This document shows positions 1-64,000 of a DNA stretch of 64,000 nucleotides, in pieces. The position numbers and the translations under genes are program-made. Under the pieces are notes generated by a model, which was not told the origin of the DNA, did no database searches, and was given only the letters and a program-made list of their open reading frames with translations. Origin of the DNA: Bacteroidota bacterium (GTDB lineage: Bacteria > Bacteroidota > Bacteroidia > Bacteroidales > JAAUTT01); assembly GCA_030706405.1 (NCBI GenBank), contig JAUZOO010000002.1, positions 385,167 to 449,166 of the forward strand, given 5' to 3'. The first letter of the stretch is position 1; every line of letters starts with the position of its first letter.

Positions 1-486
1 AAAATGGTTGGAGATGTACTTGCCCGCAAACTAAATAAAAATGCGAAAGTAATTTTAATTGAAGGTCTTCAGGTTGCAGAAAATGCACAACAGCGCAAAC
101 AAGGCTTTTTACAATCCATTGCCGAAAATCATCTTTGTTTGGTCGCTTCTGATGCCGCCGATTGGGAAACCAATAAAGCCGAACAGGTATTCTCAAGGTT
201 ATTTGCACTGTATCCCGACATCGATGGCGTAATGTGCAGCAACGATGCCATGGCTATTGGAGTTATCAATGTTTTGGAACAAAAAGGAAAAGCCGGAAAA
301 ATTCAGGTTGTTGGTTTCGATAACGACGCATCTGTTCAGCCTTTATTAAAATCAGGAGCAATGCTGGCTACTATTGATGCCTTTGGTTCCCAGATGGCCG
401 TTCAGGGTATCGAGTATGCAATAAAAGTATTAAACGGCATGGAAAACAAAGGCTCATACAGCACAGATTTTAAACTGATTCAATAA
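1..486 (+). CDS. Periplasmic sugar-binding protein (RbsB-like type I periplasmic binding fold), C-terminal part; the 5' end lies outside the window
   Basis: The frame is open from nt 1. The C-terminal sequence (GVMCSNDAMAIGVINVLEQKG, VVGFDN, ATIDAF) resembles ribose-binding proteins. Stop at 484-486. Confidence 0.6.
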   Translation, partial: KMVGDVLARKLNKNAKVILIEGLQVAENAQQRKQGFLQSIAENHLCLVASDAADWETNKAEQVFSRLFALYPDIDGVMCSNDAMAIGVINVLEQKGKAGKIQVVGFDNDASVQPLLKSGAMLATIDAFGSQMAVQGIEYAIKVLNGMENKGSYSTDFKLIQ

Positions 487-561
487 ATTGGCTGATATTT
501 TTAAAAATAAAGCCTATGCTTCAAAGCTGAATGACAGACTTCTATTTTGTAAATAAACCAC

Positions 562-569
562 TATCTTTG
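562..569 (+). promoter_or_regulatory. Candidate Bacteroidota -7 promoter box (TATCTTTG) upstream of ribB
   Basis: Matches the TAnnTTTG consensus about 40 nt upstream of the ribB ATG. Confidence 0.3.
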
Positions 570-609
570 TGGCTTGAATTTAAATAAGTAGTCAAATTAA
601 TAAACAAAT

Positions 610-1233
610 ATGTCTTTTCAATTAAACCGGGTAGAAGAAGCCATTGAAGATATCCGACAAGGTAAAATAGTTTTAGTTTTTGATGATGTAGCCCGCGAAA
701 ATGAAGGCGATTTTATTGCTGCTGCAGAATTGGTTACACCGGAAATCATCAACTTTATGGCGAAATACGGCCGGGGACTTATTTGTGTTGCTGTAACCGA
801 AAAACGGTGTAAAGAACTATCACTCGAAAGGATGGTGAAAAGCAATACCGCCCTGATGACTACCAATTTTACGGTGTCTGTCGATTTAATCGGTCATGGC
901 TGTACCACAGGCATATCAGCATCCGATAGGGCTAAAACGGTTAAAGCTCTTGCCGACAAAAATACAAAACCCGAAGATTTGGGCCGCCCGGGACATATCT
1001 TTCCGCTTATTGCACACCCTGACGGCGTAATGGGGCGCGATGGTCATACTGAAGCCTCTGTGGATTTACCTTTATTAGCCGGATTGACTCCCGCCGGAGT
1101 TTTGGTAGAAGTAATGAATGATGATGGAACAATGGCCCGTTTGGACGATTTAGTAAAAGTGGCAGAATTACATTCTATTAAACTAATATCAATTAGTCAA
1201 CTCACCAAGTACAGACAAGAACATAAACTATAG
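610..1233 (+). CDS. ribB: 3,4-dihydroxy-2-butanone 4-phosphate synthase, standalone (not fused to GTP cyclohydrolase II)
   Basis: 207 aa carrying the canonical DHBPS motifs RENEGD, TGISASDR, RPGHIFPL, GHTEA and NDDGTMAR. Confidence 0.9.
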   Translation: MSFQLNRVEEAIEDIRQGKIVLVFDDVARENEGDFIAAAELVTPEIINFMAKYGRGLICVAVTEKRCKELSLERMVKSNTALMTTNFTVSVDLIGHGCTTGISASDRAKTVKALADKNTKPEDLGRPGHIFPLIAHPDGVMGRDGHTEASVDLPLLAGLTPAGVLVEVMNDDGTMARLDDLVKVAELHSIKLISISQLTKYRQEHKL

Positions 1234-1238
1234 AAAAT

Positions 1239-2003
1239 ATGCTCCCTAATCAACGACGCGATAAGATTCTTGAGTTAATCCGGGAAGACGGCCATGCCAA
1301 AGTCATGGATTTAAGCCGGATTTTTAAAGTTACCGAGGTGACCATTCGTCAGGATTTAGAACGCCTCGAAAAAGACGGTTTTGTCAATCGTGAACACGGT
1401 GGGGCGTATCTCAAAAATATTGATCTGAACGTTCGCAACTTCAGCTTGCAGAACCAGGAAAATTTGGCCGAAAAAGTGGCTATTGCCCATAAGGCAGTCG
1501 AGTTCATTCTGGATGGAGATACAATTATTCTTGATTCAGGATCTACAACTACTGAGATTGCAAAGCTGATTAGTGGATACAGAAATCTTACAGTCATTAC
1601 CAATGCACTGAATATCGCCTTAATACTGGGAGCTCAGGCTGGAATCAATGTAATTGTAACCGGAGGCGAGTTTAAAGCGCCAACACTTTCACTCACTGGC
1701 CAAAAAGCTGCCGATTTTTTCCAGAATCTGCACGTCGATAAATTGTTTTTGGCTACAGCAGGAATAGCCTTAAAATCAGGACTTACCTATCCTGGAATTA
1801 GTGATATATGCGTAAAAAGAGCTATGATTGAATCAGCCAATGAAATCTATTTGGTTGCCGATTCTACTAAAATTGGCAAGAACTCATTTGCTAGTCTGGG
1901 AGCACTATCGTTGATAAACTACCTGATTACCGATTCTAAAATCAAATCCGAGGATATTGAATGGTTAAAGAATTACGATGTTCAATTTGTAATCGCCGAA
2001 TAG
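1239..2003 (+). CDS. DeoR family transcriptional regulator
   Basis: 254 aa with an N-terminal HTH (RRDKILELIREDGHAKVMDLSRIFKVTEVTIRQDLERLEK) and a DeoR C-terminal sugar-phosphate sensor domain (ILDSGSTT, DKLFLATAGI). Starts 5 nt after ribB. Confidence 0.85.
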   Translation: MLPNQRRDKILELIREDGHAKVMDLSRIFKVTEVTIRQDLERLEKDGFVNREHGGAYLKNIDLNVRNFSLQNQENLAEKVAIAHKAVEFILDGDTIILDSGSTTTEIAKLISGYRNLTVITNALNIALILGAQAGINVIVTGGEFKAPTLSLTGQKAADFFQNLHVDKLFLATAGIALKSGLTYPGISDICVKRAMIESANEIYLVADSTKIGKNSFASLGALSLINYLITDSKIKSEDIEWLKNYDVQFVIAE

Positions 2004-2044
2004 ATATACCTGTAAACTATATAGAACTATTCGCGCAATAAATA

Positions 2045-3373
2045 TTACATTGTAGTTAATTCAATTACGGTAATTTCGGGATCCATACCAACCCTTCCTG
2101 GATAACCAATATATCCAAGCCCCCGGTTTACATATAAAAACTGCTTATTTTCACGATAAAGCCCAGCCCATCGTGGAAATTTATATTGAGCAGGACTCCA
2201 TCGGAATCCGTCAAAATGAATTCCGAACTGCATTCCATGAGTATGCCCTGAAAGCGTTAGATCCACATCGGTTTTGCCCATAATTTTTGCTTCCCAGTGG
2301 TTAGGATCGTGAGATAGAAGGATTTTAAAAGGAATATCCAATACATTTTTTGATGCTTTTTCATAGTCTGCATATTGAGGAAAAGGCGGATGTCCCCAAT
2401 TTTCAACTCCGATAATAGCTAAACGTTGTCCATCTTTTTCTAAAATAGAAGACTGATTGTTAAGTAATTGAAATCCTAGTTTAGCTTGAGCATCTTTTAT
2501 CTTTTGGAGGTTTTCGGCCTTATCTCGTTCCGATGTCCAATGATAGTAATTTCCGTAATCATGATTCCCAAGGATTGAATATTTTCCTGTTTTAGCCTTC
2601 ATCTTCGCGAGAATAGGTAGCCAACCTTCCAGTTCATCGTAAAAATTATTAACTAAATCGCCTGTAAAAAAAATAATATCAGGATTTTGTGAATTAATCA
2701 TATCAATAGCCTCGGCAACACGCGATTTAAAACCATTAAAACTCCCGATATGAATATCCGATATTTGAACAATCCGTAAGCCGTTAAAAGCCTCTGGCAA
2801 ATTAGGAAAGGCTAATTTGACCCTGTCAATCTTGAAGTTAAACCGCCCCTTTGCAATTCCCCACGCAAACGAGGCAAAAGGTACAGAAGCCAGTATTAAA
2901 CCGGTTTTTGAAAGAAATGTTGATCGGCTGATGTTTTTTCCACGGTTTAATAAAACATTTTTAGGTTTTCGGAGTTTTTTAATTGTCCACACACAACCAA
3001 AGATAATATCTTCGATAAGATGGAATATAACAAACAGAATTTTAGGCATATAAATCACTACGAAAGCGCCAAATAAATAATAATACCAGTTAAAAACGGC
3101 TACATTACGGGTGGTTGAGCGGAATGAATAACCGCCAAATACGCACAGGAGCATTATTCCGGTAACAATCCAGAAAATCGAATAGATAATTTTTTTTGTT
3201 CGGGACGAACTATTGGATAACAATAACTTTATTCCTTTAAATGTATAAATATCAATGAAAAGGATTATGGCAAAGATGATTAGAAATATCATATTATAAA
3301 TTTTATTAATCAGTAAAACAACACTATTTACTTTAAAGTCCGTAATATCGGGCTGACAAGCTTTAAAAGTCAT
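2045..3373 (-). CDS. Membrane-anchored metallophosphoesterase (calcineurin-like)
   Basis: 442 aa with N-terminal TM helices followed by the motifs SDIHIG, GDLVNN, GNHDYG, SHDP and GHTHG. The true start could be an internal Met. Confidence 0.8.
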   Translation of the reverse strand: MTFKACQPDITDFKVNSVVLLINKIYNMIFLIIFAIILFIDIYTFKGIKLLLSNSSSRTKKIIYSIFWIVTGIMLLCVFGGYSFRSTTRNVAVFNWYYYLFGAFVVIYMPKILFVIFHLIEDIIFGCVWTIKKLRKPKNVLLNRGKNISRSTFLSKTGLILASVPFASFAWGIAKGRFNFKIDRVKLAFPNLPEAFNGLRIVQISDIHIGSFNGFKSRVAEAIDMINSQNPDIIFFTGDLVNNFYDELEGWLPILAKMKAKTGKYSILGNHDYGNYYHWTSERDKAENLQKIKDAQAKLGFQLLNNQSSILEKDGQRLAIIGVENWGHPPFPQYADYEKASKNVLDIPFKILLSHDPNHWEAKIMGKTDVDLTLSGHTHGMQFGIHFDGFRWSPAQYKFPRWAGLYRENKQFLYVNRGLGYIGYPGRVGMDPEITVIELTTM

Positions 3374-3478
3374 TCAATTTACTATTTTTACGTCTTATAA
3401 AACCCAAAAAAGTTGTAAAATTTGAGTGCTTGCTAAATTCAGGCAAGGCTCTTTATTTCTTAACTAAAAAATTAAATT

Positions 3479-4096
3479 ATGAGATCGAAAAGTTTATTGG
3501 TTGCATGCTTCATTTTATGTAGCATTAGTACTTTTTCGCAAGTTAAATTCGGAATCAGGGCGGGGATTAGCTCTTCGTCAATTAAGGCCAGTGATGTTAC
3601 TCAGGGCAATTATACGATTAGTACGTTGTCTAATACCAAAGTTGGCTTTCATGGAGGGTTGTTTGCACAAATATCGATGTTAGGAGTAGGCCTTCAGCCT
3701 GAATTACTGTTGTCTTCTACCGGAGGCGAAGTTGAAATAAAAAGTGCTACTACGTCAACAATTTCTACACAAAAGTTTACCAAACTCGATATTCCTGTTC
3801 TTCTTTTTAAGAGATTTGGTCCGGCACGTATTGAAGTTGGACCGGTTGCCAGTATTGTTTTGAGTAAACCTTCGGATGTACTGAATGTTTCCGGAACCAA
3901 TATTCAAAATGAATATAACAGCGCCACCTTTGGCTATCAGGCTGGGTTAGGGCTCGATATTCTTAAATTTGCTTTTGATCTGAAATACGAAGGGAATCTC
4001 AGCAAACTGGGCAGTTCGGTAAATATTGGCGGACAATCATATAATTTTGATTCGCGTAACCATCAGATAATCTTTAGTGTTGGTTACTTTTTCTAA
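3479..4096 (+). CDS. Small outer-membrane beta-barrel protein (porin-family-like)
   Basis: 205 aa with a signal peptide (CSISTFSQ), alternating beta-strand pattern and a C-terminal aromatic residue (GYFF). Confidence 0.6.
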   Translation: MRSKSLLVACFILCSISTFSQVKFGIRAGISSSSIKASDVTQGNYTISTLSNTKVGFHGGLFAQISMLGVGLQPELLLSSTGGEVEIKSATTSTISTQKFTKLDIPVLLFKRFGPARIEVGPVASIVLSKPSDVLNVSGTNIQNEYNSATFGYQAGLGLDILKFAFDLKYEGNLSKLGSSVNIGGQSYNFDSRNHQIIFSVGYFF

Positions 4097-4098
4097 AT

Positions 4099-4135
4099 AG
4101 AAATGGGCATCGTAATAGAAACGATGCCCATTTCT
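4099..4135. terminator. Bidirectional rho-independent terminator between convergent genes
   Basis: Perfect hairpin agaaatgggcatcgt / acgatgcccatttct with flanking A/T runs. Confidence 0.6.
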
Positions 4136-4622
4136 ATTTCATAATAAGCTTTAGTATCCTTGCCAGCTCTTTTGCATCCACTTCATCAAACGAATTGTAG
4201 TCTTTACTATCTATATCCAGAACGCCAATTAGGTTCCCCGTCGTATCATATAGGGGAACCACTACTTCCGATTTTGAACGGGAATCACAGGCAATATGCC
4301 CCGGAAACTGATGAACATCAGGAACTACAATTGCTTCCTTCTGATTAATGGCTGCCCAGCAAACACCTTTATCTTTAGCTAATTCCTGACAAGCTACGGG
4401 TCCCTGATAGGGCCCAACTAGCAATCTACCATCGTTAAGCAGATAAAATCCGATCCAAAAGAAACACTCCATCTTATGATGTAAAACGGCAATTACGGTT
4501 GCCATACGCGAAATCGGGTTGTCGCTTTTAGGAACAAGTTCTTCTAATTGTCTATAAATACGGCTATAGCGGCCTTGTTTTTTATTTTCGTCCATCGTTT
4601 TAAACATTTTTCGAATTAACAT
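4134..4622 (-). CDS. GAF domain protein, free methionine-(R)-sulfoxide reductase-like (YebR/MsrC type)
   Basis: 162 aa. The single-GAF architecture and the motifs WIGFY, GPYQG, ACQ, GVCWAA and GHIACDS are typical of fRMsr. The true start may be the internal MDENKK. Confidence 0.7.
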   Translation of the reverse strand: MLIRKMFKTMDENKKQGRYSRIYRQLEELVPKSDNPISRMATVIAVLHHKMECFFWIGFYLLNDGRLLVGPYQGPVACQELAKDKGVCWAAINQKEAIVVPDVHQFPGHIACDSRSKSEVVVPLYDTTGNLIGVLDIDSKDYNSFDEVDAKELARILKLIMK

Positions 4623-4695
4623 ATTTTAAACCAAAGCCCAATAAAGGTTTAACTAAAATTTTAAGATTAAAACTACCAGTAAAACAATATTGTAT

Positions 4696-4703
4696 TACTT
4701 TTG
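4696..4703 (+). promoter_or_regulatory. Candidate -7 promoter box (TACTTTTG) for prfC
   Basis: Matches TAnnTTTG 23 nt upstream of the prfC ATG. Confidence 0.35.
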
Positions 4704-4725
4704 CCAACCGTAATTTAGAGGAATA

Positions 4726-6303
4726 ATGGATTTCAATCAGGAAATAAAAAGACGTAGAACATTTGCGATTATCAGCCACCCCGATGCCGGGAAAACTACC
4801 TTAACAGAAAAACTTTTGTTATTTGGTGGAGCTATTCATGTGGCCGGAGCTGTTAAATCGAACAAAATTAAAAAAACGGCTACTTCCGACTTCATGGAAA
4901 TCGAAAAGCAACGAGGAATTTCCGTGGCTACTTCGGTAATGGGGTTTGAATATAAAGACGTAAAAATTAATATTCTTGATACGCCGGGTCACCAGGATTT
5001 TGCCGAGGATACCTATCGTACGCTTACAGCTGTTGACAGTGTTATTATTGTAGTTGACTGCGCTAAAGGGGTTGAAGCTCAAACTCGTAAGTTAATGGAA
5101 GTTTGCCGTATGCGTAATACGCCGGTAATGGTTTTCATTAATAAGCTCGACCGCAATGGTAAAGACCCATTTGACCTTCTCGATGAGATTGAAGATGAAC
5201 TTAAAATAAAAGTCCGTCCGTTAGCTTGGCCTATTAGTATGGGTACAACCTTTAAGGGAGTTTACAATCTTTATGAACGTAATCTTCAGCTTTTTACCGA
5301 AGTTGAAAAACAAACTATCGGCGATTCTGTTGAAATTAAAGATATAAACAGCGGTGAACTCGAAAATTATGTAGGTGAATATGCTGATAAACTCCGCGAA
5401 GACCTTGAACTGGTTGAAGGGGTTTATCCCGACTTCAATATCGATGATTATTTGAAAGCAAAAGTAGCCCCGGTATTTTTTGGCAGTGCTCTCAATAACT
5501 TTGGTATTCGAGAACTGCTTAACTGTTTTATAGAGATTGCACCAACTCCAAAACATTTTTCTACAGATGAGCGGGTTATTGAGCCCAATGAGCCCAAATT
5601 CAGTGGCTTCATCTTTAAAATTCATGCTAACATGGACCCGAACCATCGCGACAGAATTGCTTTTTTACGGATTGTTTCCGGGACATTTGAACGAAACAAA
5701 AACTATTTACACGTTAGACACAAAAAGCAACTCAAATTTTCAAACCCGACCTCGTTTATGGCCGACAAAAAGTCGATTATTGACGAAGCCTTTCCAGGCG
5801 ACATCGTTGGTCTTCATGACACCGGTAACTTTAAAATTGGTGATACTTTAACTGATGGGGAGCTTATTAATTTTAAAGGAATTCCAAGCTTTTCTCCTGA
5901 ACTTTTCCGTTATGTTGAAAATGCCGACCCGATGAAATACAAGCAATTAGCTAAAGGTCTCGATCAGCTGATGGACGAAGGTGTAGCTCAGTTGTTTATA
6001 AATAAATTTAACAATCGAAAGATTATTGGTACTGTCGGTGCGCTCCAGTTCGAAGTTATTCAATACCGTCTGGAACATGAGTACAGCGCTTCGTGCCGTT
6101 ACGAACCAATTCAGTTGTACAAGGCTTGCTGGATTAAAAGTGACGACAAGAAGGAGCTTGACGACTTTAAAAAACGTAAATATCAGTATATTGCTGAAGA
6201 CAAACAGGGGCGCGATGTATTCCTGGCCGATTCATCGTACAGTTTGCAAATGGCTCAGGAGAAATTCCCGAAATTAGAATTCTTTTTCACTTCAGAGTTT
6301 TAA
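4726..6303 (+). CDS. prfC: Peptide chain release factor 3
   Basis: 525 aa translational GTPase ([30 protein letters not shown]) with RF3-specific N-terminal and C-terminal regions. Confidence 0.95.
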
Positions 6304-6314
6304 CTGGTTCATAG

Positions 6315-7586
6315 TCAGTTAAAACTCCTTGATAAAGCAATAGCAGCAATAGTACCATCGGCAACTGCGGTGGTAATTTGCTGGTATTTTTTGCTGATTA
6401 CATCACCAACAGCGCAAACCCCATCTATATTGGTTTTCATATCTTCGTCGGTGCTTATGTAACCCCATTTATCGAGTTGCAAGACATCTGCAAACAAATC
6501 AATATTAGGCATCATACCTACGAATACAAAAATCCCATCTGAGTCTAACTGATGTAACTGTCTGGTTTTTAAATCTTCGTAAGTTATAAGCATTTTATTT
6601 CCAACTTTTTCAAACTTTCGGGGTTCGCTTTCCAAAATGAGCTCAATCTTTGGGTTATTAAGCAGTTTCTCCTGAGCTTCTTTATTGGCTGTAAGTCTGT
6701 CAAACTGATGAATAAGCGTAATTTTTGATGCAAATTTGGAAATAAATTCAGATTCTTCAACAGCTGTGTTTCCACCACCAATAACAATAACTTCCTTATC
6801 CTGAAAATATTTAGCGTCACATATTGAACAATAGGAAATTCCTTTGCCTTTGAATTCCTTTTCTCCGGGAATGCCAAGGGGGCGGGGAGAAGCTCCTGTT
6901 GAAATTACAATGCGTTTAGTTTTTATAGTTTCAAATTCATCTATAACAATCTCTTTATCAAATAAATTTACAGATGTTACATCCACTGCTACTTTAAACG
7001 AAACTCCGGCTTTTTTTGCTTGTTCTGACATGTAATGCGACAGCATATATCCGTTAACAGGTTCGACAAAACCCGGATAATTTGATATTTGGTGCGTAAC
7101 CGAAACCTGTCCGCCAGGAAGTTGAGGGTCAATCAAAACCGTTGACAATTTGGCCTGAGCAAGATATATTGAGGCGGTTAATCCTCCGGGGCCTCCGCCT
7201 AAAACGGCCACATCATACTCGTTAACTGTCGGTTTTATACTCTCCTTTATCTTTTTTACGCGTTCTTGGGGCAATAAAGAATCAAGATTTTTTATCAAAT
7301 CTTTTCGTTTGATGCCTCCTGTTAATATTTCTCCCACACGTTGTCCCTTTTGGAAAAACAGAACGGTCGGAGAGCTGGATACACCAAGACTTGTGGCTAA
7401 TTCCCGGTTTTCCTGACGGAATATTTTAATAAATTTAATATCATTGCCATAAAGTTGTCCGAGCGATTCAAATTTAGGAGCTAAAGCCTCGCATGGCGGA
7501 CATTCTGTTGAGTAAAAATCGAGGGCTACCAAATCGCTGTTTAATACTTGCTGTTCGAACTCCGAAGCTTTAATTTCTTTCATCAT
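6315..7586 (-). CDS. Thioredoxin-domain / thioredoxin-reductase-like flavoprotein fusion
   Basis: 423 aa. N-terminal Trx fold with CPPC. C-terminal FAD/NAD(P) oxidoreductase with GGGPGGLTA, redox-active CSIC, and GGGNTAVEE. Last gene of the ArsR-headed operon. Confidence 0.8.
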   Translation of the reverse strand: MMKEIKASEFEQQVLNSDLVALDFYSTECPPCEALAPKFESLGQLYGNDIKFIKIFRQENRELATSLGVSSSPTVLFFQKGQRVGEILTGGIKRKDLIKNLDSLLPQERVKKIKESIKPTVNEYDVAVLGGGPGGLTASIYLAQAKLSTVLIDPQLPGGQVSVTHQISNYPGFVEPVNGYMLSHYMSEQAKKAGVSFKVAVDVTSVNLFDKEIVIDEFETIKTKRIVISTGASPRPLGIPGEKEFKGKGISYCSICDAKYFQDKEVIVIGGGNTAVEESEFISKFASKITLIHQFDRLTANKEAQEKLLNNPKIELILESEPRKFEKVGNKMLITYEDLKTRQLHQLDSDGIFVFVGMMPNIDLFADVLQLDKWGYISTDEDMKTNIDGVCAVGDVISKKYQQITTAVADGTIAAIALSRSFN

Positions 7587-7686
7587 GTATTAATTTTTAA
7601 TTTCAGCTTTACTGATAAACAAATTCGTAAATTATTTTTTATTATGATTATATTTAATATATAACCAGATATTTAAACTATTTTAT

Positions 7687-8991
7687 CTATAAATTTTGAT
7701 AAAGGCTAATTCCCAGTCTCATCAAATCTTTAGCCGGACGACAATCGGGAGCTTGAACATATCCATGTTGATTTTTTGCTACCGAACCGCATCCTCCGCC
7801 GCAAGCCAACTGCAAAGAACAATTGGCGCACTCTTTGATCGATAGAACATCACGTTCTTCCCAGTCGCAAACCTTTTTGTTATCCATTGAAATTGAAGGA
7901 TAATACGTACCTAAACGTTCTTCACTTTTACCAACTGTAGCCGTACATGGATAGATTGCACCCGTATAGTCAAAGGCCCATTCGGTTTTACATGCCGGAC
8001 ATGCATCAAACAAAGGATCGGGCAATTCCCCGTGTTCAAATAAAAACTTTGAAATGGAAAATGCTGGCTTATGAAAATCAAGTATTTCAGGATATTTTTT
8101 AATTAAACCATATAAATCCTTATATAATTCAAGGCGGGAGTAAAGCTTCATGTTTGCTTTCTGACAATGATGAAGCTCGTAATTGCGGCCAAGTTGCGTT
8201 TTAAAATAAGCCGATGATGTCCAGCCCTTATCTCGTGCGTATCGAGCTAAACCGGGCAGATTTTCAATATTTTCACGATCAATTACCATTCGAAGATTTA
8301 CCGGAATATGATTAGCTAATAAAGCATCAACTCCGTCGGAAATCTGTTGAAACGTGGCAGACTTATCTCGAAGAAACCGACGTTTATTATGAACTTCAGC
8401 CGTTCCATCGAGGGTAACCTGTACTTCACGAATTTGTCCTAACTTTAATATATCTATGTAATTCAATGTATTATAACCGTTTGTTACCAGTGCGATATCA
8501 ATTTTTCGCAAAGTGGCCTCCGAAATCAGATAACGGATGATTTCCTTGTGAAGACCTCCTGTAAGTAAAGGTTCACCTCCAAAAATCGTAATGTACTTGC
8601 GTTTATCAGCTAGTTTTTCACCTAAATAGATAAAAAAAGCATCGATTATATCGGTTGTTATTTGCGAAGGAGGGGATTGATACTCGTCCTGATAACAATA
8701 ACTGCAGGCAAAATTACAGGAATACCAAGGTACAAAGAACACTTGAACTTCGTCACTTTCACGATTATCTATAAAATCGAGGTATTTTTTAGTATATATA
8801 TGTTTTTCATGTTCATAATCAGACAAATATCCTTTTTCAATTAATTCATCTGTATCGGTAAAGTTCCCCGATTGAAATTCTTCATACTTTCTTTGGCCAA
8901 TAATATCGGCATTACCACTTAATAAGTTGACAATGAAGTAATCTTCCGAATCATTTAGCCCGGAGATAATGTTATGTTTGGATGGAAGCAT
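7687..8991 (-). CDS. Radical SAM enzyme with a C-terminal SPASM domain (peptide-maturase type) and an ~85-aa N-terminal extension
   Basis: 434 aa. CNFACSYC is the CX3CX2C motif at residues 92-99. The C-terminus has CKTEWAFDYTGAIYPC (CX9GX4C) and CANCSLQLACGGGC (CX2CX5CX3C), the exact SPASM signature. Confidence 0.9.
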   Translation of the reverse strand: MLPSKHNIISGLNDSEDYFIVNLLSGNADIIGQRKYEEFQSGNFTDTDELIEKGYLSDYEHEKHIYTKKYLDFIDNRESDEVQVFFVPWYSCNFACSYCYQDEYQSPPSQITTDIIDAFFIYLGEKLADKRKYITIFGGEPLLTGGLHKEIIRYLISEATLRKIDIALVTNGYNTLNYIDILKLGQIREVQVTLDGTAEVHNKRRFLRDKSATFQQISDGVDALLANHIPVNLRMVIDRENIENLPGLARYARDKGWTSSAYFKTQLGRNYELHHCQKANMKLYSRLELYKDLYGLIKKYPEILDFHKPAFSISKFLFEHGELPDPLFDACPACKTEWAFDYTGAIYPCTATVGKSEERLGTYYPSISMDNKKVCDWEERDVLSIKECANCSLQLACGGGCGSVAKNQHGYVQAPDCRPAKDLMRLGISLYQNL

Positions 8992-9055
8992 AGGTGAGAT
9001 TTTTGATTAACCGCAGAGCCCGATATAACCCGGGAACTCCGCAGTTAAAATGAAT

Positions 9056-9154
9056 TTAATCGTGGCAGCCGACAACGTTTTTCGAAATTTTTGCACAACA
9101 TTGCGCTTGCCTGTTCTCCGTTTTTTGATCTTTTTTCTTGATTAAAGATTTCAT
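9056..9154 (-). CDS. Unannotated 32-aa Cys-containing peptide (MKSLIKKKDQKTENRQAQCCAKISKNVVGCHD); candidate precursor or substrate of the adjacent radical SAM/SPASM enzyme
   Basis: ATG at 9154 and TAA at 9056-9058 on the minus strand. It sits 64 nt upstream of the rSAM start and 48 nt downstream of the thioredoxin stop, on the same strand, behind an AT-rich initiation region. Lys-rich N-half and a CC-X11-C-H C-half. Below the 60-aa ORF-track threshold. Confidence 0.5.
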   Translation of the reverse strand: MKSLIKKKDQKTENRQAQCCAKISKNVVGCHD

Positions 9155-9202
9155 AATTAACTAATTTATAAAATATTGAAGATAGTGATTAAATTTCTGA
9201 TT

Positions 9203-9673
9203 CTATTTTACTTTCAACAGTTCTTTAATTGCTTTGTCCATTTCTTCTTTGCTTAAAACCCCGGTTGTCATTTGAGGCTTATCTGTGCTGGGGCAAAACA
9301 AAACGGCTGGAATGCTGGAAATACCAAAGTTTGAGGCCAATTCCTGCTGCTCATCAACATTTACTTTATAAACATCAATTTTCCCGTTGTATTCTTTGGC
9401 CACTTGTTCAATTGTAGGAGCAAGCATCCGGCAGGGACCACACCAATCTGCATAAAAGTCTATAATACAAGGCTTATTGCCTTCAAATTTCCATTGTTTA
9501 TTCTTATCGTAATTAAAAACTTTTTGCTTAAAAGTAGCTGCAGTAAGGTGTTCAATTCCTTTAGTTGCAACCGTCTTTGTTTCAACCTGCTTTTTATCCG
9601 CTGATTTGTTCTGGCAACTTGCCATTGGAGCAAGTAATGTTAAAGTCAGCGCTATAATTCCAATTGATTTCAT
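9203..9673 (-). CDS. Exported thioredoxin-family lipoprotein
   Basis: 156 aa with a signal peptide and lipobox (LLAPMASC), then a Trx fold with WCGPC. Confidence 0.85.
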   Translation of the reverse strand: MKSIGIIALTLTLLAPMASCQNKSADKKQVETKTVATKGIEHLTAATFKQKVFNYDKNKQWKFEGNKPCIIDFYADWCGPCRMLAPTIEQVAKEYNGKIDVYKVNVDEQQELASNFGISSIPAVLFCPSTDKPQMTTGVLSKEEMDKAIKELLKVK

Positions 9674-9706
9674 AATTATTTATATTTTAATTATTTACAC
9701 AGTAAA

Positions 9707-10354
9707 TTAGGAACAACTACATTTGGTTCTGGGCCTGATGCCAAGAATTGTGAAACTGGCTACTTCAATTTTCCCCTTTGCATAGGGCTGACTTTCCTCC
9801 ACAATGGAGATCAGTGCGAGGCCAGTATCTTCAATAGTTTGTAGGTATTCACGCTTGGTTACAGCACCAGCCCAACATTCCGCGACTGCTACAGGGTCAT
9901 TTCGGTACTCTTCAGGAACAGGTTTTAATGAATAAATATCACTAATAACAAAGCGTCCGCCAGGCTTTAATATCCTGTAAATTTCCCGCCAAACGGCGTC
10001 TTTGTCTGATGCATGATTAATGGTGCAGTTAGAAATGATAAGGTCGGCAGTTTTTGAGGGTAAGTTTATATTTTCGAGGTCAGATTTTACAAATTCCACA
10101 TTTCGAACATTTAATTTTTCTTTGTTACGATTAGCCTTTTCAATCATTCCATCAGACACATCAATGCCATAAACGAAGCCATTTTCGCCAACGTCTTCAG
10201 CCAAACGCAAGACATCAGTTCCGCGACCACTACCTAAATCAACACATACCTCACCAGGTTGCGGTTTGGAATGATTTATAGCTCCTCCACACGACAAGCA
10301 GCAGGTACCTTCGGCTAAATCACTGTATCTTTTATTTATTTCCAACAAACTCAT
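9707..10354 (-). CDS. arsM: SAM-dependent methyltransferase, arsenite methyltransferase (ArsM)-like, short form
   Basis: 215 aa. Motif I is VDLGSGRGTD. The ArsM-type conserved Cys positions are present: CCLSCGG, SNCTINH and ECWAGA. There is an additional C-terminal KCSCS. Confidence 0.7.
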   Translation of the reverse strand: MSLLEINKRYSDLAEGTCCLSCGGAINHSKPQPGEVCVDLGSGRGTDVLRLAEDVGENGFVYGIDVSDGMIEKANRNKEKLNVRNVEFVKSDLENINLPSKTADLIISNCTINHASDKDAVWREIYRILKPGGRFVISDIYSLKPVPEEYRNDPVAVAECWAGAVTKREYLQTIEDTGLALISIVEESQPYAKGKIEVASFTILGIRPRTKCSCS

Positions 10355-10356
10355 AA

Positions 10357-10569
10357 TTATTTGGTTTTTTGTGTTTTATCGTAATTAATTTCACAAGATG
10401 AGCCTCCACATGCACTGCATCCTGTATTGGTAATAGCCTGTATAACAAAAAACAACCCTAAAAAGGATAGAGCCCCAAAATGCTCACTTATAGCAGCATA
10501 CATCATCATTATTCCTGCTACTAATTTAATAATCCTTATAATATCCCAGTTCGCTAAAAATTTTTTCAT
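10357..10569 (-). CDS. Small two-TM membrane protein with a Cys-rich tail (YgaP/DUF2892-like)
   Basis: 70 aa with two hydrophobic helices and the tail TGCSACGGSSCEINY. Tightly packed between arsR (11-nt gap) and the arsM-like gene (2-nt gap). Confidence 0.55.
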   Translation of the reverse strand: MKKFLANWDIIRIIKLVAGIMMMYAAISEHFGALSFLGLFFVIQAITNTGCSACGGSSCEINYDKTQKTK

Positions 10570-10580
10570 CAGTAATTCAT

Positions 10581-10868
10581 TTACATATTACAGTTACAAT
10601 TTGTTACACAATCGATTATTTGAAGCAGCTTAAGCTCTTTTAGAGAATAATAAACTTGGTTTCCTGATTTAGTTGCAGTCAGTAACCCCTTTATTTTCAT
10701 ATTTATAAGATGATGAGAAATAATGGATTGCTCTGCATTTAGCAACCGGCAAACATCATTTACGGGCAATTGTCCGTGCTTGTGAAGCACATCAATAATT
10801 GCCAATCGTGTAGGATGGGCTATTGTTTTAAGTATAAACGCTGCTTTTTCTAATGTTTCTGCCTGCAT
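10581..10868 (-). CDS. arsR: ArsR/SmtB family metalloregulatory repressor
   Basis: 95 aa winged-helix protein (FILKTIAHPTRLAIIDVL, ISHHLINMKIKGLL) with a C-terminal Cys triad CVTNCNC. Confidence 0.85.
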   Translation of the reverse strand: MQAETLEKAAFILKTIAHPTRLAIIDVLHKHGQLPVNDVCRLLNAEQSIISHHLINMKIKGLLTATKSGNQVYYSLKELKLLQIIDCVTNCNCNM

Positions 10869-10890
10869 AGTTGTTAAATAAATGACAGTA

Positions 10891-10898
10891 CAAATATA
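10891..10898 (-). promoter_or_regulatory. Candidate -7 promoter box (TATATTTG on the minus strand) of the arsR operon
   Basis: Matches TAnnTTTG about 22 nt upstream of the arsR ATG and overlaps the palindrome. Confidence 0.4.
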
Positions 10899-10917
10899 TG
10901 TAAATATTTACATATAT
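10894..10917. promoter_or_regulatory. Perfect 24-bp palindrome, candidate ArsR operator
   Basis: ATATATGTAAATATTTACATATAT equals its own reverse complement. It lies 26-49 nt upstream of the arsR start and overlaps the -7 box. Confidence 0.55.
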
Positions 10918-11038
10918 TGTATTTTAGATTAAAATTTTTGGTCCCAAAAATCCAGTTTCATAGTTGATTGATTTACAAGAAAAGGCCTAGGAAGTTATTA
11001 ATCTTTACCCTCATTCTTATAAATATCAAATAACTTTT

Positions 11039-11046
11039 TATTTTTG
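11039..11046 (+). promoter_or_regulatory. Candidate -7 promoter box (TATTTTTG) for fabG
   Basis: Matches TAnnTTTG 25 nt upstream of the fabG ATG. Confidence 0.35.
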
Positions 11047-11070
11047 TGCGTCAAATAAAAAAAAATTACG

Positions 11071-11817
11071 ATGAAATTACTCGAAGGAAAAACTGCCGTC
11101 ATTACAGGTGCTGCCCGAGGCATTGGAAAATCCATTGCGTTGCGCTTTGCCGCCGAAGGTGCCAATATTGCCTTCACCGATTTGGCTTACAACGAAAGTG
11201 TTCAGGCTTTAGAGCAGGAACTTTCTGCGTTTGGTGTGAAAGCAAAAGGGTACGCTTCGAATGCTGCTAATTATGCTGATACAACCGAAGTAGTTAATAA
11301 AATTATTGAAGACTTTGGCCGTATTGATGTTTTAGTAAACAATGCCGGTATTACCCGCGATACTCTTTTGATGCGTATGACTGAAGAACAATGGGATTTG
11401 GTTATTAACGTCAATTTGAAATCGGTTTTTAATTTTACCAAAGCAGTTCAGCCCATCATGCTTAAGCAAAAATCGGGCAGCATTGTTAATATGAGTTCGG
11501 TTGTTGGGGTTTCTGGTAACGCCGGACAAGCTAACTATTCTGCATCCAAGGCTGGTATTATTGGTTTTTCGAAATCGGTAGCTAAGGAATTAGGCTCAAG
11601 AAATATCCGTTGCAATGCTATTGCTCCCGGATTTATTGTAACCGAAATGACCGGAGCTCTTCCGGAAGATGTTCGTAAAGGTTGGACCGATAAAATTCCA
11701 TTGAAAAGGGGCGGAACTCCTGAGGATGTTGCCAATGCTACATTATTCCTTGCTTCCGATTTATCTTCGTATGTTTCCGGACAAGTTATCAATGTTTGTG
11801 GCGGAATGAATACCTAA
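11071..11817 (+). CDS. fabG: 3-oxoacyl-[acyl-carrier-protein] reductase
   Basis: 248 aa classical SDR with TGAARGIG, NNAG and YSASK, plus the FabG-like C-terminus GQVINVCGGM. Confidence 0.9.
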   Translation: MKLLEGKTAVITGAARGIGKSIALRFAAEGANIAFTDLAYNESVQALEQELSAFGVKAKGYASNAANYADTTEVVNKIIEDFGRIDVLVNNAGITRDTLLMRMTEEQWDLVINVNLKSVFNFTKAVQPIMLKQKSGSIVNMSSVVGVSGNAGQANYSASKAGIIGFSKSVAKELGSRNIRCNAIAPGFIVTEMTGALPEDVRKGWTDKIPLKRGGTPEDVANATLFLASDLSSYVSGQVINVCGGMNT

Positions 11818-11837
11818 TAAAAAATGATTATTACATA

Positions 11838-11869
11838 AAAAAAACCACCTAAAATAAGGTGGTTTTTTT
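11838..11869 (+). terminator. Rho-independent terminator after fabG
   Basis: Hairpin aaaaaaaccacct / aggtggttttttt. Confidence 0.7.
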
Positions 11870-11897
11870 ATTTTTACACATTGTCAACTAAAGGCCA

Positions 11898-12845
11898 ATG
11901 AAGTCGATTGCTGTGTTAATTATTTGTGTATGTGTGATATTATCGTCTTGTACAAGTAATCGATATATTGATATACAAGTACTTAATCCAGCAGCTTTAA
12001 CATTGTCGACAAATCTTACCAATTTATATATCATAGAGGGTTTAAAACCGACAGAGCTGTCTAATCTGTCAATTATTAAAACTCGTTATCCAAGATTGAA
12101 TTATTACAATCAACTCACCAATAGTTTTAATCTGAACCTGAAAAAGAATTTAGAAGAATCTCCATTATTTCAGCATACAGCTATATCGATAAAAAAAGCA
12201 AAGGAAGTATTAATGGAAACGTCGAATCTTCCAAATCAGTTAAAAGAAAAGCAAATGGTAATTTTTCCGGGGTTTGGATTAGTAATCGACACCTCTCATT
12301 TGCATGTCTATAGTAATGAATATGGCTACGCTTATATAGTTTTTTCGCTGTTCAAAGTTGATATTTCTAATCTTCAGGCAAATACAATTTTAGACACGCA
12401 TCAATTTCAGGATACCCTAATTTGGGAAATCCAAAATTATTCTGATTTGCGACAGTTGCCCAAAGAAGCTATTTTTGAAATTGGAAAAATTGCGGCAAAA
12501 AAATATGCTAACCACATTGCTCCATACTGGACCACAGAAGAGCGTCAGCTGTTTTATTCCAACAATAGTTTGATGCGTGGAGGTTACAATAAATTTGTAA
12601 CAAATGACTATGAGGGAGCGAAAGCTGTATGGGAAAAATTATATGAAACCGGAACCAGAAGGTTAGCTGCTAAATCAGCTTTTAATATAGCATTGGCGTG
12701 CGAGTTGCTAGATGATTTGGATCACTGCGAAGAATGGCTCAAGCGATCAATAAAATCAATGCAATATATTGAAGCTACTAGTTATCTGAAGATTATTGAA
12801 AAACGAAAAGCAATTCGTCCTGTTTTAAACCGTCAAATTAAGTGA
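11898..12845 (+). CDS. Lipoprotein of unknown function with a TPR-like C-terminus
   Basis: 315 aa with a lipobox (ILSSC). The C-terminal helical region (GAKAVWEKLYE, AAKSAFNIALACELLDD) is TPR-like. Confidence 0.5.
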   Translation: MKSIAVLIICVCVILSSCTSNRYIDIQVLNPAALTLSTNLTNLYIIEGLKPTELSNLSIIKTRYPRLNYYNQLTNSFNLNLKKNLEESPLFQHTAISIKKAKEVLMETSNLPNQLKEKQMVIFPGFGLVIDTSHLHVYSNEYGYAYIVFSLFKVDISNLQANTILDTHQFQDTLIWEIQNYSDLRQLPKEAIFEIGKIAAKKYANHIAPYWTTEERQLFYSNNSLMRGGYNKFVTNDYEGAKAVWEKLYETGTRRLAAKSAFNIALACELLDDLDHCEEWLKRSIKSMQYIEATSYLKIIEKRKAIRPVLNRQIK

Positions 12846-12880
12846 CTTTAAATTATTCATCTTTATAATTCCATTATTTT

Positions 12881-14113
12881 ATGTATAATACTATTTTTTA
12901 TATCGTTATTGCAATAATAGTTTTCGATTTTGTACTAGAAAGATGGCTAAACTACTTGAATGCCCAAAAGCGTAACACACCTCTACCTGATGAACTTAAA
13001 GATATTTATGACGAAAATAAATATCAGAAATCGATTGAGTACGATATAGCTAACAGCAAATTTAGTTTTGTAACGAGTACTTTTAACTTTGTTATCATCT
13101 TGTTAATGTTGTTTCTGGAAGGTTTTGCCTGGGTTGATAATATTGCTGGAAGTTATTCGTATAACCCAATATTTAAGGCTCTTCTGTTTTTTGCTATACT
13201 CGGCTTTGCTTCTGATATTCTAAATATGCCGTTCAACATTTATAATACATTTGTAATCGAGGATAGATTTGGTTTCAATAAAACTACTGTTAGAACATTT
13301 GTGCTGGATAAACTGAAAGGTTGGCTGCTTTCTATTCTGTTAGGAGGAGTTTTAGCTTATATAATACTTTGGTTTTATTACCAGACAACAACAATGTTCT
13401 GGATATATGCTTGGGCTATTTCCTCCGGATTTATGATATTCTTTGCTATGTTCTATTCAAACCTTATTGTGCCTTTATTTAATAAACAAGAGCCGTTGGA
13501 AGATGGGGAACTAAAGGACGCTATCTGTAAATTCGCCGATAAAGTTGATTTTAAGCTTGATAATATTTATAAGATTAATGGATCCAAACGATCCTCCAAA
13601 GCCAATGCATATTTTACTGGTTTGGGTGCCAAGAAACGGATTGTATTATACGACACCTTGATTAATGAACTTACAACCAACGAAATTGTGGCAGTCTTGG
13701 CTCATGAAATTGGGCATTACAAACGTAAACATACGTTACAAAGTATTATTTTGTCGGTAGTACAAACTGGGTTAACCTTCTATCTAATTTCAATATTTTT
13801 GAGGATTCCGGCATTATCACAGGCATTGGGAGTAGAGCAGCCCTGTTTCCATATTGGAATCATTGCTTTTGGCATATTATACAGTCCCTTTTCACTTATT
13901 ATAGGGTTGATAATGAATATTCTATCACGAAAAAATGAATATGAAGCAGATCTTTATGCTCGACAAAACTTTGATGCAGAAAATCTTATAAGTTCACTTA
14001 AAAAGCTATCAAATAGTAATTTAAGTAATTTAACTCCGCATCCTGTGTATGTATTTTTTCATTATTCACACCCAACATTACTTGACAGAATCAATGCTTT
14101 ACGCAAAAACTGA
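12881..14113 (+). CDS. M48 family zinc metallopeptidase (Ste24/CAAX prenyl protease-like)
   Basis: 410 aa, multi-TM, with the HEIGH zinc motif (LAHEIGHYKRKH) and the C-terminal HPTLLDRI. Confidence 0.85.
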   Translation: MYNTIFYIVIAIIVFDFVLERWLNYLNAQKRNTPLPDELKDIYDENKYQKSIEYDIANSKFSFVTSTFNFVIILLMLFLEGFAWVDNIAGSYSYNPIFKALLFFAILGFASDILNMPFNIYNTFVIEDRFGFNKTTVRTFVLDKLKGWLLSILLGGVLAYIILWFYYQTTTMFWIYAWAISSGFMIFFAMFYSNLIVPLFNKQEPLEDGELKDAICKFADKVDFKLDNIYKINGSKRSSKANAYFTGLGAKKRIVLYDTLINELTTNEIVAVLAHEIGHYKRKHTLQSIILSVVQTGLTFYLISIFLRIPALSQALGVEQPCFHIGIIAFGILYSPFSLIIGLIMNILSRKNEYEADLYARQNFDAENLISSLKKLSNSNLSNLTPHPVYVFFHYSHPTLLDRINALRKN

Positions 14114-14153
14114 TTTTTTTACCATCAAAAGTATTTAACAAAGCAAAAAATTA

Positions 14154-14161
14154 TAATTTTG
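14154..14161 (+). promoter_or_regulatory. Candidate -7 box (TAATTTTG) upstream of tRNA-Thr
   Basis: Matches TAnnTTTG 57 nt upstream of the tRNA. Confidence 0.3.
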
Positions 14162-14217
14162 TACCACTTTTTAAAAATCAGCTGGATTTAAATCTACATT
14201 TTTAATGAAGCATAAAA

Positions 14218-14289
14218 GCCTCTTTAGCTCAGCGGTAGAGCAGCTGTTTCGTAAACAGCAGGTCGGGGGTTCAAATCCCCTGAGAGGCT
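14218..14289 (+). tRNA. tRNA-Thr (anticodon CGT)
   Basis: Cloverleaf folded manually: acceptor GCCTCTT/GAGAGGC, D arm GCTC..GAGC, anticodon stem GCTGT/ACAGC with loop TTCGTAA, T arm GGGGG-TTCAAAT-CCCCT. Confidence 0.9.
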
Positions 14290-14322
14290 CAAATTATTTG
14301 AATATTTACATCAAATAATTAT

Positions 14323-14330
14323 TATATTTG
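14323..14330 (+). promoter_or_regulatory. Candidate -7 box (TATATTTG) upstream of tRNA-Gly
   Basis: Matches TAnnTTTG, ending 16 nt before the tRNA 5' end. Confidence 0.4.
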
Positions 14331-14345
14331 TCAATCGATCAAAAT

Positions 14346-14418
14346 GCGGGAGTAGCTCAGTTGGTAGAGCATCAGCTTCCCAAGCTGAGGGTCGCGGGTC
14401 CGAATCCCGTCTCCCGCT
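14346..14418 (+). tRNA. tRNA-Gly (anticodon CCC)
   Basis: Cloverleaf: acceptor GCGGGAG/CTCCCGC, D arm GCTC..GAGC, anticodon stem TCAGC/GCTGA with loop TTCCCAA, T arm GCGGG-TCCGAAT-CCCGT. Confidence 0.9.
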
Positions 14419-14430
14419 CATTAAGATTAC

Positions 14431-14459
14431 AAAGCACGTTTTACAAGCGTGCTTTTTTT
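14431..14459 (+). terminator. Rho-independent terminator after the tRNA pair
   Basis: Hairpin aagcacg / cgtgctt followed by a T-run. Confidence 0.6.
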
Positions 14460-14489
14460 ATAATCAGTATTAATTTCAAATAAATCAAA

Positions 14490-15761
14490 ATGTTACCTCA
14501 AAATATAAATGCTGAAATTATTACTATAGGCGACGAAATCCTGATCGGACAAATCATTGATTCTAATTCGGCATGGATAGCACAACAGCTCAATTTGTTA
14601 GGAATTAATGTTTATCAGATAACTTCTATATCTGATAATAATAAGCATATTATTAATGCATTAGATTTGGCCTCGTCGAGAGCAGATTTAATTTTGGTAA
14701 CCGGCGGTTTAGGTCCCACCCGCGACGATCTTACTAAAAGTACCATTACCAATTATTTTAATGCAAAGCTTAAAAAAGATGAGACGGTGCTGAATCACAT
14801 TCGTCAATTGCTAGAACCCAAAAAGGTAACAGTTAATGAGTTAAATATTGGCCAGGCTGATGTGCCTGATAATTGCCAAGTTTTGCATAACGCATATGGA
14901 ACAGCTCCCGGCATGTGGTTTGAAAAAAACGAGAAGATTTATGTCTTTATGCCAGGTGTTCCTTTTGAGATGAGAGGAATTGTAAAGGAAGAACTGCTGC
15001 CACGATTAAAGCAATACTTCAAGAGTCCGGCTATTGTCCATAAAACACTTATGTTGCAAGGCATTGCCGAATCAATGTTGGCAAAGCACATAGAGCCTTG
15101 GGAATTACAGCTTCCTTCAAATATAAAACTGGCTTATTTACCTTCGCCAGGAATAATTAGGCTTAGACTTACAGCCCGAGGAGATTCCCAAAAAGCCTTG
15201 GCTGGTTTAATTGATGTAGAAATAAACAAACTTAAACCTTTAATAGAAGACTGGTTCTTTAGTGAACAAGATGAACAGCTCGAGATGGTTATATCTAAAC
15301 TATTAAAAAACAATAATAAAACGATATCTACCGCTGAGAGCTGCACCGGAGGAAAATTAGCCAGTTTAATAACTTCAATTTCTGGGGCATCCGAATATTT
15401 TAGGGGTTCAGTTGTTGCTTATGCTAACGACATAAAAATAAAAATACTTGGAGTACCTGCTGAAATAATTGCCACAAATGGAGCTGTAAGTCAAACTGTT
15501 GTTGAGATTATGGCCCAACAAGCCAGAGAATTATTTAATACAGATTATGCCATAGCTACTTCCGGAATCGCCGGACCCGAAGGAGGGACTCCCGAGAAAC
15601 CAGTCGGTACCGTATGGATTGCAGTTTCATCACATAATCAAACTATTACAAAGATGTATTCCTTCGGCGACAACAATCGTGAGCGCAACATCCAACGGAC
15701 TTCGTCAAGTGCGCTGAATGAGCTGAGAAAGTTGATATTACTGGAAACCGAAGGAGAATAA
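14490..15761 (+). CDS. cinA: CinA-family protein (MoCF-binding domain plus nicotinamide-nucleotide amidohydrolase PncC domain)
   Basis: 423 aa. N-terminal IITIGDEILIGQIIDSNS and VTGGLGPTRDD. C-terminal AESCTGG and ATSGIAGPEGG. Confidence 0.9.
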   Translation: MLPQNINAEIITIGDEILIGQIIDSNSAWIAQQLNLLGINVYQITSISDNNKHIINALDLASSRADLILVTGGLGPTRDDLTKSTITNYFNAKLKKDETVLNHIRQLLEPKKVTVNELNIGQADVPDNCQVLHNAYGTAPGMWFEKNEKIYVFMPGVPFEMRGIVKEELLPRLKQYFKSPAIVHKTLMLQGIAESMLAKHIEPWELQLPSNIKLAYLPSPGIIRLRLTARGDSQKALAGLIDVEINKLKPLIEDWFFSEQDEQLEMVISKLLKNNNKTISTAESCTGGKLASLITSISGASEYFRGSVVAYANDIKIKILGVPAEIIATNGAVSQTVVEIMAQQARELFNTDYAIATSGIAGPEGGTPEKPVGTVWIAVSSHNQTITKMYSFGDNNRERNIQRTSSSALNELRKLILLETEGE

Positions 15762-15785
15762 AATAATTGTCAAAAAAGTTGTTAA

Positions 15786-15793
15786 TAAATTTG
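15786..15793 (+). promoter_or_regulatory. Candidate -7 box (TAAATTTG) for the rpmB-rpmG operon
   Basis: Matches TAnnTTTG about 66 nt upstream of rpmB. Confidence 0.3.
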
Positions 15794-15859
15794 ATTAATT
15801 CGATATTAATTACGACTTTTGCGACCTGTTAAACGAGTACTAGGTAAAAATATAGAAAC

Positions 15860-16102
15860 ATGTCACAGATTTGTCAGATTACCGGAAAGAGAGTGATGGT
15901 TGGGAATAACGTATCACACTCCAAAAGAAGAACAAAACGCACTTTTATGCCGAATCTTTTTGTAAAAAGATTTTTTCTCGAAAACGAAGACCGTTGGGTA
16001 ACCCTTAAAGTTTCCGCAGCAGGCATTAGAGACATTACTAAAAAAGGTCTGTCTCAAGCATTAAAAGATGCTCAGACCAATGGTTTTATTACAAAGTATT
16101 AA
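15860..16102 (+). CDS. rpmB: 50S ribosomal protein L28
   Basis: 80 aa, beginning [29 protein letters not shown], typical of bL28. Confidence 0.95.
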
Positions 16103-16122
16103 TAATTTAAACTCCACGAGAA

Positions 16123-16305
16123 ATGGCTAAAAAAGGTAACAGAATTCAAGTTATTCTGGAATGCACCGAGCATAAGGATAGTGGTATGCCAGGAACTTCG
16201 AGGTATATTACTACTAAAAATAAAAAAAATACCCCTGAGCGCATAGAATTGAAAAAATACAATCCTATACTCAAGAAAATAACTGTACATAAAGAAATCA
16301 AATAA
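16123..16305 (+). CDS. rpmG: 50S ribosomal protein L33
   Basis: 60 aa, containing [17 protein letters not shown] and [21 protein letters not shown], typical of bL33. Confidence 0.95.
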
Positions 16306-16317
16306 TTTTTATAAACC

Positions 16318-16476
16318 ATGGCAAAGAAAGTAGTTGCAACACTTAAACAAAAAGGTGCTGGCAAAGGTGTAGCCAAAGTTATTAAAATGGTAAAGTCCGA
16401 AAAAACCGGAGCATATACCTTCCAGGAAGAAATTATTCCTTCTGAAGAAATCAAGGATTTTCTTGCTAAGAAATAA
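16318..16476 (+). CDS. DUF4295-type small basic protein (Bacteroidota-specific, follows rpmG)
   Basis: 52-aa ORF (MAKKVVATLKQKGAGKGVAKVIKMVKSEKTGAYTFQEEIIPSEEIKDFLAKK) starting 12 nt after rpmG and followed by a terminator. Below the ORF-track cutoff. Confidence 0.7.
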   Translation: MAKKVVATLKQKGAGKGVAKVIKMVKSEKTGAYTFQEEIIPSEEIKDFLAKK

Positions 16477-16500
16477 TGTTAAAATAACATATTTATAGAA

Positions 16501-16531
16501 AAAGCTTTCTTCTTTTTGAAGAAGGCTTTTT
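16501..16531 (+). terminator. Rho-independent terminator after the rpmB-rpmG-DUF4295 operon
   Basis: Hairpin gctttcttc / gaagaaggc followed by TTTTT. Confidence 0.5.
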
Positions 16532-16551
16532 CTATTTATTAATTAAATACT

Positions 16552-17502
16552 ATGGCACTATTTGGCTTTTTCTCCAAGGATAAAAAAGAAACGCTCAATA
16601 AAGGGCTGGAAAAGACAAAAACCAGCGTATTGCAAAAAATTTCAAGAGCTATCGTTGGCAAATCGAAAGTAGACGACGAAGTTCTCGATAATCTTGAGGA
16701 GGTGTTGATTACTTCGGATGTTGGCGTTGACACAACGGTTAAAATTGTCGAACGTATCGAAAATCGTATATCCCGCGACAAATATGTAAATACCGAGGAA
16801 CTCCAGTCTATTTTGCGCGAAGAAATTGCCAATCTGCTAGAGGAAAACAATACCGGAGAAGCTAAAGATTTTGCCTCTATACCAGACAAGAAGCCATACG
16901 TAATTATGGTAGTGGGAGTTAATGGGGTAGGAAAAACCACCACCATTGGAAAACTCGCCTACCAATTTAAAAAAGCAGGTAAAAAAGTACTGCTTGGTGC
17001 CGCCGATACATTTCGTGCTGCTGCTGTAGATCAGTTAGTTATATGGAGCGATAGGGCAGGGGTCGATATTATAAAACAGACCATGGGGGCTGATCCCGCT
17101 GCCGTAGCGTTTGATACTGTTAATTCGGCTGTTGCCAATGATTATGATATTGTTATCATCGATACTGCCGGGCGTTTACACAATAAAGTAAACCTGATGA
17201 ATGAGCTAACCAAGGTTAAACGGGTTATGCAAAAAGTGGTACCAGATGCACCTCATGAAGTTTTGTTAGTTCTTGATGGATCTACAGGACAAAATGCATT
17301 TGAACAGGCTCGTCATTTTACCCTTGCTACAGATGTTACTGCATTGGCACTCACTAAATTGGATGGAACAGCCAAGGGGGGAGTGGTTATCGGAATTTCC
17401 GACCAATTCAAAATTCCCGTCCGGTACATAGGTATCGGAGAAGGAATTGAAGATTTACAAGTTTTTGATAAACATGAATTTGTAGACTCTTTATTTAATT
17501 AA
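16552..17502 (+). CDS. ftsY: Signal recognition particle receptor FtsY
   Basis: 316 aa with the SRP GTPase motifs GVNGVGKTTTIGKLA, DTAGRL and TKLDGTAKGG. Confidence 0.95.
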   Translation: MALFGFFSKDKKETLNKGLEKTKTSVLQKISRAIVGKSKVDDEVLDNLEEVLITSDVGVDTTVKIVERIENRISRDKYVNTEELQSILREEIANLLEENNTGEAKDFASIPDKKPYVIMVVGVNGVGKTTTIGKLAYQFKKAGKKVLLGAADTFRAAAVDQLVIWSDRAGVDIIKQTMGADPAAVAFDTVNSAVANDYDIVIIDTAGRLHNKVNLMNELTKVKRVMQKVVPDAPHEVLLVLDGSTGQNAFEQARHFTLATDVTALALTKLDGTAKGGVVIGISDQFKIPVRYIGIGEGIEDLQVFDKHEFVDSLFN

Positions 17503-17531
17503 TTGATTTTAAGAATATTATTTGAAATATT

Positions 17532-17561
17532 TGGCGCACGCTTATAACGCGCGCCATTTTT
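17532..17561 (+). terminator. Rho-independent terminator after ftsY
   Basis: GC-rich hairpin tggcgc..gcgcca followed by TTTTT. Confidence 0.6.
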
Positions 17562-17574
17562 ATTTTACTTCATT

Positions 17575-18882
17575 ATGAAAGACCGCAAAGTAATTCATTT
17601 CGTAACGCTTGGGTGCAGTAAAAACTTGGTAGATTCCGAACATCTGATGAAACAGATTGAACTATCGGGTTATAAGGTGACTCACAATTCAGATAAAATA
17701 AGCTCAGGAACGGTAATTGTAAATACTTGTGGGTTTATCCGTGATGCAAAACAAGAAAGTATTGACACAATACTGGAATTAGCCCAAGCTAAAATCGATG
17801 GCAGAATTCAAGGATTATATGTAATGGGGTGTCTTTCTCAGTTATATAAAGATGAGCTCAAAAATGAAATACCTGAAGTTGATCAGTTCTTTGGAGTTAA
17901 TAATTTTGAAGAAATTCTTAAAGATATTGGTATTGGGTACAATCGTGAACTATTGAATGAACGTATTCAAACTACTCCTAAACACTTTGCTTATCTTAAA
18001 ATATCGGAAGGATGCGACCGTACCTGCGCTTTTTGTTCTATTCCCACAATTCGTGGTCGGCACACATCAATTTCAATCGAAATACTAAAAGCTGAAGCTC
18101 AAAAACTTGCAGATCAGGGTGTAAAAGAGTTAATTGTTATTGCTCAGGATATAACATATTATGGTCTGGACATTTATAAAGAACAACGATTAGCCGCTTT
18201 ACTAAAAGAGCTAGTTACCATTAAAGATCTCGAATGGATTCGATTACATTATGCCTATCCTCATAAATTCCCGCAGGATGTAATTCGGGTAATGAAGGAA
18301 AATCCTAAAATTTGCAGGTATCTTGACATTCCATTTCAACACATTAGTGATAAGGTACTTAAGCAAATGAAACGGGGGAATAATCGTTCACAGGCTGTGG
18401 AATTAATCCAACAACTTCGTCAAGAGTTGCCGGGCATTGCGTTACGAACAACTATGCTGGTGGGACATCCTGGCGAGACTGAGCAAGATTTCAATGAATT
18501 GCTTGAATTTGTTAAAGAAACTAAGTTTGATCGTCTTGGAGTTTTTCCGTATTCTCATGAGGATCATTCGTATGCTTTTGACCATTATCAAGACGAAATC
18601 CCTGACGAAATTAAAGAAGCCCGTGTAGAAGCTATAATGCAATTGCAGCAGGAAATTTCGGCCGAAATCAATCACAGTAAAATTGGTAAAACATTGCGTG
18701 TAATTATAGACCAAAAAGAATCTGAATATTGGATTGGCAGAACTGAGTTTGATTCTCCCGAAGTCGATAACGAAGTTTTGATTCCGATTTCAACAGATTT
18801 AAAAATTGGCAGGTTTTACGATGTTAAAATTATCAATGCTAACGAATATGACTTGCTTGGTGAGCTTTCCGATGAAAATTAG
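17575..18882 (+). CDS. rimO: Ribosomal protein S12 methylthiotransferase RimO
   Basis: 435 aa. UPF0004 N-domain (LGCSKN), radical SAM CDRTCAFC, and a C-terminal TRAM domain. Confidence 0.9.
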   Translation: MKDRKVIHFVTLGCSKNLVDSEHLMKQIELSGYKVTHNSDKISSGTVIVNTCGFIRDAKQESIDTILELAQAKIDGRIQGLYVMGCLSQLYKDELKNEIPEVDQFFGVNNFEEILKDIGIGYNRELLNERIQTTPKHFAYLKISEGCDRTCAFCSIPTIRGRHTSISIEILKAEAQKLADQGVKELIVIAQDITYYGLDIYKEQRLAALLKELVTIKDLEWIRLHYAYPHKFPQDVIRVMKENPKICRYLDIPFQHISDKVLKQMKRGNNRSQAVELIQQLRQELPGIALRTTMLVGHPGETEQDFNELLEFVKETKFDRLGVFPYSHEDHSYAFDHYQDEIPDEIKEARVEAIMQLQQEISAEINHSKIGKTLRVIIDQKESEYWIGRTEFDSPEVDNEVLIPISTDLKIGRFYDVKIINANEYDLLGELSDEN

Positions 18883-19010
18883 TCTTTTAAGATATTTAGC
18901 GGCAAGTTGATCTTGCTTCTATTTTTTTAACGCATATTTGTCCTATAATTTATATTATGTTAAATAGATATTTTAAAATTAAGGAAGCCCAAAAGCTCCC
19001 TCTTTCTTGC

Positions 19011-19889
19011 CTAGAATGCATTATATTTTTCCAATTGTTTACGAGTAAGTTTTAGGTAATCTTGAGTAATATTAATTTTTTGATTATTGACGATCCCCCA
19101 CACAAATTTTCCTTTCCATTCCATCTTTATTATTCCATTGTTTGGATCATTGATAATATATTGACCTTCTTTTTCGTCAAAATTTTGCTTCACTGCCAAC
19201 ATATATTTTGATACCAAATTTTGAGCAGCTTTAGTATCGGCCTGTTCCATTATGAAAATCCTGAATGTTTGATTATCTTTTCCATATGTTGCCATTAAGG
19301 CTGAGTTCATAAACTCATATCCTAAAAAGTTGGTACTGATCAAATTCTCTGAGTTATTAATTTTTCCTTCCAAAGGAAAATAGTTTAATCCTTTAGGCAA
19401 CAGACTATTATTATTAAGCTTTTTAGCTAAATCATTGGCTATTTGAAATATATCCTTTCCCGTTGCCGCAGAATTATCATGACTAGATATTTTTACATAA
19501 TACCTGTCACACAGAAAATTAAGTATGCCTTCTTCCTGATAACCTTGTGCTCCTACCGTTATAAAGTTAGTTTTTAACGGACGTTCTTGCGCATAAATGC
19601 CAAAAGCGAGAAGCGGCATTTTATGGTCGTAAATTTCTACAGTAATGTACTTTTCTTTATCGTCGCGAGCATTATAAGTGCCAACAATTAGGTTCTCGAA
19701 ACCCGAACTTAAATAATTATCGGCAGCACCATCAATATAATCATAAAGATTATCGGGAGTAAAAATCCGAAAACTATCAGCCAGTAACCATTTGCTGTTT
19801 GAGGTTGGAAATTGAGATTTAAGGGTATTCTGAGCATTCATGCTTAATACAAAGAATGGTAGAATTATTAAGAATACAGCTTTTTTCAT
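19011..19889 (-). CDS. Secreted protein of unknown function
   Basis: 292 aa with an N-terminal signal peptide (FFVLSMNAQ). No motif recognised. Confidence 0.5.
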   Translation of the reverse strand: MKKAVFLIILPFFVLSMNAQNTLKSQFPTSNSKWLLADSFRIFTPDNLYDYIDGAADNYLSSGFENLIVGTYNARDDKEKYITVEIYDHKMPLLAFGIYAQERPLKTNFITVGAQGYQEEGILNFLCDRYYVKISSHDNSAATGKDIFQIANDLAKKLNNNSLLPKGLNYFPLEGKINNSENLISTNFLGYEFMNSALMATYGKDNQTFRIFIMEQADTKAAQNLVSKYMLAVKQNFDEKEGQYIINDPNNGIIKMEWKGKFVWGIVNNQKINITQDYLKLTRKQLEKYNAF

Positions 19890-19902
19890 GTTTTTGAGGG
19901 TA

Positions 19903-19928
19903 TAAAAAAAGCCGCACAGGGCGGCTTT
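19903..19928 (-). terminator. Rho-independent terminator after the TPR protein gene
   Basis: Minus-strand hairpin gccgc/gcggc followed by a T-run. Confidence 0.5.
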
Positions 19929-19931
19929 AAT

Positions 19932-21416
19932 TTATTTGGATTCTTCTAACTGCTTATTTATTTCATTGTATTTGTCGGTCATATTAAGTCTATAATACAA
20001 CTTTTTTAAATACGTCATAGCATCACGGTCTTTAGGATTAATTTCGTGAGCTTTTTCAAAGTAAGTAAGCGCTTTTTTAAACTCTTCGTCTCCTTTAGCT
20101 TTAAAAGCCTCATATTTATCATTTTCCACTTCAGCAGCCTGATTGTGAATTTTGTTTCCGCTATTTACATACAAATTGCCTAGATAATAATAAGCTTCAA
20201 AATAAGAAGGGTCAATTTCAGCAGCCTTTTTGTATTGTTCTACGGCCTTGAGTTGCATATCACTATAAACTGCTCGTAACGAATCTGCTTTTGTTTTATA
20301 TTTAGATCCTACAGCATCCGATAGTTTTTGATACTTATCTTTAATTGGCTGATATTTTTTCATATTATTACCAGTGCTTTTGAATTCAGCTTTTTTGGCC
20401 TCATCAATATTGTCCAATTCTTTTCGCTTGGCTTTATCAATATCAGCTAACTGAGTATCAATCTTATCGCACATATTACTATAAAGACCTCCTTCTGCAA
20501 AATAAAAGGATTTATTTTTAGGATCAGCTGCTTTGGCTTGGGATAAGTAACTTACCGCCTTATCCTTATTACCCTTTAACAGATAATAATTGATAAGTTC
20601 AACCATGATTTCAAGGTTACCCGGATATAATGCAACTCCTTTTTCCAATGCATTTAATCCGTTAGCTGTATCCTTTTTGGCAAAGTATGCAAGTTTGAGA
20701 TTTTTATAAACTCCTGGGTCTTTGTATTTGAGCTCGGCTGCTTTGGATAGATATTTTATAGCTTCATCGTTTAACCCGGCTGCGGCTGCTGTATAGCCGG
20801 TATTATAAATGAAGGCTGTATCATTAGGAAGATTGATTTGTTTCATCTCGTTAATATCAAGAATTTGCTTGAACGAGTTAAAAGCCCCTGTATAATCATT
20901 AAGTGAATAATAATTAAAAGCTTCCTTCAAAAATAATGTCTTCAGATTTTTTAAGCCATCAGCAATCGCCGATTTATTTTTTCCGTTTACATCTAGTTCA
21001 CTAGCTTTATTATAGCTATTAAAAGCTTCTCCAATCGGATTAGCTATAATTTGCTGGGTTTCTTTCCATGATTTTAACTTCCCATTGATAAAGGTAAGCG
21101 TGATCCGGTCGTAAACATATTGCTCTTTTCCTGCCTCGGGGCCGCTAATGACTTTCTTGGGCTCGTTCATAAATAATTTAACTTCCTTTTGAGTCATATC
21201 ACCCCTAATTAGTTGCGTATTGGCGGAAGCAATAGACTGTAAAAGATTTCCCCTTTCTATCCAGGTTTTAGGATCGGTATTCTTCTTAGGATTTTCCAGT
21301 GCCTTGTTACTTTTGTCGAGTTTACTGGTAAATTCTTTAATATCAGCATCCTGGCAAAAGGCATTTATATGCCCTGCAATAAAAAATAATAAAATAAAAA
21401 AAGTTATCCGTTTCAT
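19932..21416 (-). CDS. Secreted tetratricopeptide-repeat protein
   Basis: 494 aa with a signal peptide and multiple TPR-like repeats (YYLGNLY, EKAHEINPKD, ALEKGVALYPGN). Confidence 0.6.
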   Translation of the reverse strand: MKRITFFILLFFIAGHINAFCQDADIKEFTSKLDKSNKALENPKKNTDPKTWIERGNLLQSIASANTQLIRGDMTQKEVKLFMNEPKKVISGPEAGKEQYVYDRITLTFINGKLKSWKETQQIIANPIGEAFNSYNKASELDVNGKNKSAIADGLKNLKTLFLKEAFNYYSLNDYTGAFNSFKQILDINEMKQINLPNDTAFIYNTGYTAAAAGLNDEAIKYLSKAAELKYKDPGVYKNLKLAYFAKKDTANGLNALEKGVALYPGNLEIMVELINYYLLKGNKDKAVSYLSQAKAADPKNKSFYFAEGGLYSNMCDKIDTQLADIDKAKRKELDNIDEAKKAEFKSTGNNMKKYQPIKDKYQKLSDAVGSKYKTKADSLRAVYSDMQLKAVEQYKKAAEIDPSYFEAYYYLGNLYVNSGNKIHNQAAEVENDKYEAFKAKGDEEFKKALTYFEKAHEINPKDRDAMTYLKKLYYRLNMTDKYNEINKQLEESK

Positions 21417-21451
21417 ATTAAATAATTGATGTTTTGAAGTTATAAACTAAT

Positions 21452-23962
21452 TTATTCATTAGATACATTACTTATGGAGTCTTCGCCCCCCTCACCTGTC
21501 GGGATTTCATAATTTTCGTCTTCTGATTTGGGAACTTGGGCTACCGAAGCTATCAAATCGTTTTTACGCAAATTAATCAATTTTACGCCCTGGGCTGTAC
21601 GTCCGGTAGTACGGAGATTAGAAACGGCCAAACGAATGGTAATCCCGGATTTGTTAATTATCATCAAATCGTCGTTATCAGTAACTCCTTTAACAGCAAT
21701 AAGTTTTCCGGTTTTGTCAGTTATGTTAATGGTTTTTACGCCTTTACCGCCTCGATTTGTGATACGATAATCATCAATTTTAGAACGTTTTCCAAAACCA
21801 GTCTCGGAAACCACCAAGATGTCCTGTTCGTTATTTTCAACACAAACAATACCAACTACCTGGTCAGCTTCTTCCTCGGAAAGAGTAATTGCCCTTACCC
21901 CTGCAGCTGTACGACCCATAGCGCGCACTTTAGTTTCGGGGAAACGAATTGCCCTACCTGAACGAATTGCTACTAAGATTTCACTGTTTCCATCGGTAAG
22001 TTTAGCGTCCATAAGACTATCTCCTTCACGAATAGTTATTGCAACAATACCATTTTGGCGAGGACGAGTAAAGTCTTCAAGAGCCATCTTTTTCATCACA
22101 CCATTACGGGTGCATAATACGATAAAGTGATTATCAATGTATTCTGAATTGATAAGACTTTGTACATTGATGTAAGCTTTTACAGTATCGTCCTGGTCGA
22201 TATTGATAAGATTTTGAATAGCACGGCCTTTCGAAGCTTTCGTACCTTCTGGAATCTCATAGACTTTTTGCCAGAAACATTTACCTTTTTCGGTGAAAAA
22301 CAACATGGTATTATGCATGGTTGCACTTAGCATGTGTGCCAAAAAGTCCTCATCGCGAGTACTGCTACCCTTTGTTCCGACTCCTCCCCTGCTTTGAGTT
22401 TTAAATTCGGTTAACGGAGTACGTTTAATATAACCAAGGTTTGAAATGGTAATGATCATGTCGTCGTTGGCATAGAAATCTTCTGGATTGAATTCCTCTG
22501 CAGTCGGAATAATTTCTGTGCGACGTTCATCACCATATTTTTCTTTTAGCGCAAGAAGCTCATCCTTGATAATCGTCATTCTTAACACTTCATCAGCTAA
22601 AATCTGGGTTAAATGGTCGATTAATTTCAGAAGTTCTTCATATTCTTTATGAAGCTCATCACGACTCAGTCCGGTGAGAGCCCTCAAACGCATGTCGAGG
22701 ATGGCCCGAGCCTGAATTTCGGAAAGATTAAATCGTTCGATTAATTTATTCTGAGCTTCTTCAGTATTAGCAGCCCCTCTGATGATGCTTACCACTTCAT
22801 CGATATTATCAACGGCAATGATTAAGCCTTCGAGGATATGTTTCCGCTTTTCAGCCTGATCCAAATCGTATTGAGTACGACGAACAACAACCTCATGACG
22901 ATGCTCTACGTAATAATGAATAAGTTGTTTCAGGTTTAGCGTTTTGGGCCGTCCTTTAACAAGAGCAATGTTATTTACATTGAAAGTTGATTGTAACTGG
23001 GTGTACTTAAATAGGTTATTCAGTACAACGTTAGCCTTGGCTTCCTTTTTAAGGATAATGACGATACGCATACCATTCCGGTCACTTTCGTCATTAATAT
23101 AGGATATGCCTTCTATTTTTTTTTCGTTAATCAGGTCGGCAGTCTTCTTAATAAGTTCAGCTTTGTTAACCTGATAAGGTATTTCGGTAACAATTATTTT
23201 GTCGCGACCGGAAGCTGTGACTTCCACATCGGTTTTGGCCCTTACTACAATACGACCACGACCGGTTTCATAAGCTTCTTTGACGCCTTGGTAACCATAA
23301 ATAATTGCCCCGGTAGGAAAATCGGGACCTTTAACATGGTGCATCAACTCTTCGATAGAAATATCATTGTTATCTATATAAGCAACAACTGCATCGATAA
23401 CTTCCTTCAGGTTATGGGGAGCCATGTTAGTGGCCATCCCTACTGCAATACCGGAGGCTCCGTTTACCAACAAGTTCGGAAATGCACAAGGCATGACGGT
23501 TGGTTCTTCGAGCGAATCATCGAAGTTTAACTGAAAATCAACGGTATTCTTATCCAAATCTGCCATCATTTCTTCGGCAATCTTGGTCATCCTGGCTTCG
23601 GTATAACGCATCGCTGCCGGACTATCGCCGTCTACTGAACCGAAGTTACCTTGCCCGTCAACCAGTGTATATCTCATCGACCAAGGCTGAGCCATACGTA
23701 CCATGGCATCATAAACCGATGAGTCTCCATGAGGGTGAAACTTTCCAAGAACCTCACCTACAATTCTGGCCGACTTTTTATAAGGCTTATTGGAGGCGAT
23801 TCCAAGTTCGGACATACCAAACAATACACGACGATGAACCGGTTTTAAACCGTCTCTTACATCAGGAAGCGCACGCGAAACAATCACCGACATCGAATAA
23901 TCGATGTAGGCTGACTTCATTTCTTCCTCAATGTTGATTTTAATAATTTTCTCTTCTTGCAT
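21452..23962 (-). CDS. gyrA: DNA gyrase subunit A
   Basis: 836 aa with DGLKPVHRR, the active-site region AAMRYTEAR, the QRDR-like [10 protein letters not shown], and a C-terminal beta-pinwheel. Confidence 0.97.
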
Positions 23963-24109
23963 TTTGTTATTAATAGTTCCTAATAATCAACGATATATGC
24001 TTCTGTAAAAATAGATACTAAAATAGGTATTTTTTTAAGGAATCTGAAACATATCGGATTGATTTTATTAACAACTGATTGTTTAAAACATCTGGCGGTC
24101 TTTTTTTGT

Positions 24110-24117
24110 TATATTTG
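24110..24117 (+). promoter_or_regulatory. Candidate -7 box (TATATTTG) for clpC
   Basis: Matches TAnnTTTG in the divergent gyrA/clpC intergenic region. Confidence 0.35.
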
Positions 24118-24159
24118 TAATTCATTTGTACTTTAGACATGAAACAATATCGAATAAAT

Positions 24160-26703
24160 ATGGACGCCAAGTTTTCTCAAAGAATCAAGGATGTTCTATC
24201 GTACAGTAAGGAAGAAGCTGCCCGTTTGGGTACTCCTTTTATTGGTACGGAACATTTATTTTTAGGAATACTAAGGGATGGCGAAGGGGATGCAATTGAA
24301 GCTCTTGTTGGTTTAGGGGCCGACCTTTACGAATTAAGAAAATCAATTGAACAACGAATACGTCCTGAAAAGTATATTCCTATTAAGGATACCGAAAATA
24401 TACCATTAGTTAAAGCCTCCGAACGAACCCTCAAACTGGTTTATCTCGAAGCCCGATCTTTTAAAAGTGAAATGGTCGATACCGGACATTTGCTTTTAGC
24501 GATATTAAAAGACGAAAACTCTTTGGTTTCGCAATTGCTAAACGAAAAAAATATCGATTATTTTACTATTAAAGAAGAATTGGAAAGCTACGATATCAAG
24601 GCTAGTTCTGACTTTCCCGGAGGTGGAGGCGATGATGATGACGACGAACGGAACAGCCAGTTTGGCCAAGGTAAACAACAATCGGGTAATGCACCTGCAA
24701 AAGGAGCTTCGGACACCCCGGTACTCGACAATTTTGGGGTTGATCTCACCAAAGCAGCTGAGGAAGGCCGTCTTGACCCAATTATTGGCCGCGAAAAGGA
24801 AATTGAACGGTTAGCACAGATCCTTAGTCGTCGTAAAAAGAATAACCCTATTCTTATTGGCGAACCGGGAGTTGGAAAATCGGCTATTGCCGAAGGTTTG
24901 GCCCTGCGCATCGTTCAACGGAAAGTATCAAGGGTACTATTTGGTAAACGTGTAGTTACACTCGATTTAGCTTCCATTGTTGCCGGAACCAAATACCGTG
25001 GACAATTTGAAGAGCGTATGAAAGCTATTCTCAATGAATTAGCTAAAACAACCAACGTTATTCTGTTTATCGACGAAATTCACACCATTGTGGGAGCTGG
25101 AGGCGCAACCGGTTCGCTTGATGCCGCCAATATGCTGAAACCAGCTTTGGCGCGTGGCGAAATTCAATGCATCGGAGCTACTACGCTCGACGAGTACCGT
25201 CAGCACATTGAAAAAGACGGAGCACTAGAACGTCGATTCCAGAAGGTAATGGTTGAACCCACTTCAGCCGAAGAAACCATCGAAATATTAAATAACATTA
25301 AGGAGCGTTACGAAGACCATCATAACGTAACTTATACCAAAGATGCAATCGAAGCTTGTGTAAAACTTACACAACGTTATATTTCGGACAGGCACCTTCC
25401 GGACAAAGCTATTGATGCTTTAGACGAAGCTGGTTCGAGAGTTCATATCTCCAATATTGTTGTTCCCGAAAGAATTCTGGAGTTGGAACACCAAATTGAA
25501 GATGTAAAAAAAGAAAAAATTAAAGCTGTCAAAAATCAGAATTTTGAAAAAGCAGCCAGCTTCCGCGACCGCGAAAAAGAACTTCTCGAAAATTTGGAAG
25601 ACGAAAAACAACGTTGGGAAAAAGAATTGGCCAAAAACCGTATTACTGTCGATTCCGAAAAAGTAGCCGAAGTTGTTGCCATGATGACAGGAGTTCCGGT
25701 ACAGCGTATTGCGCAGGCTGAAGGCCAGCGTCTACTTAATATGGGACAAATTATTAAAGGCAGCGTAATTGGTCAGGATGAAGCTATTGAAAAAATAGTA
25801 AAAGCCATTCAACGTAACCGTGCAGGTTTAAAAGACCCGAATAAGCCCATCGGAACATTTATTTTCCTTGGCCCTACCGGTGTAGGTAAAACACAATTAG
25901 CTAAAATATTGGCCCGGTATCTCTTCGATGCGTACGATAATCTTATCCGCATTGACATGAGTGAGTACATGGAAAAATTCAGCATTTCCCGCTTAGTTGG
26001 AGCGCCTCCGGGATACATCGGTTATGAAGAAGGTGGACAGCTTACAGAAAAAGTTCGTCGTAAACCTTATTCAGTTGTACTACTGGATGAAATAGAAAAA
26101 GCCCATCCGGATGTATTTCATATCCTTTTGCAGGTTTTGGATGAAGGACAGTTAACTGATAGTCTTGGTCGCAGAGTCGATTTCAAAAATACGATTATCA
26201 TCATGACCTCCAACATCGGAACGCGTCAATTAAAGGATTTTGGGCAGGGGGTAGGATTTAATACCTCGGCCAAACAAGCACAAAGCAACGAGTATGCTAA
26301 GAGCGTAATTCAGAATGCATTGAAAAAGGCTTTTGCTCCGGAATTTTTAAATCGTATTGATGATGTTATTATGTTTAATACCCTTACCAAAAATGATATC
26401 ATTAAAATTATTGATATTGAACTTAAGGGATTGTTTGACAGAGTGAATACTCTTGGTTACACAATAAAAATTTCGCCGGCAGCTAAGGATTTCATTATCG
26501 AAAAAGGGTATGATGTAAACTTTGGAGCACGACCATTGAAACGTGCTATTCAAAAGTATATTGAAGACCCTATGGCTGAAGTAATTATAAAGGCTTCTGT
26601 AATTGAAGGTGATGTAATTGCAGTTAGCTACAACAAGAAAAAAGATCATCTGACCATTAAAGTCGAAAAAACTAAATCCGGTCAGGAAGAATCCATTGAA
26701 TAA
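24160..26703 (+). CDS. clpC: ATP-dependent Clp protease ATP-binding subunit (ClpC-type AAA+ chaperone)
   Basis: Clp N-domain repeats, two Walker A motifs (GEPGVGKSA, GPTGVGKT), and a UVR-like linker (FEKAASFRDREKEL). The start was chosen at MDAKFSQR (24160); the upstream ATG at 24139 is also possible. Confidence 0.9.
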   Translation: MDAKFSQRIKDVLSYSKEEAARLGTPFIGTEHLFLGILRDGEGDAIEALVGLGADLYELRKSIEQRIRPEKYIPIKDTENIPLVKASERTLKLVYLEARSFKSEMVDTGHLLLAILKDENSLVSQLLNEKNIDYFTIKEELESYDIKASSDFPGGGGDDDDDERNSQFGQGKQQSGNAPAKGASDTPVLDNFGVDLTKAAEEGRLDPIIGREKEIERLAQILSRRKKNNPILIGEPGVGKSAIAEGLALRIVQRKVSRVLFGKRVVTLDLASIVAGTKYRGQFEERMKAILNELAKTTNVILFIDEIHTIVGAGGATGSLDAANMLKPALARGEIQCIGATTLDEYRQHIEKDGALERRFQKVMVEPTSAEETIEILNNIKERYEDHHNVTYTKDAIEACVKLTQRYISDRHLPDKAIDALDEAGSRVHISNIVVPERILELEHQIEDVKKEKIKAVKNQNFEKAASFRDREKELLENLEDEKQRWEKELAKNRITVDSEKVAEVVAMMTGVPVQRIAQAEGQRLLNMGQIIKGSVIGQDEAIEKIVKAIQRNRAGLKDPNKPIGTFIFLGPTGVGKTQLAKILARYLFDAYDNLIRIDMSEYMEKFSISRLVGAPPGYIGYEEGGQLTEKVRRKPYSVVLLDEIEKAHPDVFHILLQVLDEGQLTDSLGRRVDFKNTIIIMTSNIGTRQLKDFGQGVGFNTSAKQAQSNEYAKSVIQNALKKAFAPEFLNRIDDVIMFNTLTKNDIIKIIDIELKGLFDRVNTLGYTIKISPAAKDFIIEKGYDVNFGARPLKRAIQKYIEDPMAEVIIKASVIEGDVIAVSYNKKKDHLTIKVEKTKSGQEESIE

Positions 26704-26720
26704 TATAACCAAGCTTAAAC

Positions 26721-26756
26721 AAAAAAGCCTGAACTCATAAAGTTCAGGCTTTTTTG
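26721..26756 (+). terminator. Rho-independent terminator after clpC
   Basis: Hairpin aaaaaagcctgaact / agttcaggctttttt. Confidence 0.7.
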
Positions 26757-26936
26757 TTGTCGAAATTTTCATAAAAAAATCACAAAAGGTTCTTATAATA
26801 TTTTTCTTTATAGTAAGAATATCAATGTTAATATTATAAATTAGCTCATTCGTCAATTCATGTACAAAGGTTGTCAAAACAGGTAAAAGATGAAAATTTA
26901 TAGGGCAACAATAATTTAATTTCGTAAAAAACTAAA

Positions 26937-27323
26937 ATGATAACCATGGACGCGTTAATAATCGAAGGAACCCATTCCACCCCAAGCGTAAAATTATATC
27001 CTAGTGGTGAATTCTATTTTAAAGGAAGATCTCTTCCGGAAGACCCCTTAACATTTTACACCCCTATCATTCAATGGATAAATAATTGTAAATCAGAAAA
27101 AATAGTGGCTGAGATTTATCTGGAATATATGAATACGAGTAGCTCCAAATTGATATATACCATCCTCCGTGAGATAAAAAATAATCCATACGCGAATAAC
27201 ATAAACATAAATTGGTTGTATGACGAAGGCGACGAGGAAAGTTATGATCTTGGATGCGATTTTCAAGAACAAACAGAACTTTCTTTTCAATTTAAGGAAT
27301 ATTTAGATACCAATCAGAACTAA
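26937..27323 (+). CDS. DUF1987 / SiaC-like regulatory phosphoprotein
   Basis: 128 aa with TPSVKL, GRSLPEDPLTFYTPIIQWI, EYMNTSSSK and INWLYDEGDEE, a pattern that resembles SiaC-family proteins. Confidence 0.65.
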   Translation: MITMDALIIEGTHSTPSVKLYPSGEFYFKGRSLPEDPLTFYTPIIQWINNCKSEKIVAEIYLEYMNTSSSKLIYTILREIKNNPYANNININWLYDEGDEESYDLGCDFQEQTELSFQFKEYLDTNQN

Positions 27324-27355
27324 ACCCGACTTTATAGTTTACCAATGGTCTGGAA

Positions 27356-27601
27356 TTATATTGCAGGATATTCTTTTCGAATCTTCCGCAATAAGTATTC
27401 CAGACCATTTACTTTTATTTCAAGTACTTCTTCCAACATCCGTCCCAACTCATTTTTAGGAAATCCCTGCTGCTTAAACCAGACAAGGTAAGGCTCTGGT
27501 AACTCAGACAGATACTGGTCTTTATATTTTCCAAAAGGCATCCGCATGTGCGCCAGTTTTACAAGCTTTTCTGCAGAAAAACTAAAATCATTGTTTTCCA
27601 T
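27356..27601 (-). CDS. DUF3820-like small protein
   Basis: 81 aa with MPFGKYKDQYLSELPEPYLVWF, characteristic of DUF3820. Confidence 0.6.
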   Translation of the reverse strand: MENNDFSFSAEKLVKLAHMRMPFGKYKDQYLSELPEPYLVWFKQQGFPKNELGRMLEEVLEIKVNGLEYLLRKIRKEYPAI

Positions 27602-28006
27602 CTACAATTCCTTTCCTGAATTTTCTACGTCCGAAAGGTGCAAATCGAGTGCCTTAACTGAAATTTGAATTTCCCATATCGATAGAGTCAAGGATATAAT
27701 TAATAATATCATACTAATCCCGAAAATAAATTCTGCGATTAACATTTTCTGAATATAAATCAAGAACATACACAACACACACAATAATAAGCTTGTAATT
27801 CCAAAAACCTGCATGCTCCGGATAAGATGAAGACGACGGCGAAGGTTTTTTATCTGTCCCATGATAACTACCGAAGGCTTTGTTTTATATTCACTGTGCA
27901 AGGTTCGTACTAGTTGCGCCAAGGCAAGAAAACGGTTGGTAAATGCCAACATTAACAGCGAAATAGCCGAGAAGAAAAGGGCCGGTGTGCTTAATGTTAA
28001 TTCCAT
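27602..28006 (-). CDS. DUF2721-like membrane protein
   Basis: 134 aa with three TM helices and an N-terminus (PALFFSAISLLMLAFTNRF) typical of DUF2721. Its stop directly abuts the start of the next gene. Confidence 0.55.
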   Translation of the reverse strand: MELTLSTPALFFSAISLLMLAFTNRFLALAQLVRTLHSEYKTKPSVVIMGQIKNLRRRLHLIRSMQVFGITSLLLCVLCMFLIYIQKMLIAEFIFGISMILLIISLTLSIWEIQISVKALDLHLSDVENSGKEL

Positions 28007-28035
28007 AATGTTTATTTTTTACAAATTTAACAAAA

Positions 28036-28069
28036 AATGCCCCTTCCGGTTCAATCCGAAAAGGGCATT
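28036..28069 (-). terminator. Rho-independent terminator after the tryptophanase-like gene
   Basis: Minus-strand hairpin aatgccctt..aaggggcatt followed by TTTTT. Confidence 0.5.
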
Positions 28070-28091
28070 GGTATTAGAAACAATTATAAGT

Positions 28092-29558
28092 TTATAAACT
28101 ATCGCCAAAATCAGCCTTAAACTGGGCCATAAGTTTTTCTGGCCAGTCGTTAACAGAATCGAGGCGACCAACGAAGAAACGCAGTACAGCAGGTTCGTCT
28201 ACAAACTTCAATCCACCAACAAGATGACGGTTTTTATAAAGCCAAGTTAAACGGTCGAGAACAAACTGAGTTTGCGAGAGCGTGAATACACGACGCGGAA
28301 AAGCAAGGCGCAGAAGTTCAACATCGGCCAAAATATCATTACCATGCTCATCCCTAACGCTCGAAATGGTCCCGCGTTCCATACCACGAGCCCCTGATAT
28401 CAAATAAAGAGCTGCAGCTAATGCGCCGGCAGGGTATTCTGTTTGGGGTACATGCGGAAGAAATCCCATGCAATCGACATGGCATCCGAGCGCTCCGGCA
28501 GGGGTTACTACAGGAATGCCTCGCTTATCAAGTTCGTTTACCAGATAGGCTATAAATGATGGAGACTGACTGATTACGGTTTCGTCTGTTGTTTCGTAAA
28601 GACCTACGGCCATAGCTTCGATCTCGCGAACTGACATACCTCCATAAGTTAAGAATCCTTCATACAAGGTTACCAAATCACGCATCTTAAGAAAGAGGTC
28701 TTCGCGATTGGTGCAGATCGCCCCTCCACGGGTAGAACTTACTTTACGGCTTGAGAAGTATGCAAAATCAACCAAGTCGAACATGGTGTGAAGAATTTCT
28801 TTGATAGTCTTCTTCTTAAATTCATCTTCGCGCTGATTGATAAAATAAGCATTCTCACCAATCAGACTTGCGTCCATCAATACGAGGATGCCGTGTTCAT
28901 CGGCGACTTTACGGACTTCGCGCATATTCTGGATAGAAAAAGGCTGTCCGCCAATAAGGTTTGTGGATGCTTCGAGGCGGATAAACGGAATTTTGGCGGC
29001 ACCGTATTTCTGAATTAAAGCTTTGAGCTTATCGATGTCGATATTTCCTTTAAAAGGATTGCTGCTTTTGATGTTCAGCGCATCGTCTTTATAAATTTCG
29101 AAAATAGTACCACCGTTAAGCTCCATGTGAGCTTTGGTAGTGGTAAAATGGTAGTTCATAGGGATAACGTCGCCCTTCTTTATAAAGGCTTGAGAGATAA
29201 TATTCTCAGCTGCACGTCCCTGATGAACCGGTAAAATGTATTTCTTACCAAACACTTCACGGATAGCATTTTCCATCCGTACAAAACTTTGAGAACCGGC
29301 ATAAGCATCGTCGGCTCGTAACATTGACGAAACCTGATTATCGCTCATGGCATTAGTTCCCGAATCTGTAAGCATATCGAGAAATACATCGGTTGTGCTT
29401 AGAAGAAAGGTATTAAACCCAGCTTTGCGAATAGCTTTAAGGCGTTGCTCGATGGGATTTAAATAAAGTTTTTGGACTACGCGTACTTTGTGTAATTCGA
29501 GTGGAATGTCTTCGCCACTATAAAACTTCACTTTACAGGACTGCTCGTGGTTTTCCAT
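28092..29558 (-). CDS. tnaA: Tryptophanase / beta-eliminating lyase family PLP enzyme
   Basis: 488 aa, alignable by eye with E. coli TnaA along its length (DMLTDSGTNAM, HQGRAAE, GGQPFS, MDASL..ENAYFI, LRLAFPRRVFT). The PLP-Lys region reads FSSRKV instead of MSAKKD. Confidence 0.75.
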   Translation of the reverse strand: MENHEQSCKVKFYSGEDIPLELHKVRVVQKLYLNPIEQRLKAIRKAGFNTFLLSTTDVFLDMLTDSGTNAMSDNQVSSMLRADDAYAGSQSFVRMENAIREVFGKKYILPVHQGRAAENIISQAFIKKGDVIPMNYHFTTTKAHMELNGGTIFEIYKDDALNIKSSNPFKGNIDIDKLKALIQKYGAAKIPFIRLEASTNLIGGQPFSIQNMREVRKVADEHGILVLMDASLIGENAYFINQREDEFKKKTIKEILHTMFDLVDFAYFSSRKVSSTRGGAICTNREDLFLKMRDLVTLYEGFLTYGGMSVREIEAMAVGLYETTDETVISQSPSFIAYLVNELDKRGIPVVTPAGALGCHVDCMGFLPHVPQTEYPAGALAAALYLISGARGMERGTISSVRDEHGNDILADVELLRLAFPRRVFTLSQTQFVLDRLTWLYKNRHLVGGLKFVDEPAVLRFFVGRLDSVNDWPEKLMAQFKADFGDSL

Positions 29559-29643
29559 AAATATTTGAAAATTAATTAGATAGTTGTAAATACTAAAAAC
29601 TTATCGTTTATAGATAAGCTTTCGTTTATAAATTAGTCGTTTT

Positions 29644-29651
29644 CAAATATA
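29644..29651 (-). promoter_or_regulatory. Candidate -7 box (TATATTTG on the minus strand) for the tryptophanase-like gene
   Basis: Matches TAnnTTTG about 86 nt upstream of the ATG. Confidence 0.3.
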
Positions 29652-29697
29652 GTGGCTTATTTTAAAAATCGAAACAAATATTAGACAAAAGAAAAAA

Positions 29698-30096
29698 TAA
29701 AAGCAGGCCTGTAAGCCGGGTTCTGTTTCCACCGAAGCGGACTTCTATCATTTATCTGGGACCGCTGTCGCCAACGGCCTCGAGCGACCTACCCCTCCCG
29801 ATTCCAAAGGACCAGCGCGGGCAGCACTGTAACCTGCCGAGGCAGATAATCGGGATATACATGGTCTTACAACCCATCAGACGCACGGCTACCGACGTTG
29901 CCGCCAATACCGGTGGGCTCTTACCCCACCTTTTCACCCTTACCTCAAAACGACACGCGTTCCGGGGCTGTTATTTTCTGTTCCGTTACTATACCCTCAC
30001 GGATATCTTCCCGTTAGGAAGCATGGTGCCCTGCGTTGCCCGGACTTTCCTCCCCTCCCGTTTTACAGGGAGAAGCGATAAAACGGCCTGCTTATA
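29698..30096 (-). ncRNA. rnpB: RNase P RNA, bacterial type A
   Basis: A GC-rich island. The minus strand carries the universally conserved GGAGGAAAGUCCGGGC, GGUAAGGGUGAAA, GGUAAGAGCCCACC and ACAGAACCCGGCUUA blocks. P1 pairs AAGCAGGCC (5' end) with GGCCUGCUU (3' end). Ends are accurate to within a few nt. Confidence 0.9.
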
Positions 30097-30108
30097 TTTT
30101 CTTTAATA

Positions 30109-31191
30109 TTATTTAATCATCACCAAGGTTGCGCCATAACCGTATTCCTTAAACGATGCGTCCTGATAACGAAGTTTGGAATATTTTGAATCGAGTGTTT
30201 TCCGGATTTCGTATTTAAGTTTTCCGTTACCAACGCCATGAATAAAGACTATCTTATGAACATGATTACGAATAGCCCCCTCGAGTGCAATGGTAAAACG
30301 CCCCATCTGGATATCGAGGATTTCGCCTGCACTCATTCCGGAAAAATCTTCAACCAATTGTTCTATATGAAGGTCTATTTCTTCCTTTTCAGAAGTCGAA
30401 TTCTGAGCTTGTTTTTTCGGTTTAAAATCTTTCCGTTTCTTTTGAATGACGAATTTATCTTCGCTCTCGGTTACAATCCGTTCAATTTCGTATAGAAGAC
30501 TCATCTCTGTAACATTCACAACGATAGCCTTTTCGTCGAAGTAATCGTTTTCTTCCCAGTTTGACGGGTCAGCCATAGCCAACGGGTCAATTCGATATTC
30601 GTAAATCAGCGATTCGTGAGGAAGGTAGATTCCTTTTTTATAGAAGATGCAGTTAATCTTAAATGATTGTATCTGTTTTAGTTCAGACATGGAGAATGAC
30701 AAAACCTGAACTTTCGTGTCTTCTTCGACCATACCGGCCTTTTTGCCATAAACAAAATTGTCTTTTACTATCGAAAACGTGTAAAGCATCCGGTAGGCAC
30801 AATCGCTGATAAGGTGAACGTGAAAATCAGGTTCCATACGACCTTTCAACTTTACCGGAACTAAGCCCAGAAGGATATTCAGCGTGCTATTTTCGGTGGT
30901 GATGATTTCGTCGTCAGTTGGTTCTTCGGTCAGGACTTCATCAAAGTCTTCGGTATCTTCCTGAAAAACAGAAACCGGAGCTACTGTTTTTTGCTGTTTT
31001 TGAGGAATAACCGGTTCTGGTTTCATTCCGCCAAATCCGACCTCTTCAACTTTAACAAGCTCTGAAAATAAGACAGGAATTTCAAACCCGTCGTTGGTTT
31101 CGACATAAGCAATTTGTTGTTTAACCTTAGCTACAACACCGCCGCCAACGTCGTTCAAAAACTTTACTTTGTCACCTACCTTAAATATCAT
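30109..31191 (-). CDS. Smr domain protein (MutS2-related small endonuclease domain at the C-terminus)
   Basis: 360 aa with a C-terminal Smr-like block (IDLHIEQL, KIVFIHGVGNGKLKYEIRKTL). The N-terminal region has no recognised function. Confidence 0.7.
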   Translation of the reverse strand: MIFKVGDKVKFLNDVGGGVVAKVKQQIAYVETNDGFEIPVLFSELVKVEEVGFGGMKPEPVIPQKQQKTVAPVSVFQEDTEDFDEVLTEEPTDDEIITTENSTLNILLGLVPVKLKGRMEPDFHVHLISDCAYRMLYTFSIVKDNFVYGKKAGMVEEDTKVQVLSFSMSELKQIQSFKINCIFYKKGIYLPHESLIYEYRIDPLAMADPSNWEENDYFDEKAIVVNVTEMSLLYEIERIVTESEDKFVIQKKRKDFKPKKQAQNSTSEKEEIDLHIEQLVEDFSGMSAGEILDIQMGRFTIALEGAIRNHVHKIVFIHGVGNGKLKYEIRKTLDSKYSKLRYQDASFKEYGYGATLVMIK

Positions 31192-31272
31192 TTTACACTA
31201 TTTTAAATGGCTGTCCAAAAATAACTAATTTTACAGTATTAAAAATTCAGATTTTAAATACGTACTAATTCA

Positions 31273-32514
31273 ATGATTAACAGGCCAGAATCGTTAAAAA
31301 ACATTGCCATTTCCGAATTTGACTACCCTCTTCCCGATGAACGGATTGCCAAATATCCCCTTGCCGAACGCGATATGTCAAAGTTATTGGTTTACCGCGA
31401 TGGTGCTATCTCTCATACTGTTTTTACCGATATTGAAAATATACTTTCGCCCGGCGATGAGCTTATTTTCAATAATACCCGGGTGATTCCCGCACGATTA
31501 AAGTTTCAAAAATCGACGGGTGCCAACATCGAAATTTTTTGTCTCGAACCAGTTGCTCCGGCTGAATACCAAGTTTCGTTTCAATCGCACCAATGTACAT
31601 GGAAATGTATTGTTGGAAATCTTAAAAAATGGAAAGATAACGATTTAATCAAAGAAATAAACATTAACGGTAAAAAGGTTTTACTAAAAGCTACTAAAAT
31701 AGCCGATTATCAAGCCTCACAACACATCGAATTCAGTTGGGATGACGCTTCGTTCAGCTTTAGCGAAATCATTGAAAAGGCTGGGGTTACCCCCATTCCA
31801 CCTTATCTCCACCGCGATAGTGAAGCGATTGATCGAGACCGTTACCAGACCGTTTATTCGAAAGTGAAAGGTTCAGTTGCTGCCCCCACTGCCGGGTTGC
31901 ATTTCACCGACGATATTTTAAATAAACTGAATAATAAACAGGTACAAACTTCGGAAGTTACCCTGCATGTTGGCGCAGGTACATTTAAACCGGTACAAAC
32001 CGATAATATCACCGACCATGAAATGCATACCGAATTTTTTTCGGTACCACTCCAAACCCTAAAGCTTTTGGTTAAGAAGCACGGAAATATCGTTGCCGTT
32101 GGCACAACCACCCTACGAACGCTAGAAAGTTTATACTGGCTGGGAATTAAAGTCAGGACCGGACGATATGAACATGACGGCGTACTGCATTTAAATCAAT
32201 GGGATGCCTATCATCTGGAGGGCACTCCCTCCTACTCCGAGTCCATTAGATATCTTATTGATTATCTTGAAAAACGAAATGAAACGGAACTTTTTGCAAC
32301 TACCCAGATTATGATTGCACCCGGTTATCAAATAAGGAGCATCAATGCGCTGATTACCAATTTCCACCAACCTAAAAGCACATTATTACTACTGGTTTCG
32401 GCTATTACCGGCAACGACTGGAAAAAAATATATGATTATGCCCTCGCAAATGGTTTTCGCTTTTTAAGTTATGGAGATAGTTCCATCTTATTTTTACCCA
32501 ATAAAAAACGCTGA
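31273..32514 (+). CDS. queA: S-adenosylmethionine:tRNA ribosyltransferase-isomerase (long form)
   Basis: 413 aa with FDYPLPDERIAKYP, NNTRVIPARL, RYQTVY, GSVAAPTAGLHFT, HVGAGTF and NFHQPKSTLL. Confidence 0.85.
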   Translation: MINRPESLKNIAISEFDYPLPDERIAKYPLAERDMSKLLVYRDGAISHTVFTDIENILSPGDELIFNNTRVIPARLKFQKSTGANIEIFCLEPVAPAEYQVSFQSHQCTWKCIVGNLKKWKDNDLIKEININGKKVLLKATKIADYQASQHIEFSWDDASFSFSEIIEKAGVTPIPPYLHRDSEAIDRDRYQTVYSKVKGSVAAPTAGLHFTDDILNKLNNKQVQTSEVTLHVGAGTFKPVQTDNITDHEMHTEFFSVPLQTLKLLVKKHGNIVAVGTTTLRTLESLYWLGIKVRTGRYEHDGVLHLNQWDAYHLEGTPSYSESIRYLIDYLEKRNETELFATTQIMIAPGYQIRSINALITNFHQPKSTLLLLVSAITGNDWKKIYDYALANGFRFLSYGDSSILFLPNKKR

Positions 32515-32531
32515 TTGGGAGTCAGCGTTTT
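32504..32531 (+). terminator. Rho-independent terminator overlapping the queA stop
   Basis: Hairpin aacgctga / tcagcgtt followed by TTTT. Confidence 0.5.
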
Positions 32532-32553
32532 AAGGAAAAAGAATATAATTAAC

Positions 32554-32985
32554 TCATTCCTGAACTGCACATTTGGTAAGCACTACGTCCATTAAATAAC
32601 CAGTACACAATCCTTTAATCTTAATTTTCCGACCTGATTTAAACGTATTTTTAGAGGCTGCCACTTTATTGAAACTGCACATTACCCCCGAAGCGTCAGT
32701 TGCTTCTTTCAAATAAACCGAAATCTCGTCAGTGGTTACCTTTACGTCAGCTATCGTTCCGGAAACCAGAATAACCTTGCCGTTATATTTTGCATTGGCA
32801 GTGCTTTCATTGGATTCAAAGGCTTTAACCAAATCGTTGGCAGTTAATTCCACTGTGGCATTTTGAGAAGATACACTGGTATCCGCTTTTTTAAATACAT
32901 ACGACCAAACAAAAAACACAATGAGGGCAGCCAATACCACCACTGCCATGATAAATCTTTTTACGGTAGAAGTCATGAATTCCAC
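32554..32985 (-). CDS. Membrane-anchored OB-fold-like protein of unknown function
   Basis: 143 aa with an N-terminal TM anchor, then a beta-rich domain. Last gene of the five-gene envelope operon. Confidence 0.4.
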   Translation of the reverse strand: MEFMTSTVKRFIMAVVVLAALIVFFVWSYVFKKADTSVSSQNATVELTANDLVKAFESNESTANAKYNGKVILVSGTIADVKVTTDEISVYLKEATDASGVMCSFNKVAASKNTFKSGRKIKIKGLCTGYLMDVVLTKCAVQE

Positions 32986-32988
32986 AAT

Positions 32989-33534
32989 TTAGTTAGAATT
33001 ATACGGAGTATCTACATTGATTTCAACCTCTTTGGCTACCTTACTTTCCACCAGCGACGGGATTTTAATACCATAATCTTTCGGTGATACCGTAAACTTA
33101 GCCTTCGTGGTTATAACTTTTCCCTTTACCTCAATAGTCCCCTTGGTTGATACAGCTTTGGTAACTCCATGAATTGTAAGATCTCCGCTTACCTCGGCAG
33201 CATAACTTCCATCTTTTTTAAAATCTATTTTTCCGATATTGGTAATTTTTCCTTTAAAAGATGATTTCGGAATTTTATCCGATTCCATATAATTCTCATT
33301 AAAATGTTCCTGCATCAGGGCTATCTTAAATTCAAAGGCTTTTATCAGCATCATAAACGCAACATCACCGGTTGATACATCAAGCGTACTGACAGCCTGT
33401 CGATTATGTCCTTCAATAACTTCCATGGGTGTATTCGAAATAAACCAGATATGTCCACTTTTGGATATGTATTTCTGGGCCGACATCAACTGGAATGAAC
33501 CCAGCATCAATAAGATTAATAGTTTGCTTTTCAT
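32989..33534 (-). CDS. YceI family periplasmic (polyisoprenoid-binding-like) protein
   Basis: Start chosen at MKSKLLILLMLGSFQLMSAQ (33534), which gives a signal peptide and avoids overlap with the upstream gene. The YceI-like block is GDLTIHGVTKAV. Confidence 0.75.
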   Translation of the reverse strand: MKSKLLILLMLGSFQLMSAQKYISKSGHIWFISNTPMEVIEGHNRQAVSTLDVSTGDVAFMMLIKAFEFKIALMQEHFNENYMESDKIPKSSFKGKITNIGKIDFKKDGSYAAEVSGDLTIHGVTKAVSTKGTIEVKGKVITTKAKFTVSPKDYGIKIPSLVESKVAKEVEINVDTPYNSN

Positions 33535-33568
33535 AATGTTATATTTTGTTATTAGAACACTTAGTGGC

Positions 33569-34456
33569 TCATTTTTGTTTGCTGAATGAGAATACCCGCG
33601 AGATATTAAACCCAATACGAATATCGCCTTTAGACCAACGACCAGTGGTTTCCCCGATAAATCCTTTCTCTATCATAGCTTCCGAATTAGTTAGGAAAAT
33701 TTGAAAAACATGTCCGCCGGTATCGATATCAATCCCAACTGATAATGGATTATAAACAGGTTGACTTGGAAAATTGTTAGCAGGAGGAATTACATAATAA
33801 TATTCGGCATTAACCGCCAAACGCTTGGTTATTTTAAACCGCCCACCAATACCAACTGAAAAAATATCATTCGGGTCGATCTCGGTGCCTACAAGATTGC
33901 GATGAACAAAAGTCGGGTTAATTTCGAGCGAAAAGCGCTCATTAAACTTACGGGCTACCAATATTTGGTGTACGTAACTCATCCTCAACCAGAAGTACTG
34001 AATATTGGGATCTCTAAGGGTATTTACGGCCATGCTGGTAAAATAGGATAACGATACCGGCATGTTTTTCTTTCCTTTTGACTGTCTTAAAATAGAAAAT
34101 TTGAGCAATCCATCAAAGGTTTTTTGGTATGAGCCACGACCAACGCCAACCATTAGCCAATTTGTAATTCCATAATCGAATCCTAAATGGACTAACGATT
34201 CGTCTAGACCATAAAAATTATACGAACCCGTATTAACCCTTCCAAACCTGTGCGAAATACGAAAATCGAGTTGTCTGGCAGGCATCCGTTCAATAGAATG
34301 CCCATTGATAATTCGCGTAGATTTAAACGTAGCGGTGGTATAATCAGTTTGGGTAGCGTTTTGGGTAGCATCATTAAGTAATTGGTCAAGATCTTGAGCA
34401 TTGAGCACTCCAAAGCTGCACCATAAGCTCATTGCTAAAAAAACACGTAAATGCAT
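33569..34456 (-). CDS. Predicted outer-membrane beta-barrel protein of unknown function
   Basis: Start chosen at MHLRVFLAMSLWCSFGVLNAQ (34456). Alternating amphipathic strands and a C-terminal aromatic residue. Resembles proteins annotated as the DUF5777 family; this cannot be verified here. Confidence 0.5.
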   Translation of the reverse strand: MHLRVFLAMSLWCSFGVLNAQDLDQLLNDATQNATQTDYTTATFKSTRIINGHSIERMPARQLDFRISHRFGRVNTGSYNFYGLDESLVHLGFDYGITNWLMVGVGRGSYQKTFDGLLKFSILRQSKGKKNMPVSLSYFTSMAVNTLRDPNIQYFWLRMSYVHQILVARKFNERFSLEINPTFVHRNLVGTEIDPNDIFSVGIGGRFKITKRLAVNAEYYYVIPPANNFPSQPVYNPLSVGIDIDTGGHVFQIFLTNSEAMIEKGFIGETTGRWSKGDIRIGFNISRVFSFSKQK

Positions 34457-34475
34457 ACTGTTGGTTTTTAAATGG

Positions 34476-34844
34476 TTAATTATTGGGAGCTCCGGCATCA
34501 ATCCATTTTTTAATAATGGTAATCTTACAACTTTGAAGTTTCCCATTGGGCGGCATGTTGTGGCTTTGATAGGTGATGGATTTATACAATTGGCCATTGT
34601 CTATTTGAACCTTTAAATCGCTATAATTTTCAAGTTTAAATCCTCCACCACTGGTATAATTGGCATTGCTGTGACATGAATAGCAATTATCGTTCAGTAT
34701 TTGTTTTACACTGCCTGAATAGGTGAAATTAGTAGTGTCGCAGGGTATGAGGTACTGAGAGGGGTTCAGATACTCAACACTATCGTAGTAGCAACCGGCC
34801 AATATCAGCACAAAAAAAATAAAGAGTGGTATAAATATTTTCAT
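34476..34844 (-). CDS. Small lipoprotein with one cytochrome-c-like (Planctomycete cytochrome C-type) module
   Basis: 122 aa with a lipobox (ILAGC), CYSCH (CXXCH), and downstream MPP and KKWIDAGA. Confidence 0.55.
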   Translation of the reverse strand: MKIFIPLFIFFVLILAGCYYDSVEYLNPSQYLIPCDTTNFTYSGSVKQILNDNCYSCHSNANYTSGGGFKLENYSDLKVQIDNGQLYKSITYQSHNMPPNGKLQSCKITIIKKWIDAGAPNN

Positions 34845-34855
34845 GTCGTTAGTAT

Positions 34856-35857
34856 TTAATTATTTTGTTCTCCCTGTTGAATCCAGAGCTCTATTTTACG
34901 GATAGAACATATATCCAGTTTATAAGAAAGCGGCATTGCTGAAAAGCCTGATATTTGCCTAATCACACCATCTAAAACAGGCGTTCCGCTACGCAGGTTA
35001 TCGGCATACGATTTAATCTGAGTGTAACTACTCAAATTAACACCGCCACTGGCATTCGAAACGTTGTGACAGCCAAGACAATTATTTTGAATAATGGACC
35101 AAACTTGAGTTGAAAATTTAATGGTAGTAGCGGTATCACAGGTTGCAGTAGGACAATCAGAATTCTGTGCCCCATTCATAATCCATTTGTTAAAGGTAGA
35201 GAGTTGAGTTGCAGCTAATGCTCCGCTGGGAGGCATAATGTCTTCTCCAGATGCTGTCATTGATCTATATATAGTGCTTGCTCCGGGATTGCCTGCTATG
35301 ATTGCTCCTGTGCGTTGTTTAAGTGTCGCGTAACTGGTCAGGGTATATCCGGCCTGATGAGATGCCGCATCGTGACAATTTGTGATGCCACAACTCGAAG
35401 TAAGCATAGGAAGGATATTCTGGACAAAGCAAATAGTATCGGTGCTAGAAGGTGGATTTGTATTAGTACCACAGGTTGTTTTCTTTGCTCCCTGAGCTAT
35501 CCATACTTCAATCAGCACACGGCTTTGCACGCTTAAAGGGCTTTTAGGGGGCATCATATTTCCATAGGCACTACCCAACACTTTATAAACAGTGCTTCCT
35601 GCGGGATCGCCAGGACTTACGTCTTTAATTATAGATTCATACGAAGACGCATCAAACCCGGCTTTTCGGGTTGCATTATCGTGACAACCGGAAATAGCGC
35701 AGGAGTTTTGGAAGATAGGCAGTATTTCTGTATCAAAACATACCGGGCTTAATTTATCGAGACCAACAGGTTCGTGTTTACAGGATTGTAACTGCCCGAT
35801 AATAAATAAACCAACAATGACAACAGAGAGTAACAACAGAGCTGTAATATGTTTCAT
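34856..35857 (-). CDS. Secreted protein with three tandem cytochrome-c-like modules
   Basis: 333 aa with three ~100-aa repeats, each following the pattern I/VxPI..C..CH....G..L.SY....MPP....W. The Cys motifs are CAISGCH, CGITNCH and CLGCH. Confidence 0.55.
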   Translation of the reverse strand: MKHITALLLLSVVIVGLFIIGQLQSCKHEPVGLDKLSPVCFDTEILPIFQNSCAISGCHDNATRKAGFDASSYESIIKDVSPGDPAGSTVYKVLGSAYGNMMPPKSPLSVQSRVLIEVWIAQGAKKTTCGTNTNPPSSTDTICFVQNILPMLTSSCGITNCHDAASHQAGYTLTSYATLKQRTGAIIAGNPGASTIYRSMTASGEDIMPPSGALAATQLSTFNKWIMNGAQNSDCPTATCDTATTIKFSTQVWSIIQNNCLGCHNVSNASGGVNLSSYTQIKSYADNLRSGTPVLDGVIRQISGFSAMPLSYKLDICSIRKIELWIQQGEQNN

Positions 35858-35942
35858 AAATAAATACTTTAATATATCAAGATAACGATATATTTTTAAA
35901 AAAAGTACCTCTATATCTTAAAACATAAAATATAGAATAATT

Positions 35943-36980
35943 CTAATTAACAAGTTGTTGCAAAAGATTTGTAAATGCTATTATGTCGGTTTCCTGAGTA
36001 TCCCACGATGTCATCCAGCGTACTTCATTTGTATGTTCATTCCAAGTATAAAAAAAGAACTCTTCCTGTAGACGGGGTACAATTTCCTTCGGAATGATTG
36101 CAAAAACGCCATTTGCCTGAACCGGCTGGGTTATGGTGATGCCCTTTATGTCCGAAATTTTCTGAGCCAGTAATTGAGCCATTTTATTGGCATGTGATGC
36201 ATTCTTAAGCCAAAGATTATCATTAAAATATGCTGAAAACTGGGCTGAAATATAGCGCATTTTGGAGGCGAGTTGCATTCCCTGCTTTCTGTAATATTTA
36301 AAGTTTTTGTCGAGGTTCTTTTTGAGGAACACAATAGCTTCGCCATACATGAGACCATTTTTGGTGCCACCAAACGAAAGTACGTCAACTCCGGTATCGG
36401 TAATCATTTCTTTAAGAGAACTTCCGGACGATGCAACAGCATTGGCTATCCGGGCTCCGTCAACATGCAGGTACATATTATGCTGGTGGGCAAGGTCGGC
36501 TAATTCCTTTATTTCTTGAACTGAATATAATGTTCCCAATTCAGTTGGCTGGGTTATTGAAATGACCTTGGGCTGAGCATGATGCTCAAAACCAAAGCCT
36601 TGCAAATGCCTTTTTACTTCCTCTGTCGATATTTTTCCGTCCGAAGAGGAAACCGTGATCAATTTACAGCCTGTAAATCGTTCGGGAGCACCACATTCAT
36701 CTACATTAATATGAGCGGTTTCGGCACAAATAACCGCATTAAAAGAATCGGTAAGTGCACGTAATCCTAAAACATTGGCGGCAGTTCCTAAAAACACAAA
36801 ATATACCGAAATCTGTTCGCCTAAAATTTCTTTAAACTTTTCAACAGCCTGTCGGGTATAAAGGTCTTCGCCATAGGCTATGGTGTGCCCAGAATTGGCA
36901 TCTATCAAAGCTCTTAATACATCGGGGTGAACTCCTGCATTATTATCGCTGGCAAATCCCCGTTTATTGTCTTGAGGCAT
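35943..36980 (-). CDS. ltaE: Low-specificity L-threonine aldolase
   Basis: 345 aa with FASDNNAGVHP, HINVDECGAPE and FGGTKNG (PLP-Lys), typical of the threonine aldolase family. Confidence 0.85.
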   Translation of the reverse strand: MPQDNKRGFASDNNAGVHPDVLRALIDANSGHTIAYGEDLYTRQAVEKFKEILGEQISVYFVFLGTAANVLGLRALTDSFNAVICAETAHINVDECGAPERFTGCKLITVSSSDGKISTEEVKRHLQGFGFEHHAQPKVISITQPTELGTLYSVQEIKELADLAHQHNMYLHVDGARIANAVASSGSSLKEMITDTGVDVLSFGGTKNGLMYGEAIVFLKKNLDKNFKYYRKQGMQLASKMRYISAQFSAYFNDNLWLKNASHANKMAQLLAQKISDIKGITITQPVQANGVFAIIPKEIVPRLQEEFFFYTWNEHTNEVRWMTSWDTQETDIIAFTNLLQQLVN

Positions 36981-36993
36981 ACTTAATAGTTAT

Positions 36994-38676
36994 TTAATTT
37001 TTAATCAACGGAATAGATACCCAGAAAGTAGCTCCTGCTCCTAGTTGGGAAGAAACTCCAATTTTTCCGTTAAGCAAATTAACCAAGCCCTGACAAATAG
37101 ACAAACCGAGCCCATTCCCTCCATAAAGTTTTTCGGCATCAGAAGGGTATAGTTTTCTGAAATACTCGAAAATAACAGCCTGATCGTCAGGACTAATACC
37201 AATTCCAGTATCTTCAACTGAAAAGATAATATCTGTTTCTGTAATCTGATATTTTACAGCAATATATCCTTTTTCGGTAAATTTAATAGCATTCTCAATC
37301 AGATTATTCAGGATTTGGCTGATGCATCCCCGATCGCTATAAATAAACCGTCTTTTATCGTCAGTAAAACGAGTAAAATTAAGCTTCAGATCCGGTTTAT
37401 TCAGTAGTTCGACATTGGATCTTAGTGTCCAATATAAATCAGTAAACAAATCATCGACCGAAAATTCCTCATAATTAATCGTAACCTGTCCTAATTGAAT
37501 TTTGGAGATATCGAGAATATCCGTGACAACTTTCAAAAGATTCTGGCTACAATTTTCAATATTCCGGATATATTTTTTTTGAATATCGGAAGTATCCTCA
37601 AGGTCGGACAATAAGCTGGAAAAACCAATGATTCCGTTCATTGGCGTACGGAATTCATGGGAGATATTCGTAAGAAAAGCTGTTTTAAGTTGATCCGACT
37701 CTTCGGCTCTATCTCTGGCAATCGATAATTCTTCTTTTTGTAAAATCGAATATTCGATCATTTCGCCTATTTGACGGTATTCTTCTCCCATTCCTTTTAA
37801 TTTCTCAATTTCGTCGTGAGACTCCGTAGCCATAATAGATTCGATACGCATTAACGGTCGTTTTATCCAGTATGTTGTTGTTAACCAAAACAGTCCTAAC
37901 ATAATAACAAAAGCTGTCAAAATAACTATTGCCAAAAAATTATTAGTTGATTGATAGTCTCTCACAAACAAAGCTCCTTTTGTTGCCTGTAAACTTGTAA
38001 TGTATTCTTTGTTAATATTATATAATGGTTTATAAACATGAAAACTGTTATGTTCCAAATAATTGGTTCTCCTTTCTTTAGTCAATGACAATTGCATGCC
38101 TATAATTTTGCCTATTGAGCTTAAATAAGCTGAAGGCCAGTGTTTTCCTATGAAAAAATAACCCTTGGGTGTAGTCTTTTTTAACGGATCGTTTGTAGGG
38201 TGTATCGTAGTAGCAATAATCTGGATAAGTCCTTCCGGGGTAGTGGTAAACGTATTGATCAATCGATTTGTTTGCAGGGAATCGATTAGCATCTTTAATT
38301 CAGACTTTGGAATGCTGAACGATGACGAATCGAATGAAGCTTGGTAAACTAATTTAACTTGAGCATTATAAACCAAAACATGGTCCACTTTATAATTGTG
38401 CCCCATCGTAATGATGTTTTCATTCGCCCATTTTTCGTCTTTAGTGCTAACGAAATTAACCATTTCGTCCCAAAACGTGTAATCTGTGGCTGCAGCTTTT
38501 AAAACATCCGTCTTACTTTGAATAAGGGCTTCAATATTGTTCGTTAATTGAACAATATTGGACTGGATTAAGATTTGTTCCCTTTTTTTATTGAAATAGA
38601 AGGCAATAACAATCGAAAGTAGAAAGATAAATAAAGAGAACAATAATACAATGAGAAGCTTTTGCTGGGTTTTCAT
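36994..38676 (-). CDS. Sensor histidine kinase with an extracytoplasmic sensor domain (CHASE4-like)
   Basis: 560 aa. Two TM helices flank a ~210-aa domain containing YTFWDEMVNFV. HisKA H-box SHEFRTPMN. HATPase N and G boxes (NLIENAIKFT, GNGLGLSI). No response regulator is adjacent. Confidence 0.85.
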   Translation of the reverse strand: MKTQQKLLIVLLFSLFIFLLSIVIAFYFNKKREQILIQSNIVQLTNNIEALIQSKTDVLKAAATDYTFWDEMVNFVSTKDEKWANENIITMGHNYKVDHVLVYNAQVKLVYQASFDSSSFSIPKSELKMLIDSLQTNRLINTFTTTPEGLIQIIATTIHPTNDPLKKTTPKGYFFIGKHWPSAYLSSIGKIIGMQLSLTKERRTNYLEHNSFHVYKPLYNINKEYITSLQATKGALFVRDYQSTNNFLAIVILTAFVIMLGLFWLTTTYWIKRPLMRIESIMATESHDEIEKLKGMGEEYRQIGEMIEYSILQKEELSIARDRAEESDQLKTAFLTNISHEFRTPMNGIIGFSSLLSDLEDTSDIQKKYIRNIENCSQNLLKVVTDILDISKIQLGQVTINYEEFSVDDLFTDLYWTLRSNVELLNKPDLKLNFTRFTDDKRRFIYSDRGCISQILNNLIENAIKFTEKGYIAVKYQITETDIIFSVEDTGIGISPDDQAVIFEYFRKLYPSDAEKLYGGNGLGLSICQGLVNLLNGKIGVSSQLGAGATFWVSIPLIKN

Positions 38677-38753
38677 ATATTATTTTGAATGCCAAAAAAT
38701 AGCAGTTTAATTTAAAAAAAAGACTCGAAAAAATATTTTTTGGCGATCATCTT

Positions 38754-39557
38754 CTAAGAATTTAATAAAATTCCCGCTCCAAACCGTCCAGTAATGCCTT
38801 TCCCGTGGCGGGATGAAAAAAATTTGTCGTGATGGCATTGGGTACACATCCCGATAATTTCAATATTTTGTGCATCTACCCCAATTTCAACTAATTGAGC
38901 CTTATTAGCATACCATAAATCAAAATTTGTAGTATCCGGTTGACGCTGATATATATAAGATTGAGTAGATCCAAAAGAATCTTCAACAGCTTTAACGACT
39001 TCATGACCAACCTGATAACAACACGAACCAATAGACGGACCTATGATAACATGAATATCAGCAAACTTTGAATCATATTCGGAGTTCATTTTTTGAACGG
39101 TTTTAACGCCTATTTTTTGAACTGTTCCTCTCCATCCGGCATGAGCTACGCCAATTACTCGTTTTACCGGATCGAAAAATAATAATGGTACGCAATCGGC
39201 CGCCATTATAAATAAGCAAATATCAGGTTGATTGGTAATCATGGCATCGGTTTCACGAATAGCCGACTCCCGATCAAAAGCACCTTTTCCCTTCATGGAA
39301 GCATCTACAACCGCAACTTCTTTTCCGTGAACCTGATTAAGCATAATAAAAGATTCAAGTGGAATATCTAACGACGATGCTAACGTTTTTCGGTTATTTA
39401 TTACATTCGCAGGGTTATCTTCCGTTCCCAAACCGAGGTTTAGTGATGAATACGGCTCGGGACTACATCCACCGTTACGCGTGGTTATGAAATGCCGTAA
39501 TCCCTTAAAATTATCCCAACGGGTAAGGGTTAAAAAAGATTTTGATTCTTTTAACAT
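38754..39557 (-). CDS. pgeF: Peptidoglycan editing factor PgeF / YfiH (DUF152, laccase-domain) family protein
   Basis: 267 aa with QVHG, TADC(V)P, HAGWRG and CTxC..FFS.R motifs. Confidence 0.85.
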   Translation of the reverse strand: MLKESKSFLTLTRWDNFKGLRHFITTRNGGCSPEPYSSLNLGLGTEDNPANVINNRKTLASSLDIPLESFIMLNQVHGKEVAVVDASMKGKGAFDRESAIRETDAMITNQPDICLFIMAADCVPLLFFDPVKRVIGVAHAGWRGTVQKIGVKTVQKMNSEYDSKFADIHVIIGPSIGSCCYQVGHEVVKAVEDSFGSTQSYIYQRQPDTTNFDLWYANKAQLVEIGVDAQNIEIIGMCTQCHHDKFFSSRHGKGITGRFGAGILLNS

Positions 39558-39639
39558 TACAAATCATTTTGAAGTCACAAAAGTAACTTTTTTCGGTCAA
39601 TTATTATTTTTGTCACCTCAAAACAGCAATTCTAATTTA

Positions 39640-40746
39640 ATGAGGCAATATTTTATCATAGGTTTAGTCTTTTTCTTAATCTTTTTTAGTTCAAATCTTT
39701 ATTCCCAAACATCGCTAAAAGACAGGTTATATATCGAAGCTAATTACCATTATGGCTTTGTTATGCCACATCTTGATCCTATAGCATATTTCATAAACGA
39801 ACATGTTAACGGTTATCAGGTAAACGTAGGTATTTTAAGTACCGGAAAGAAGAAATGGCAGCAGGATTATAACTATCCACTGTTTGGATTAGGCTTTTAC
39901 CATTCGGGACTGGGAAACACCCGTATATTCGGACAGGTAAATGCTTTGTTTTGTTATGTCGACCGATATTTTTTTCGTTATAACAGCCGTTTTAATCTGG
40001 GTAACCGTTTGGAATTCGGACTTGGCTACATCAACCGGAAATTTGACCTTCAAAATAATTACTTTGATATTGCTATAGGTTCTCATCTGAATACATATTT
40101 GAATTACAGTCTGGAAGGTCTTATCCGTATCCAACCGCAACTTACAATGAAAATAGGTGTTGGTATGTCGCATGTATCCAACGGAAGGTTTTCCGAACCC
40201 AACAAAGGCCTCAACTTCCTGACTACGTTTGCAGGGTTTGAGTATTCATTTAAAGAGCCGCTACACTACGAAGGGTATTCAGATATAGCTGATGATTTAC
40301 CCGAACATCAATTTATAGTTACGTTAGGCGGTGGCGAAAAACAAATATCCCGAAGACTTCCCGATCGCTATGCGGCCCTTGCCCTATCAACCGAATATTC
40401 CCGAAAAATATTCCGTAACGGCTACGCAGGATTATCTTTAAATACCTATTACGATCCTTCGCTAATCAAAGAGATTGAACTTGAAGGAGATACTGCCAAA
40501 AGTAGCGATTGCTTACGGCTTAGCCTTAACCTTTCGTACGAAATGAAAATGGGACATATATCGTACCTTTTTCAACCAGGCATTTACTTAAAAAATGCTT
40601 ATTCCAAAATTGGTAATATTTCGAACCGGATAGGAATACGCTACCAGATAGACCGTCACTGGCTGGCAGGAGTAACTATCAAGGCACATTGGATAGCCAT
40701 TGCCGATTTTATTGAGTGGGGCGTTGGATATCGCATAGCCAAATAA
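39640..40746 (+). CDS. Outer-membrane beta-barrel, acyloxyacyl hydrolase / lipid A deacylase (PagL)-like
   Basis: Start chosen at MRQYFIIGLVFFL (39640) to provide a signal peptide and avoid overlap with pgeF. HVSNGR..EPNKGLNF resembles the PagL-like family. The function is tentative. Confidence 0.5.
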   Translation: MRQYFIIGLVFFLIFFSSNLYSQTSLKDRLYIEANYHYGFVMPHLDPIAYFINEHVNGYQVNVGILSTGKKKWQQDYNYPLFGLGFYHSGLGNTRIFGQVNALFCYVDRYFFRYNSRFNLGNRLEFGLGYINRKFDLQNNYFDIAIGSHLNTYLNYSLEGLIRIQPQLTMKIGVGMSHVSNGRFSEPNKGLNFLTTFAGFEYSFKEPLHYEGYSDIADDLPEHQFIVTLGGGEKQISRRLPDRYAALALSTEYSRKIFRNGYAGLSLNTYYDPSLIKEIELEGDTAKSSDCLRLSLNLSYEMKMGHISYLFQPGIYLKNAYSKIGNISNRIGIRYQIDRHWLAGVTIKAHWIAIADFIEWGVGYRIAK

Positions 40747-40765
40747 TCTTTTAATCAACAAGCCG

Positions 40766-41512
40766 ATGCTTAAACGAAACATAACAATCCATTTAGGTAC
40801 ATTTATATTATTTAGTATAAGCCTGTTGTCGTGCGATAAATCGTTATTTGATAGTGGGCCAGAGATCTCTCGGCAAATCCGAATGGAAGAGACTTTTTCT
40901 ATTATTGATTTCCAGAATATTTTTGACGCTACAATAGTCCAGGATACTGTAAATAAAATCATTATAACCTGTGGTGAAAATCTTCAGCCTAAAGTAACTG
41001 CCAATATTCAAGGCGGGACGTTAACTTTGAATCATTCCGAAAAATATGATTGGTCAAGGGATTATAAGCACATTAAGGTTGAATTACATTTGAATTTCAG
41101 CCCTACGGTTTACATTCATGCCCCAATCAGTTTGAAAACAATAGGAACAATAAAAGGTGATAATTTTACATTGGTTGATTTTATGAAAGTCAGCGAAGTG
41201 GACGTTAGCGTGGATGTTAATTCCTGTGGAATCTATATGTCGTCAGACAATTTTGGGTATTTTAAAATAAAAGGACGATGTAATAATGCCGATTTATGGG
41301 GCTGGGGATCGGCAATCGTGCGGGCCGACAGTCTGTTAGCCAAAGACTGTCACATAAAACATCGCGGTTTTAATGATGTTTATGTGAATGTCTCGGGTCG
41401 TTTAAGCGTTTCTCTTGAATATTTCGGAAATATCTATTATTCCGGAAACCCTTCGGAAATAGTCATTGAAAACCAGCTTTCGTCAGGAAGACTAATTAAG
41501 CTAAGTCAATAA
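40766..41512 (+). CDS. Lipoprotein with a DUF2807 / head-GIN-like beta-helix domain
   Basis: 248 aa with a lipobox (LLSC), repeated beta-solenoid-like segments, and the C-terminal YYSGNP motif. Confidence 0.55.
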   Translation: MLKRNITIHLGTFILFSISLLSCDKSLFDSGPEISRQIRMEETFSIIDFQNIFDATIVQDTVNKIIITCGENLQPKVTANIQGGTLTLNHSEKYDWSRDYKHIKVELHLNFSPTVYIHAPISLKTIGTIKGDNFTLVDFMKVSEVDVSVDVNSCGIYMSSDNFGYFKIKGRCNNADLWGWGSAIVRADSLLAKDCHIKHRGFNDVYVNVSGRLSVSLEYFGNIYYSGNPSEIVIENQLSSGRLIKLSQ

Positions 41513-41529
41513 CTAGATTCTAAATCAGA

Positions 41530-42702
41530 TTACAATCTCGACTCCAAAATTTTCGTTAAATCTTCTTTGGAAAGCTTCAACGGATGATTTTTTTGTTCAG
41601 TTAATTGTATTATATTTTCAAAATCAGACGACTTAACTCCATACTTTGATAACCGATCGATATTCATCATATCGGTCCACGAAATCAGTATATCGATAAA
41701 ATAACTAAGGTAGAAATCCTGACTCCGTTGTTCTTCTCCGGAAAATAATTGCCCCAGTTCTGCGTATTTTATGAGGGCCGGACTGCTTTCATTTAACTCC
41801 ATAAGCCGTTTTATGGTAATGGCATTGGCTGGAGCCATAAGAGTTCCGCATACAATGCCATGAGGAATATTAAACATTCCACCTATGGAAGAGGCAAAAC
41901 CATGAACTATTCCCAATCCAGCATTAGCCAGACTTATTCCGGAAACAAGCGCCGCGTAAGACATTCCTGAACGGGCTTCGAGATCTTCGCCCCATTTCCA
42001 AACTCGTGGGAGAGCAATTCTTAATTGGGCAATTCCGTCATAAGCCAAAGCATCGGTAAATGGTACCGGTTTATTAGACAGATAAGCTTCAACTAACTGG
42101 GTAAAACAGTCCATTCCGCTGGCTGCGGTTATTGGCGGAGGACAGTGCAAGGTTAACTCCGGATCGATAATGGCAATGTCGGGCACAAAATTATCGTGAC
42201 GAAGCGATTTTTTAAATCCGCCTACTCCAACCTGAGAGATTACTGCATTTTTAGTGGTTTCGCTCCCTGTTCCCGAAGTGGTTGGAACGGCTATAAATGG
42301 CAATTTGGTACCGGGGTGTTCCTTAGTGCCTACGCCTTCCAGAAACTCTATGACTGATTCGGAACGGTTAAGCATTGCCGAAATGGCTTTGCCGGCATCT
42401 ATGACGCTTCCCCCACCAATAGCTATAACTAACCGAATATTATCGTTCTGATGCCGGATAACAGCCAAATCGACCATTTCCGGAGAAGGCTCGCGGTTTA
42501 TGTTTACAATATGATAGTGAATACCTGTCATATCAAAGGTATTCAGCAAATATTCACCATGTTTTGAGTGGATAAATGAATCTGCACCTGTTACCAGCAG
42601 AATATCGTTTCCGTAAGATTTGGCTATACCGGCCAGTTCAGCAATCTTCCCATTTCCAAAAATTATTTTTGGGGTACGGGCAAACAAAAAAGGCTTTACC
42701 AT
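41530..42702 (-). CDS. Iron-containing (group III) alcohol dehydrogenase
   Basis: 390 aa with GGGSVIDAGKA and conserved His residues (HG..CG). Confidence 0.85.
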   Translation of the reverse strand: MVKPFLFARTPKIIFGNGKIAELAGIAKSYGNDILLVTGADSFIHSKHGEYLLNTFDMTGIHYHIVNINREPSPEMVDLAVIRHQNDNIRLVIAIGGGSVIDAGKAISAMLNRSESVIEFLEGVGTKEHPGTKLPFIAVPTTSGTGSETTKNAVISQVGVGGFKKSLRHDNFVPDIAIIDPELTLHCPPPITAASGMDCFTQLVEAYLSNKPVPFTDALAYDGIAQLRIALPRVWKWGEDLEARSGMSYAALVSGISLANAGLGIVHGFASSIGGMFNIPHGIVCGTLMAPANAITIKRLMELNESSPALIKYAELGQLFSGEEQRSQDFYLSYFIDILISWTDMMNIDRLSKYGVKSSDFENIIQLTEQKNHPLKLSKEDLTKILESRL

Positions 42703-43004
42703 TGCGATTTATCAAGAGGTGCTACAATGTTGTACCTTATGCCTTGTCGTGTAGAGGCCATCCAGTCAGCAACTGTATCGCGCCAAAGAGCATAGTGTGC
42801 CGTATTTTTGTGAGCTGCGGCAGCTTCTTCCGATTCATAAGCCTCATATATAACAAACCTCGAAGGAACACCGGCATCCTGTAACAAATCAAAGCGTAAA
42901 TTGCCCGGTTCTTTTACCGATTCAGCATGATTGGCTATCGTGGCTTTTTTAAAATCGTCAATTTTATCCGATTTTACATGGACATGAACACAAGTAACTA
43001 TCAT
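42696..43004 (-). CDS. Antibiotic-biosynthesis-monooxygenase (ABM) fold protein / putative quinol monooxygenase
   Basis: 102 aa with the ferredoxin-like ABM pattern (EPGNLRFDLLQD, YEAYESEEAAAAH). Its stop overlaps the ADH start by 7 nt. Confidence 0.7.
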   Translation of the reverse strand: MIVTCVHVHVKSDKIDDFKKATIANHAESVKEPGNLRFDLLQDAGVPSRFVIYEAYESEEAAAAHKNTAHYALWRDTVADWMASTRQGIRYNIVAPLDKSQW

Positions 43005-43028
43005 AGTATTTAGCTTATTATCATTAAA

Positions 43029-43652
43029 TTAAAATCTATTAAACGGGCTAAACGGGTCAACTCCCATTCCCGAGAACGTTCCGTAATTATTGTAATATCC
43101 CGGATATAAGTATCCGTTACTCTGAACCATCTTAAATCCAGCCCCAATAGTAATGGCATCAGTAAGCTTGTAGTTTACCCCCATCGTCATCATTTGAAAT
43201 GAATTACGAAATGCTGGATTTTGCGAGGCATTGTTAAGATTTGAAAAATCCTTCACAACGGAACCATATAACGTAAGTTTCGGGTTAAAAAAATAGTTTC
43301 CGGAAACATACAAAGTACCGTCGTACGAAAGGCCTGATTGTTGTAAAACACTCCCTCCTGTCAAATTCGATGAGTGCTGGTAAGTTAGCCTGTTTTGCAT
43401 AAGTAAAATACCTGCTTCCAATTTGAGTTTGGGCGACATATCCCATTTAAATTCGGGAGCTACGTAAAAAGACGAACCTCTGGCCACCCCGGTAAACATA
43501 CTGGTACCAACAGAGAGGCTGTAATCCATTTTTTTCGGGGCCGAAGGGTCGGTAGAAACTTCAGAAACTTCACGAAGCAATCCTTGTCCTTGTACCTGAA
43601 ATGTAAAGACAATCATCAGGAATAAAAAATTTATCTTCTTCATAACCTGCAT
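43029..43652 (-). CDS. Small outer-membrane beta-barrel protein of unknown function
   Basis: 207 aa with a signal peptide, beta-strand periodicity, and a C-terminal F. Confidence 0.45.
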   Translation of the reverse strand: MQVMKKINFLFLMIVFTFQVQGQGLLREVSEVSTDPSAPKKMDYSLSVGTSMFTGVARGSSFYVAPEFKWDMSPKLKLEAGILLMQNRLTYQHSSNLTGGSVLQQSGLSYDGTLYVSGNYFFNPKLTLYGSVVKDFSNLNNASQNPAFRNSFQMMTMGVNYKLTDAITIGAGFKMVQSNGYLYPGYYNNYGTFSGMGVDPFSPFNRF

Positions 43653-43713
43653 GTTTTAAAACTGAAACAATTTCAAATTTAAAAAGTTTTTACAAGAACC
43701 GGGCCATTTTTAC

Positions 43714-45909
43714 TTAAATAGATGATGCCCGGCCAACAGACATAACCCCTTTCACCTTTTTAAGTTTATTAGTGAGGGCATCCAGATGAGCTGTATCCTT
43801 GACAAAGAGCGTTACATGCCCTTCGAACATTCCGTCGGTAGTATTGATAGTCATGGAGCGCATATTTACCTTTAAATCTTTGGAAATTACGTCGGTAATA
43901 CGACTTACCAAACCTATATCGTCAATACCTACAATTTTGAGATTTGCCTGATAAAGCGACGAACCATCGGAACTAGTCCATTGTGCTTTTACAATGCGAT
44001 AGCCATAACGACTAATCATTTGCTCGGCATTGGGGCAGTTGAGACGGTGTATTTTCACACCTTCGTTTATGGTGATAAATCCAAAAATTGGGTCACCAAA
44101 TATTGGGTTACAACACTTTGCTAATTTATAGTCGAGTTTATCAACCTTATCGTCAATCACTAAAAAATCTTCGGTCTTAGGCGTATGCGTTTTTACAATC
44201 TTTTCAACCAAATCGCCTTCAATTTTTTCAGGAATTTTGGCAGCTTCGGGTTTGTCCTGCAAAACCTCCTTAATTTCGGAAATGTCAATTTTTTCGTCGG
44301 CAATGGCTGAATATAAATCAGTTACAGTTTTGAATTTATAAGTTTTAAGTAACTTCTTTAAATTCAAATCATTAAATTCGAGTTTCCAGTTTCGTAACCG
44401 TCGTACCAGAATTTCTTTTCCTTGCTCAGCGCTTTTTTGTTCCTCATCCTTAATAAATGCCTTGATTTTATTTTTGGCCTTGGAGGTAAGTACAAATGAA
44501 AGCCAGTCGCCTTTGGGTTTCTGGGTTTTAGAGGTCAGGATTTCAACCCTGTCCCCATTCTGGAGAACGTGCCGAATGGGAACGCTTTTTCCGTTTACCT
44601 TGGCTCCAACACAGGCACAACCTACATTGGAATGAATATCAAACGCAAAGTCGAGGACTGTTGCTCCGGAAGGTAGCTTTTTCAGGTCGCCTGTAGGGGT
44701 AAACACGAATATCTCTTTGGTGTAAAGACTTGGTTTTAATGTATCCAGAAAGTCGAGGGCTTCGGCCTCTGGCGCTTCAAGTATCTCGCGGATTTTTCCC
44801 AGCCACACGTCGAGGCCTTTATCGGCTTCGCCTCCTTTGTATTTCCAGTGGGCAGCCAACCCCTTTTCGGCAATTTCGTTCATACGTGAAGTTCGAATCT
44901 GCACTTCAACCCATTTCCCGGAAGGTGTAACTACAGTTGTGTGAAGCGATTCGTAACCATTGGTTTTGGGAATGGAAATCCAGTCCCTCATCCGCAACGG
45001 ATTGGGTTGATAAAAATCAGTCACCACCGAATAAACCCGCCAGCAATCCGATTTTTCGTTTTTCAATTCGGAATTGAGAATGACGCGAATGGCAAAAATG
45101 TCATAAACATCCTCAAATTCAACGCTTTGTTTCCGCATCTTATTATAAATGGAATACACGGATTTAAGACGTCCTTTTATCTCAAAATCGAAACCTTGGT
45201 TAGTAAGTTCATCTTTAATAGGTTGAATAAACTCACGAATAAACCGGTTACGGGAAGTAGCCGTTTCTTCAAGTTTTCGGGAAATAAGCTTGTAGGATTC
45301 CGGGTTAGTATATTTTAACGAAATATCTTCCAGTTCCAATTTCAGGTTATAAAGCCCCAGACGGTGACCAAGCGGAGCATAGAGATAAAACGTTTCGGTA
45401 GCCAGCGGAAAATGCAGATTTTCCGGATAAGTTTCGAGGGTACGCATTACTTGCAACCGCTCGGCCAACTTAATAATGATTACCCTTACATCGGTAACCA
45501 ACGACAGCAACAGCTTACGAAAATTTTCGGCTTGCTCGGCCGTATTTTTGGTGTCGATACCCGAAATCTTGGTAAGATCCTCAATAATAACGGCAACCTG
45601 GGGCGGGAACTCCTTTTTTATGGTATCCAACTGGATATATTCGTTTTGCACAAACTCGTACAAAAGTGCAGAAATGATAGTTGTCCGGCCCATGCCAATC
45701 TCCTCGGTACAGATACGGGCAATGGCAATACTGTGGTTGATATAAGGCTCTCCATTTACCAACGGAAGGTCTTTAGCTACGCTGTAAGCCAGTTTAAATG
45801 CTTTACGGACTTCTTTAATGCCGTCGTCGGCAAGTACATTGCGGGCAACGCGCAAAAGTCCGCGGTATTTGTTGGTAATGATATTATCGAGATAAAGTTT
45901 ATCGCTCAT
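43714..45909 (-). CDS. Bifunctional RelA/SpoT homologue: (p)ppGpp synthetase/hydrolase
   Basis: 731 aa with HD hydrolase, synthetase (RxKxxxSIxxK-like KSVYSIYNKMRKQ), TGS and ACT domains. Confidence 0.95.
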   Translation of the reverse strand: MSDKLYLDNIITNKYRGLLRVARNVLADDGIKEVRKAFKLAYSVAKDLPLVNGEPYINHSIAIARICTEEIGMGRTTIISALLYEFVQNEYIQLDTIKKEFPPQVAVIIEDLTKISGIDTKNTAEQAENFRKLLLSLVTDVRVIIIKLAERLQVMRTLETYPENLHFPLATETFYLYAPLGHRLGLYNLKLELEDISLKYTNPESYKLISRKLEETATSRNRFIREFIQPIKDELTNQGFDFEIKGRLKSVYSIYNKMRKQSVEFEDVYDIFAIRVILNSELKNEKSDCWRVYSVVTDFYQPNPLRMRDWISIPKTNGYESLHTTVVTPSGKWVEVQIRTSRMNEIAEKGLAAHWKYKGGEADKGLDVWLGKIREILEAPEAEALDFLDTLKPSLYTKEIFVFTPTGDLKKLPSGATVLDFAFDIHSNVGCACVGAKVNGKSVPIRHVLQNGDRVEILTSKTQKPKGDWLSFVLTSKAKNKIKAFIKDEEQKSAEQGKEILVRRLRNWKLEFNDLNLKKLLKTYKFKTVTDLYSAIADEKIDISEIKEVLQDKPEAAKIPEKIEGDLVEKIVKTHTPKTEDFLVIDDKVDKLDYKLAKCCNPIFGDPIFGFITINEGVKIHRLNCPNAEQMISRYGYRIVKAQWTSSDGSSLYQANLKIVGIDDIGLVSRITDVISKDLKVNMRSMTINTTDGMFEGHVTLFVKDTAHLDALTNKLKKVKGVMSVGRASSI

Positions 45910-45983
45910 GGTAGATGAATGTCTATTCTCGCAAATTTAATGATTTTCCGTACTTAGAGGTAATAATGACGGGGCAATGCAAT

Positions 45984-46019
45984 AAAAAAATCCCCGGCTT
46001 TCCGACCGGGGATTTTTTA
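45984..46019 (-). terminator. Rho-independent terminator after the 46041..47126 gene
   Basis: Hairpin atccccgg / ccggggat with A/T runs on both sides. Confidence 0.6.
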
Positions 46020-46040
46020 TTAAAGTTTTATTGAATAGTG

Positions 46041-47126
46041 CTAGCGTACGCTTATAGCTAACCCTGCGGATACATAATTATATTTAGCCAAAGTATAATC
46101 TGCATGAAGATGAATAAATCCTAATTTGAATTTTAAACCTGCGTTTAACCTTGGTTTAAGGCCTGTATTACTGATTGTGGCATCAACAGGATCTTTTTGG
46201 GCAAATTTGTCGTCAACCGTCAATTGTGATCCTATTAGACCGGGAAAAGGATAATTACCATTAAGTTTCAGGGTTGTTTTTGACTTTTCTAATCCTAAAC
46301 CGGCATATACAGAGATTACAGGAATATCAATGGAGGCAATAATATTAGTTGTTAACCCATTAACTTGCAATAGAGCATCCTGATTCGAATAGTCAATTAC
46401 TAATGTGCCTTTGGCTGCCGAAGTGTAAAAACTTGGCTGCAAATCAATCCCAGCATTGGCTTTTAAGCTTGTGTAACCAACAAAAGCCGAAATATTTAAA
46501 AATGGCAATCTCTTTATCGCAGGAATCCATTGACCTATATCGTGTTTAACTCCTAATCCAAAAATACCTATCGATCCTACATTGTTTCCCAAATTAGTTT
46601 TGGGTAAAAATCTCACCACGACTTCCGTACTTTTTATCAATCCTAGCCCTACCTGAACCATAGGAGCCGGAACTATGCTTAAACCAGTACCCTGAGGCAT
46701 CTTAAATTCGGTAAATTTTGTTCCATTACTTAATTTGTAACTAACAGTTTGCCCATCAACCTTATCCCCGGCAATCGTTGGTGATGTTCCTTGAGATACC
46801 GTTGCACTGCTTGAAAGACCCAAGGTATTCAAATCGATACTTTTATCCGACGAAGGAACCATCGCCCCTGTCGCTGTAATTGACAAGTCAAATCCCAACG
46901 GTTTGTGAACTTTGGCCGTAGTGTACCAACCTCCATTTAAATCATGGCCAAAGCCTTCGCCAAATGGTTTTAAATATGCACTTAATATGGATGAAGCATC
47001 TCCTTTTGCACCGTTACCCATAACGGAAATAATACTACCAACATCTCCTAACTGAGCAAATGTAACCGATTGATATGTCTGAATAGACAGTATACCAAAA
47101 AGGAATACAAAAACTTTCTTTTTCAT
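46041..47126 (-). CDS. Secreted/outer-membrane protein of unknown function
   Basis: 361 aa with a signal peptide (SVTFAQ), Gly/Ser-rich beta pattern, and a C-terminal beta-barrel-like strand. Confidence 0.45.
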   Translation of the reverse strand: MKKKVFVFLFGILSIQTYQSVTFAQLGDVGSIISVMGNGAKGDASSILSAYLKPFGEGFGHDLNGGWYTTAKVHKPLGFDLSITATGAMVPSSDKSIDLNTLGLSSSATVSQGTSPTIAGDKVDGQTVSYKLSNGTKFTEFKMPQGTGLSIVPAPMVQVGLGLIKSTEVVVRFLPKTNLGNNVGSIGIFGLGVKHDIGQWIPAIKRLPFLNISAFVGYTSLKANAGIDLQPSFYTSAAKGTLVIDYSNQDALLQVNGLTTNIIASIDIPVISVYAGLGLEKSKTTLKLNGNYPFPGLIGSQLTVDDKFAQKDPVDATISNTGLKPRLNAGLKFKLGFIHLHADYTLAKYNYVSAGLAISVR

Positions 47127-47260
47127 AAAATTCTTGGTTTATGGTTATTTAAGCACAAACATACCTAAAATTATCATTGCAGCAAAAAAGAGCAATCGTC
47201 AGACTGATTCTGTCAATCGTCAATTCTTTTTACCTTTGATGTCGATAAACAACATATTAA

Positions 47261-48559
47261 ATGCGAAGCAATCAACCATTGGCCGACCGGATGCGGCCTA
47301 AATCGCTCGACGAATATATTGGTCAACGGCATCTTGTTGGCGAGAAAGCCATTTTGCGCAAGATGATCGACTCCGGCAATATTTCTTCTTTTATTCTTTG
47401 GGGGCCTCCAGGCGTAGGTAAAACTACCTTGGCGCAGATTATTGCCCAACAGCTAGACCGTCCGTTTTATAACCTGAGCGCTATAAATTCGGGAGTTAAG
47501 GACGTCCGGGAAACGATTGCCAATGCTAAGAGTACCCGCTTTTTCAACACCCCCTCTCCTATTTTGTTTATTGATGAAATACACCGTTTTAGCAAGTCAC
47601 AGCAGGATTCGCTTTTAGGCGCGGTAGAACAGGGTATAGTTACATTGATTGGCGCTACCACAGAAAACCCTTCGTTCGAGGTAATATCTCCGTTACTCTC
47701 CCGTTGCCAGGTATATACCCTGAAATCGCTGGATAAGGATGATTTAATTGATATTGTACAGCGCGCAATAAAAACCGATATTGAATATAAGCGGATTACT
47801 ATTGAAATCAAAGAATACGAAGCCCTGTTACGTTTATCCGGAGGCGATGCACGCCGGCTGCTCAATGTCCTCGAACTGGTAGTTAATACCGAATGGAACG
47901 GTATTGACCCTCTCCCTGCTCCTATTGAAATCACCAACGAAAAAGTGGTGGAGCGCATCCAGGAAAACATCGCTATGTACGATAAGGATGGCGAGATGCA
48001 CTACGACATCATTTCGGCATTTATCAAATCCATCCGCGGAAGCGACCCCAATGCAGCGGTTTACTACCTGGGGCGTATGCTGGCCGGAGGCGAAGATCCG
48101 CTGTTTATTGCCCGCCGATTAGTTATCTCAGCTTCGGAAGACATCGGGCTTGCCAATGCCAATGCCTTGTTAATGGCTACAAGTTGTTTTCAGGCGGTAC
48201 ACCAGATAGGGATGCCCGAGGCCCGAATTATCCTCTCGGAAGCAACCATTTATCTGGCTAACTCGCCCAAAAGCAACTCGGCTTATATGGCTATAAACGA
48301 AGCCCTGGATTTGGTTCAGAAAACCGGAGATTTGCCAATTCCGCTGCATCTTCGCAATGCTCCCACCAAGCTGATGAAAGAACTCGGCTACGGGAACAAT
48401 TATAAGTACGCACACGATTACGAAAATAATTTTGCCTACGACGAATTTCTTCCCGAAAAAATTGCCAATACCACATTCTATCAACCGCAGGAAAATGCCC
48501 GAGAAAAAGAATTTGTGGCGCGGCTTCACAATTTATGGAAAGGCAAGTACGGATATTAA
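47261..48559 (+). CDS. rarA: Replication-associated recombination protein A (RarA/MgsA AAA+ ATPase)
   Basis: 432 aa with PLADRMRP, GPPGVGKTT, FIDEIHRF, GDAR and the MgsA C-terminal YDIISAFIKSIRGSDPNAA. Confidence 0.9.
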   Translation: MRSNQPLADRMRPKSLDEYIGQRHLVGEKAILRKMIDSGNISSFILWGPPGVGKTTLAQIIAQQLDRPFYNLSAINSGVKDVRETIANAKSTRFFNTPSPILFIDEIHRFSKSQQDSLLGAVEQGIVTLIGATTENPSFEVISPLLSRCQVYTLKSLDKDDLIDIVQRAIKTDIEYKRITIEIKEYEALLRLSGGDARRLLNVLELVVNTEWNGIDPLPAPIEITNEKVVERIQENIAMYDKDGEMHYDIISAFIKSIRGSDPNAAVYYLGRMLAGGEDPLFIARRLVISASEDIGLANANALLMATSCFQAVHQIGMPEARIILSEATIYLANSPKSNSAYMAINEALDLVQKTGDLPIPLHLRNAPTKLMKELGYGNNYKYAHDYENNFAYDEFLPEKIANTTFYQPQENAREKEFVARLHNLWKGKYGY

Positions 48560-48682
48560 GAAATTTGTACTTTTGGCCGCGAAATCTTATCGGTTTCAGG
48601 TGTAGCAATTCAAGTTATTTTTTATACTTGTACCCTTGAAAAGCACATTTATCACTGGTACTAACCTAAACTGAAAATCTTA

Positions 48683-49504
48683 ATGTTAGAAACATTACCG
48701 TACATCAAGCATCTCGATTCGGGTAATTTTTTTTTAATCGGTGGGCCATGTGTGGTTGAGAGCGAAGAAAACTGCTTTGAAATTGCAGAACACTTATTAT
48801 CAATTACTAATGCCCTTAAAATTCCGTACATTTTTAAAGTTTCTTTTAAAAAAGCCAATCGTTCGAGGCTCGATTCCTTTACCGGTATCGGTGACGAAGC
48901 TGCGCTGAAAATTATTGCTAAAGTAAGAGAAACACTGAAAGTGCCGGTTGTAACCGACATTCACACCGAACAGGATGCGGCCATGGCAGCCCAATACGTT
49001 GACATTCTTCAAATTCCTGCATTCCTTTGTCGTCAGACCGATCTATTGGTGGCTGCCGGCAAAACAGGGAAAATGGTGAATATCAAGAAAGGACAATTCC
49101 TTGCCGCCGAATCGATGAAATTTGCCGCTGATAAAGTCGTACAGTCGGGCAATTCACAAGTTATGCTCACCGACCGCGGAACCATGTTCGGGTATCAGGA
49201 TATGATCGTTGATTTTCGGGGAATTACAGAAATGAAAAAGACCGGTTATCCCGTTATCCTCGATATCACCCACTCTCTGCAGCAACCCAATCAAAGTGGA
49301 GGTGTCAGCGGAGGCCTCCCCGAACTCATCGAAACCATTGCCAGGGCAGGAATAGCCGTAGGTGCCGACGGTATCTTTATGGAAACACATCCTAATCCGG
49401 CACAGGCAAAATCCGACGGAGCCAATATGCTCCCCTTAGCTCAGGTTGAACAGCTTTTGAAAAGACTGACAAAAATCAGGAATGTAATTAATGACTTTAA
49501 TTAA
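48683..49504 (+). CDS. kdsA: 3-deoxy-8-phosphooctulonate (KDO-8-P) synthase
   Basis: 273 aa with GPCVVES, FKVSFKKANRS, IPAFLCRQTDL, DITHSLQ and the C-terminal region DGANML. Confidence 0.92.
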   Translation: MLETLPYIKHLDSGNFFLIGGPCVVESEENCFEIAEHLLSITNALKIPYIFKVSFKKANRSRLDSFTGIGDEAALKIIAKVRETLKVPVVTDIHTEQDAAMAAQYVDILQIPAFLCRQTDLLVAAGKTGKMVNIKKGQFLAAESMKFAADKVVQSGNSQVMLTDRGTMFGYQDMIVDFRGITEMKKTGYPVILDITHSLQQPNQSGGVSGGLPELIETIARAGIAVGADGIFMETHPNPAQAKSDGANMLPLAQVEQLLKRLTKIRNVINDFN

Positions 49505-49653
49505 TTACATTAAAATCATTCATATATAATTTTTTAAAGAAGATTTAAATATTAGTTTTAGAAAAATTTTATTGATAAAAAAGATTTTCTGAGGATTATT
49601 ATTTAATTTTAAATACGTATTATTACACCGTTTAAAAATCACGATTTTTCACG

Positions 49654-49980
49654 ATGGAAAAGAAAAAATTAGTTGTTAGTTACAAGAATTGCACCGAGGA
49701 TGTTTTGGAGGCCATTAAAAAGAAGTACCCCAATGGCTATAACGATTATGTTATTAAAGTCCAGAAACCTAATAATGATTTCTTCTATGCAATTACCGTG
49801 GATACCGCGGATATTAGCTACCTGATTAAGGTTGACGTTAAGATTGATAATCTGACAGAGGAAGAGTTTGAAAAAGAGTTTGGTGATGACAGTAGTAGTT
49901 CGTCGTCGGATGATTCGTCATTCGGCAGAGAAGACGATAATATTGAAAATATTGAATCGTCTGATAGTTTTGATGAATAA
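49654..49980 (+). CDS. Hypothetical small protein with a Ser/Asp-rich acidic tail
   Basis: 108 aa with its own terminator downstream. No recognised motif. Confidence 0.5.
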   Translation: MEKKKLVVSYKNCTEDVLEAIKKKYPNGYNDYVIKVQKPNNDFFYAITVDTADISYLIKVDVKIDNLTEEEFEKEFGDDSSSSSSDDSSFGREDDNIENIESSDSFDE

Positions 49981-50002
49981 TATTAATAATCAATATTTTA
50001 AC

Positions 50003-50038
50003 AGAAAAGGGACTTTGCGAAGTCCCTTTTCTGTTTTT
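50003..50038. terminator. Bidirectional terminator between convergent genes
   Basis: Hairpin agaaaagggactt / aagtcccttttct. Confidence 0.6.
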
Positions 50039-50058
50039 ATTAACTAAATTACAATCTA

Positions 50059-50565
50059 TCAGATAAATTCTTTACGAAGCTGACTTGCCCATTGCTGTAC
50101 TCTTTCTTTATTAAGATGAGCTTGATTTTCAAAATCAATGGCTAAGCCCAAGAATTTATTATCGCGAACAGCTTTTGAGCTTTCAAAGCTGTAACCTTGG
50201 GTGGATGTTAGCCCCACAATAACCGCTCCCCTACTTTCCAGCAATTCAGCCATAATTCCTACAGCATCCAAAAAATTTTCGGGATATCCAACCTGGTCGC
50301 CCAATCCGAACAAGGCTATATATTTACCCTTTAGGTCCATATCCTCAATGGCAGGGCCAAATTCATCCCAATAATTGGGTAATTCTCCATCGAACCAAGT
50401 AGGAACACCCAGAATAAGGTTATCAAATGTAAGAAATTGTTTTTCGTTTACATTCTCAGCATTCAACGCCTCAAAGGATGTGTCTTTGAATTCTTCCTTA
50501 ATTCGTTCGGCAAGTTTTGCAGTTTTATGGCTATTGAAACTGTAGAATAATCCTATCTTCTTCAT
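50059..50565 (-). CDS. fldA: Long-chain flavodoxin
   Basis: 168 aa with the FMN-binding start GLFYSFNSHKTA and the region GVPTWFDGELP. Confidence 0.85.
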   Translation of the reverse strand: MKKIGLFYSFNSHKTAKLAERIKEEFKDTSFEALNAENVNEKQFLTFDNLILGVPTWFDGELPNYWDEFGPAIEDMDLKGKYIALFGLGDQVGYPENFLDAVGIMAELLESRGAVIVGLTSTQGYSFESSKAVRDNKFLGLAIDFENQAHLNKERVQQWASQLRKEFI

Positions 50566-50584
50566 ATTTTACAAAATAAGATGA

Positions 50585-52627
50585 TTAATAAGTTAATATT
50601 TCCCTTGCCGCTGCTAAGATCTTTTCGGTATTGGGCAGAATGGCAGCTTCCAATATTCGGTTGAAACCTACCGGAGTAAATGTTGATCCCACCCTTTTTA
50701 TTGGGGCATCGAGATACTCAAAAGCTTCGTTGGCAATAGTGGCGGCAATTTCGGCTCCGAAGCCGGAGAATACCTTGTCTTCGTGAACTATCAAAGCCCT
50801 ATTTGTCTTCTTAATGGATTCAAGAATAGTTTCTTTATCCAACGGAACAAGAGAGCGAATATCTACAACTTCAATATCCACATCTTCTTCTTCGTTTAGT
50901 TTTTTAGCGACTTCAAGGCACATGTGAGTTGTGTTGCCATATGTAATGATGGACAAGTCGGAACCTTCACGACGGATGCGAGCCTTGCCAAAAGGTACCT
51001 CAAAATCGTCGGGAATGGCAGTCATGGCTTCGGAGGCATTGTAAAGAGCTTTGGGCTCAAGAAATAACGTCAAGCCTTTGGAACGGATGCTGGTTCGCAA
51101 TAATCCGGCAGCATCGTCGGCAAACGAAGGGTAAACAATCCTTACCCCCGGCAACGAAGTAAGTGACGCCTCAATGGTTTGAGAATGATAAAGCCCACCA
51201 CCGATATACCCGCCCGAAGCCAGTCGAATAGTGACATTAGGTGCAAACTTGCCATTGGTACGCCAATAATCGTGCGTACTGAGTACAAACTGCTCCATGG
51301 CTGGCCAAAAATAATCTGCGAACTCGGCACCTTCAACTACTACTCGAATTTTATCGTTAAAACGTGTCATGCCGTTGGCTGTACCAAGGATAAAATCTTC
51401 GGCAATAGGCGCATTAAAAACACGTTCAATGCCAAACTCCTTCTGCATTCCTTTACTGACATTAAAAATGCCGCCTTTATCCTTATTTGCCATATCCTGT
51501 CCCCAGATGAAGGTGTCAGGATTATGACGGAATTCGGCTTTCAGAGTCTCGTTAAGCGCTTCAATAAGTTTCTTTGGTTCTCCCTGCTCATTATGAATGC
51601 CTTCGGGATATTTCACGGAAACATACGGATCGGGAATGACAAAATCGAAGATTGAAGTCGGGTCGGGATTTGGGGCGGCCAATGCCTTTTTGTGCGCATC
51701 CTTAACTTCCTGTTTTACCTGATCGTCAATTTGCTTTAGTTCTTCTTCTGTAAAACGGTTGTAACGAAGCAGTAACCGTCTATATTTAGCAAGCGGATCA
51801 TATTCGGCTGCATATCCTCGCTCGTAATCGTCGCGGTAAAGTTCATGCCGGTCAGAATTGGAATGAGAGTGCATCCGCACACAATTGGCCTGTACGATAG
51901 CCGGCATCTGATTTTCGATAACCCACTGTTTGGCTTCGACCATGGTAGTCATCGAATCAAAGACATCTTTACCGTTGCAATGAAATATTTTTAGATTTTT
52001 AAACCCTATAAAGTTGTCGGCTACTTTACGATTGGCTGTCTGATCTTTTTTAGGGACCGAAATTCCATAGCCATTATCCTGAAAAACAAATATCACCGGA
52101 AGTTCCTCTTTAGATGCACCGTTGATAGCCTCGTAAACATAGCCTTCGGAAACCGACGATTCGCCTTGTGAACTGATGGAAACCCCTTGATGATGATATT
52201 TTTTCATTGCCCGCCCTACCCCGGCAGCATGTAAGGTATGACTCCCGGTCGAGGATGAAACGTTATGAATATTCCACTCGGGTTTAGCCAGGTGATTTGA
52301 CATGTGACGGCCTCCGCCAGCAACATCGGTAGCTTTGGAAATACCGTTCAGGATAATCTCTTCGGCTGTAAGCCCTGCAGAAAGCGTAGTGAGCATATCG
52401 CGGTAATATGGAAACAGGTGATCGGTATTGCGATCGAAAACTTGTCCTATAGCAAGCTGAATACCATCGTGCCCCGCATAAGGCGCATGATATGACCATC
52501 CAATGGCCTGTCGCAAATAATTCGGGGCACGGTCATCCAGAGCCCGGCCTAACGTCAGCAAATGATACCATTTCCGTAAGGTTTCCTTATCGGTTTTCTT
52601 AATGCTGTATAATTTGTCGTTGTACAT
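50585..52627 (-). CDS. 2-oxoacid dehydrogenase E1 component, fused alpha/beta subunits (TPP-dependent)
   Basis: 680 aa. The N-half is E1-alpha-like (GEGYVYEA..VFQDNGYGIS). The C-half is a transketolase-like pyrimidine-binding and C-terminal domain. Confidence 0.85.
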   Translation of the reverse strand: MYNDKLYSIKKTDKETLRKWYHLLTLGRALDDRAPNYLRQAIGWSYHAPYAGHDGIQLAIGQVFDRNTDHLFPYYRDMLTTLSAGLTAEEIILNGISKATDVAGGGRHMSNHLAKPEWNIHNVSSSTGSHTLHAAGVGRAMKKYHHQGVSISSQGESSVSEGYVYEAINGASKEELPVIFVFQDNGYGISVPKKDQTANRKVADNFIGFKNLKIFHCNGKDVFDSMTTMVEAKQWVIENQMPAIVQANCVRMHSHSNSDRHELYRDDYERGYAAEYDPLAKYRRLLLRYNRFTEEELKQIDDQVKQEVKDAHKKALAAPNPDPTSIFDFVIPDPYVSVKYPEGIHNEQGEPKKLIEALNETLKAEFRHNPDTFIWGQDMANKDKGGIFNVSKGMQKEFGIERVFNAPIAEDFILGTANGMTRFNDKIRVVVEGAEFADYFWPAMEQFVLSTHDYWRTNGKFAPNVTIRLASGGYIGGGLYHSQTIEASLTSLPGVRIVYPSFADDAAGLLRTSIRSKGLTLFLEPKALYNASEAMTAIPDDFEVPFGKARIRREGSDLSIITYGNTTHMCLEVAKKLNEEEDVDIEVVDIRSLVPLDKETILESIKKTNRALIVHEDKVFSGFGAEIAATIANEAFEYLDAPIKRVGSTFTPVGFNRILEAAILPNTEKILAAAREILTY

Positions 52628-52684
52628 TTGTCCGTTTTATTACATTGTTTATACTTGATTGAATTTAAACAAGATGTAACTCAT

Positions 52685-53974
52685 TTAAATCTCCCGGTTA
52701 ATGTCGAATGCTTCAAGATAATCTGCCAGCCTGCGTGTAAATGCACCTCCCAAAGCCCCGTCAATTATCCGGTGGTCATATGTCAACGAAAGAAACATTT
52801 TATGACGGATGGCGATAACATCGCCGGTTGGGGTTTCGAGTACTGCCGGTTTCTTCTCGATGTTACCTGTACCGAGAACTGCGACCTGAGGCTGATTGAT
52901 GATTGGTGTACCAAACGAATTTTTAAACGAACCAAAATTTGAGATAGTAAATGTTCCGCCCTGAATATCGTCGGGACTCAATTTGTTATTCCGGGCAGCT
53001 TCGGCCACGCGGTTCAGTTCTTTGGCAAGTCCTACCAAATTGAGGTTATCGGCATTTTTTATCACTGGAACAATTAAATTACCGGTAGGCAAAGCAACGG
53101 CAACTCCCAGGTTTATATTCTTACGGAGAATGATGTTATACCCGTCAACCGAAGCATTAACCTGCGGAAAATCTTTTAGCGCACGAGCAATGACTTCGAG
53201 GAATACCGGCATGTAAGTAAGGTTAATTTTCTCGCGACGGAGAAATTCGTCTTTATGCTTGGTACGCCACAATACGAGGTTGGTAACATCGGCTTCCACA
53301 AAATTAGTGACGTGCGGCGCGGTATGTTTGGACATCACCATGTGATCGGCAATAATACGACGCATGCGATCCATTTCCACAATTTCATCGCCCGCGCTGA
53401 TAGATACTGGCGGCTTGGGCTTTTCAACATTCACCGGAGCTGCAACTGGCTCGGCGATTTTGGTTGTAGCCGGTTCTTTGATAACAGGAGCCGATTTTTC
53501 TTTAATATACTGAAGAATATCGTCTTTCGTCACCCTGTTATTCTCACCTGAACCGGGAATTGTTTCCAGTTCGTCTAACGAAATACTCTCCTGTTTGGCA
53601 ATATTTTTAACTAGCGGAGAATAAAAACGTCCGGAAGGTGACTGAAGCTTTTCCGGTTCCGAAGAAGTTGAAAATTCTTCTTTAATCGAAACGTTCGCAA
53701 CCTCTTTATTGCCTGATGCTGCAGGTTCTTCACCTTCAAGAGCAATTACGGCAATTACAGTACCAACGGGTACTACATCTCCTTCGTTAAAAAGAATTTT
53801 AGAGATTACCCCCTCTACGGGCGACGGAATTTCGGAATCTACCTTGTCGGTAGCAATTTCGAGCAGAACATCGTCTTCTTCAACCGGGTCTCCTACTTTC
53901 TTGAACCATTTAGTAATGGTTGCCTGGGTAATACTTTCGCCCATCTTGGGCATCACAATATCAAACTGCGACAT
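52685..53974 (-). CDS. 2-oxoacid dehydrogenase E2 component (dihydrolipoamide acyltransferase)
   Basis: 429 aa with a lipoyl domain (EIATDKVDSEIPSP), an E3/E1-binding domain (SPLVKNIAKQ), and a catalytic domain (DHRIIDG). Confidence 0.9.
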   Translation of the reverse strand: MSQFDIVMPKMGESITQATITKWFKKVGDPVEEDDVLLEIATDKVDSEIPSPVEGVISKILFNEGDVVPVGTVIAVIALEGEEPAASGNKEVANVSIKEEFSTSSEPEKLQSPSGRFYSPLVKNIAKQESISLDELETIPGSGENNRVTKDDILQYIKEKSAPVIKEPATTKIAEPVAAPVNVEKPKPPVSISAGDEIVEMDRMRRIIADHMVMSKHTAPHVTNFVEADVTNLVLWRTKHKDEFLRREKINLTYMPVFLEVIARALKDFPQVNASVDGYNIILRKNINLGVAVALPTGNLIVPVIKNADNLNLVGLAKELNRVAEAARNNKLSPDDIQGGTFTISNFGSFKNSFGTPIINQPQVAVLGTGNIEKKPAVLETPTGDVIAIRHKMFLSLTYDHRIIDGALGGAFTRRLADYLEAFDINREI

Positions 53975-54170
53975 AAAATTATGCTTTAAGTTATCGACGC
54001 ATTGTTTAGTAAACTTTACCTAATAAGCAATTTACGGAAAATTTTGTTCAAGTTGCGAGATAAATAATTATCATTTTCGAATTTTTACGTTATATAATTC
54101 AAAAATGAGAATTCCTGTAAACTTTATTGAAAAGCCGAGTGTTAATAAGAGATTCCAATACTTCAAAACG

Positions 54171-54650
54171 ATGAAAGCTATTGTATTGATATTATGTTTA
54201 CTAATTCCAGAACTAACATTTTGTCAGAAAAAAGCTAAAAATATGGAAACCAATAACAGCGAAAAGGTCATTAAAAGTAACGACGAATGGCGGAAGCAGC
54301 TTACCCCATTACAGTTTCACGTAACCCGCGAAAAAGGCACGGAACATCCATTTACCGGAGAATATGACAATTTTTTTAAAGAAGGGCATTACGTTTGTGT
54401 TTGTTGCGGAGCCACACTTTTCGATTCGAAACACAAATATAATTCGGGATGCGGATGGCCTGCGTTCAGCGATATAGTTTCCAATAAAAACATCAGACTT
54501 ACCACTGATAAAAGCTTTGGAATGACACGAACCGAGGTTACTTGTACGCGATGCGGTGCACATCTGGGACATGTATTTCCCGATGGGCCAAAACCCACGG
54601 GATTAAGGTATTGCATTAACTCGGCTGCAATAAAGTTTGTATCGAAATAA
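54171..54650 (+). CDS. msrB: Peptide-methionine (R)-S-oxide reductase MsrB with an N-terminal signal peptide
   Basis: SelR domain with two CXXC pairs (CVCC, CTRC) and the catalytic region GLRYCINS. Start chosen at MKAIVLILCLL (54171); the ORF is open from 54105. Confidence 0.85.
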   Translation: MKAIVLILCLLIPELTFCQKKAKNMETNNSEKVIKSNDEWRKQLTPLQFHVTREKGTEHPFTGEYDNFFKEGHYVCVCCGATLFDSKHKYNSGCGWPAFSDIVSNKNIRLTTDKSFGMTRTEVTCTRCGAHLGHVFPDGPKPTGLRYCINSAAIKFVSK

Positions 54651-54671
54651 AGGATTATCTAATTTAAATGC

Positions 54672-54720
54672 AAAGACGCGATAACGCAAAGTATTCATTC
54701 ATTTGCATTATCGCGTCTTT
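54672..54720. terminator. Long stem-loop between convergent msrB and the GT2 gene
   Basis: 13-bp perfect stem aaagacgcgataa / ttatcgcgtcttt with a ~23-nt loop. Confidence 0.5.
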
Positions 54721-54737
54721 ACGTTTATTATTTAAGC

Positions 54738-55484
54738 TTACTTCAGCTCGAATATCTTATATTTTGCAATTCCTACCTTTTGCAAAAAGTAGCTCACCGA
54801 AGTCTTTAATACTCCCAGACCGTAAATCGCACTACGCTTAAAATTAATAGACGAAGCTTCGTCGAAATATTTGGTAGGACAGGTTATTTCTGCAATTTCG
54901 TACCCCGCATAAAATATCTGAGCAATCATCTGATTGTCAAAAACAAAATCGTCGGAGTTAGCTTCGAAATCAATCCGTTTCAACACTTCTTTTGAAAATG
55001 CCCTGTAGCCGGTATGATATTCACTAAGCTTCTGATTCATTATCAGATTTTGGGTAAGAGTAAGAATCCTGTTCGCAATGTATTTATAAATAGGCATACC
55101 TCCTTTTAAGGCGCCTTTTCCTAAAATACGTGAGCCCAGAACCACCTGATAAACATCGTTGGCAATAAGATAGCTCATGGACTGAATCAGCTGCGGCGTG
55201 TATTGATAATCGGGATGAAGCATAATAACAATATCAGCATCAAGTTCGAGGGCTTTGGAATAACAGCTTTTCTGGTTTCCACCGTATCCCCGATTTTTTT
55301 TATGCTGAACAATGTGTTTGATACCCAGACTTCGGCCTACTTCAACGGTTTCGTCGTTACTTAAATCGTCCACTAAAATAACATGGTCTACAATATCAAA
55401 TGGAATTTCATTATAAGTCTTTTCTAGTGTTTTAGCCGCATTATAAGCCGGCAAAACCACGGCAATCGTCTTATTGTTAATCAT
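54738..55484 (-). CDS. Family 2 glycosyltransferase (polyprenyl-phosphate sugar synthase-like)
   Basis: 248 aa with the GT-A start VVLPAYNAA, then DDLSNDET and the DxD-like HPDYQY. Short, soluble and DPM1/ArnC-like. Confidence 0.8.
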   Translation of the reverse strand: MINNKTIAVVLPAYNAAKTLEKTYNEIPFDIVDHVILVDDLSNDETVEVGRSLGIKHIVQHKKNRGYGGNQKSCYSKALELDADIVIMLHPDYQYTPQLIQSMSYLIANDVYQVVLGSRILGKGALKGGMPIYKYIANRILTLTQNLIMNQKLSEYHTGYRAFSKEVLKRIDFEANSDDFVFDNQMIAQIFYAGYEIAEITCPTKYFDEASSINFKRSAIYGLGVLKTSVSYFLQKVGIAKYKIFELK

Positions 55485-55514
55485 CTAAAAAAAATTATAG
55501 TTTGGATTATATTA

Positions 55515-57167
55515 TTACTTATCAGAAATATCTCTTTTTACAAAGACGAAGCCATTTTTTTCATATAAAACTTTTAGCTGCGGATGCCTTTCGAGTTGCT
55601 CCTTTTTGCTGGTATTTTTCATGACAAAATAGGCGGGTTTATCAATTTCCCCTTCGAGCAGCCATTGCGAATCAGCCGATTTAGGATTTGACGAGGCCGG
55701 TTTTTGAACATAAAACAGATGAGCATAGCTTTTAAAGCCGAGCGTTTCCACGTAACAATCTTCGTTTTGTCGGTTTTGATAAAACTCTATGGCGGCACGT
55801 TGTGAATAGCCTTCGATACGTGGCGTGATAACGTATACCGTGGCATATGTAAACAACAGCGTACTGATCAAAACGGCCATAACCTGATTCTTTAGGTTTA
55901 GCCTGTGCGATGCAAATATCAGGGTTATAGCCACCACAAACAGTAATCCGATGAGAAATTCGTAACCTGTCCATGGCACGTTGGCCTGAAGATTTCCAAC
56001 GGCAAATTCATCTTTAATAATATCTAAGCCTATAATCTTCTCTTTATTCTCTACAATCAACTGTAGCCCAATAACAATAAGTCCCCAGAAAATAGCTACC
56101 GACAAAATAACGGCTTTCATCCACCGCGGCATTGAACGGTTTTGTTCCTGAAGTTTGAAAATTACATAGGCTCCCAAAAATGTCAGTGGAAAATAACACA
56201 TCGAAGAATAGTGTACAATTTTGGTTTTTACGATGGTAAAGAGGATGAGAACAGTCCAAAAAAGAATCATCATCCAGTTTTTGTACTCGTGGAGCTTTTC
56301 GCGGTCATCTTTGCGGTCGTGAACAAAACTACGCAACGCAAAAATAGAAGCAGGGAAAACTCCCAAAAACAGAACTACAAAATGGTATAGCAAAAAACCG
56401 CCATGGCCGGCATCCTTTGTTTGAAACAGGCGCACCTGATAGATGAAAAATTCCTTTAAAATATCAGTATGTCCAGTAACTATCAGGAGTATAAACCAAA
56501 ATCCGCCAACAGCAGCCAGAATACCAGTAAAGACAAGCACATGCAAAAGCTTTATCTTTACCTTAAACATCTTTATAATCAAATAAACACCATAAGTAAG
56601 CCCGAAAATAAGTAGTCCTACGGGACCTTTTGTAAGAATTGCCAATCCGATAAACAAGGCTGCAAGGGCGACGAAACGAATGCGTTCCTTTTCGACCGTA
56701 CTCAATGTAAAATTAAAGGCATAATTTATTCCTAAAAAGATAAACAGGTTGAACCAAGGATCGATAATTCCCGATTTGAAGTAGAAAAATGGAAGAAGAG
56801 AACAACCGTATACCATGGTCCAGAGCAGCCCAAAATTATTATTAAGGAGTTTTCTGCCCAAATTGAACAGTACTAAAAGAGAGGCTATACCACATATTGC
56901 ATTCGGAAATCTGGCCGCAAATTCATTGATGCCAAATACTTTCATTGACAAAACCTGCATCCATATAAATAAAGGAGGTTTTTCCCAAAAAGGCTGAAAA
57001 TTAATCTGTACGGTCAGGTAGTGTTTTGAAGCAATCATTTCGCGGGCTGCTTCTGCAAAATTTATCTCGTCCCAGTCAAACAGGTGAGCCTGGCCCAAAA
57101 ACGGAATAAACAGAATGGCCGCAATAATAGCAATGGAAAATTGTAAAAGCTTTGTCGAATCTTTCAT
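55515..57167 (-). CDS. ArnT/PMT-like (GT39/GT83-type) integral-membrane glycosyltransferase
   Basis: 550 aa with about 11-12 TM helices and an N-terminal loop (FDWDEINFAEAAREM, EKPPLFIWM) typical of polyprenyl-phosphate-dependent transferases. Confidence 0.75.
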   Translation of the reverse strand: MKDSTKLLQFSIAIIAAILFIPFLGQAHLFDWDEINFAEAAREMIASKHYLTVQINFQPFWEKPPLFIWMQVLSMKVFGINEFAARFPNAICGIASLLVLFNLGRKLLNNNFGLLWTMVYGCSLLPFFYFKSGIIDPWFNLFIFLGINYAFNFTLSTVEKERIRFVALAALFIGLAILTKGPVGLLIFGLTYGVYLIIKMFKVKIKLLHVLVFTGILAAVGGFWFILLIVTGHTDILKEFFIYQVRLFQTKDAGHGGFLLYHFVVLFLGVFPASIFALRSFVHDRKDDREKLHEYKNWMMILFWTVLILFTIVKTKIVHYSSMCYFPLTFLGAYVIFKLQEQNRSMPRWMKAVILSVAIFWGLIVIGLQLIVENKEKIIGLDIIKDEFAVGNLQANVPWTGYEFLIGLLFVVAITLIFASHRLNLKNQVMAVLISTLLFTYATVYVITPRIEGYSQRAAIEFYQNRQNEDCYVETLGFKSYAHLFYVQKPASSNPKSADSQWLLEGEIDKPAYFVMKNTSKKEQLERHPQLKVLYEKNGFVFVKRDISDK

Positions 57168-57817
57168 TTTGGTGACTTAGTGATTGTAAACAGATTTTTA
57201 TCCAACCAAGGCATGTTTAGCTTAGACATATATAAATAGCAAATATGTGCAGTAATTACGCCAATAAATGATCCCGCCATAATATCGATAAGATAATGTT
57301 GCGACAAATATACTCTTGAATACGCAATCAAACATGCAAAAATAAGCATTAACATTTTAGCCCATCCCTGTTTAAAGACGAAAGCAAAAGAAATCAGAAC
57401 ACCAAAGGCCGTTGCCGAGTGCCCCGAAGGAAAACTGTTATAACTATACATCTTAACCCCAGGAACTAGGTGTAATTGTATCCCTGCCTTTATCATTTCG
57501 GCAGGCCGCGAAATATCGCTGAACGCAAAGTGTTTTAAAAGTTGTACTGCAAGTCCCGATAACAAAAAAACAAGCACCAAAAGGAGGGCAAACCGAAATC
57601 TGATTAGTGCCATAATTCCAACAAAAAGAGGAAGGAAAGCCCCATCGCCGAGATATGTGAGGTATTTAAAAAAATAATCGCCAAAGGTTGAATAGTGTTG
57701 ATTGAACCAAAAGTGGATATCCCATTTAGAATATTGCACAATAACAAATCCAAAGGCAAAAATTAAACATAAGTATGGGATATAAAACCACTTATGCTCT
57801 GAAATCAACAACTTCAT
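57164..57817 (-). CDS. PAP2 family membrane phosphatase
   Basis: 217 aa with the PAP2 motifs SFPSGHS and SRVYLSQHYLID. Its stop overlaps the start of the ArnT-like gene (ATGA). Confidence 0.8.
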   Translation of the reverse strand: MKLLISEHKWFYIPYLCLIFAFGFVIVQYSKWDIHFWFNQHYSTFGDYFFKYLTYLGDGAFLPLFVGIMALIRFRFALLLVLVFLLSGLAVQLLKHFAFSDISRPAEMIKAGIQLHLVPGVKMYSYNSFPSGHSATAFGVLISFAFVFKQGWAKMLMLIFACLIAYSRVYLSQHYLIDIMAGSFIGVITAHICYLYMSKLNMPWLDKNLFTITKSPK

Positions 57818-58077
57818 AAATTATTTTTGAGGCTAAAGATAAATTAATTTTACACGCTGAATTTTAAGCTAAATAGAAATTTAATACTTTTAGTCCGCCT
57901 AAAATATATATTATACCGTTGATATTATTGTATGATAAGGCTTAAGATATGGAGATGAAGAATTTTCTGTCAAAGAAAATAAACCAACAATTGGGGTATC
58001 GCTACCTTTCAATCGTCATATATACAGGAAGCTTAAATTTTGTCATTTCACACTAATTTTATACTATAACAATCACA

Positions 58078-59118
58078 ATGAGTACAATTAAAAACAACTG
58101 GGAACGTCGTTGGCACCCCATCCTGAGGGAATGGGTAGTAATTGCCGCTAATACGAATGAACGCCCATGGTCAGGAGCAAAAGTTTCTGCTACCGAAGAA
58201 AAGAGTCCCGAATTTGACCCCGGATGCTACCTTTGCCCGGGAATAACACGCGCTTCGGGCGTGCAAAACCCCAACTATACAAAACCCTTCGCATTTACCA
58301 ACGATTTTGCCTCGTTCGGACTGAATGCCCCCGACGTACATCAAAATAGTCCTTTTGAAGTAGTTGAACCGGCCCAGGGAACATGTCGTGTAATCTGTTT
58401 CTCGCCGAAACACAACGTAACGCTTGCCGAAATGTCGCAACCCGAAATTGAAGACGTTTATGCACTTTGGCAGGATGAATACCGCACTCTGGCAAGCAAC
58501 CCTGTCATCAAAAATGTTTTAATTTTTGAGAATAAAGGAAAAGCTATCGGAGTTTCGAACCCGCACCCGCACGGGCAGATTTACGCAACAGGCTATGTTC
58601 CCAAGATAGTAGAACGCGAAGTTGAATCGGCCGTTCTTTATCGTCAGGAAAAAGGGAGCTGCCTGTTCTGCGATTTAGTTGAATTTGAACTGAGTAAAAA
58701 ATCGCGCATTGTAGCCGAAAATGACCATTTTGTAGCTTTCATTCCATTCTTCGCACGGTATGTGTACGAAACGTATATTGTTCCACGCCGTCATGTGGCC
58801 CGCATTACCGAGCTTACTGCCGACGAGATAAAATCTTTGGCAGCTATTCATAAGGACATGATTGTGAAGTTCGACAACCTTTTTGAGATGTCGTTCCCGA
58901 ACATCACCATGATGCACAATGCTCCTACGGAAGATACGCCCGAAAACAACGATTTCCATTTCCATATCGAGTTTTATCCTCCATTGCGTTCACCGGACAA
59001 ATTGAAATACCTCGCCGGATTCGAATCAGGTGGAGGGAACATCATCAATCCAATAATGCCTGACGAAGCTGCTGCTCAGTTACGGAGTATCTCTACGGAG
59101 CATTACAAACAGCGGTAA
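58078..59118 (+). CDS. galT: Galactose-1-phosphate uridylyltransferase (UDP-glucose--hexose-1-phosphate uridylyltransferase)
   Basis: 346 aa with zinc-site CYLCPG and the active-site HPHGQ (SNPHPHGQIYA). Confidence 0.9.
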   Translation: MSTIKNNWERRWHPILREWVVIAANTNERPWSGAKVSATEEKSPEFDPGCYLCPGITRASGVQNPNYTKPFAFTNDFASFGLNAPDVHQNSPFEVVEPAQGTCRVICFSPKHNVTLAEMSQPEIEDVYALWQDEYRTLASNPVIKNVLIFENKGKAIGVSNPHPHGQIYATGYVPKIVEREVESAVLYRQEKGSCLFCDLVEFELSKKSRIVAENDHFVAFIPFFARYVYETYIVPRRHVARITELTADEIKSLAAIHKDMIVKFDNLFEMSFPNITMMHNAPTEDTPENNDFHFHIEFYPPLRSPDKLKYLAGFESGGGNIINPIMPDEAAAQLRSISTEHYKQR

Positions 59119-59124
59119 TCATCA

Positions 59125-59509
59125 AGGCTAACGCATTTTAAAAGAGAGAAGACAGTTTTATTAGATCTTGTTACTTTTTTATCGAAAAAAGTAACCAAAA
59201 ACTCTGACTGCAAGAACTCGTTTCGCCTATCGGCTTCACTCAAACAGCTTGCAGCCATTATTTGTTTTTTAGTTTAAGCCTTTGGCTGCCCTGAACGTTA
59301 AATTTTTGATGAATTTTAATTCAGAGCACCCAAAGGATAAAACAATAATTCCATATAATGACTACGGGTTGTTTGAATGAAGTCGAGGAACGAGACAAAA
59401 TGAGTTCCCGCAGTCAGACTTTTTCTTTGTTTCGTTTCTTTTGGGGCGCAAAAAGAAATGAAAAACTTATAAGCTGTCAGGCTTTAATAATTCTAAATGC
59501 GTTTGACCT
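59125..59509. repeat. ~385-bp imperfect inverted repeat (long palindrome) filling the galT downstream intergenic region
   Basis: Matched blocks in the left arm and the reverse-complemented right arm: aacgcattt, tctgactgc, gaactc.ttt, cttca.tcaaaca, cattat, ttgtttt, cctttgg.tgc.ctgaa, ttaaa. The centre is near 59310. Each outer arm also carries its own A/T-run hairpin (59170-59196 and 59434-59459). Confidence 0.5.
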
Positions 59510-59605
59510 AAGTTAACCATTAATTAAAAGATAATAAATTGAGTAAAGGATTAATATCTTCGCTCTATTTTTAACCCTTTAAACAACTAACCCAAATTTT
59601 AAACC

Positions 59606-60133
59606 ATGAAAAGAGTTTTGTTTTCCCTGTTATTTGTATCGGCTTTGTTTGCAGGACAAGCTTTTGGCCAGGTAGGTAAATCCGTCTCGCCGTTACAGCT
59701 TATCGATGCCAACGACAAGCCTAAGGCTATTCCCTCAATCGGTAAAAAGGTAATAATGATCTTTTATACCGATCCCGATGTTAAAGATGTTAATGATCCC
59801 CTTTCTGAGGTGGTTAAAGCAAAAGGATATCCCAAGGATAAATACCAAGCCATTGGGGTAGCTAACTGCAAAGATACCTGGATTCCTAACTCCGGAATTC
59901 GTATGAAAGCCCGTCAGAAAGAAAAGCAATTTCCCGAAAGCCTTATTCTTTTAGATGAAAACCATACCCTCGCGCAAGCCTGGGGATTAGGCGACTGCAA
60001 TGGTGCTGGTGTAGTGGTTATCATTGGTAAGGATTCGAAAGTTAAATTTGTACGGAATATTAAGAACGCGGCTGAGAGTAAAGCAGCCATCTCAAGTGTT
60101 TTAAAAATTCTGGACGAAGAAATAGCCAAATAA
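59606..60133 (+). CDS. Secreted thioredoxin-fold-like protein lacking a CXXC motif (YtfJ-like)
   Basis: 175 aa with a signal peptide (FAGQAFGQ) and a redoxin-like beta-alpha pattern (KVIMIFYTDPD). There is no CXXC. The assignment is tentative. Confidence 0.4.
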   Translation: MKRVLFSLLFVSALFAGQAFGQVGKSVSPLQLIDANDKPKAIPSIGKKVIMIFYTDPDVKDVNDPLSEVVKAKGYPKDKYQAIGVANCKDTWIPNSGIRMKARQKEKQFPESLILLDENHTLAQAWGLGDCNGAGVVVIIGKDSKVKFVRNIKNAAESKAAISSVLKILDEEIAK

Positions 60134-60174
60134 TATATTCTTCAAAGTACGAGATAAAACATCTCTGCCAATCG

Positions 60175-60218
60175 CTCCCGCATCCTGGGTTTCTATAAGC
60201 CTTAGATGCGGGAGTTTT
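60175..60218 (+). terminator. Stem-loop terminator after the YtfJ-like gene
   Basis: 10-bp stem ctcccgcatc / gatgcgggag followed by TTTT. Confidence 0.45.
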
Positions 60219-60256
60219 ATTTACCGGTGTGCAGTTTATCAACTCTAATAATCAGT

Positions 60257-60264
60257 TATATTTG
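60257..60264 (+). promoter_or_regulatory. Candidate -7 box (TATATTTG) for the Cof hydrolase gene
   Basis: Matches TAnnTTTG 27 nt upstream of the ATG at 60291. Confidence 0.35.
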
Positions 60265-60290
60265 CGCCTCAATTTACAATACCTGAGGTT

Positions 60291-61127
60291 ATGGTTGAAG
60301 ATGTTACAAAGAATCCCACAACAAGGAAATACAAAATGTTAGTCCTAGATTTAGACGATACATTACTTACCGACGATTATCAGATTTCGGATAAAAACAG
60401 AAAAATGCTTATAGAGGCCCAGCAAAAGGGTGTTAAGGTTGTATTAGCGTCGGGCAGGCCAACACCGGCGATAATGCCTTATGCTGAGGAACTGGAACTT
60501 TCCCGGTATGGTTCTTTCGTCATCTCATTCAACGGAGGAACCATCACCGATATGCGCAAACAGGAAGTGATTTTCGAACGAAGCCTTACCACAGAAGAAA
60601 TACACAGCCTGCACGATTTTAGTCTCGAAAATAAGGTACACATCTTAACCTATTCGGCAAAAGGAGTTATCAGCGAAACAAACTCTGAGTATATCGATGT
60701 TGAATTATCGCTTACAGGTCTGCCACACCATAAAGTAGATAGTTTTAAGGATGAAGTAAATGCCCCGGCAGTAAAATGTATTTTACTTGAAGAGCCATCT
60801 TATCTCAAAAAGGTTGAAAAGAAACTAAAAAATGAACGTTCTGATCTGAGCATTTCTATCTCGAAGCCATTTTTTCTGGAGGTTATGCCCAAGGGCATCG
60901 ATAAAGCTGCCAGTATCGACTTGCTGGCAAAACAATTGAATATTAAACAAGAAGAAGTTATTGCCGTTGGTAATGCAGGAAACGACCTTAGCATGGTTCA
61001 ATATGCCGGGCTGGGCGTTTGGGTAGATAACGTTTCTCCCGATTTACGCCACCTTGCCGATATTGTTGTGGCCTCAAACAATAATGACGGAGTTGCCGAA
61101 GTAGTTGAACGCTTTATTTTGCAATAA
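60291..61127 (+). CDS. Cof-type HAD-IIB family phosphatase
   Basis: 278 aa with LDLDDTLL (DxD nucleophile), ASGR, and GNAGNDLSM. The start may instead be 60336 (MLVLDLDD). Confidence 0.85.
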   Translation: MVEDVTKNPTTRKYKMLVLDLDDTLLTDDYQISDKNRKMLIEAQQKGVKVVLASGRPTPAIMPYAEELELSRYGSFVISFNGGTITDMRKQEVIFERSLTTEEIHSLHDFSLENKVHILTYSAKGVISETNSEYIDVELSLTGLPHHKVDSFKDEVNAPAVKCILLEEPSYLKKVEKKLKNERSDLSISISKPFFLEVMPKGIDKAASIDLLAKQLNIKQEEVIAVGNAGNDLSMVQYAGLGVWVDNVSPDLRHLADIVVASNNNDGVAEVVERFILQ

Positions 61128-61142
61128 TCTTTTTACATAAAT

Positions 61143-61183
61143 AAGAAAGGCTGACATTATCTTATAAAATGTCAGCCTTTCTT
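61143..61183. terminator. Bidirectional terminator between convergent genes
   Basis: 15-bp perfect stem aagaaaggctgacat / atgtcagcctttctt. Confidence 0.7.
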
Positions 61184-61186
61184 GTT

Positions 61187-62587
61187 TTAGAGTTCGAACT
61201 CCTGCCCTATCGACGGTATTTCAATGTTTTTAAAACCTCGGTCTTCCAGTTTTTCTTTATAGTGCAGCTGCGATTTATACTCACCATGCACCACAAATAC
61301 CTTTTGAACTTTCGATTTATCCTGACAATCCAGAAAGCTGAGCATTTCTTTGTAATCGCCATGACCACTATACGACTCCAGACGCTTAACATCGGCCAGA
61401 ACTTCATATTCGGTACCAAAAATAGATACCTTTTTATCGCCGCGTACTATTTTGGCACCAAGTGTGGACGGAGAACAATAACCAACCGAAAGGATGGTAT
61501 TGCGCGAATCGGAAATGCTGTTAGCCAGGTGATGTTTTACACGCCCGGCCTCCATCATGCCCGATGAAGATATAATCACGCATGGTTCCTTATGGTTGTT
61601 CAATTCCTTGGATTCCGAAGGCTCCTGGATATAATAAAGACTGTTAAACCCAAACGGATCGGAGTCTTTTTCCATGACTTCCATGAAAGAATCATTAAAA
61701 CATTCCCAATGTAGACGGAAGATATTCGTAGCATTTACCGAAAGCGGACTATCTACAAAGATGTCTATCTTGGGCAAACGACCATCGTTATAAAAATTGT
61801 TGAGCGAATACACCACTTCCTGGGTACGGCCTACACTGAACGAAGGAATAATCAGTTTTCCCTTTTTACGCACACAGGTATCTTCCACAATTTTCAGCAA
61901 CTGTTCCTCGGCAAATTCATTTCCTTCATGTAAACGATCGCCATAGGTGGATTCGGTAATCAACACATCGGCCTGCGGAAACTTATCGGGCGATTTAAGG
62001 ATACGATTTGTAGGACGGCCAATATCGCCGGTATAAGCAATCTTGGTTGTCTTTCCGTCTTCAGTAATTTCGAGGTTTATAACCCCTCCGCCCAACAAAT
62101 GTCCGGTATTGGTAAAGTTTACTTTAATGTTGGGGAGAATTTCAAAAGCCATATCGTACGGGATGCTCACAAAAAGCTTCATGCAGCGTTGGGCATCAAT
62201 CTTGGTATAAATAGGATCAACAGGAGGCAAACCTTTTTTGGCCCGTTTCTTATTAAACCAAATAGTATCATGCTCCTGAATATGGCCGCAATCCATCAGC
62301 ATAATCGAACATAAATCGCGCGTAGCAGGTGTACAAAAGATTTTTCCGGAAAAACCTTCTTTAAAGATATAAGGGATTAACCCGCAATGGTCGATATGTG
62401 CATGAGTAAGGATTAATACATCGATTTCGGAAGGCTTAAAACCCAATTCGCGGTTCATGGAATCGGTTTCCATGCCTTTTCCCTGGTACATGCCGCAATC
62501 GAGCAATATTTTTTTGCCATTATTGGTCGTAATCAAATGTTTACTGCCAGTAACTTCGCGGGCGGCTCCAAGAAACTGTATTTTCAT
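61187..62587 (-). CDS. MBL-fold beta-CASP family ribonuclease (CPSF/RNase J-like)
   Basis: Start chosen at MKIQFLGAAREVTGS (62587). Motifs are THAHIDHCG, a beta-CASP region, and the C-terminal GHGD..VHGE. Confidence 0.85.
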   Translation of the reverse strand: MKIQFLGAAREVTGSKHLITTNNGKKILLDCGMYQGKGMETDSMNRELGFKPSEIDVLILTHAHIDHCGLIPYIFKEGFSGKIFCTPATRDLCSIMLMDCGHIQEHDTIWFNKKRAKKGLPPVDPIYTKIDAQRCMKLFVSIPYDMAFEILPNIKVNFTNTGHLLGGGVINLEITEDGKTTKIAYTGDIGRPTNRILKSPDKFPQADVLITESTYGDRLHEGNEFAEEQLLKIVEDTCVRKKGKLIIPSFSVGRTQEVVYSLNNFYNDGRLPKIDIFVDSPLSVNATNIFRLHWECFNDSFMEVMEKDSDPFGFNSLYYIQEPSESKELNNHKEPCVIISSSGMMEAGRVKHHLANSISDSRNTILSVGYCSPSTLGAKIVRGDKKVSIFGTEYEVLADVKRLESYSGHGDYKEMLSFLDCQDKSKVQKVFVVHGEYKSQLHYKEKLEDRGFKNIEIPSIGQEFEL

Positions 62588-62776
62588 AGGATATTGAATT
62601 AGTGTATTGCAAAGATAGAAGTGAAGGAGAAACGGCAATAGACATTGCAGGGTTTATTACAGCGCAATAACATTTTTTAACAGTAAAACCTTAATATTTA
62701 TGCCGGTTTATTCCATTTTGCCTCCCCATCGGAACAAACAAATCATTACTTTCGCGCCTCAAAAATTTAAAAACCG

Positions 62777-64000
62777 ATGACATATAAATGTGGCTTAGAC
62801 TTTGGCACCTCCAACTCCGCAATATCCATTACCGATACCCGTACCAAACAGAATGTAATGATCGAAAGCGACAGCTCGATTCTGTATTTTGCCAATTCCA
62901 GGGAACTGTCGTATGCGGTTGGTAAAGAAGCGATCCACGAATACGTTTGCTCCGGGATGGAAGGACGCTTATTAAAATCGGTAAAGACGCTGCTCAAACA
63001 AAAAGACTTTCAGCATACCAATATTTTTGGCCGTAAACATACCCCTTCCGATTTGGCATCTTACATCATTACTCATCTGAAACAAAAAGCAGAGGCGTTT
63101 CTAAACCACGAAATCGACGAAGTTGTGTTGGGCCGCCCCGTAATCTTTTCCGAAGACCCTGAGAAGGAGAAAATAGCCGTCGACCGGCTTATCAAAGCCG
63201 CCACCAATGCCGGGTTTAAGGATATTGAGCTGCTTTATGAGCCCATTGCTGCCGCTTTTTCGTACGAAGTAACGCTGGATAAGCACGAACGTGTTCTGGT
63301 AGCCGATTTCGGCGGCGGAACATCCGATTTTACGGTGATGGACCTCGGCCCGGACCGTATTCATGCCAAAGACCGTAAACAGGATATCATTGCCAATGGT
63401 GGAGTTTATATCGGCGGCGACCTTTTTGATTCCGAAACCATGTGGCACAAAGTTACACCACTGCTTGGCCGTGGATCTAAATATCAATCGTACGGTAAAG
63501 AACTGGAAATACCATTGGCCATTCACTGGGAACTCAAAAAATGGGAACGTTCATTCCTCTTAAAAGAGTCCAAATTACGCCGCGACCTCAATAATTTCTA
63601 CCGCTCGTCGGGAAATAACAAGCGCATTCACGATTTAATGACCTTGATTGATCATAACTTGGTTTATTCTCTTTTTCAACAAATTGAAAAGTCAAAAATA
63701 GACCTTTCTTCATGCGAAGAGACGTTTGTTGCATTTAAAAACCAGACCATAGACATAAAAGAAAGTATGTCGTTAACCGAATTTTCCTCTTTCCTGAAAA
63801 AGGAAATGGAAACCATTGAACAATACCTGATAAGCTTATTGGATAAGGCAAACTTAACGCCCAACGATATCGATACCGTCTTCCTCACCGGCGGAAGTTC
63901 GTCTGTAGTGCCCATTAACTGGCTCTTTGAACGGATATTTGGCAAGCATAAAATACGTACCGGAAATAATTTTAATAGCATTGCGCTTGGATTATCGCTC
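62777..64000 (+). CDS. Hsp70/actin-fold ATPase (YegD-like), 3'-truncated by the window end
   Basis: I translated an open frame of 408 codons from the ATG at 62777 to nt 64000 (MTYKCGLDFGTSNSAISI, VLGRPV, YEPIAAAF, VADFGGGTSDF, FLTGGSS). It is absent from the ORF track, presumably because no stop codon is reached. Confidence 0.8.
   Translation, partial: MTYKCGLDFGTSNSAISITDTRTKQNVMIESDSSILYFANSRELSYAVGKEAIHEYVCSGMEGRLLKSVKTLLKQKDFQHTNIFGRKHTPSDLASYIITHLKQKAEAFLNHEIDEVVLGRPVIFSEDPEKEKIAVDRLIKAATNAGFKDIELLYEPIAAAFSYEVTLDKHERVLVADFGGGTSDFTVMDLGPDRIHAKDRKQDIIANGGVYIGGDLFDSETMWHKVTPLLGRGSKYQSYGKELEIPLAIHWELKKWERSFLLKESKLRRDLNNFYRSSGNNKRIHDLMTLIDHNLVYSLFQQIEKSKIDLSSCEETFVAFKNQTIDIKESMSLTEFSSFLKKEMETIEQYLISLLDKANLTPNDIDTVFLTGGSSSVVPINWLFERIFGKHKIRTGNNFNSIALGLSL

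Follow-up and report, generated by a model that had tools for sequence, protein, structure and literature searches.

The peptide gene and its neighbours

The window analysed here, namely the whole stretch of 64,000 nucleotides from a Bacteroidota bacterium, carries the following features around a very short reading frame, listed in the direction of their transcription.

10581..10868, minus strand: ArsR/SmtB-family regulator at the operon head, with the C-terminal motif CVTNCNC
10357..10569, minus strand: small membrane protein with weak similarity to the YgaP TM domain and a Cys-rich tail GCSACGGSSC
9707..10354, minus strand: compact ArsM-like SAM methyltransferase of 215 aa, with an N-terminal CCxxC and a C-terminal CxC tail
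9203..9673, minus strand: thioredoxin with a lipoprotein-type signal peptide (…LLAPMASC…), between methyltransferase and peptide
9056..9154, minus strand: precursor-like peptide gene of 32 aa plus stop, MKSLIKKKDQKTENRQAQCCAKISKNVVGCHD, from the ORF list and a frame kept in 73 loci
9107..9154, minus strand: leader-like half of the peptide (residues 1-16), a conserved MKSLIKKK and then a Lys-rich linker of variable sequence and length
9059..9106, minus strand: core-like half of the peptide (residues 17-32), AQCCAKISKNVVGCHD, always C-terminal in the family
9007..9048, minus strand: strong RNA hairpin between the peptide stop and the rSAM start, with no U-tract in the window
7687..8991, minus strand: rSAM/SPASM enzyme with an N-terminal RRE-like domain, the presumed maturase, from profile, sequence and structure-model matches
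6315..7586, minus strand: thioredoxin-thioredoxin reductase fusion, with which the cassette ends

The peptide frame runs on the minus strand from the ATG at 9154 to the TAA at 9056-9058, exactly as translated in a preliminary description of this DNA. The gap around it, 211 nt long, separates the thioredoxin stop (9203) from the rSAM start (8991), and the three genes are co-oriented. The preliminary description had taken the frame for the only ORF in this gap, which is wrong, for two more ORFs of at least 25 aa overlap the gap, namely a 29-aa GTG ORF at 9007-9096 on the minus strand and a 31-aa antisense ORF at 9050-9145 on the plus strand. Moreover, ORFs of at least 25 aa occur at about 98 per 10 kb in the window, i.e. 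about one per 100 nt over six frames, so that one of this size is expected by chance in a gap of 211 nt and the case for the peptide depends on its conservation. A sigma-70 promoter scan, whose model does not cover Bacteroidota promoters, found no minus-strand promoter before the peptide ORF.

The same description had called the peptide unannotated, and this is largely right, since neither Pfam nor NCBIfam gives any match even at an E-value of 10 or below with 32 family members; database copies are either unnamed or entered as 'hypothetical protein'. No database name covers the peptide, and in three NCBI assemblies the gene is uncalled though present in the DNA. By exact look-up, neither the rSAM protein nor the peptide of the window itself is recorded in the database, and the genomic context was therefore taken from homologues. 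In full-text literature no paper was found on the peptide or on a cassette of methyltransferase, peptide, rSAM enzyme and reductase.

Conservation of the peptide and its cassette

Our comparison revealed the peptide gene just 5' of the rSAM/SPASM gene and on the same strand in 73 of the 76 orthologous loci with enough upstream DNA, which bears out the co-orientation and the site claimed before; the phyla with peptide loci are at least five, namely Bacteroidota, Ignavibacteria, Spirochaetes, Elusimicrobia and Firmicutes. At the C-terminus the core reads AQCCAKxSxxVxGCHD followed by the stop. Across 73 distinct DNA sequences, which use synonymous codons freely, 11 of its 16 residues never change (Ala, Gln, Cys, Cys, Ala, Lys, Ser, Gly, Cys, His and Asp), and the stop codon comes directly after the Asp in 73/73 loci. 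Over these loci the codon-position entropy is 0.165, 0.334 and 1.333, highest at the third position, and pairwise codon differences amount to 18937 synonymous versus 6407 non-synonymous. Frame conservation, a CC..GC(H) core and synonymous-biased substitutions, for which the preliminary description had proposed to look in related loci, are all strongly evident there. A Shine-Dalgarno site of AAGGAG or GGAGG type stands a few nt before the start in 13 of the 14 non-Bacteroidota loci, and in the lineages using such sites it precedes the conserved M(K/R)SL start. Neither neighbouring enzyme is as well conserved as the core, which for example is still VAQCCGKQSKIVAGCHN where the rSAM enzyme shares 31% and the methyltransferase 43% identity with those of the window. 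In a database search with an alignment led by a 42-aa homologue as the query, 1192 peptide clusters at 90% identity were collected at E-values up to 10, and 132 representatives at 50% identity at E-values up to 0.001; sampling begun from the peptide finds the same gene arrangement as sampling begun from the enzyme.

A chance ORF in the AT-rich intergenic spacer would agree with the frequency of such lengths in the window and with the two other small ORFs overlapping the gap, but it is ruled out by the conservation over 73 loci, the synonymous pattern and the Shine-Dalgarno sites, and we regard its probability as negligible. Judged from these sequence comparisons, the 32-codon ORF is a real and strongly selected small coding gene, mostly missed by annotation.

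The hairpin behind the peptide stop suggests another reading, in which the frame would be a regulatory uORF, i.e. a leader peptide whose Cys codons control read-through of the hairpin into the rSAM gene by attenuation. In the window the hairpin has a folding energy of -23.8 kcal/mol (z = -4.4), and 0 of 200 shuffles fold as well; 40 of 60 related spacers have z below -2, many of these hairpins being followed by a U-run. Thus a short ORF with Cys codons, then a strong hairpin and often a U-run, is present in about two thirds of the loci, which speaks for attenuation. However, the invariance extends to residues other than Cys (Ala, Gln, Lys, Ser, Gly, His and Asp), whose codons vary freely; the hairpin begins beyond the stop codon without overlapping the ORF; its sequence is not conserved among the loci; and whereas the spacer between peptide and rSAM gene typically measures 5-430 nt, it has 5-14 nt and no hairpin in about nine loci. 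On the substitution pattern we reject the attenuator, which we regard as very improbable. The hairpin in the window is not called by the terminator scan because the U-tract is absent; its effect would probably be to raise the ratio of peptide to enzyme transcript.

Across the family the peptides have 31-60 aa and a Cys spacing of CC-x9-C. The idea of a leader-like and a core-like half, as put forward in the preliminary description, is well supported by the alignment, where the MKSL(I/T) N-terminus is kept, the linker is variable (about 10-40 residues between the N-terminal motif and the core in divergent members) and the C-terminal core is invariant; within the core, position 7 and positions 9-12, the candidate acceptors, vary, which counts against a modification there. 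Such a layout is unusual, since conservation is highest in the core and not in the leader. The GG leader-cleavage motif, already reported missing, occurs nowhere in the family alignment, and NCBIfam gives no match to a precursor model of the GG type, on which grounds a GG-type Bacteroidales rSAM target peptide was rejected.

The peptide belongs to a cassette of conserved order: compact ArsM-like methyltransferase, peptide, rSAM/SPASM enzyme and thioredoxin-thioredoxin reductase fusion. Of 80 related loci, 78 have the fusion gene downstream of the rSAM gene, and the methyltransferase is present in 68 loci, while the inserted thioredoxin occurs in 28 loci, a subset of Bacteroidota, nearly always with a signal peptide and a lipobox Cys. 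The methyltransferase scores 192.6 bits against PRK11873, below its cut-off of 263 because the profile positions 1-59 and 235-272 are unmatched, and it aligns to residues 70-249 of CmArsM (4KW7/4FS8). Its Cys22, Cys110 and Cys160 fall on the sites of C72, C174 and C224 of CmArsM and are invariant in 65/65 sequences; the protein at 9707-10354 can hence be called ArsM-like as a SAM-methyltransferase in which the three As(III)-binding cysteines are predicted from the alignment.

The co-occurrence of peptide and methyltransferase is close. Upstream DNA of at least 1500 nt was available for 65 loci. Counted without phylogenetic correction, 60 of them have both and 4 have neither, and the remaining one has the peptide and a methyltransferase ORF that spans no more than 73% of the query; loci without the peptide are also without an intact methyltransferase. 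In four loci the rSAM and reductase genes are present with no peptide within 4 kb, and no TGA in place of Cys codons, i.e. no selenocysteine variant, was found in the peptide-less loci; the rSAM enzyme there may act on a different substrate, or the peptide gene may lie at some other place in the genome.

The other neighbours are less constant. The ArsR gene is not conserved, as only 3 loci match by BLAST, and others have MarR or Crp regulators. DUF6132 and YgaP-like TM proteins are accessory genes in other loci, and TehB, a chromate transporter, rhodanese, DUF302 and DUF1847 are further neighbours; an OPT oligopeptide transporter is coupled after the reductase gene in one lineage only. Over the 80 loci there is no recurrent family of proteases or ABC transporters, no immunity gene is conserved in the related loci, and neither acr3, arsC nor arsA was found near the cassette. 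With acr3 and arsC lacking nearby and ArsR in few loci, the link to arsenic comes from the methyltransferase alone, and we claim no arsenic specificity. The constant place of the peptide between an arsenic-type methyltransferase and an rSAM enzyme of the peptide-modifying kind suggests a system of modified peptides not described before, with ties to metalloid or thiol chemistry.

The presumed maturase and known peptide systems

The rSAM enzyme has the motif CxxxCxxC, whose C92, C96 and C99 are invariant in 34 homologues, and the SPASM cysteines C331, C349, C388, C391, C397, C401 and C417 are invariant in the same set. In its AlphaFold model the N-terminal residues 1-77 form three strands and then three helices with pLDDT of about 90, by which the enzyme is predicted to carry an RRE-like peptide-recognition domain. 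The top fold match of the model is CteB over the full length, followed by anSME, SuiB, ChlB, TigE and SkfB, and CteB is also the nearest solved structure by sequence. Nevertheless the enzyme stays far under the cut-off of every curated maturase family. The best NCBIfam matches are CefB, PapB and TIGR04463; for CefB (NF038107) the score is 127.7 bits versus a cut-off of 600, although residues 4-428 align to 4-427 of 444; for PapB (NF047865) it is 121.4 versus 340, with profile positions 12-330 of 330 covered; for TIGR03974 it is 68.6 versus 425, and for the MftC model 51 versus 265. For this reason the reaction cannot be transferred by homology. The earlier statement that the system belongs to no named family holds on both sides, the peptide matching neither SCIFF nor any other precursor in NCBIfam or Pfam.

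A close comparison is with SCIFF/CteA and CteB of the ranthipeptides (TIGR03973/TIGR03974; PDB 5WGG, 5WHY), where likewise a short Cys peptide stands beside an RRE-bearing rSAM/SPASM enzyme. SCIFF is widespread and, as is rare for a RiPP, highly conserved, and so is the peptide family described here. They differ in that SCIFF has six cysteines versus three and a context without the ArsM-like methyltransferase and the reductase fusion. The absence of the six-Cys pattern had been noted before and is borne out by TIGR03973 (cut-off 50 bits), which gives no match to the peptide at an E-value of 10 or below, whereas a control SCIFF sequence gives 89.8 bits. A kinship with SCIFF through a KTSxTV stretch was also rejected, for in Smith-Waterman comparison against shuffles the family consensus has p of about 0.27, and the peptide of the window has no similarity.

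For the chemistry, PapB (freyrasin) and QhpD (with QhpC) are instructive. Formation of thioethers from Cys to Asp or Glu is established for both, and as the present core ends in Cys-His-Asp, a Cys-Asp thioether would be chemically plausible by analogy. However, PapB substrates have a repeated C-x3-D versus the single C-x-D here, and QhpD belongs to a quinohemoprotein context that is absent; with the low score and a substrate lacking the repeat, a PapB-family maturase was rejected. CefB, the partner of CefA, is the top-scoring curated maturase model and aligns across the whole enzyme; a CefB that acts on a Cys at every fifth residue was rejected all the same, on its score and on the CC-x9-C core, which has no such periodicity.

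In logic only, the system also resembles mycofactocin (MftA/MftC) and PQQ (PqqA/PqqE), whose precursors are very short and have an invariant motif at or near the C-terminus as here, and which combine RRE-dependent rSAM/SPASM modification, intracellular use with redox partners and a core kept across phyla. The core sequences are nevertheless unrelated, and MftB/D/E/F and PqqB/C/D are absent from the cassette. Finally, the vicinal Cys pair and the third Cys may form an As(III) site, by analogy with ArsD and with the thiol substrates of ArsM of the As(GS)3 type. The As(III) site of ArsD consists of Cys12/13/18. The preliminary description had drawn this analogy for the ligand sets of both ArsD and ArsR, and the context lends it indirect support, as the peptide is co-inherited with an ArsM-like methyltransferase that retains the As-binding Cys triad. 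While ArsD has about 120 aa in a thioredoxin fold, the present peptide has 32, its family 31-60, and the spacing is CC-x9-C; an ArsD metallochaperone was rejected on this length and spacing and on the absence of an ArsD Pfam match.

A possible role in metalloid or thiol chemistry

We consider it probable, with some reserve, that the peptide is, in line with the preliminary description, a RiPP-type precursor with a fixed core which serves as the substrate of the downstream rSAM/SPASM enzyme and has a metalloid or thiol role in the cell. The MKSL(I/T)KK motif at the N-terminus would be bound by the RRE-like domain of the enzyme, which would then modify the invariant core. By analogy with CteB, PapB and CefB, the likeliest reaction would be the formation of at least one Cys-derived thioether cross-link; candidate links, which are speculative, are Cys-x-Asp at the C-terminus and/or the Cys-Cys pair into the K-x-S-K-x-V stretch. 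Stronger conservation of a core than of its enzymes typically marks peptide-derived cofactors, among them PQQ and mycofactocin, and not antibiotics. Considering also that the protein always ends at the core and that no protease or exporter is conserved, an intracellular thiol peptide is likelier than an antibiotic, and the product may be a cofactor-like or carrier-like thiol peptide resembling PQQ and mycofactocin in its use. Its function would be linked to that of the compact ArsM-type methyltransferase inherited with it and of the thioredoxin/thioredoxin reductase pair; the peptide might bind As(III) or another thiophilic metalloid and present it for methylation, or it might be a dedicated thiol partner in organisms without glutathione. 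A more specific form of this proposal, which we put forward tentatively and do not hold to be the likelier outcome, is that the rSAM-tailored thiol peptide is an obligatory partner of the compact anaerobe-type ArsM, acting as a carrier or cofactor for As(III), Sb, Se or Te, or as an organo-metalloid scaffold.

Two other functions have to be weighed against the modified intracellular peptide. The peptide could be an unmodified Cys-rich carrier, either a chaperone for As(III) or other metalloids or a thiol partner of the ArsM-like methyltransferase, with the rSAM enzyme acting elsewhere. The joint loss of peptide and methyltransferase, while the rSAM and reductase genes remain, would suit such a carrier, and so would the three invariant cysteines with His and Asp, which make a plausible ligand set for a soft metal, the As-binding Cys triad retained by the methyltransferase and the absence of a conserved protease or exporter. 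However, where a gene such as the thioredoxin is inserted, the peptide adjoins the rSAM gene and not the methyltransferase; the enzyme is predicted to have an N-terminal domain of the peptide-recognition type in a CteB-like build; and the N-terminal motif, variable linker and fixed core make a leader-core layout that a metal site of 16 residues would not need. Altogether we leave the unmodified carrier a minor but appreciable chance.

The peptide could also be a conventional secreted bioactive RiPP, i.e. an antimicrobial or signalling ranthipeptide or sactipeptide, for which the methyltransferase would be a tailoring enzyme of the peptide and have nothing to do with metalloids. The pairing of a precursor with an rSAM/SPASM enzyme is indeed the architecture of these classes, methyltransferases are frequent in RiPP clusters, the OPT peptide transporter is coupled to the cassette in one lineage, and in Bacteroidota an exported thioredoxin of lipoprotein type is inserted beside the peptide. 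Against this, the core is near-invariant over five phyla, more so than the enzymes, whereas the cores of antimicrobial RiPPs usually diversify; a leader protease, an ABC exporter and an immunity gene are not conserved; and the exact three As(III)-binding cysteines of ArsM, kept in 65/65 sequences, would be needless for a peptide methyltransferase. A secreted product is therefore unlikely in our opinion. A leader protease and/or an exporter is common in RiPP clusters without being obligatory; their absence here is unusual for RiPPs and would also suit an unmodified peptide.

Turning back to the favoured reading of a modified intracellular peptide, the family comprises more than 1,000 peptide sequence clusters in at least five phyla of anaerobes, which were missed by annotation or entered as 'hypothetical', and its presumed maturase stands outside every curated maturase family. 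With a core conserved above the enzymes, the product may be a new small-molecule cofactor or carrier, and the strict co-inheritance with an ArsM-type methyltransferase and a thioredoxin system would join RiPP chemistry to metalloid and thiol metabolism. Arsenic methylation by anaerobes is environmentally important and its in-vivo requirements are unclear. If the peptide is truly a partner of ArsM, metalloid methylation would for the first time involve a RiPP, and this could account for the failure of many arsM-bearing anaerobes to methylate arsenic in studies of arsM by itself. Among the carriers of the cassette are the cultured Carboxylicivirga caseinilyticus and Pleomorphochaeta sp. DL1XJH-081.

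Conservation of the small peptide gene

The preliminary description had placed an open reading frame between the thioredoxin and rSAM/SPASM genes, and the ORF scan and translation of the window confirmed both its existence and its co-orientation: all three lie on the minus strand, and the frame from ATG 9154 to TAA 9056 encodes MKSLIKKKDQKTENRQAQCCAKISKNVVGCHD. It had also been called the only ORF in the gap, which is incorrect, as two others overlap it.

9056-9154, minus strand: peptide ORF, in the 211-nt gap from the thioredoxin gene to the rSAM/SPASM gene
9007-9096, minus strand: 29-aa ORF with a GTG start, overlapping the peptide ORF
9050-9145, plus strand: 31-aa antisense ORF, overlapping the peptide ORF

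Since the AT-rich window holds roughly one ORF of similar size per 100 nt, the peptide ORF by itself is no proof of a gene. Loci with relatives of the rSAM protein were therefore sampled at one genome per GTDB species, and the best 80 of 494 relatives (56-72% identity) were used, coming from Bacteroidota, Ignavibacteria, Spirochaetes, Elusimicrobia, a Syntrophomonadaceae MAG and a Leptospirales MAG. By a six-frame motif search of these best 80 loci, a small ORF upstream of the enzyme and on its strand is found in 73; in L001, L059, L062 and L064 the sequence ends too near the rSAM start to judge, and within 4 kb the motif search shows the peptide to be truly missing in four loci (L021, L025, L051 and L065). 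Over the 16 C-terminal codons, namely the core, all 73 copies (the window's counted in) are distinct as DNA, while Ala1, Gln2, Cys3, Cys4, Ala5, Lys6, Ser8, Gly13, Cys14, His15 and Asp16 are invariant and are encoded by all the synonymous codons available. The mean entropy of the core is 0.165, 0.334 and 1.333 at the first, second and third codon positions, pairwise codon differences comprise 18937 synonymous against 6407 non-synonymous ones, and a stop codon directly follows the Asp in 73/73 copies. Moreover, 13 of 14 loci from lineages that use Shine-Dalgarno signals have AAGGAG or GGAGG a few nt 5' of the conserved M(K/R)SL start, and in three of these 13 the start codon is GTG. Conservation of frame and core with synonymous-biased substitution, the check named beforehand, thus came out clearly positive across the 73 loci. 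The ORF is almost certainly a real gene, and this gene is translated and strongly constrained.

In the family alignments and the divergent members, an N-terminal M-K-S-L-(I/T/V)-K-K motif is kept, the linker is Lys-rich or otherwise unconstrained (from about 8 to over 40 residues), and the C-terminal core AQCCAK-x-S-x-x-V-x-GCHD is invariant apart from rare variants that end in GCHN or GCRD or read AQCCGK or ALCCAK. Ahead of the core, the leader or linker of the divergent members P0345, P0353, P0396, P0399, P0402 and P0404 has an additional Cys-Cys (or CCC). Searching 5.8 billion proteins with a profile gave 1192 clusters at E-value <=10; against 1.84 billion representatives (50% identity), an exhaustive search by HMM gave 132 matches at E-value <=0.001. 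The database copies are all unnamed or "hypothetical protein" and have no Pfam domain, and the peptide has no NCBIfam or Pfam match even at E-value <=10. Three NCBI assemblies contain the gene in their DNA but not among their called genes.

L083, 8846-8944: uncalled peptide gene
L084, 2487-2606: uncalled peptide gene
L085, 8832-8927: uncalled peptide gene

Among these assemblies is that of Carboxylicivirga caseinilyticus (GCA_025499705.1), which is available as a cultured isolate and might serve as a host for experiments.

The spacer separating the peptide's stop codon from the start of the rSAM gene is predicted to fold.

9007-9048, minus strand: 42-nt hairpin, -23.8 kcal/mol, z = -4.4

Among 60 related spacers, 40 fold better than their shuffles by more than 2 SD, and the hairpins in them, unrelated in sequence, usually lie directly 3' of the stop codon and are often followed by a U-run; in about nine loci a spacer of just 5-14 nt takes their place. 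We infer a leaky terminator or stabiliser giving a high peptide-to-enzyme ratio, and such a ratio is common for RiPP precursors.

The rSAM/SPASM enzyme and the cassette

In homologues of the rSAM protein, C92, C96 and C99 (CxxxCxxC) and seven SPASM cysteines are invariant. Its top curated matches are all peptide maturases, namely CefB (127.7 bits), PapB (121.4), TIGR04463 (109.8) and the SCIFF maturase (68.6), with scores far under the cut-offs of 340-600 bits. The nearest solved sequence is CteB (5WGG), which is also the top Foldseek match of the model, over the full length (E = 5e-17), ahead of anSME, SuiB, ChlB, TigE and SkfB. Residues 1-77 form three strands and then three helices (AlphaFold model, mean pLDDT 81.8), a predicted topology that is that of the RiPP recognition element (RRE). 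From the curated matches, the likeness to CteB and the RRE-like topology, the enzyme is therefore built as the leader-dependent, thioether-forming peptide maturases are, and it falls in no named family. Membership in the curated maturase and precursor families was rejected, as all fail on score and on peptide pattern, and the earlier view that the peptide has no named precursor family is borne out.

The gene order in the best 80 loci is ArsM-like methyltransferase (68 loci), peptide, rSAM/SPASM and thioredoxin-thioredoxin reductase (Trx-TrxR) fusion (78 loci), and it is unchanged when sampling starts from the peptide. The genes of the window that surround the peptide are as follows.

6315-7586, minus strand: Trx-TrxR fusion, an N-terminal thioredoxin domain (CPPC) fused to thioredoxin reductase
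7687-8991, minus strand: rSAM/SPASM enzyme
9203-9673, minus strand: thioredoxin with a lipoprotein-type signal peptide, MKSIGIIALTLTLLAPMASC...
9707-10354, minus strand: compact ArsM-like methyltransferase, 215 aa, with homologues in L002-L080
10357-10569, minus strand: membrane protein of 70 aa with weak similarity to the transmembrane domain of YgaP, tail TGCSACGGSSC
10581-10868, minus strand: ArsR/SmtB regulator, C-terminus DCVTNCNCNM with a three-Cys cluster

The fusion is kept at 57-77% identity in all sampled phyla, about as conserved as the rSAM enzyme. The methyltransferase aligns to residues 70-249 of CmArsM, and its Cys22, Cys110 and Cys160, aligning with the As(III)-binding C72, C174 and C224, are invariant in 65/65 methyltransferases; against PRK11873, the NCBIfam arsenite methyltransferase, the first ~60 model positions are unmatched. 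An N-terminal Cys-Cys is present in 63/65 (CC-x2-C at residues 18-22 in the window), and a Cys-rich C-terminal tail (CxC) in about 80%, being CSCS in the window and CCCC, CGCSCGC and the like elsewhere.

Co-occurrence was counted in the 65 loci whose upstream sequence is 1500 nt or longer, and a methyltransferase ORF was scored when it covered 80% or more of the enzyme in the window. Peptide and methyltransferase occur together in 60 loci and are both missing in four, and in one locus the peptide is accompanied by a methyltransferase ORF that spans just 73% of the query (p = 7e-6 by Fisher's exact test, taking the loci as independent and ignoring kinship). The four peptide-less loci keep the rSAM and Trx-TrxR genes and have no intact methyltransferase within 4 kb; L051 holds a decayed remnant of it (CCLSFDQ..., DLRSGRE). 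The peptide gene thus stands obligatorily beside the rSAM/SPASM gene with its predicted RRE, and is co-inherited with the ArsM-type methyltransferase and the Trx-TrxR fusion.

In 28 Bacteroidota loci, the window among them, a thioredoxin is inserted between methyltransferase and peptide, nearly always with a lipoprotein-type signal peptide. The window's thioredoxin is therefore predicted to be exported, amid an otherwise cytoplasmic-looking cassette, which hints at a periplasmic step in Bacteroidota.

Proposed action of the peptide and its alternatives

In the action we propose, the MKSL leader would be bound by the RRE of the rSAM enzyme, and the enzyme would modify the core; like its nearest relatives, it would most plausibly form thioether cross-links from Cys. 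The product would stay intracellular, because the core is invariant, always C-terminal and without a conserved protease or exporter, and would act with the methyltransferase and the thioredoxin system. It is an attractive idea that the product may carry As(III), or some other thiophilic metalloid, or act as its dedicated thiol partner: the methyltransferase keeps the ArsM triad, and the phyla concerned are not known to have glutathione. That the peptide is a substrate of the rSAM enzyme is probable; that the modification is a thioether, by analogy, has about an even chance; and its putative partnership with the methyltransferase in metalloid or thiol chemistry is put forward tentatively.

Selection at the amino-acid level excludes both a chance ORF, which is hardly conceivable, and an attenuator uORF, which is very improbable. 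An unmodified metallochaperone would fit the co-loss with the methyltransferase, but it leaves unexplained the leader/linker/core layout, the RRE and the way the peptide gene keeps beside the rSAM gene despite insertions, and we consider it unlikely. As for a secreted bioactive RiPP, the architecture, the exported thioredoxin and an OPT transporter in one lineage are all in its favour; however, an invariant core suits it poorly and export and immunity genes are missing, making it decidedly improbable.

The closest systems to the modified peptide and its enzyme are SCIFF/CteB, PapB and CefB, with mycofactocin and PQQ close in logic, and a cofactor-like conservation pattern is a feature of this peptide. 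A literature search, the literal core string included, found no paper on the cassette. We regard the system as a ribosomal peptide, putatively modified by the rSAM/SPASM enzyme, whose set of partners is without precedent.

Accessory genes and divergent lineages

Several accessory families recur, together with 4Fe-4S proteins, an SQR-like flavoprotein and TauE.

DUF6132: 33 loci
DUF302: 24 loci
DUF1847, at times fused to rhodanese: about 19 loci
YgaP-like transmembrane proteins: 11-18 loci

No protease, ABC exporter, acr3 or arsC recurs across the loci. The regulators differ by locus (ArsR in the window, MarR, Crp, DUF134); the C-terminal three-Cys cluster of the window's ArsR/SmtB protein is of a kind with which some ArsR proteins sense As(III), and this regulator is not kept in related loci. 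The position of the 70-aa membrane protein is taken elsewhere by DUF6132 proteins (CxSGxC motifs) or YgaP-like/DUF2892 proteins, and together these may form a membrane thiol relay.

Beside the cassette in one Ignavibacteriaceae and one Leptospirales genome, TehB-type (tellurite) methyltransferase and chromate-transporter genes are found.

L084, 145-756; L084, 5807-7030; L085, 3897-5150: TehB-type methyltransferase and chromate-transporter genes

L081 and L085 have a second, unrelated methyltransferase gene there, and these flanks suggest a wider oxyanion/metalloid stress island.

Even in L087, where identity to the window's proteins falls to 31% for the rSAM enzyme and 43% for the methyltransferase, the core is VAQCCGKQSKIVAGCHN; by sequence comparison, therefore, the core is conserved more than either enzyme. 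In the P0296 lineage, the Trx-TrxR gene overlaps at its end with the gene of an OPT-family oligopeptide transporter, the sole transporter found in close coupling with the cassette; a rhodanese gene is nearby, and the Ala/Pro-rich leader of the peptide suggests a GC-rich genome.
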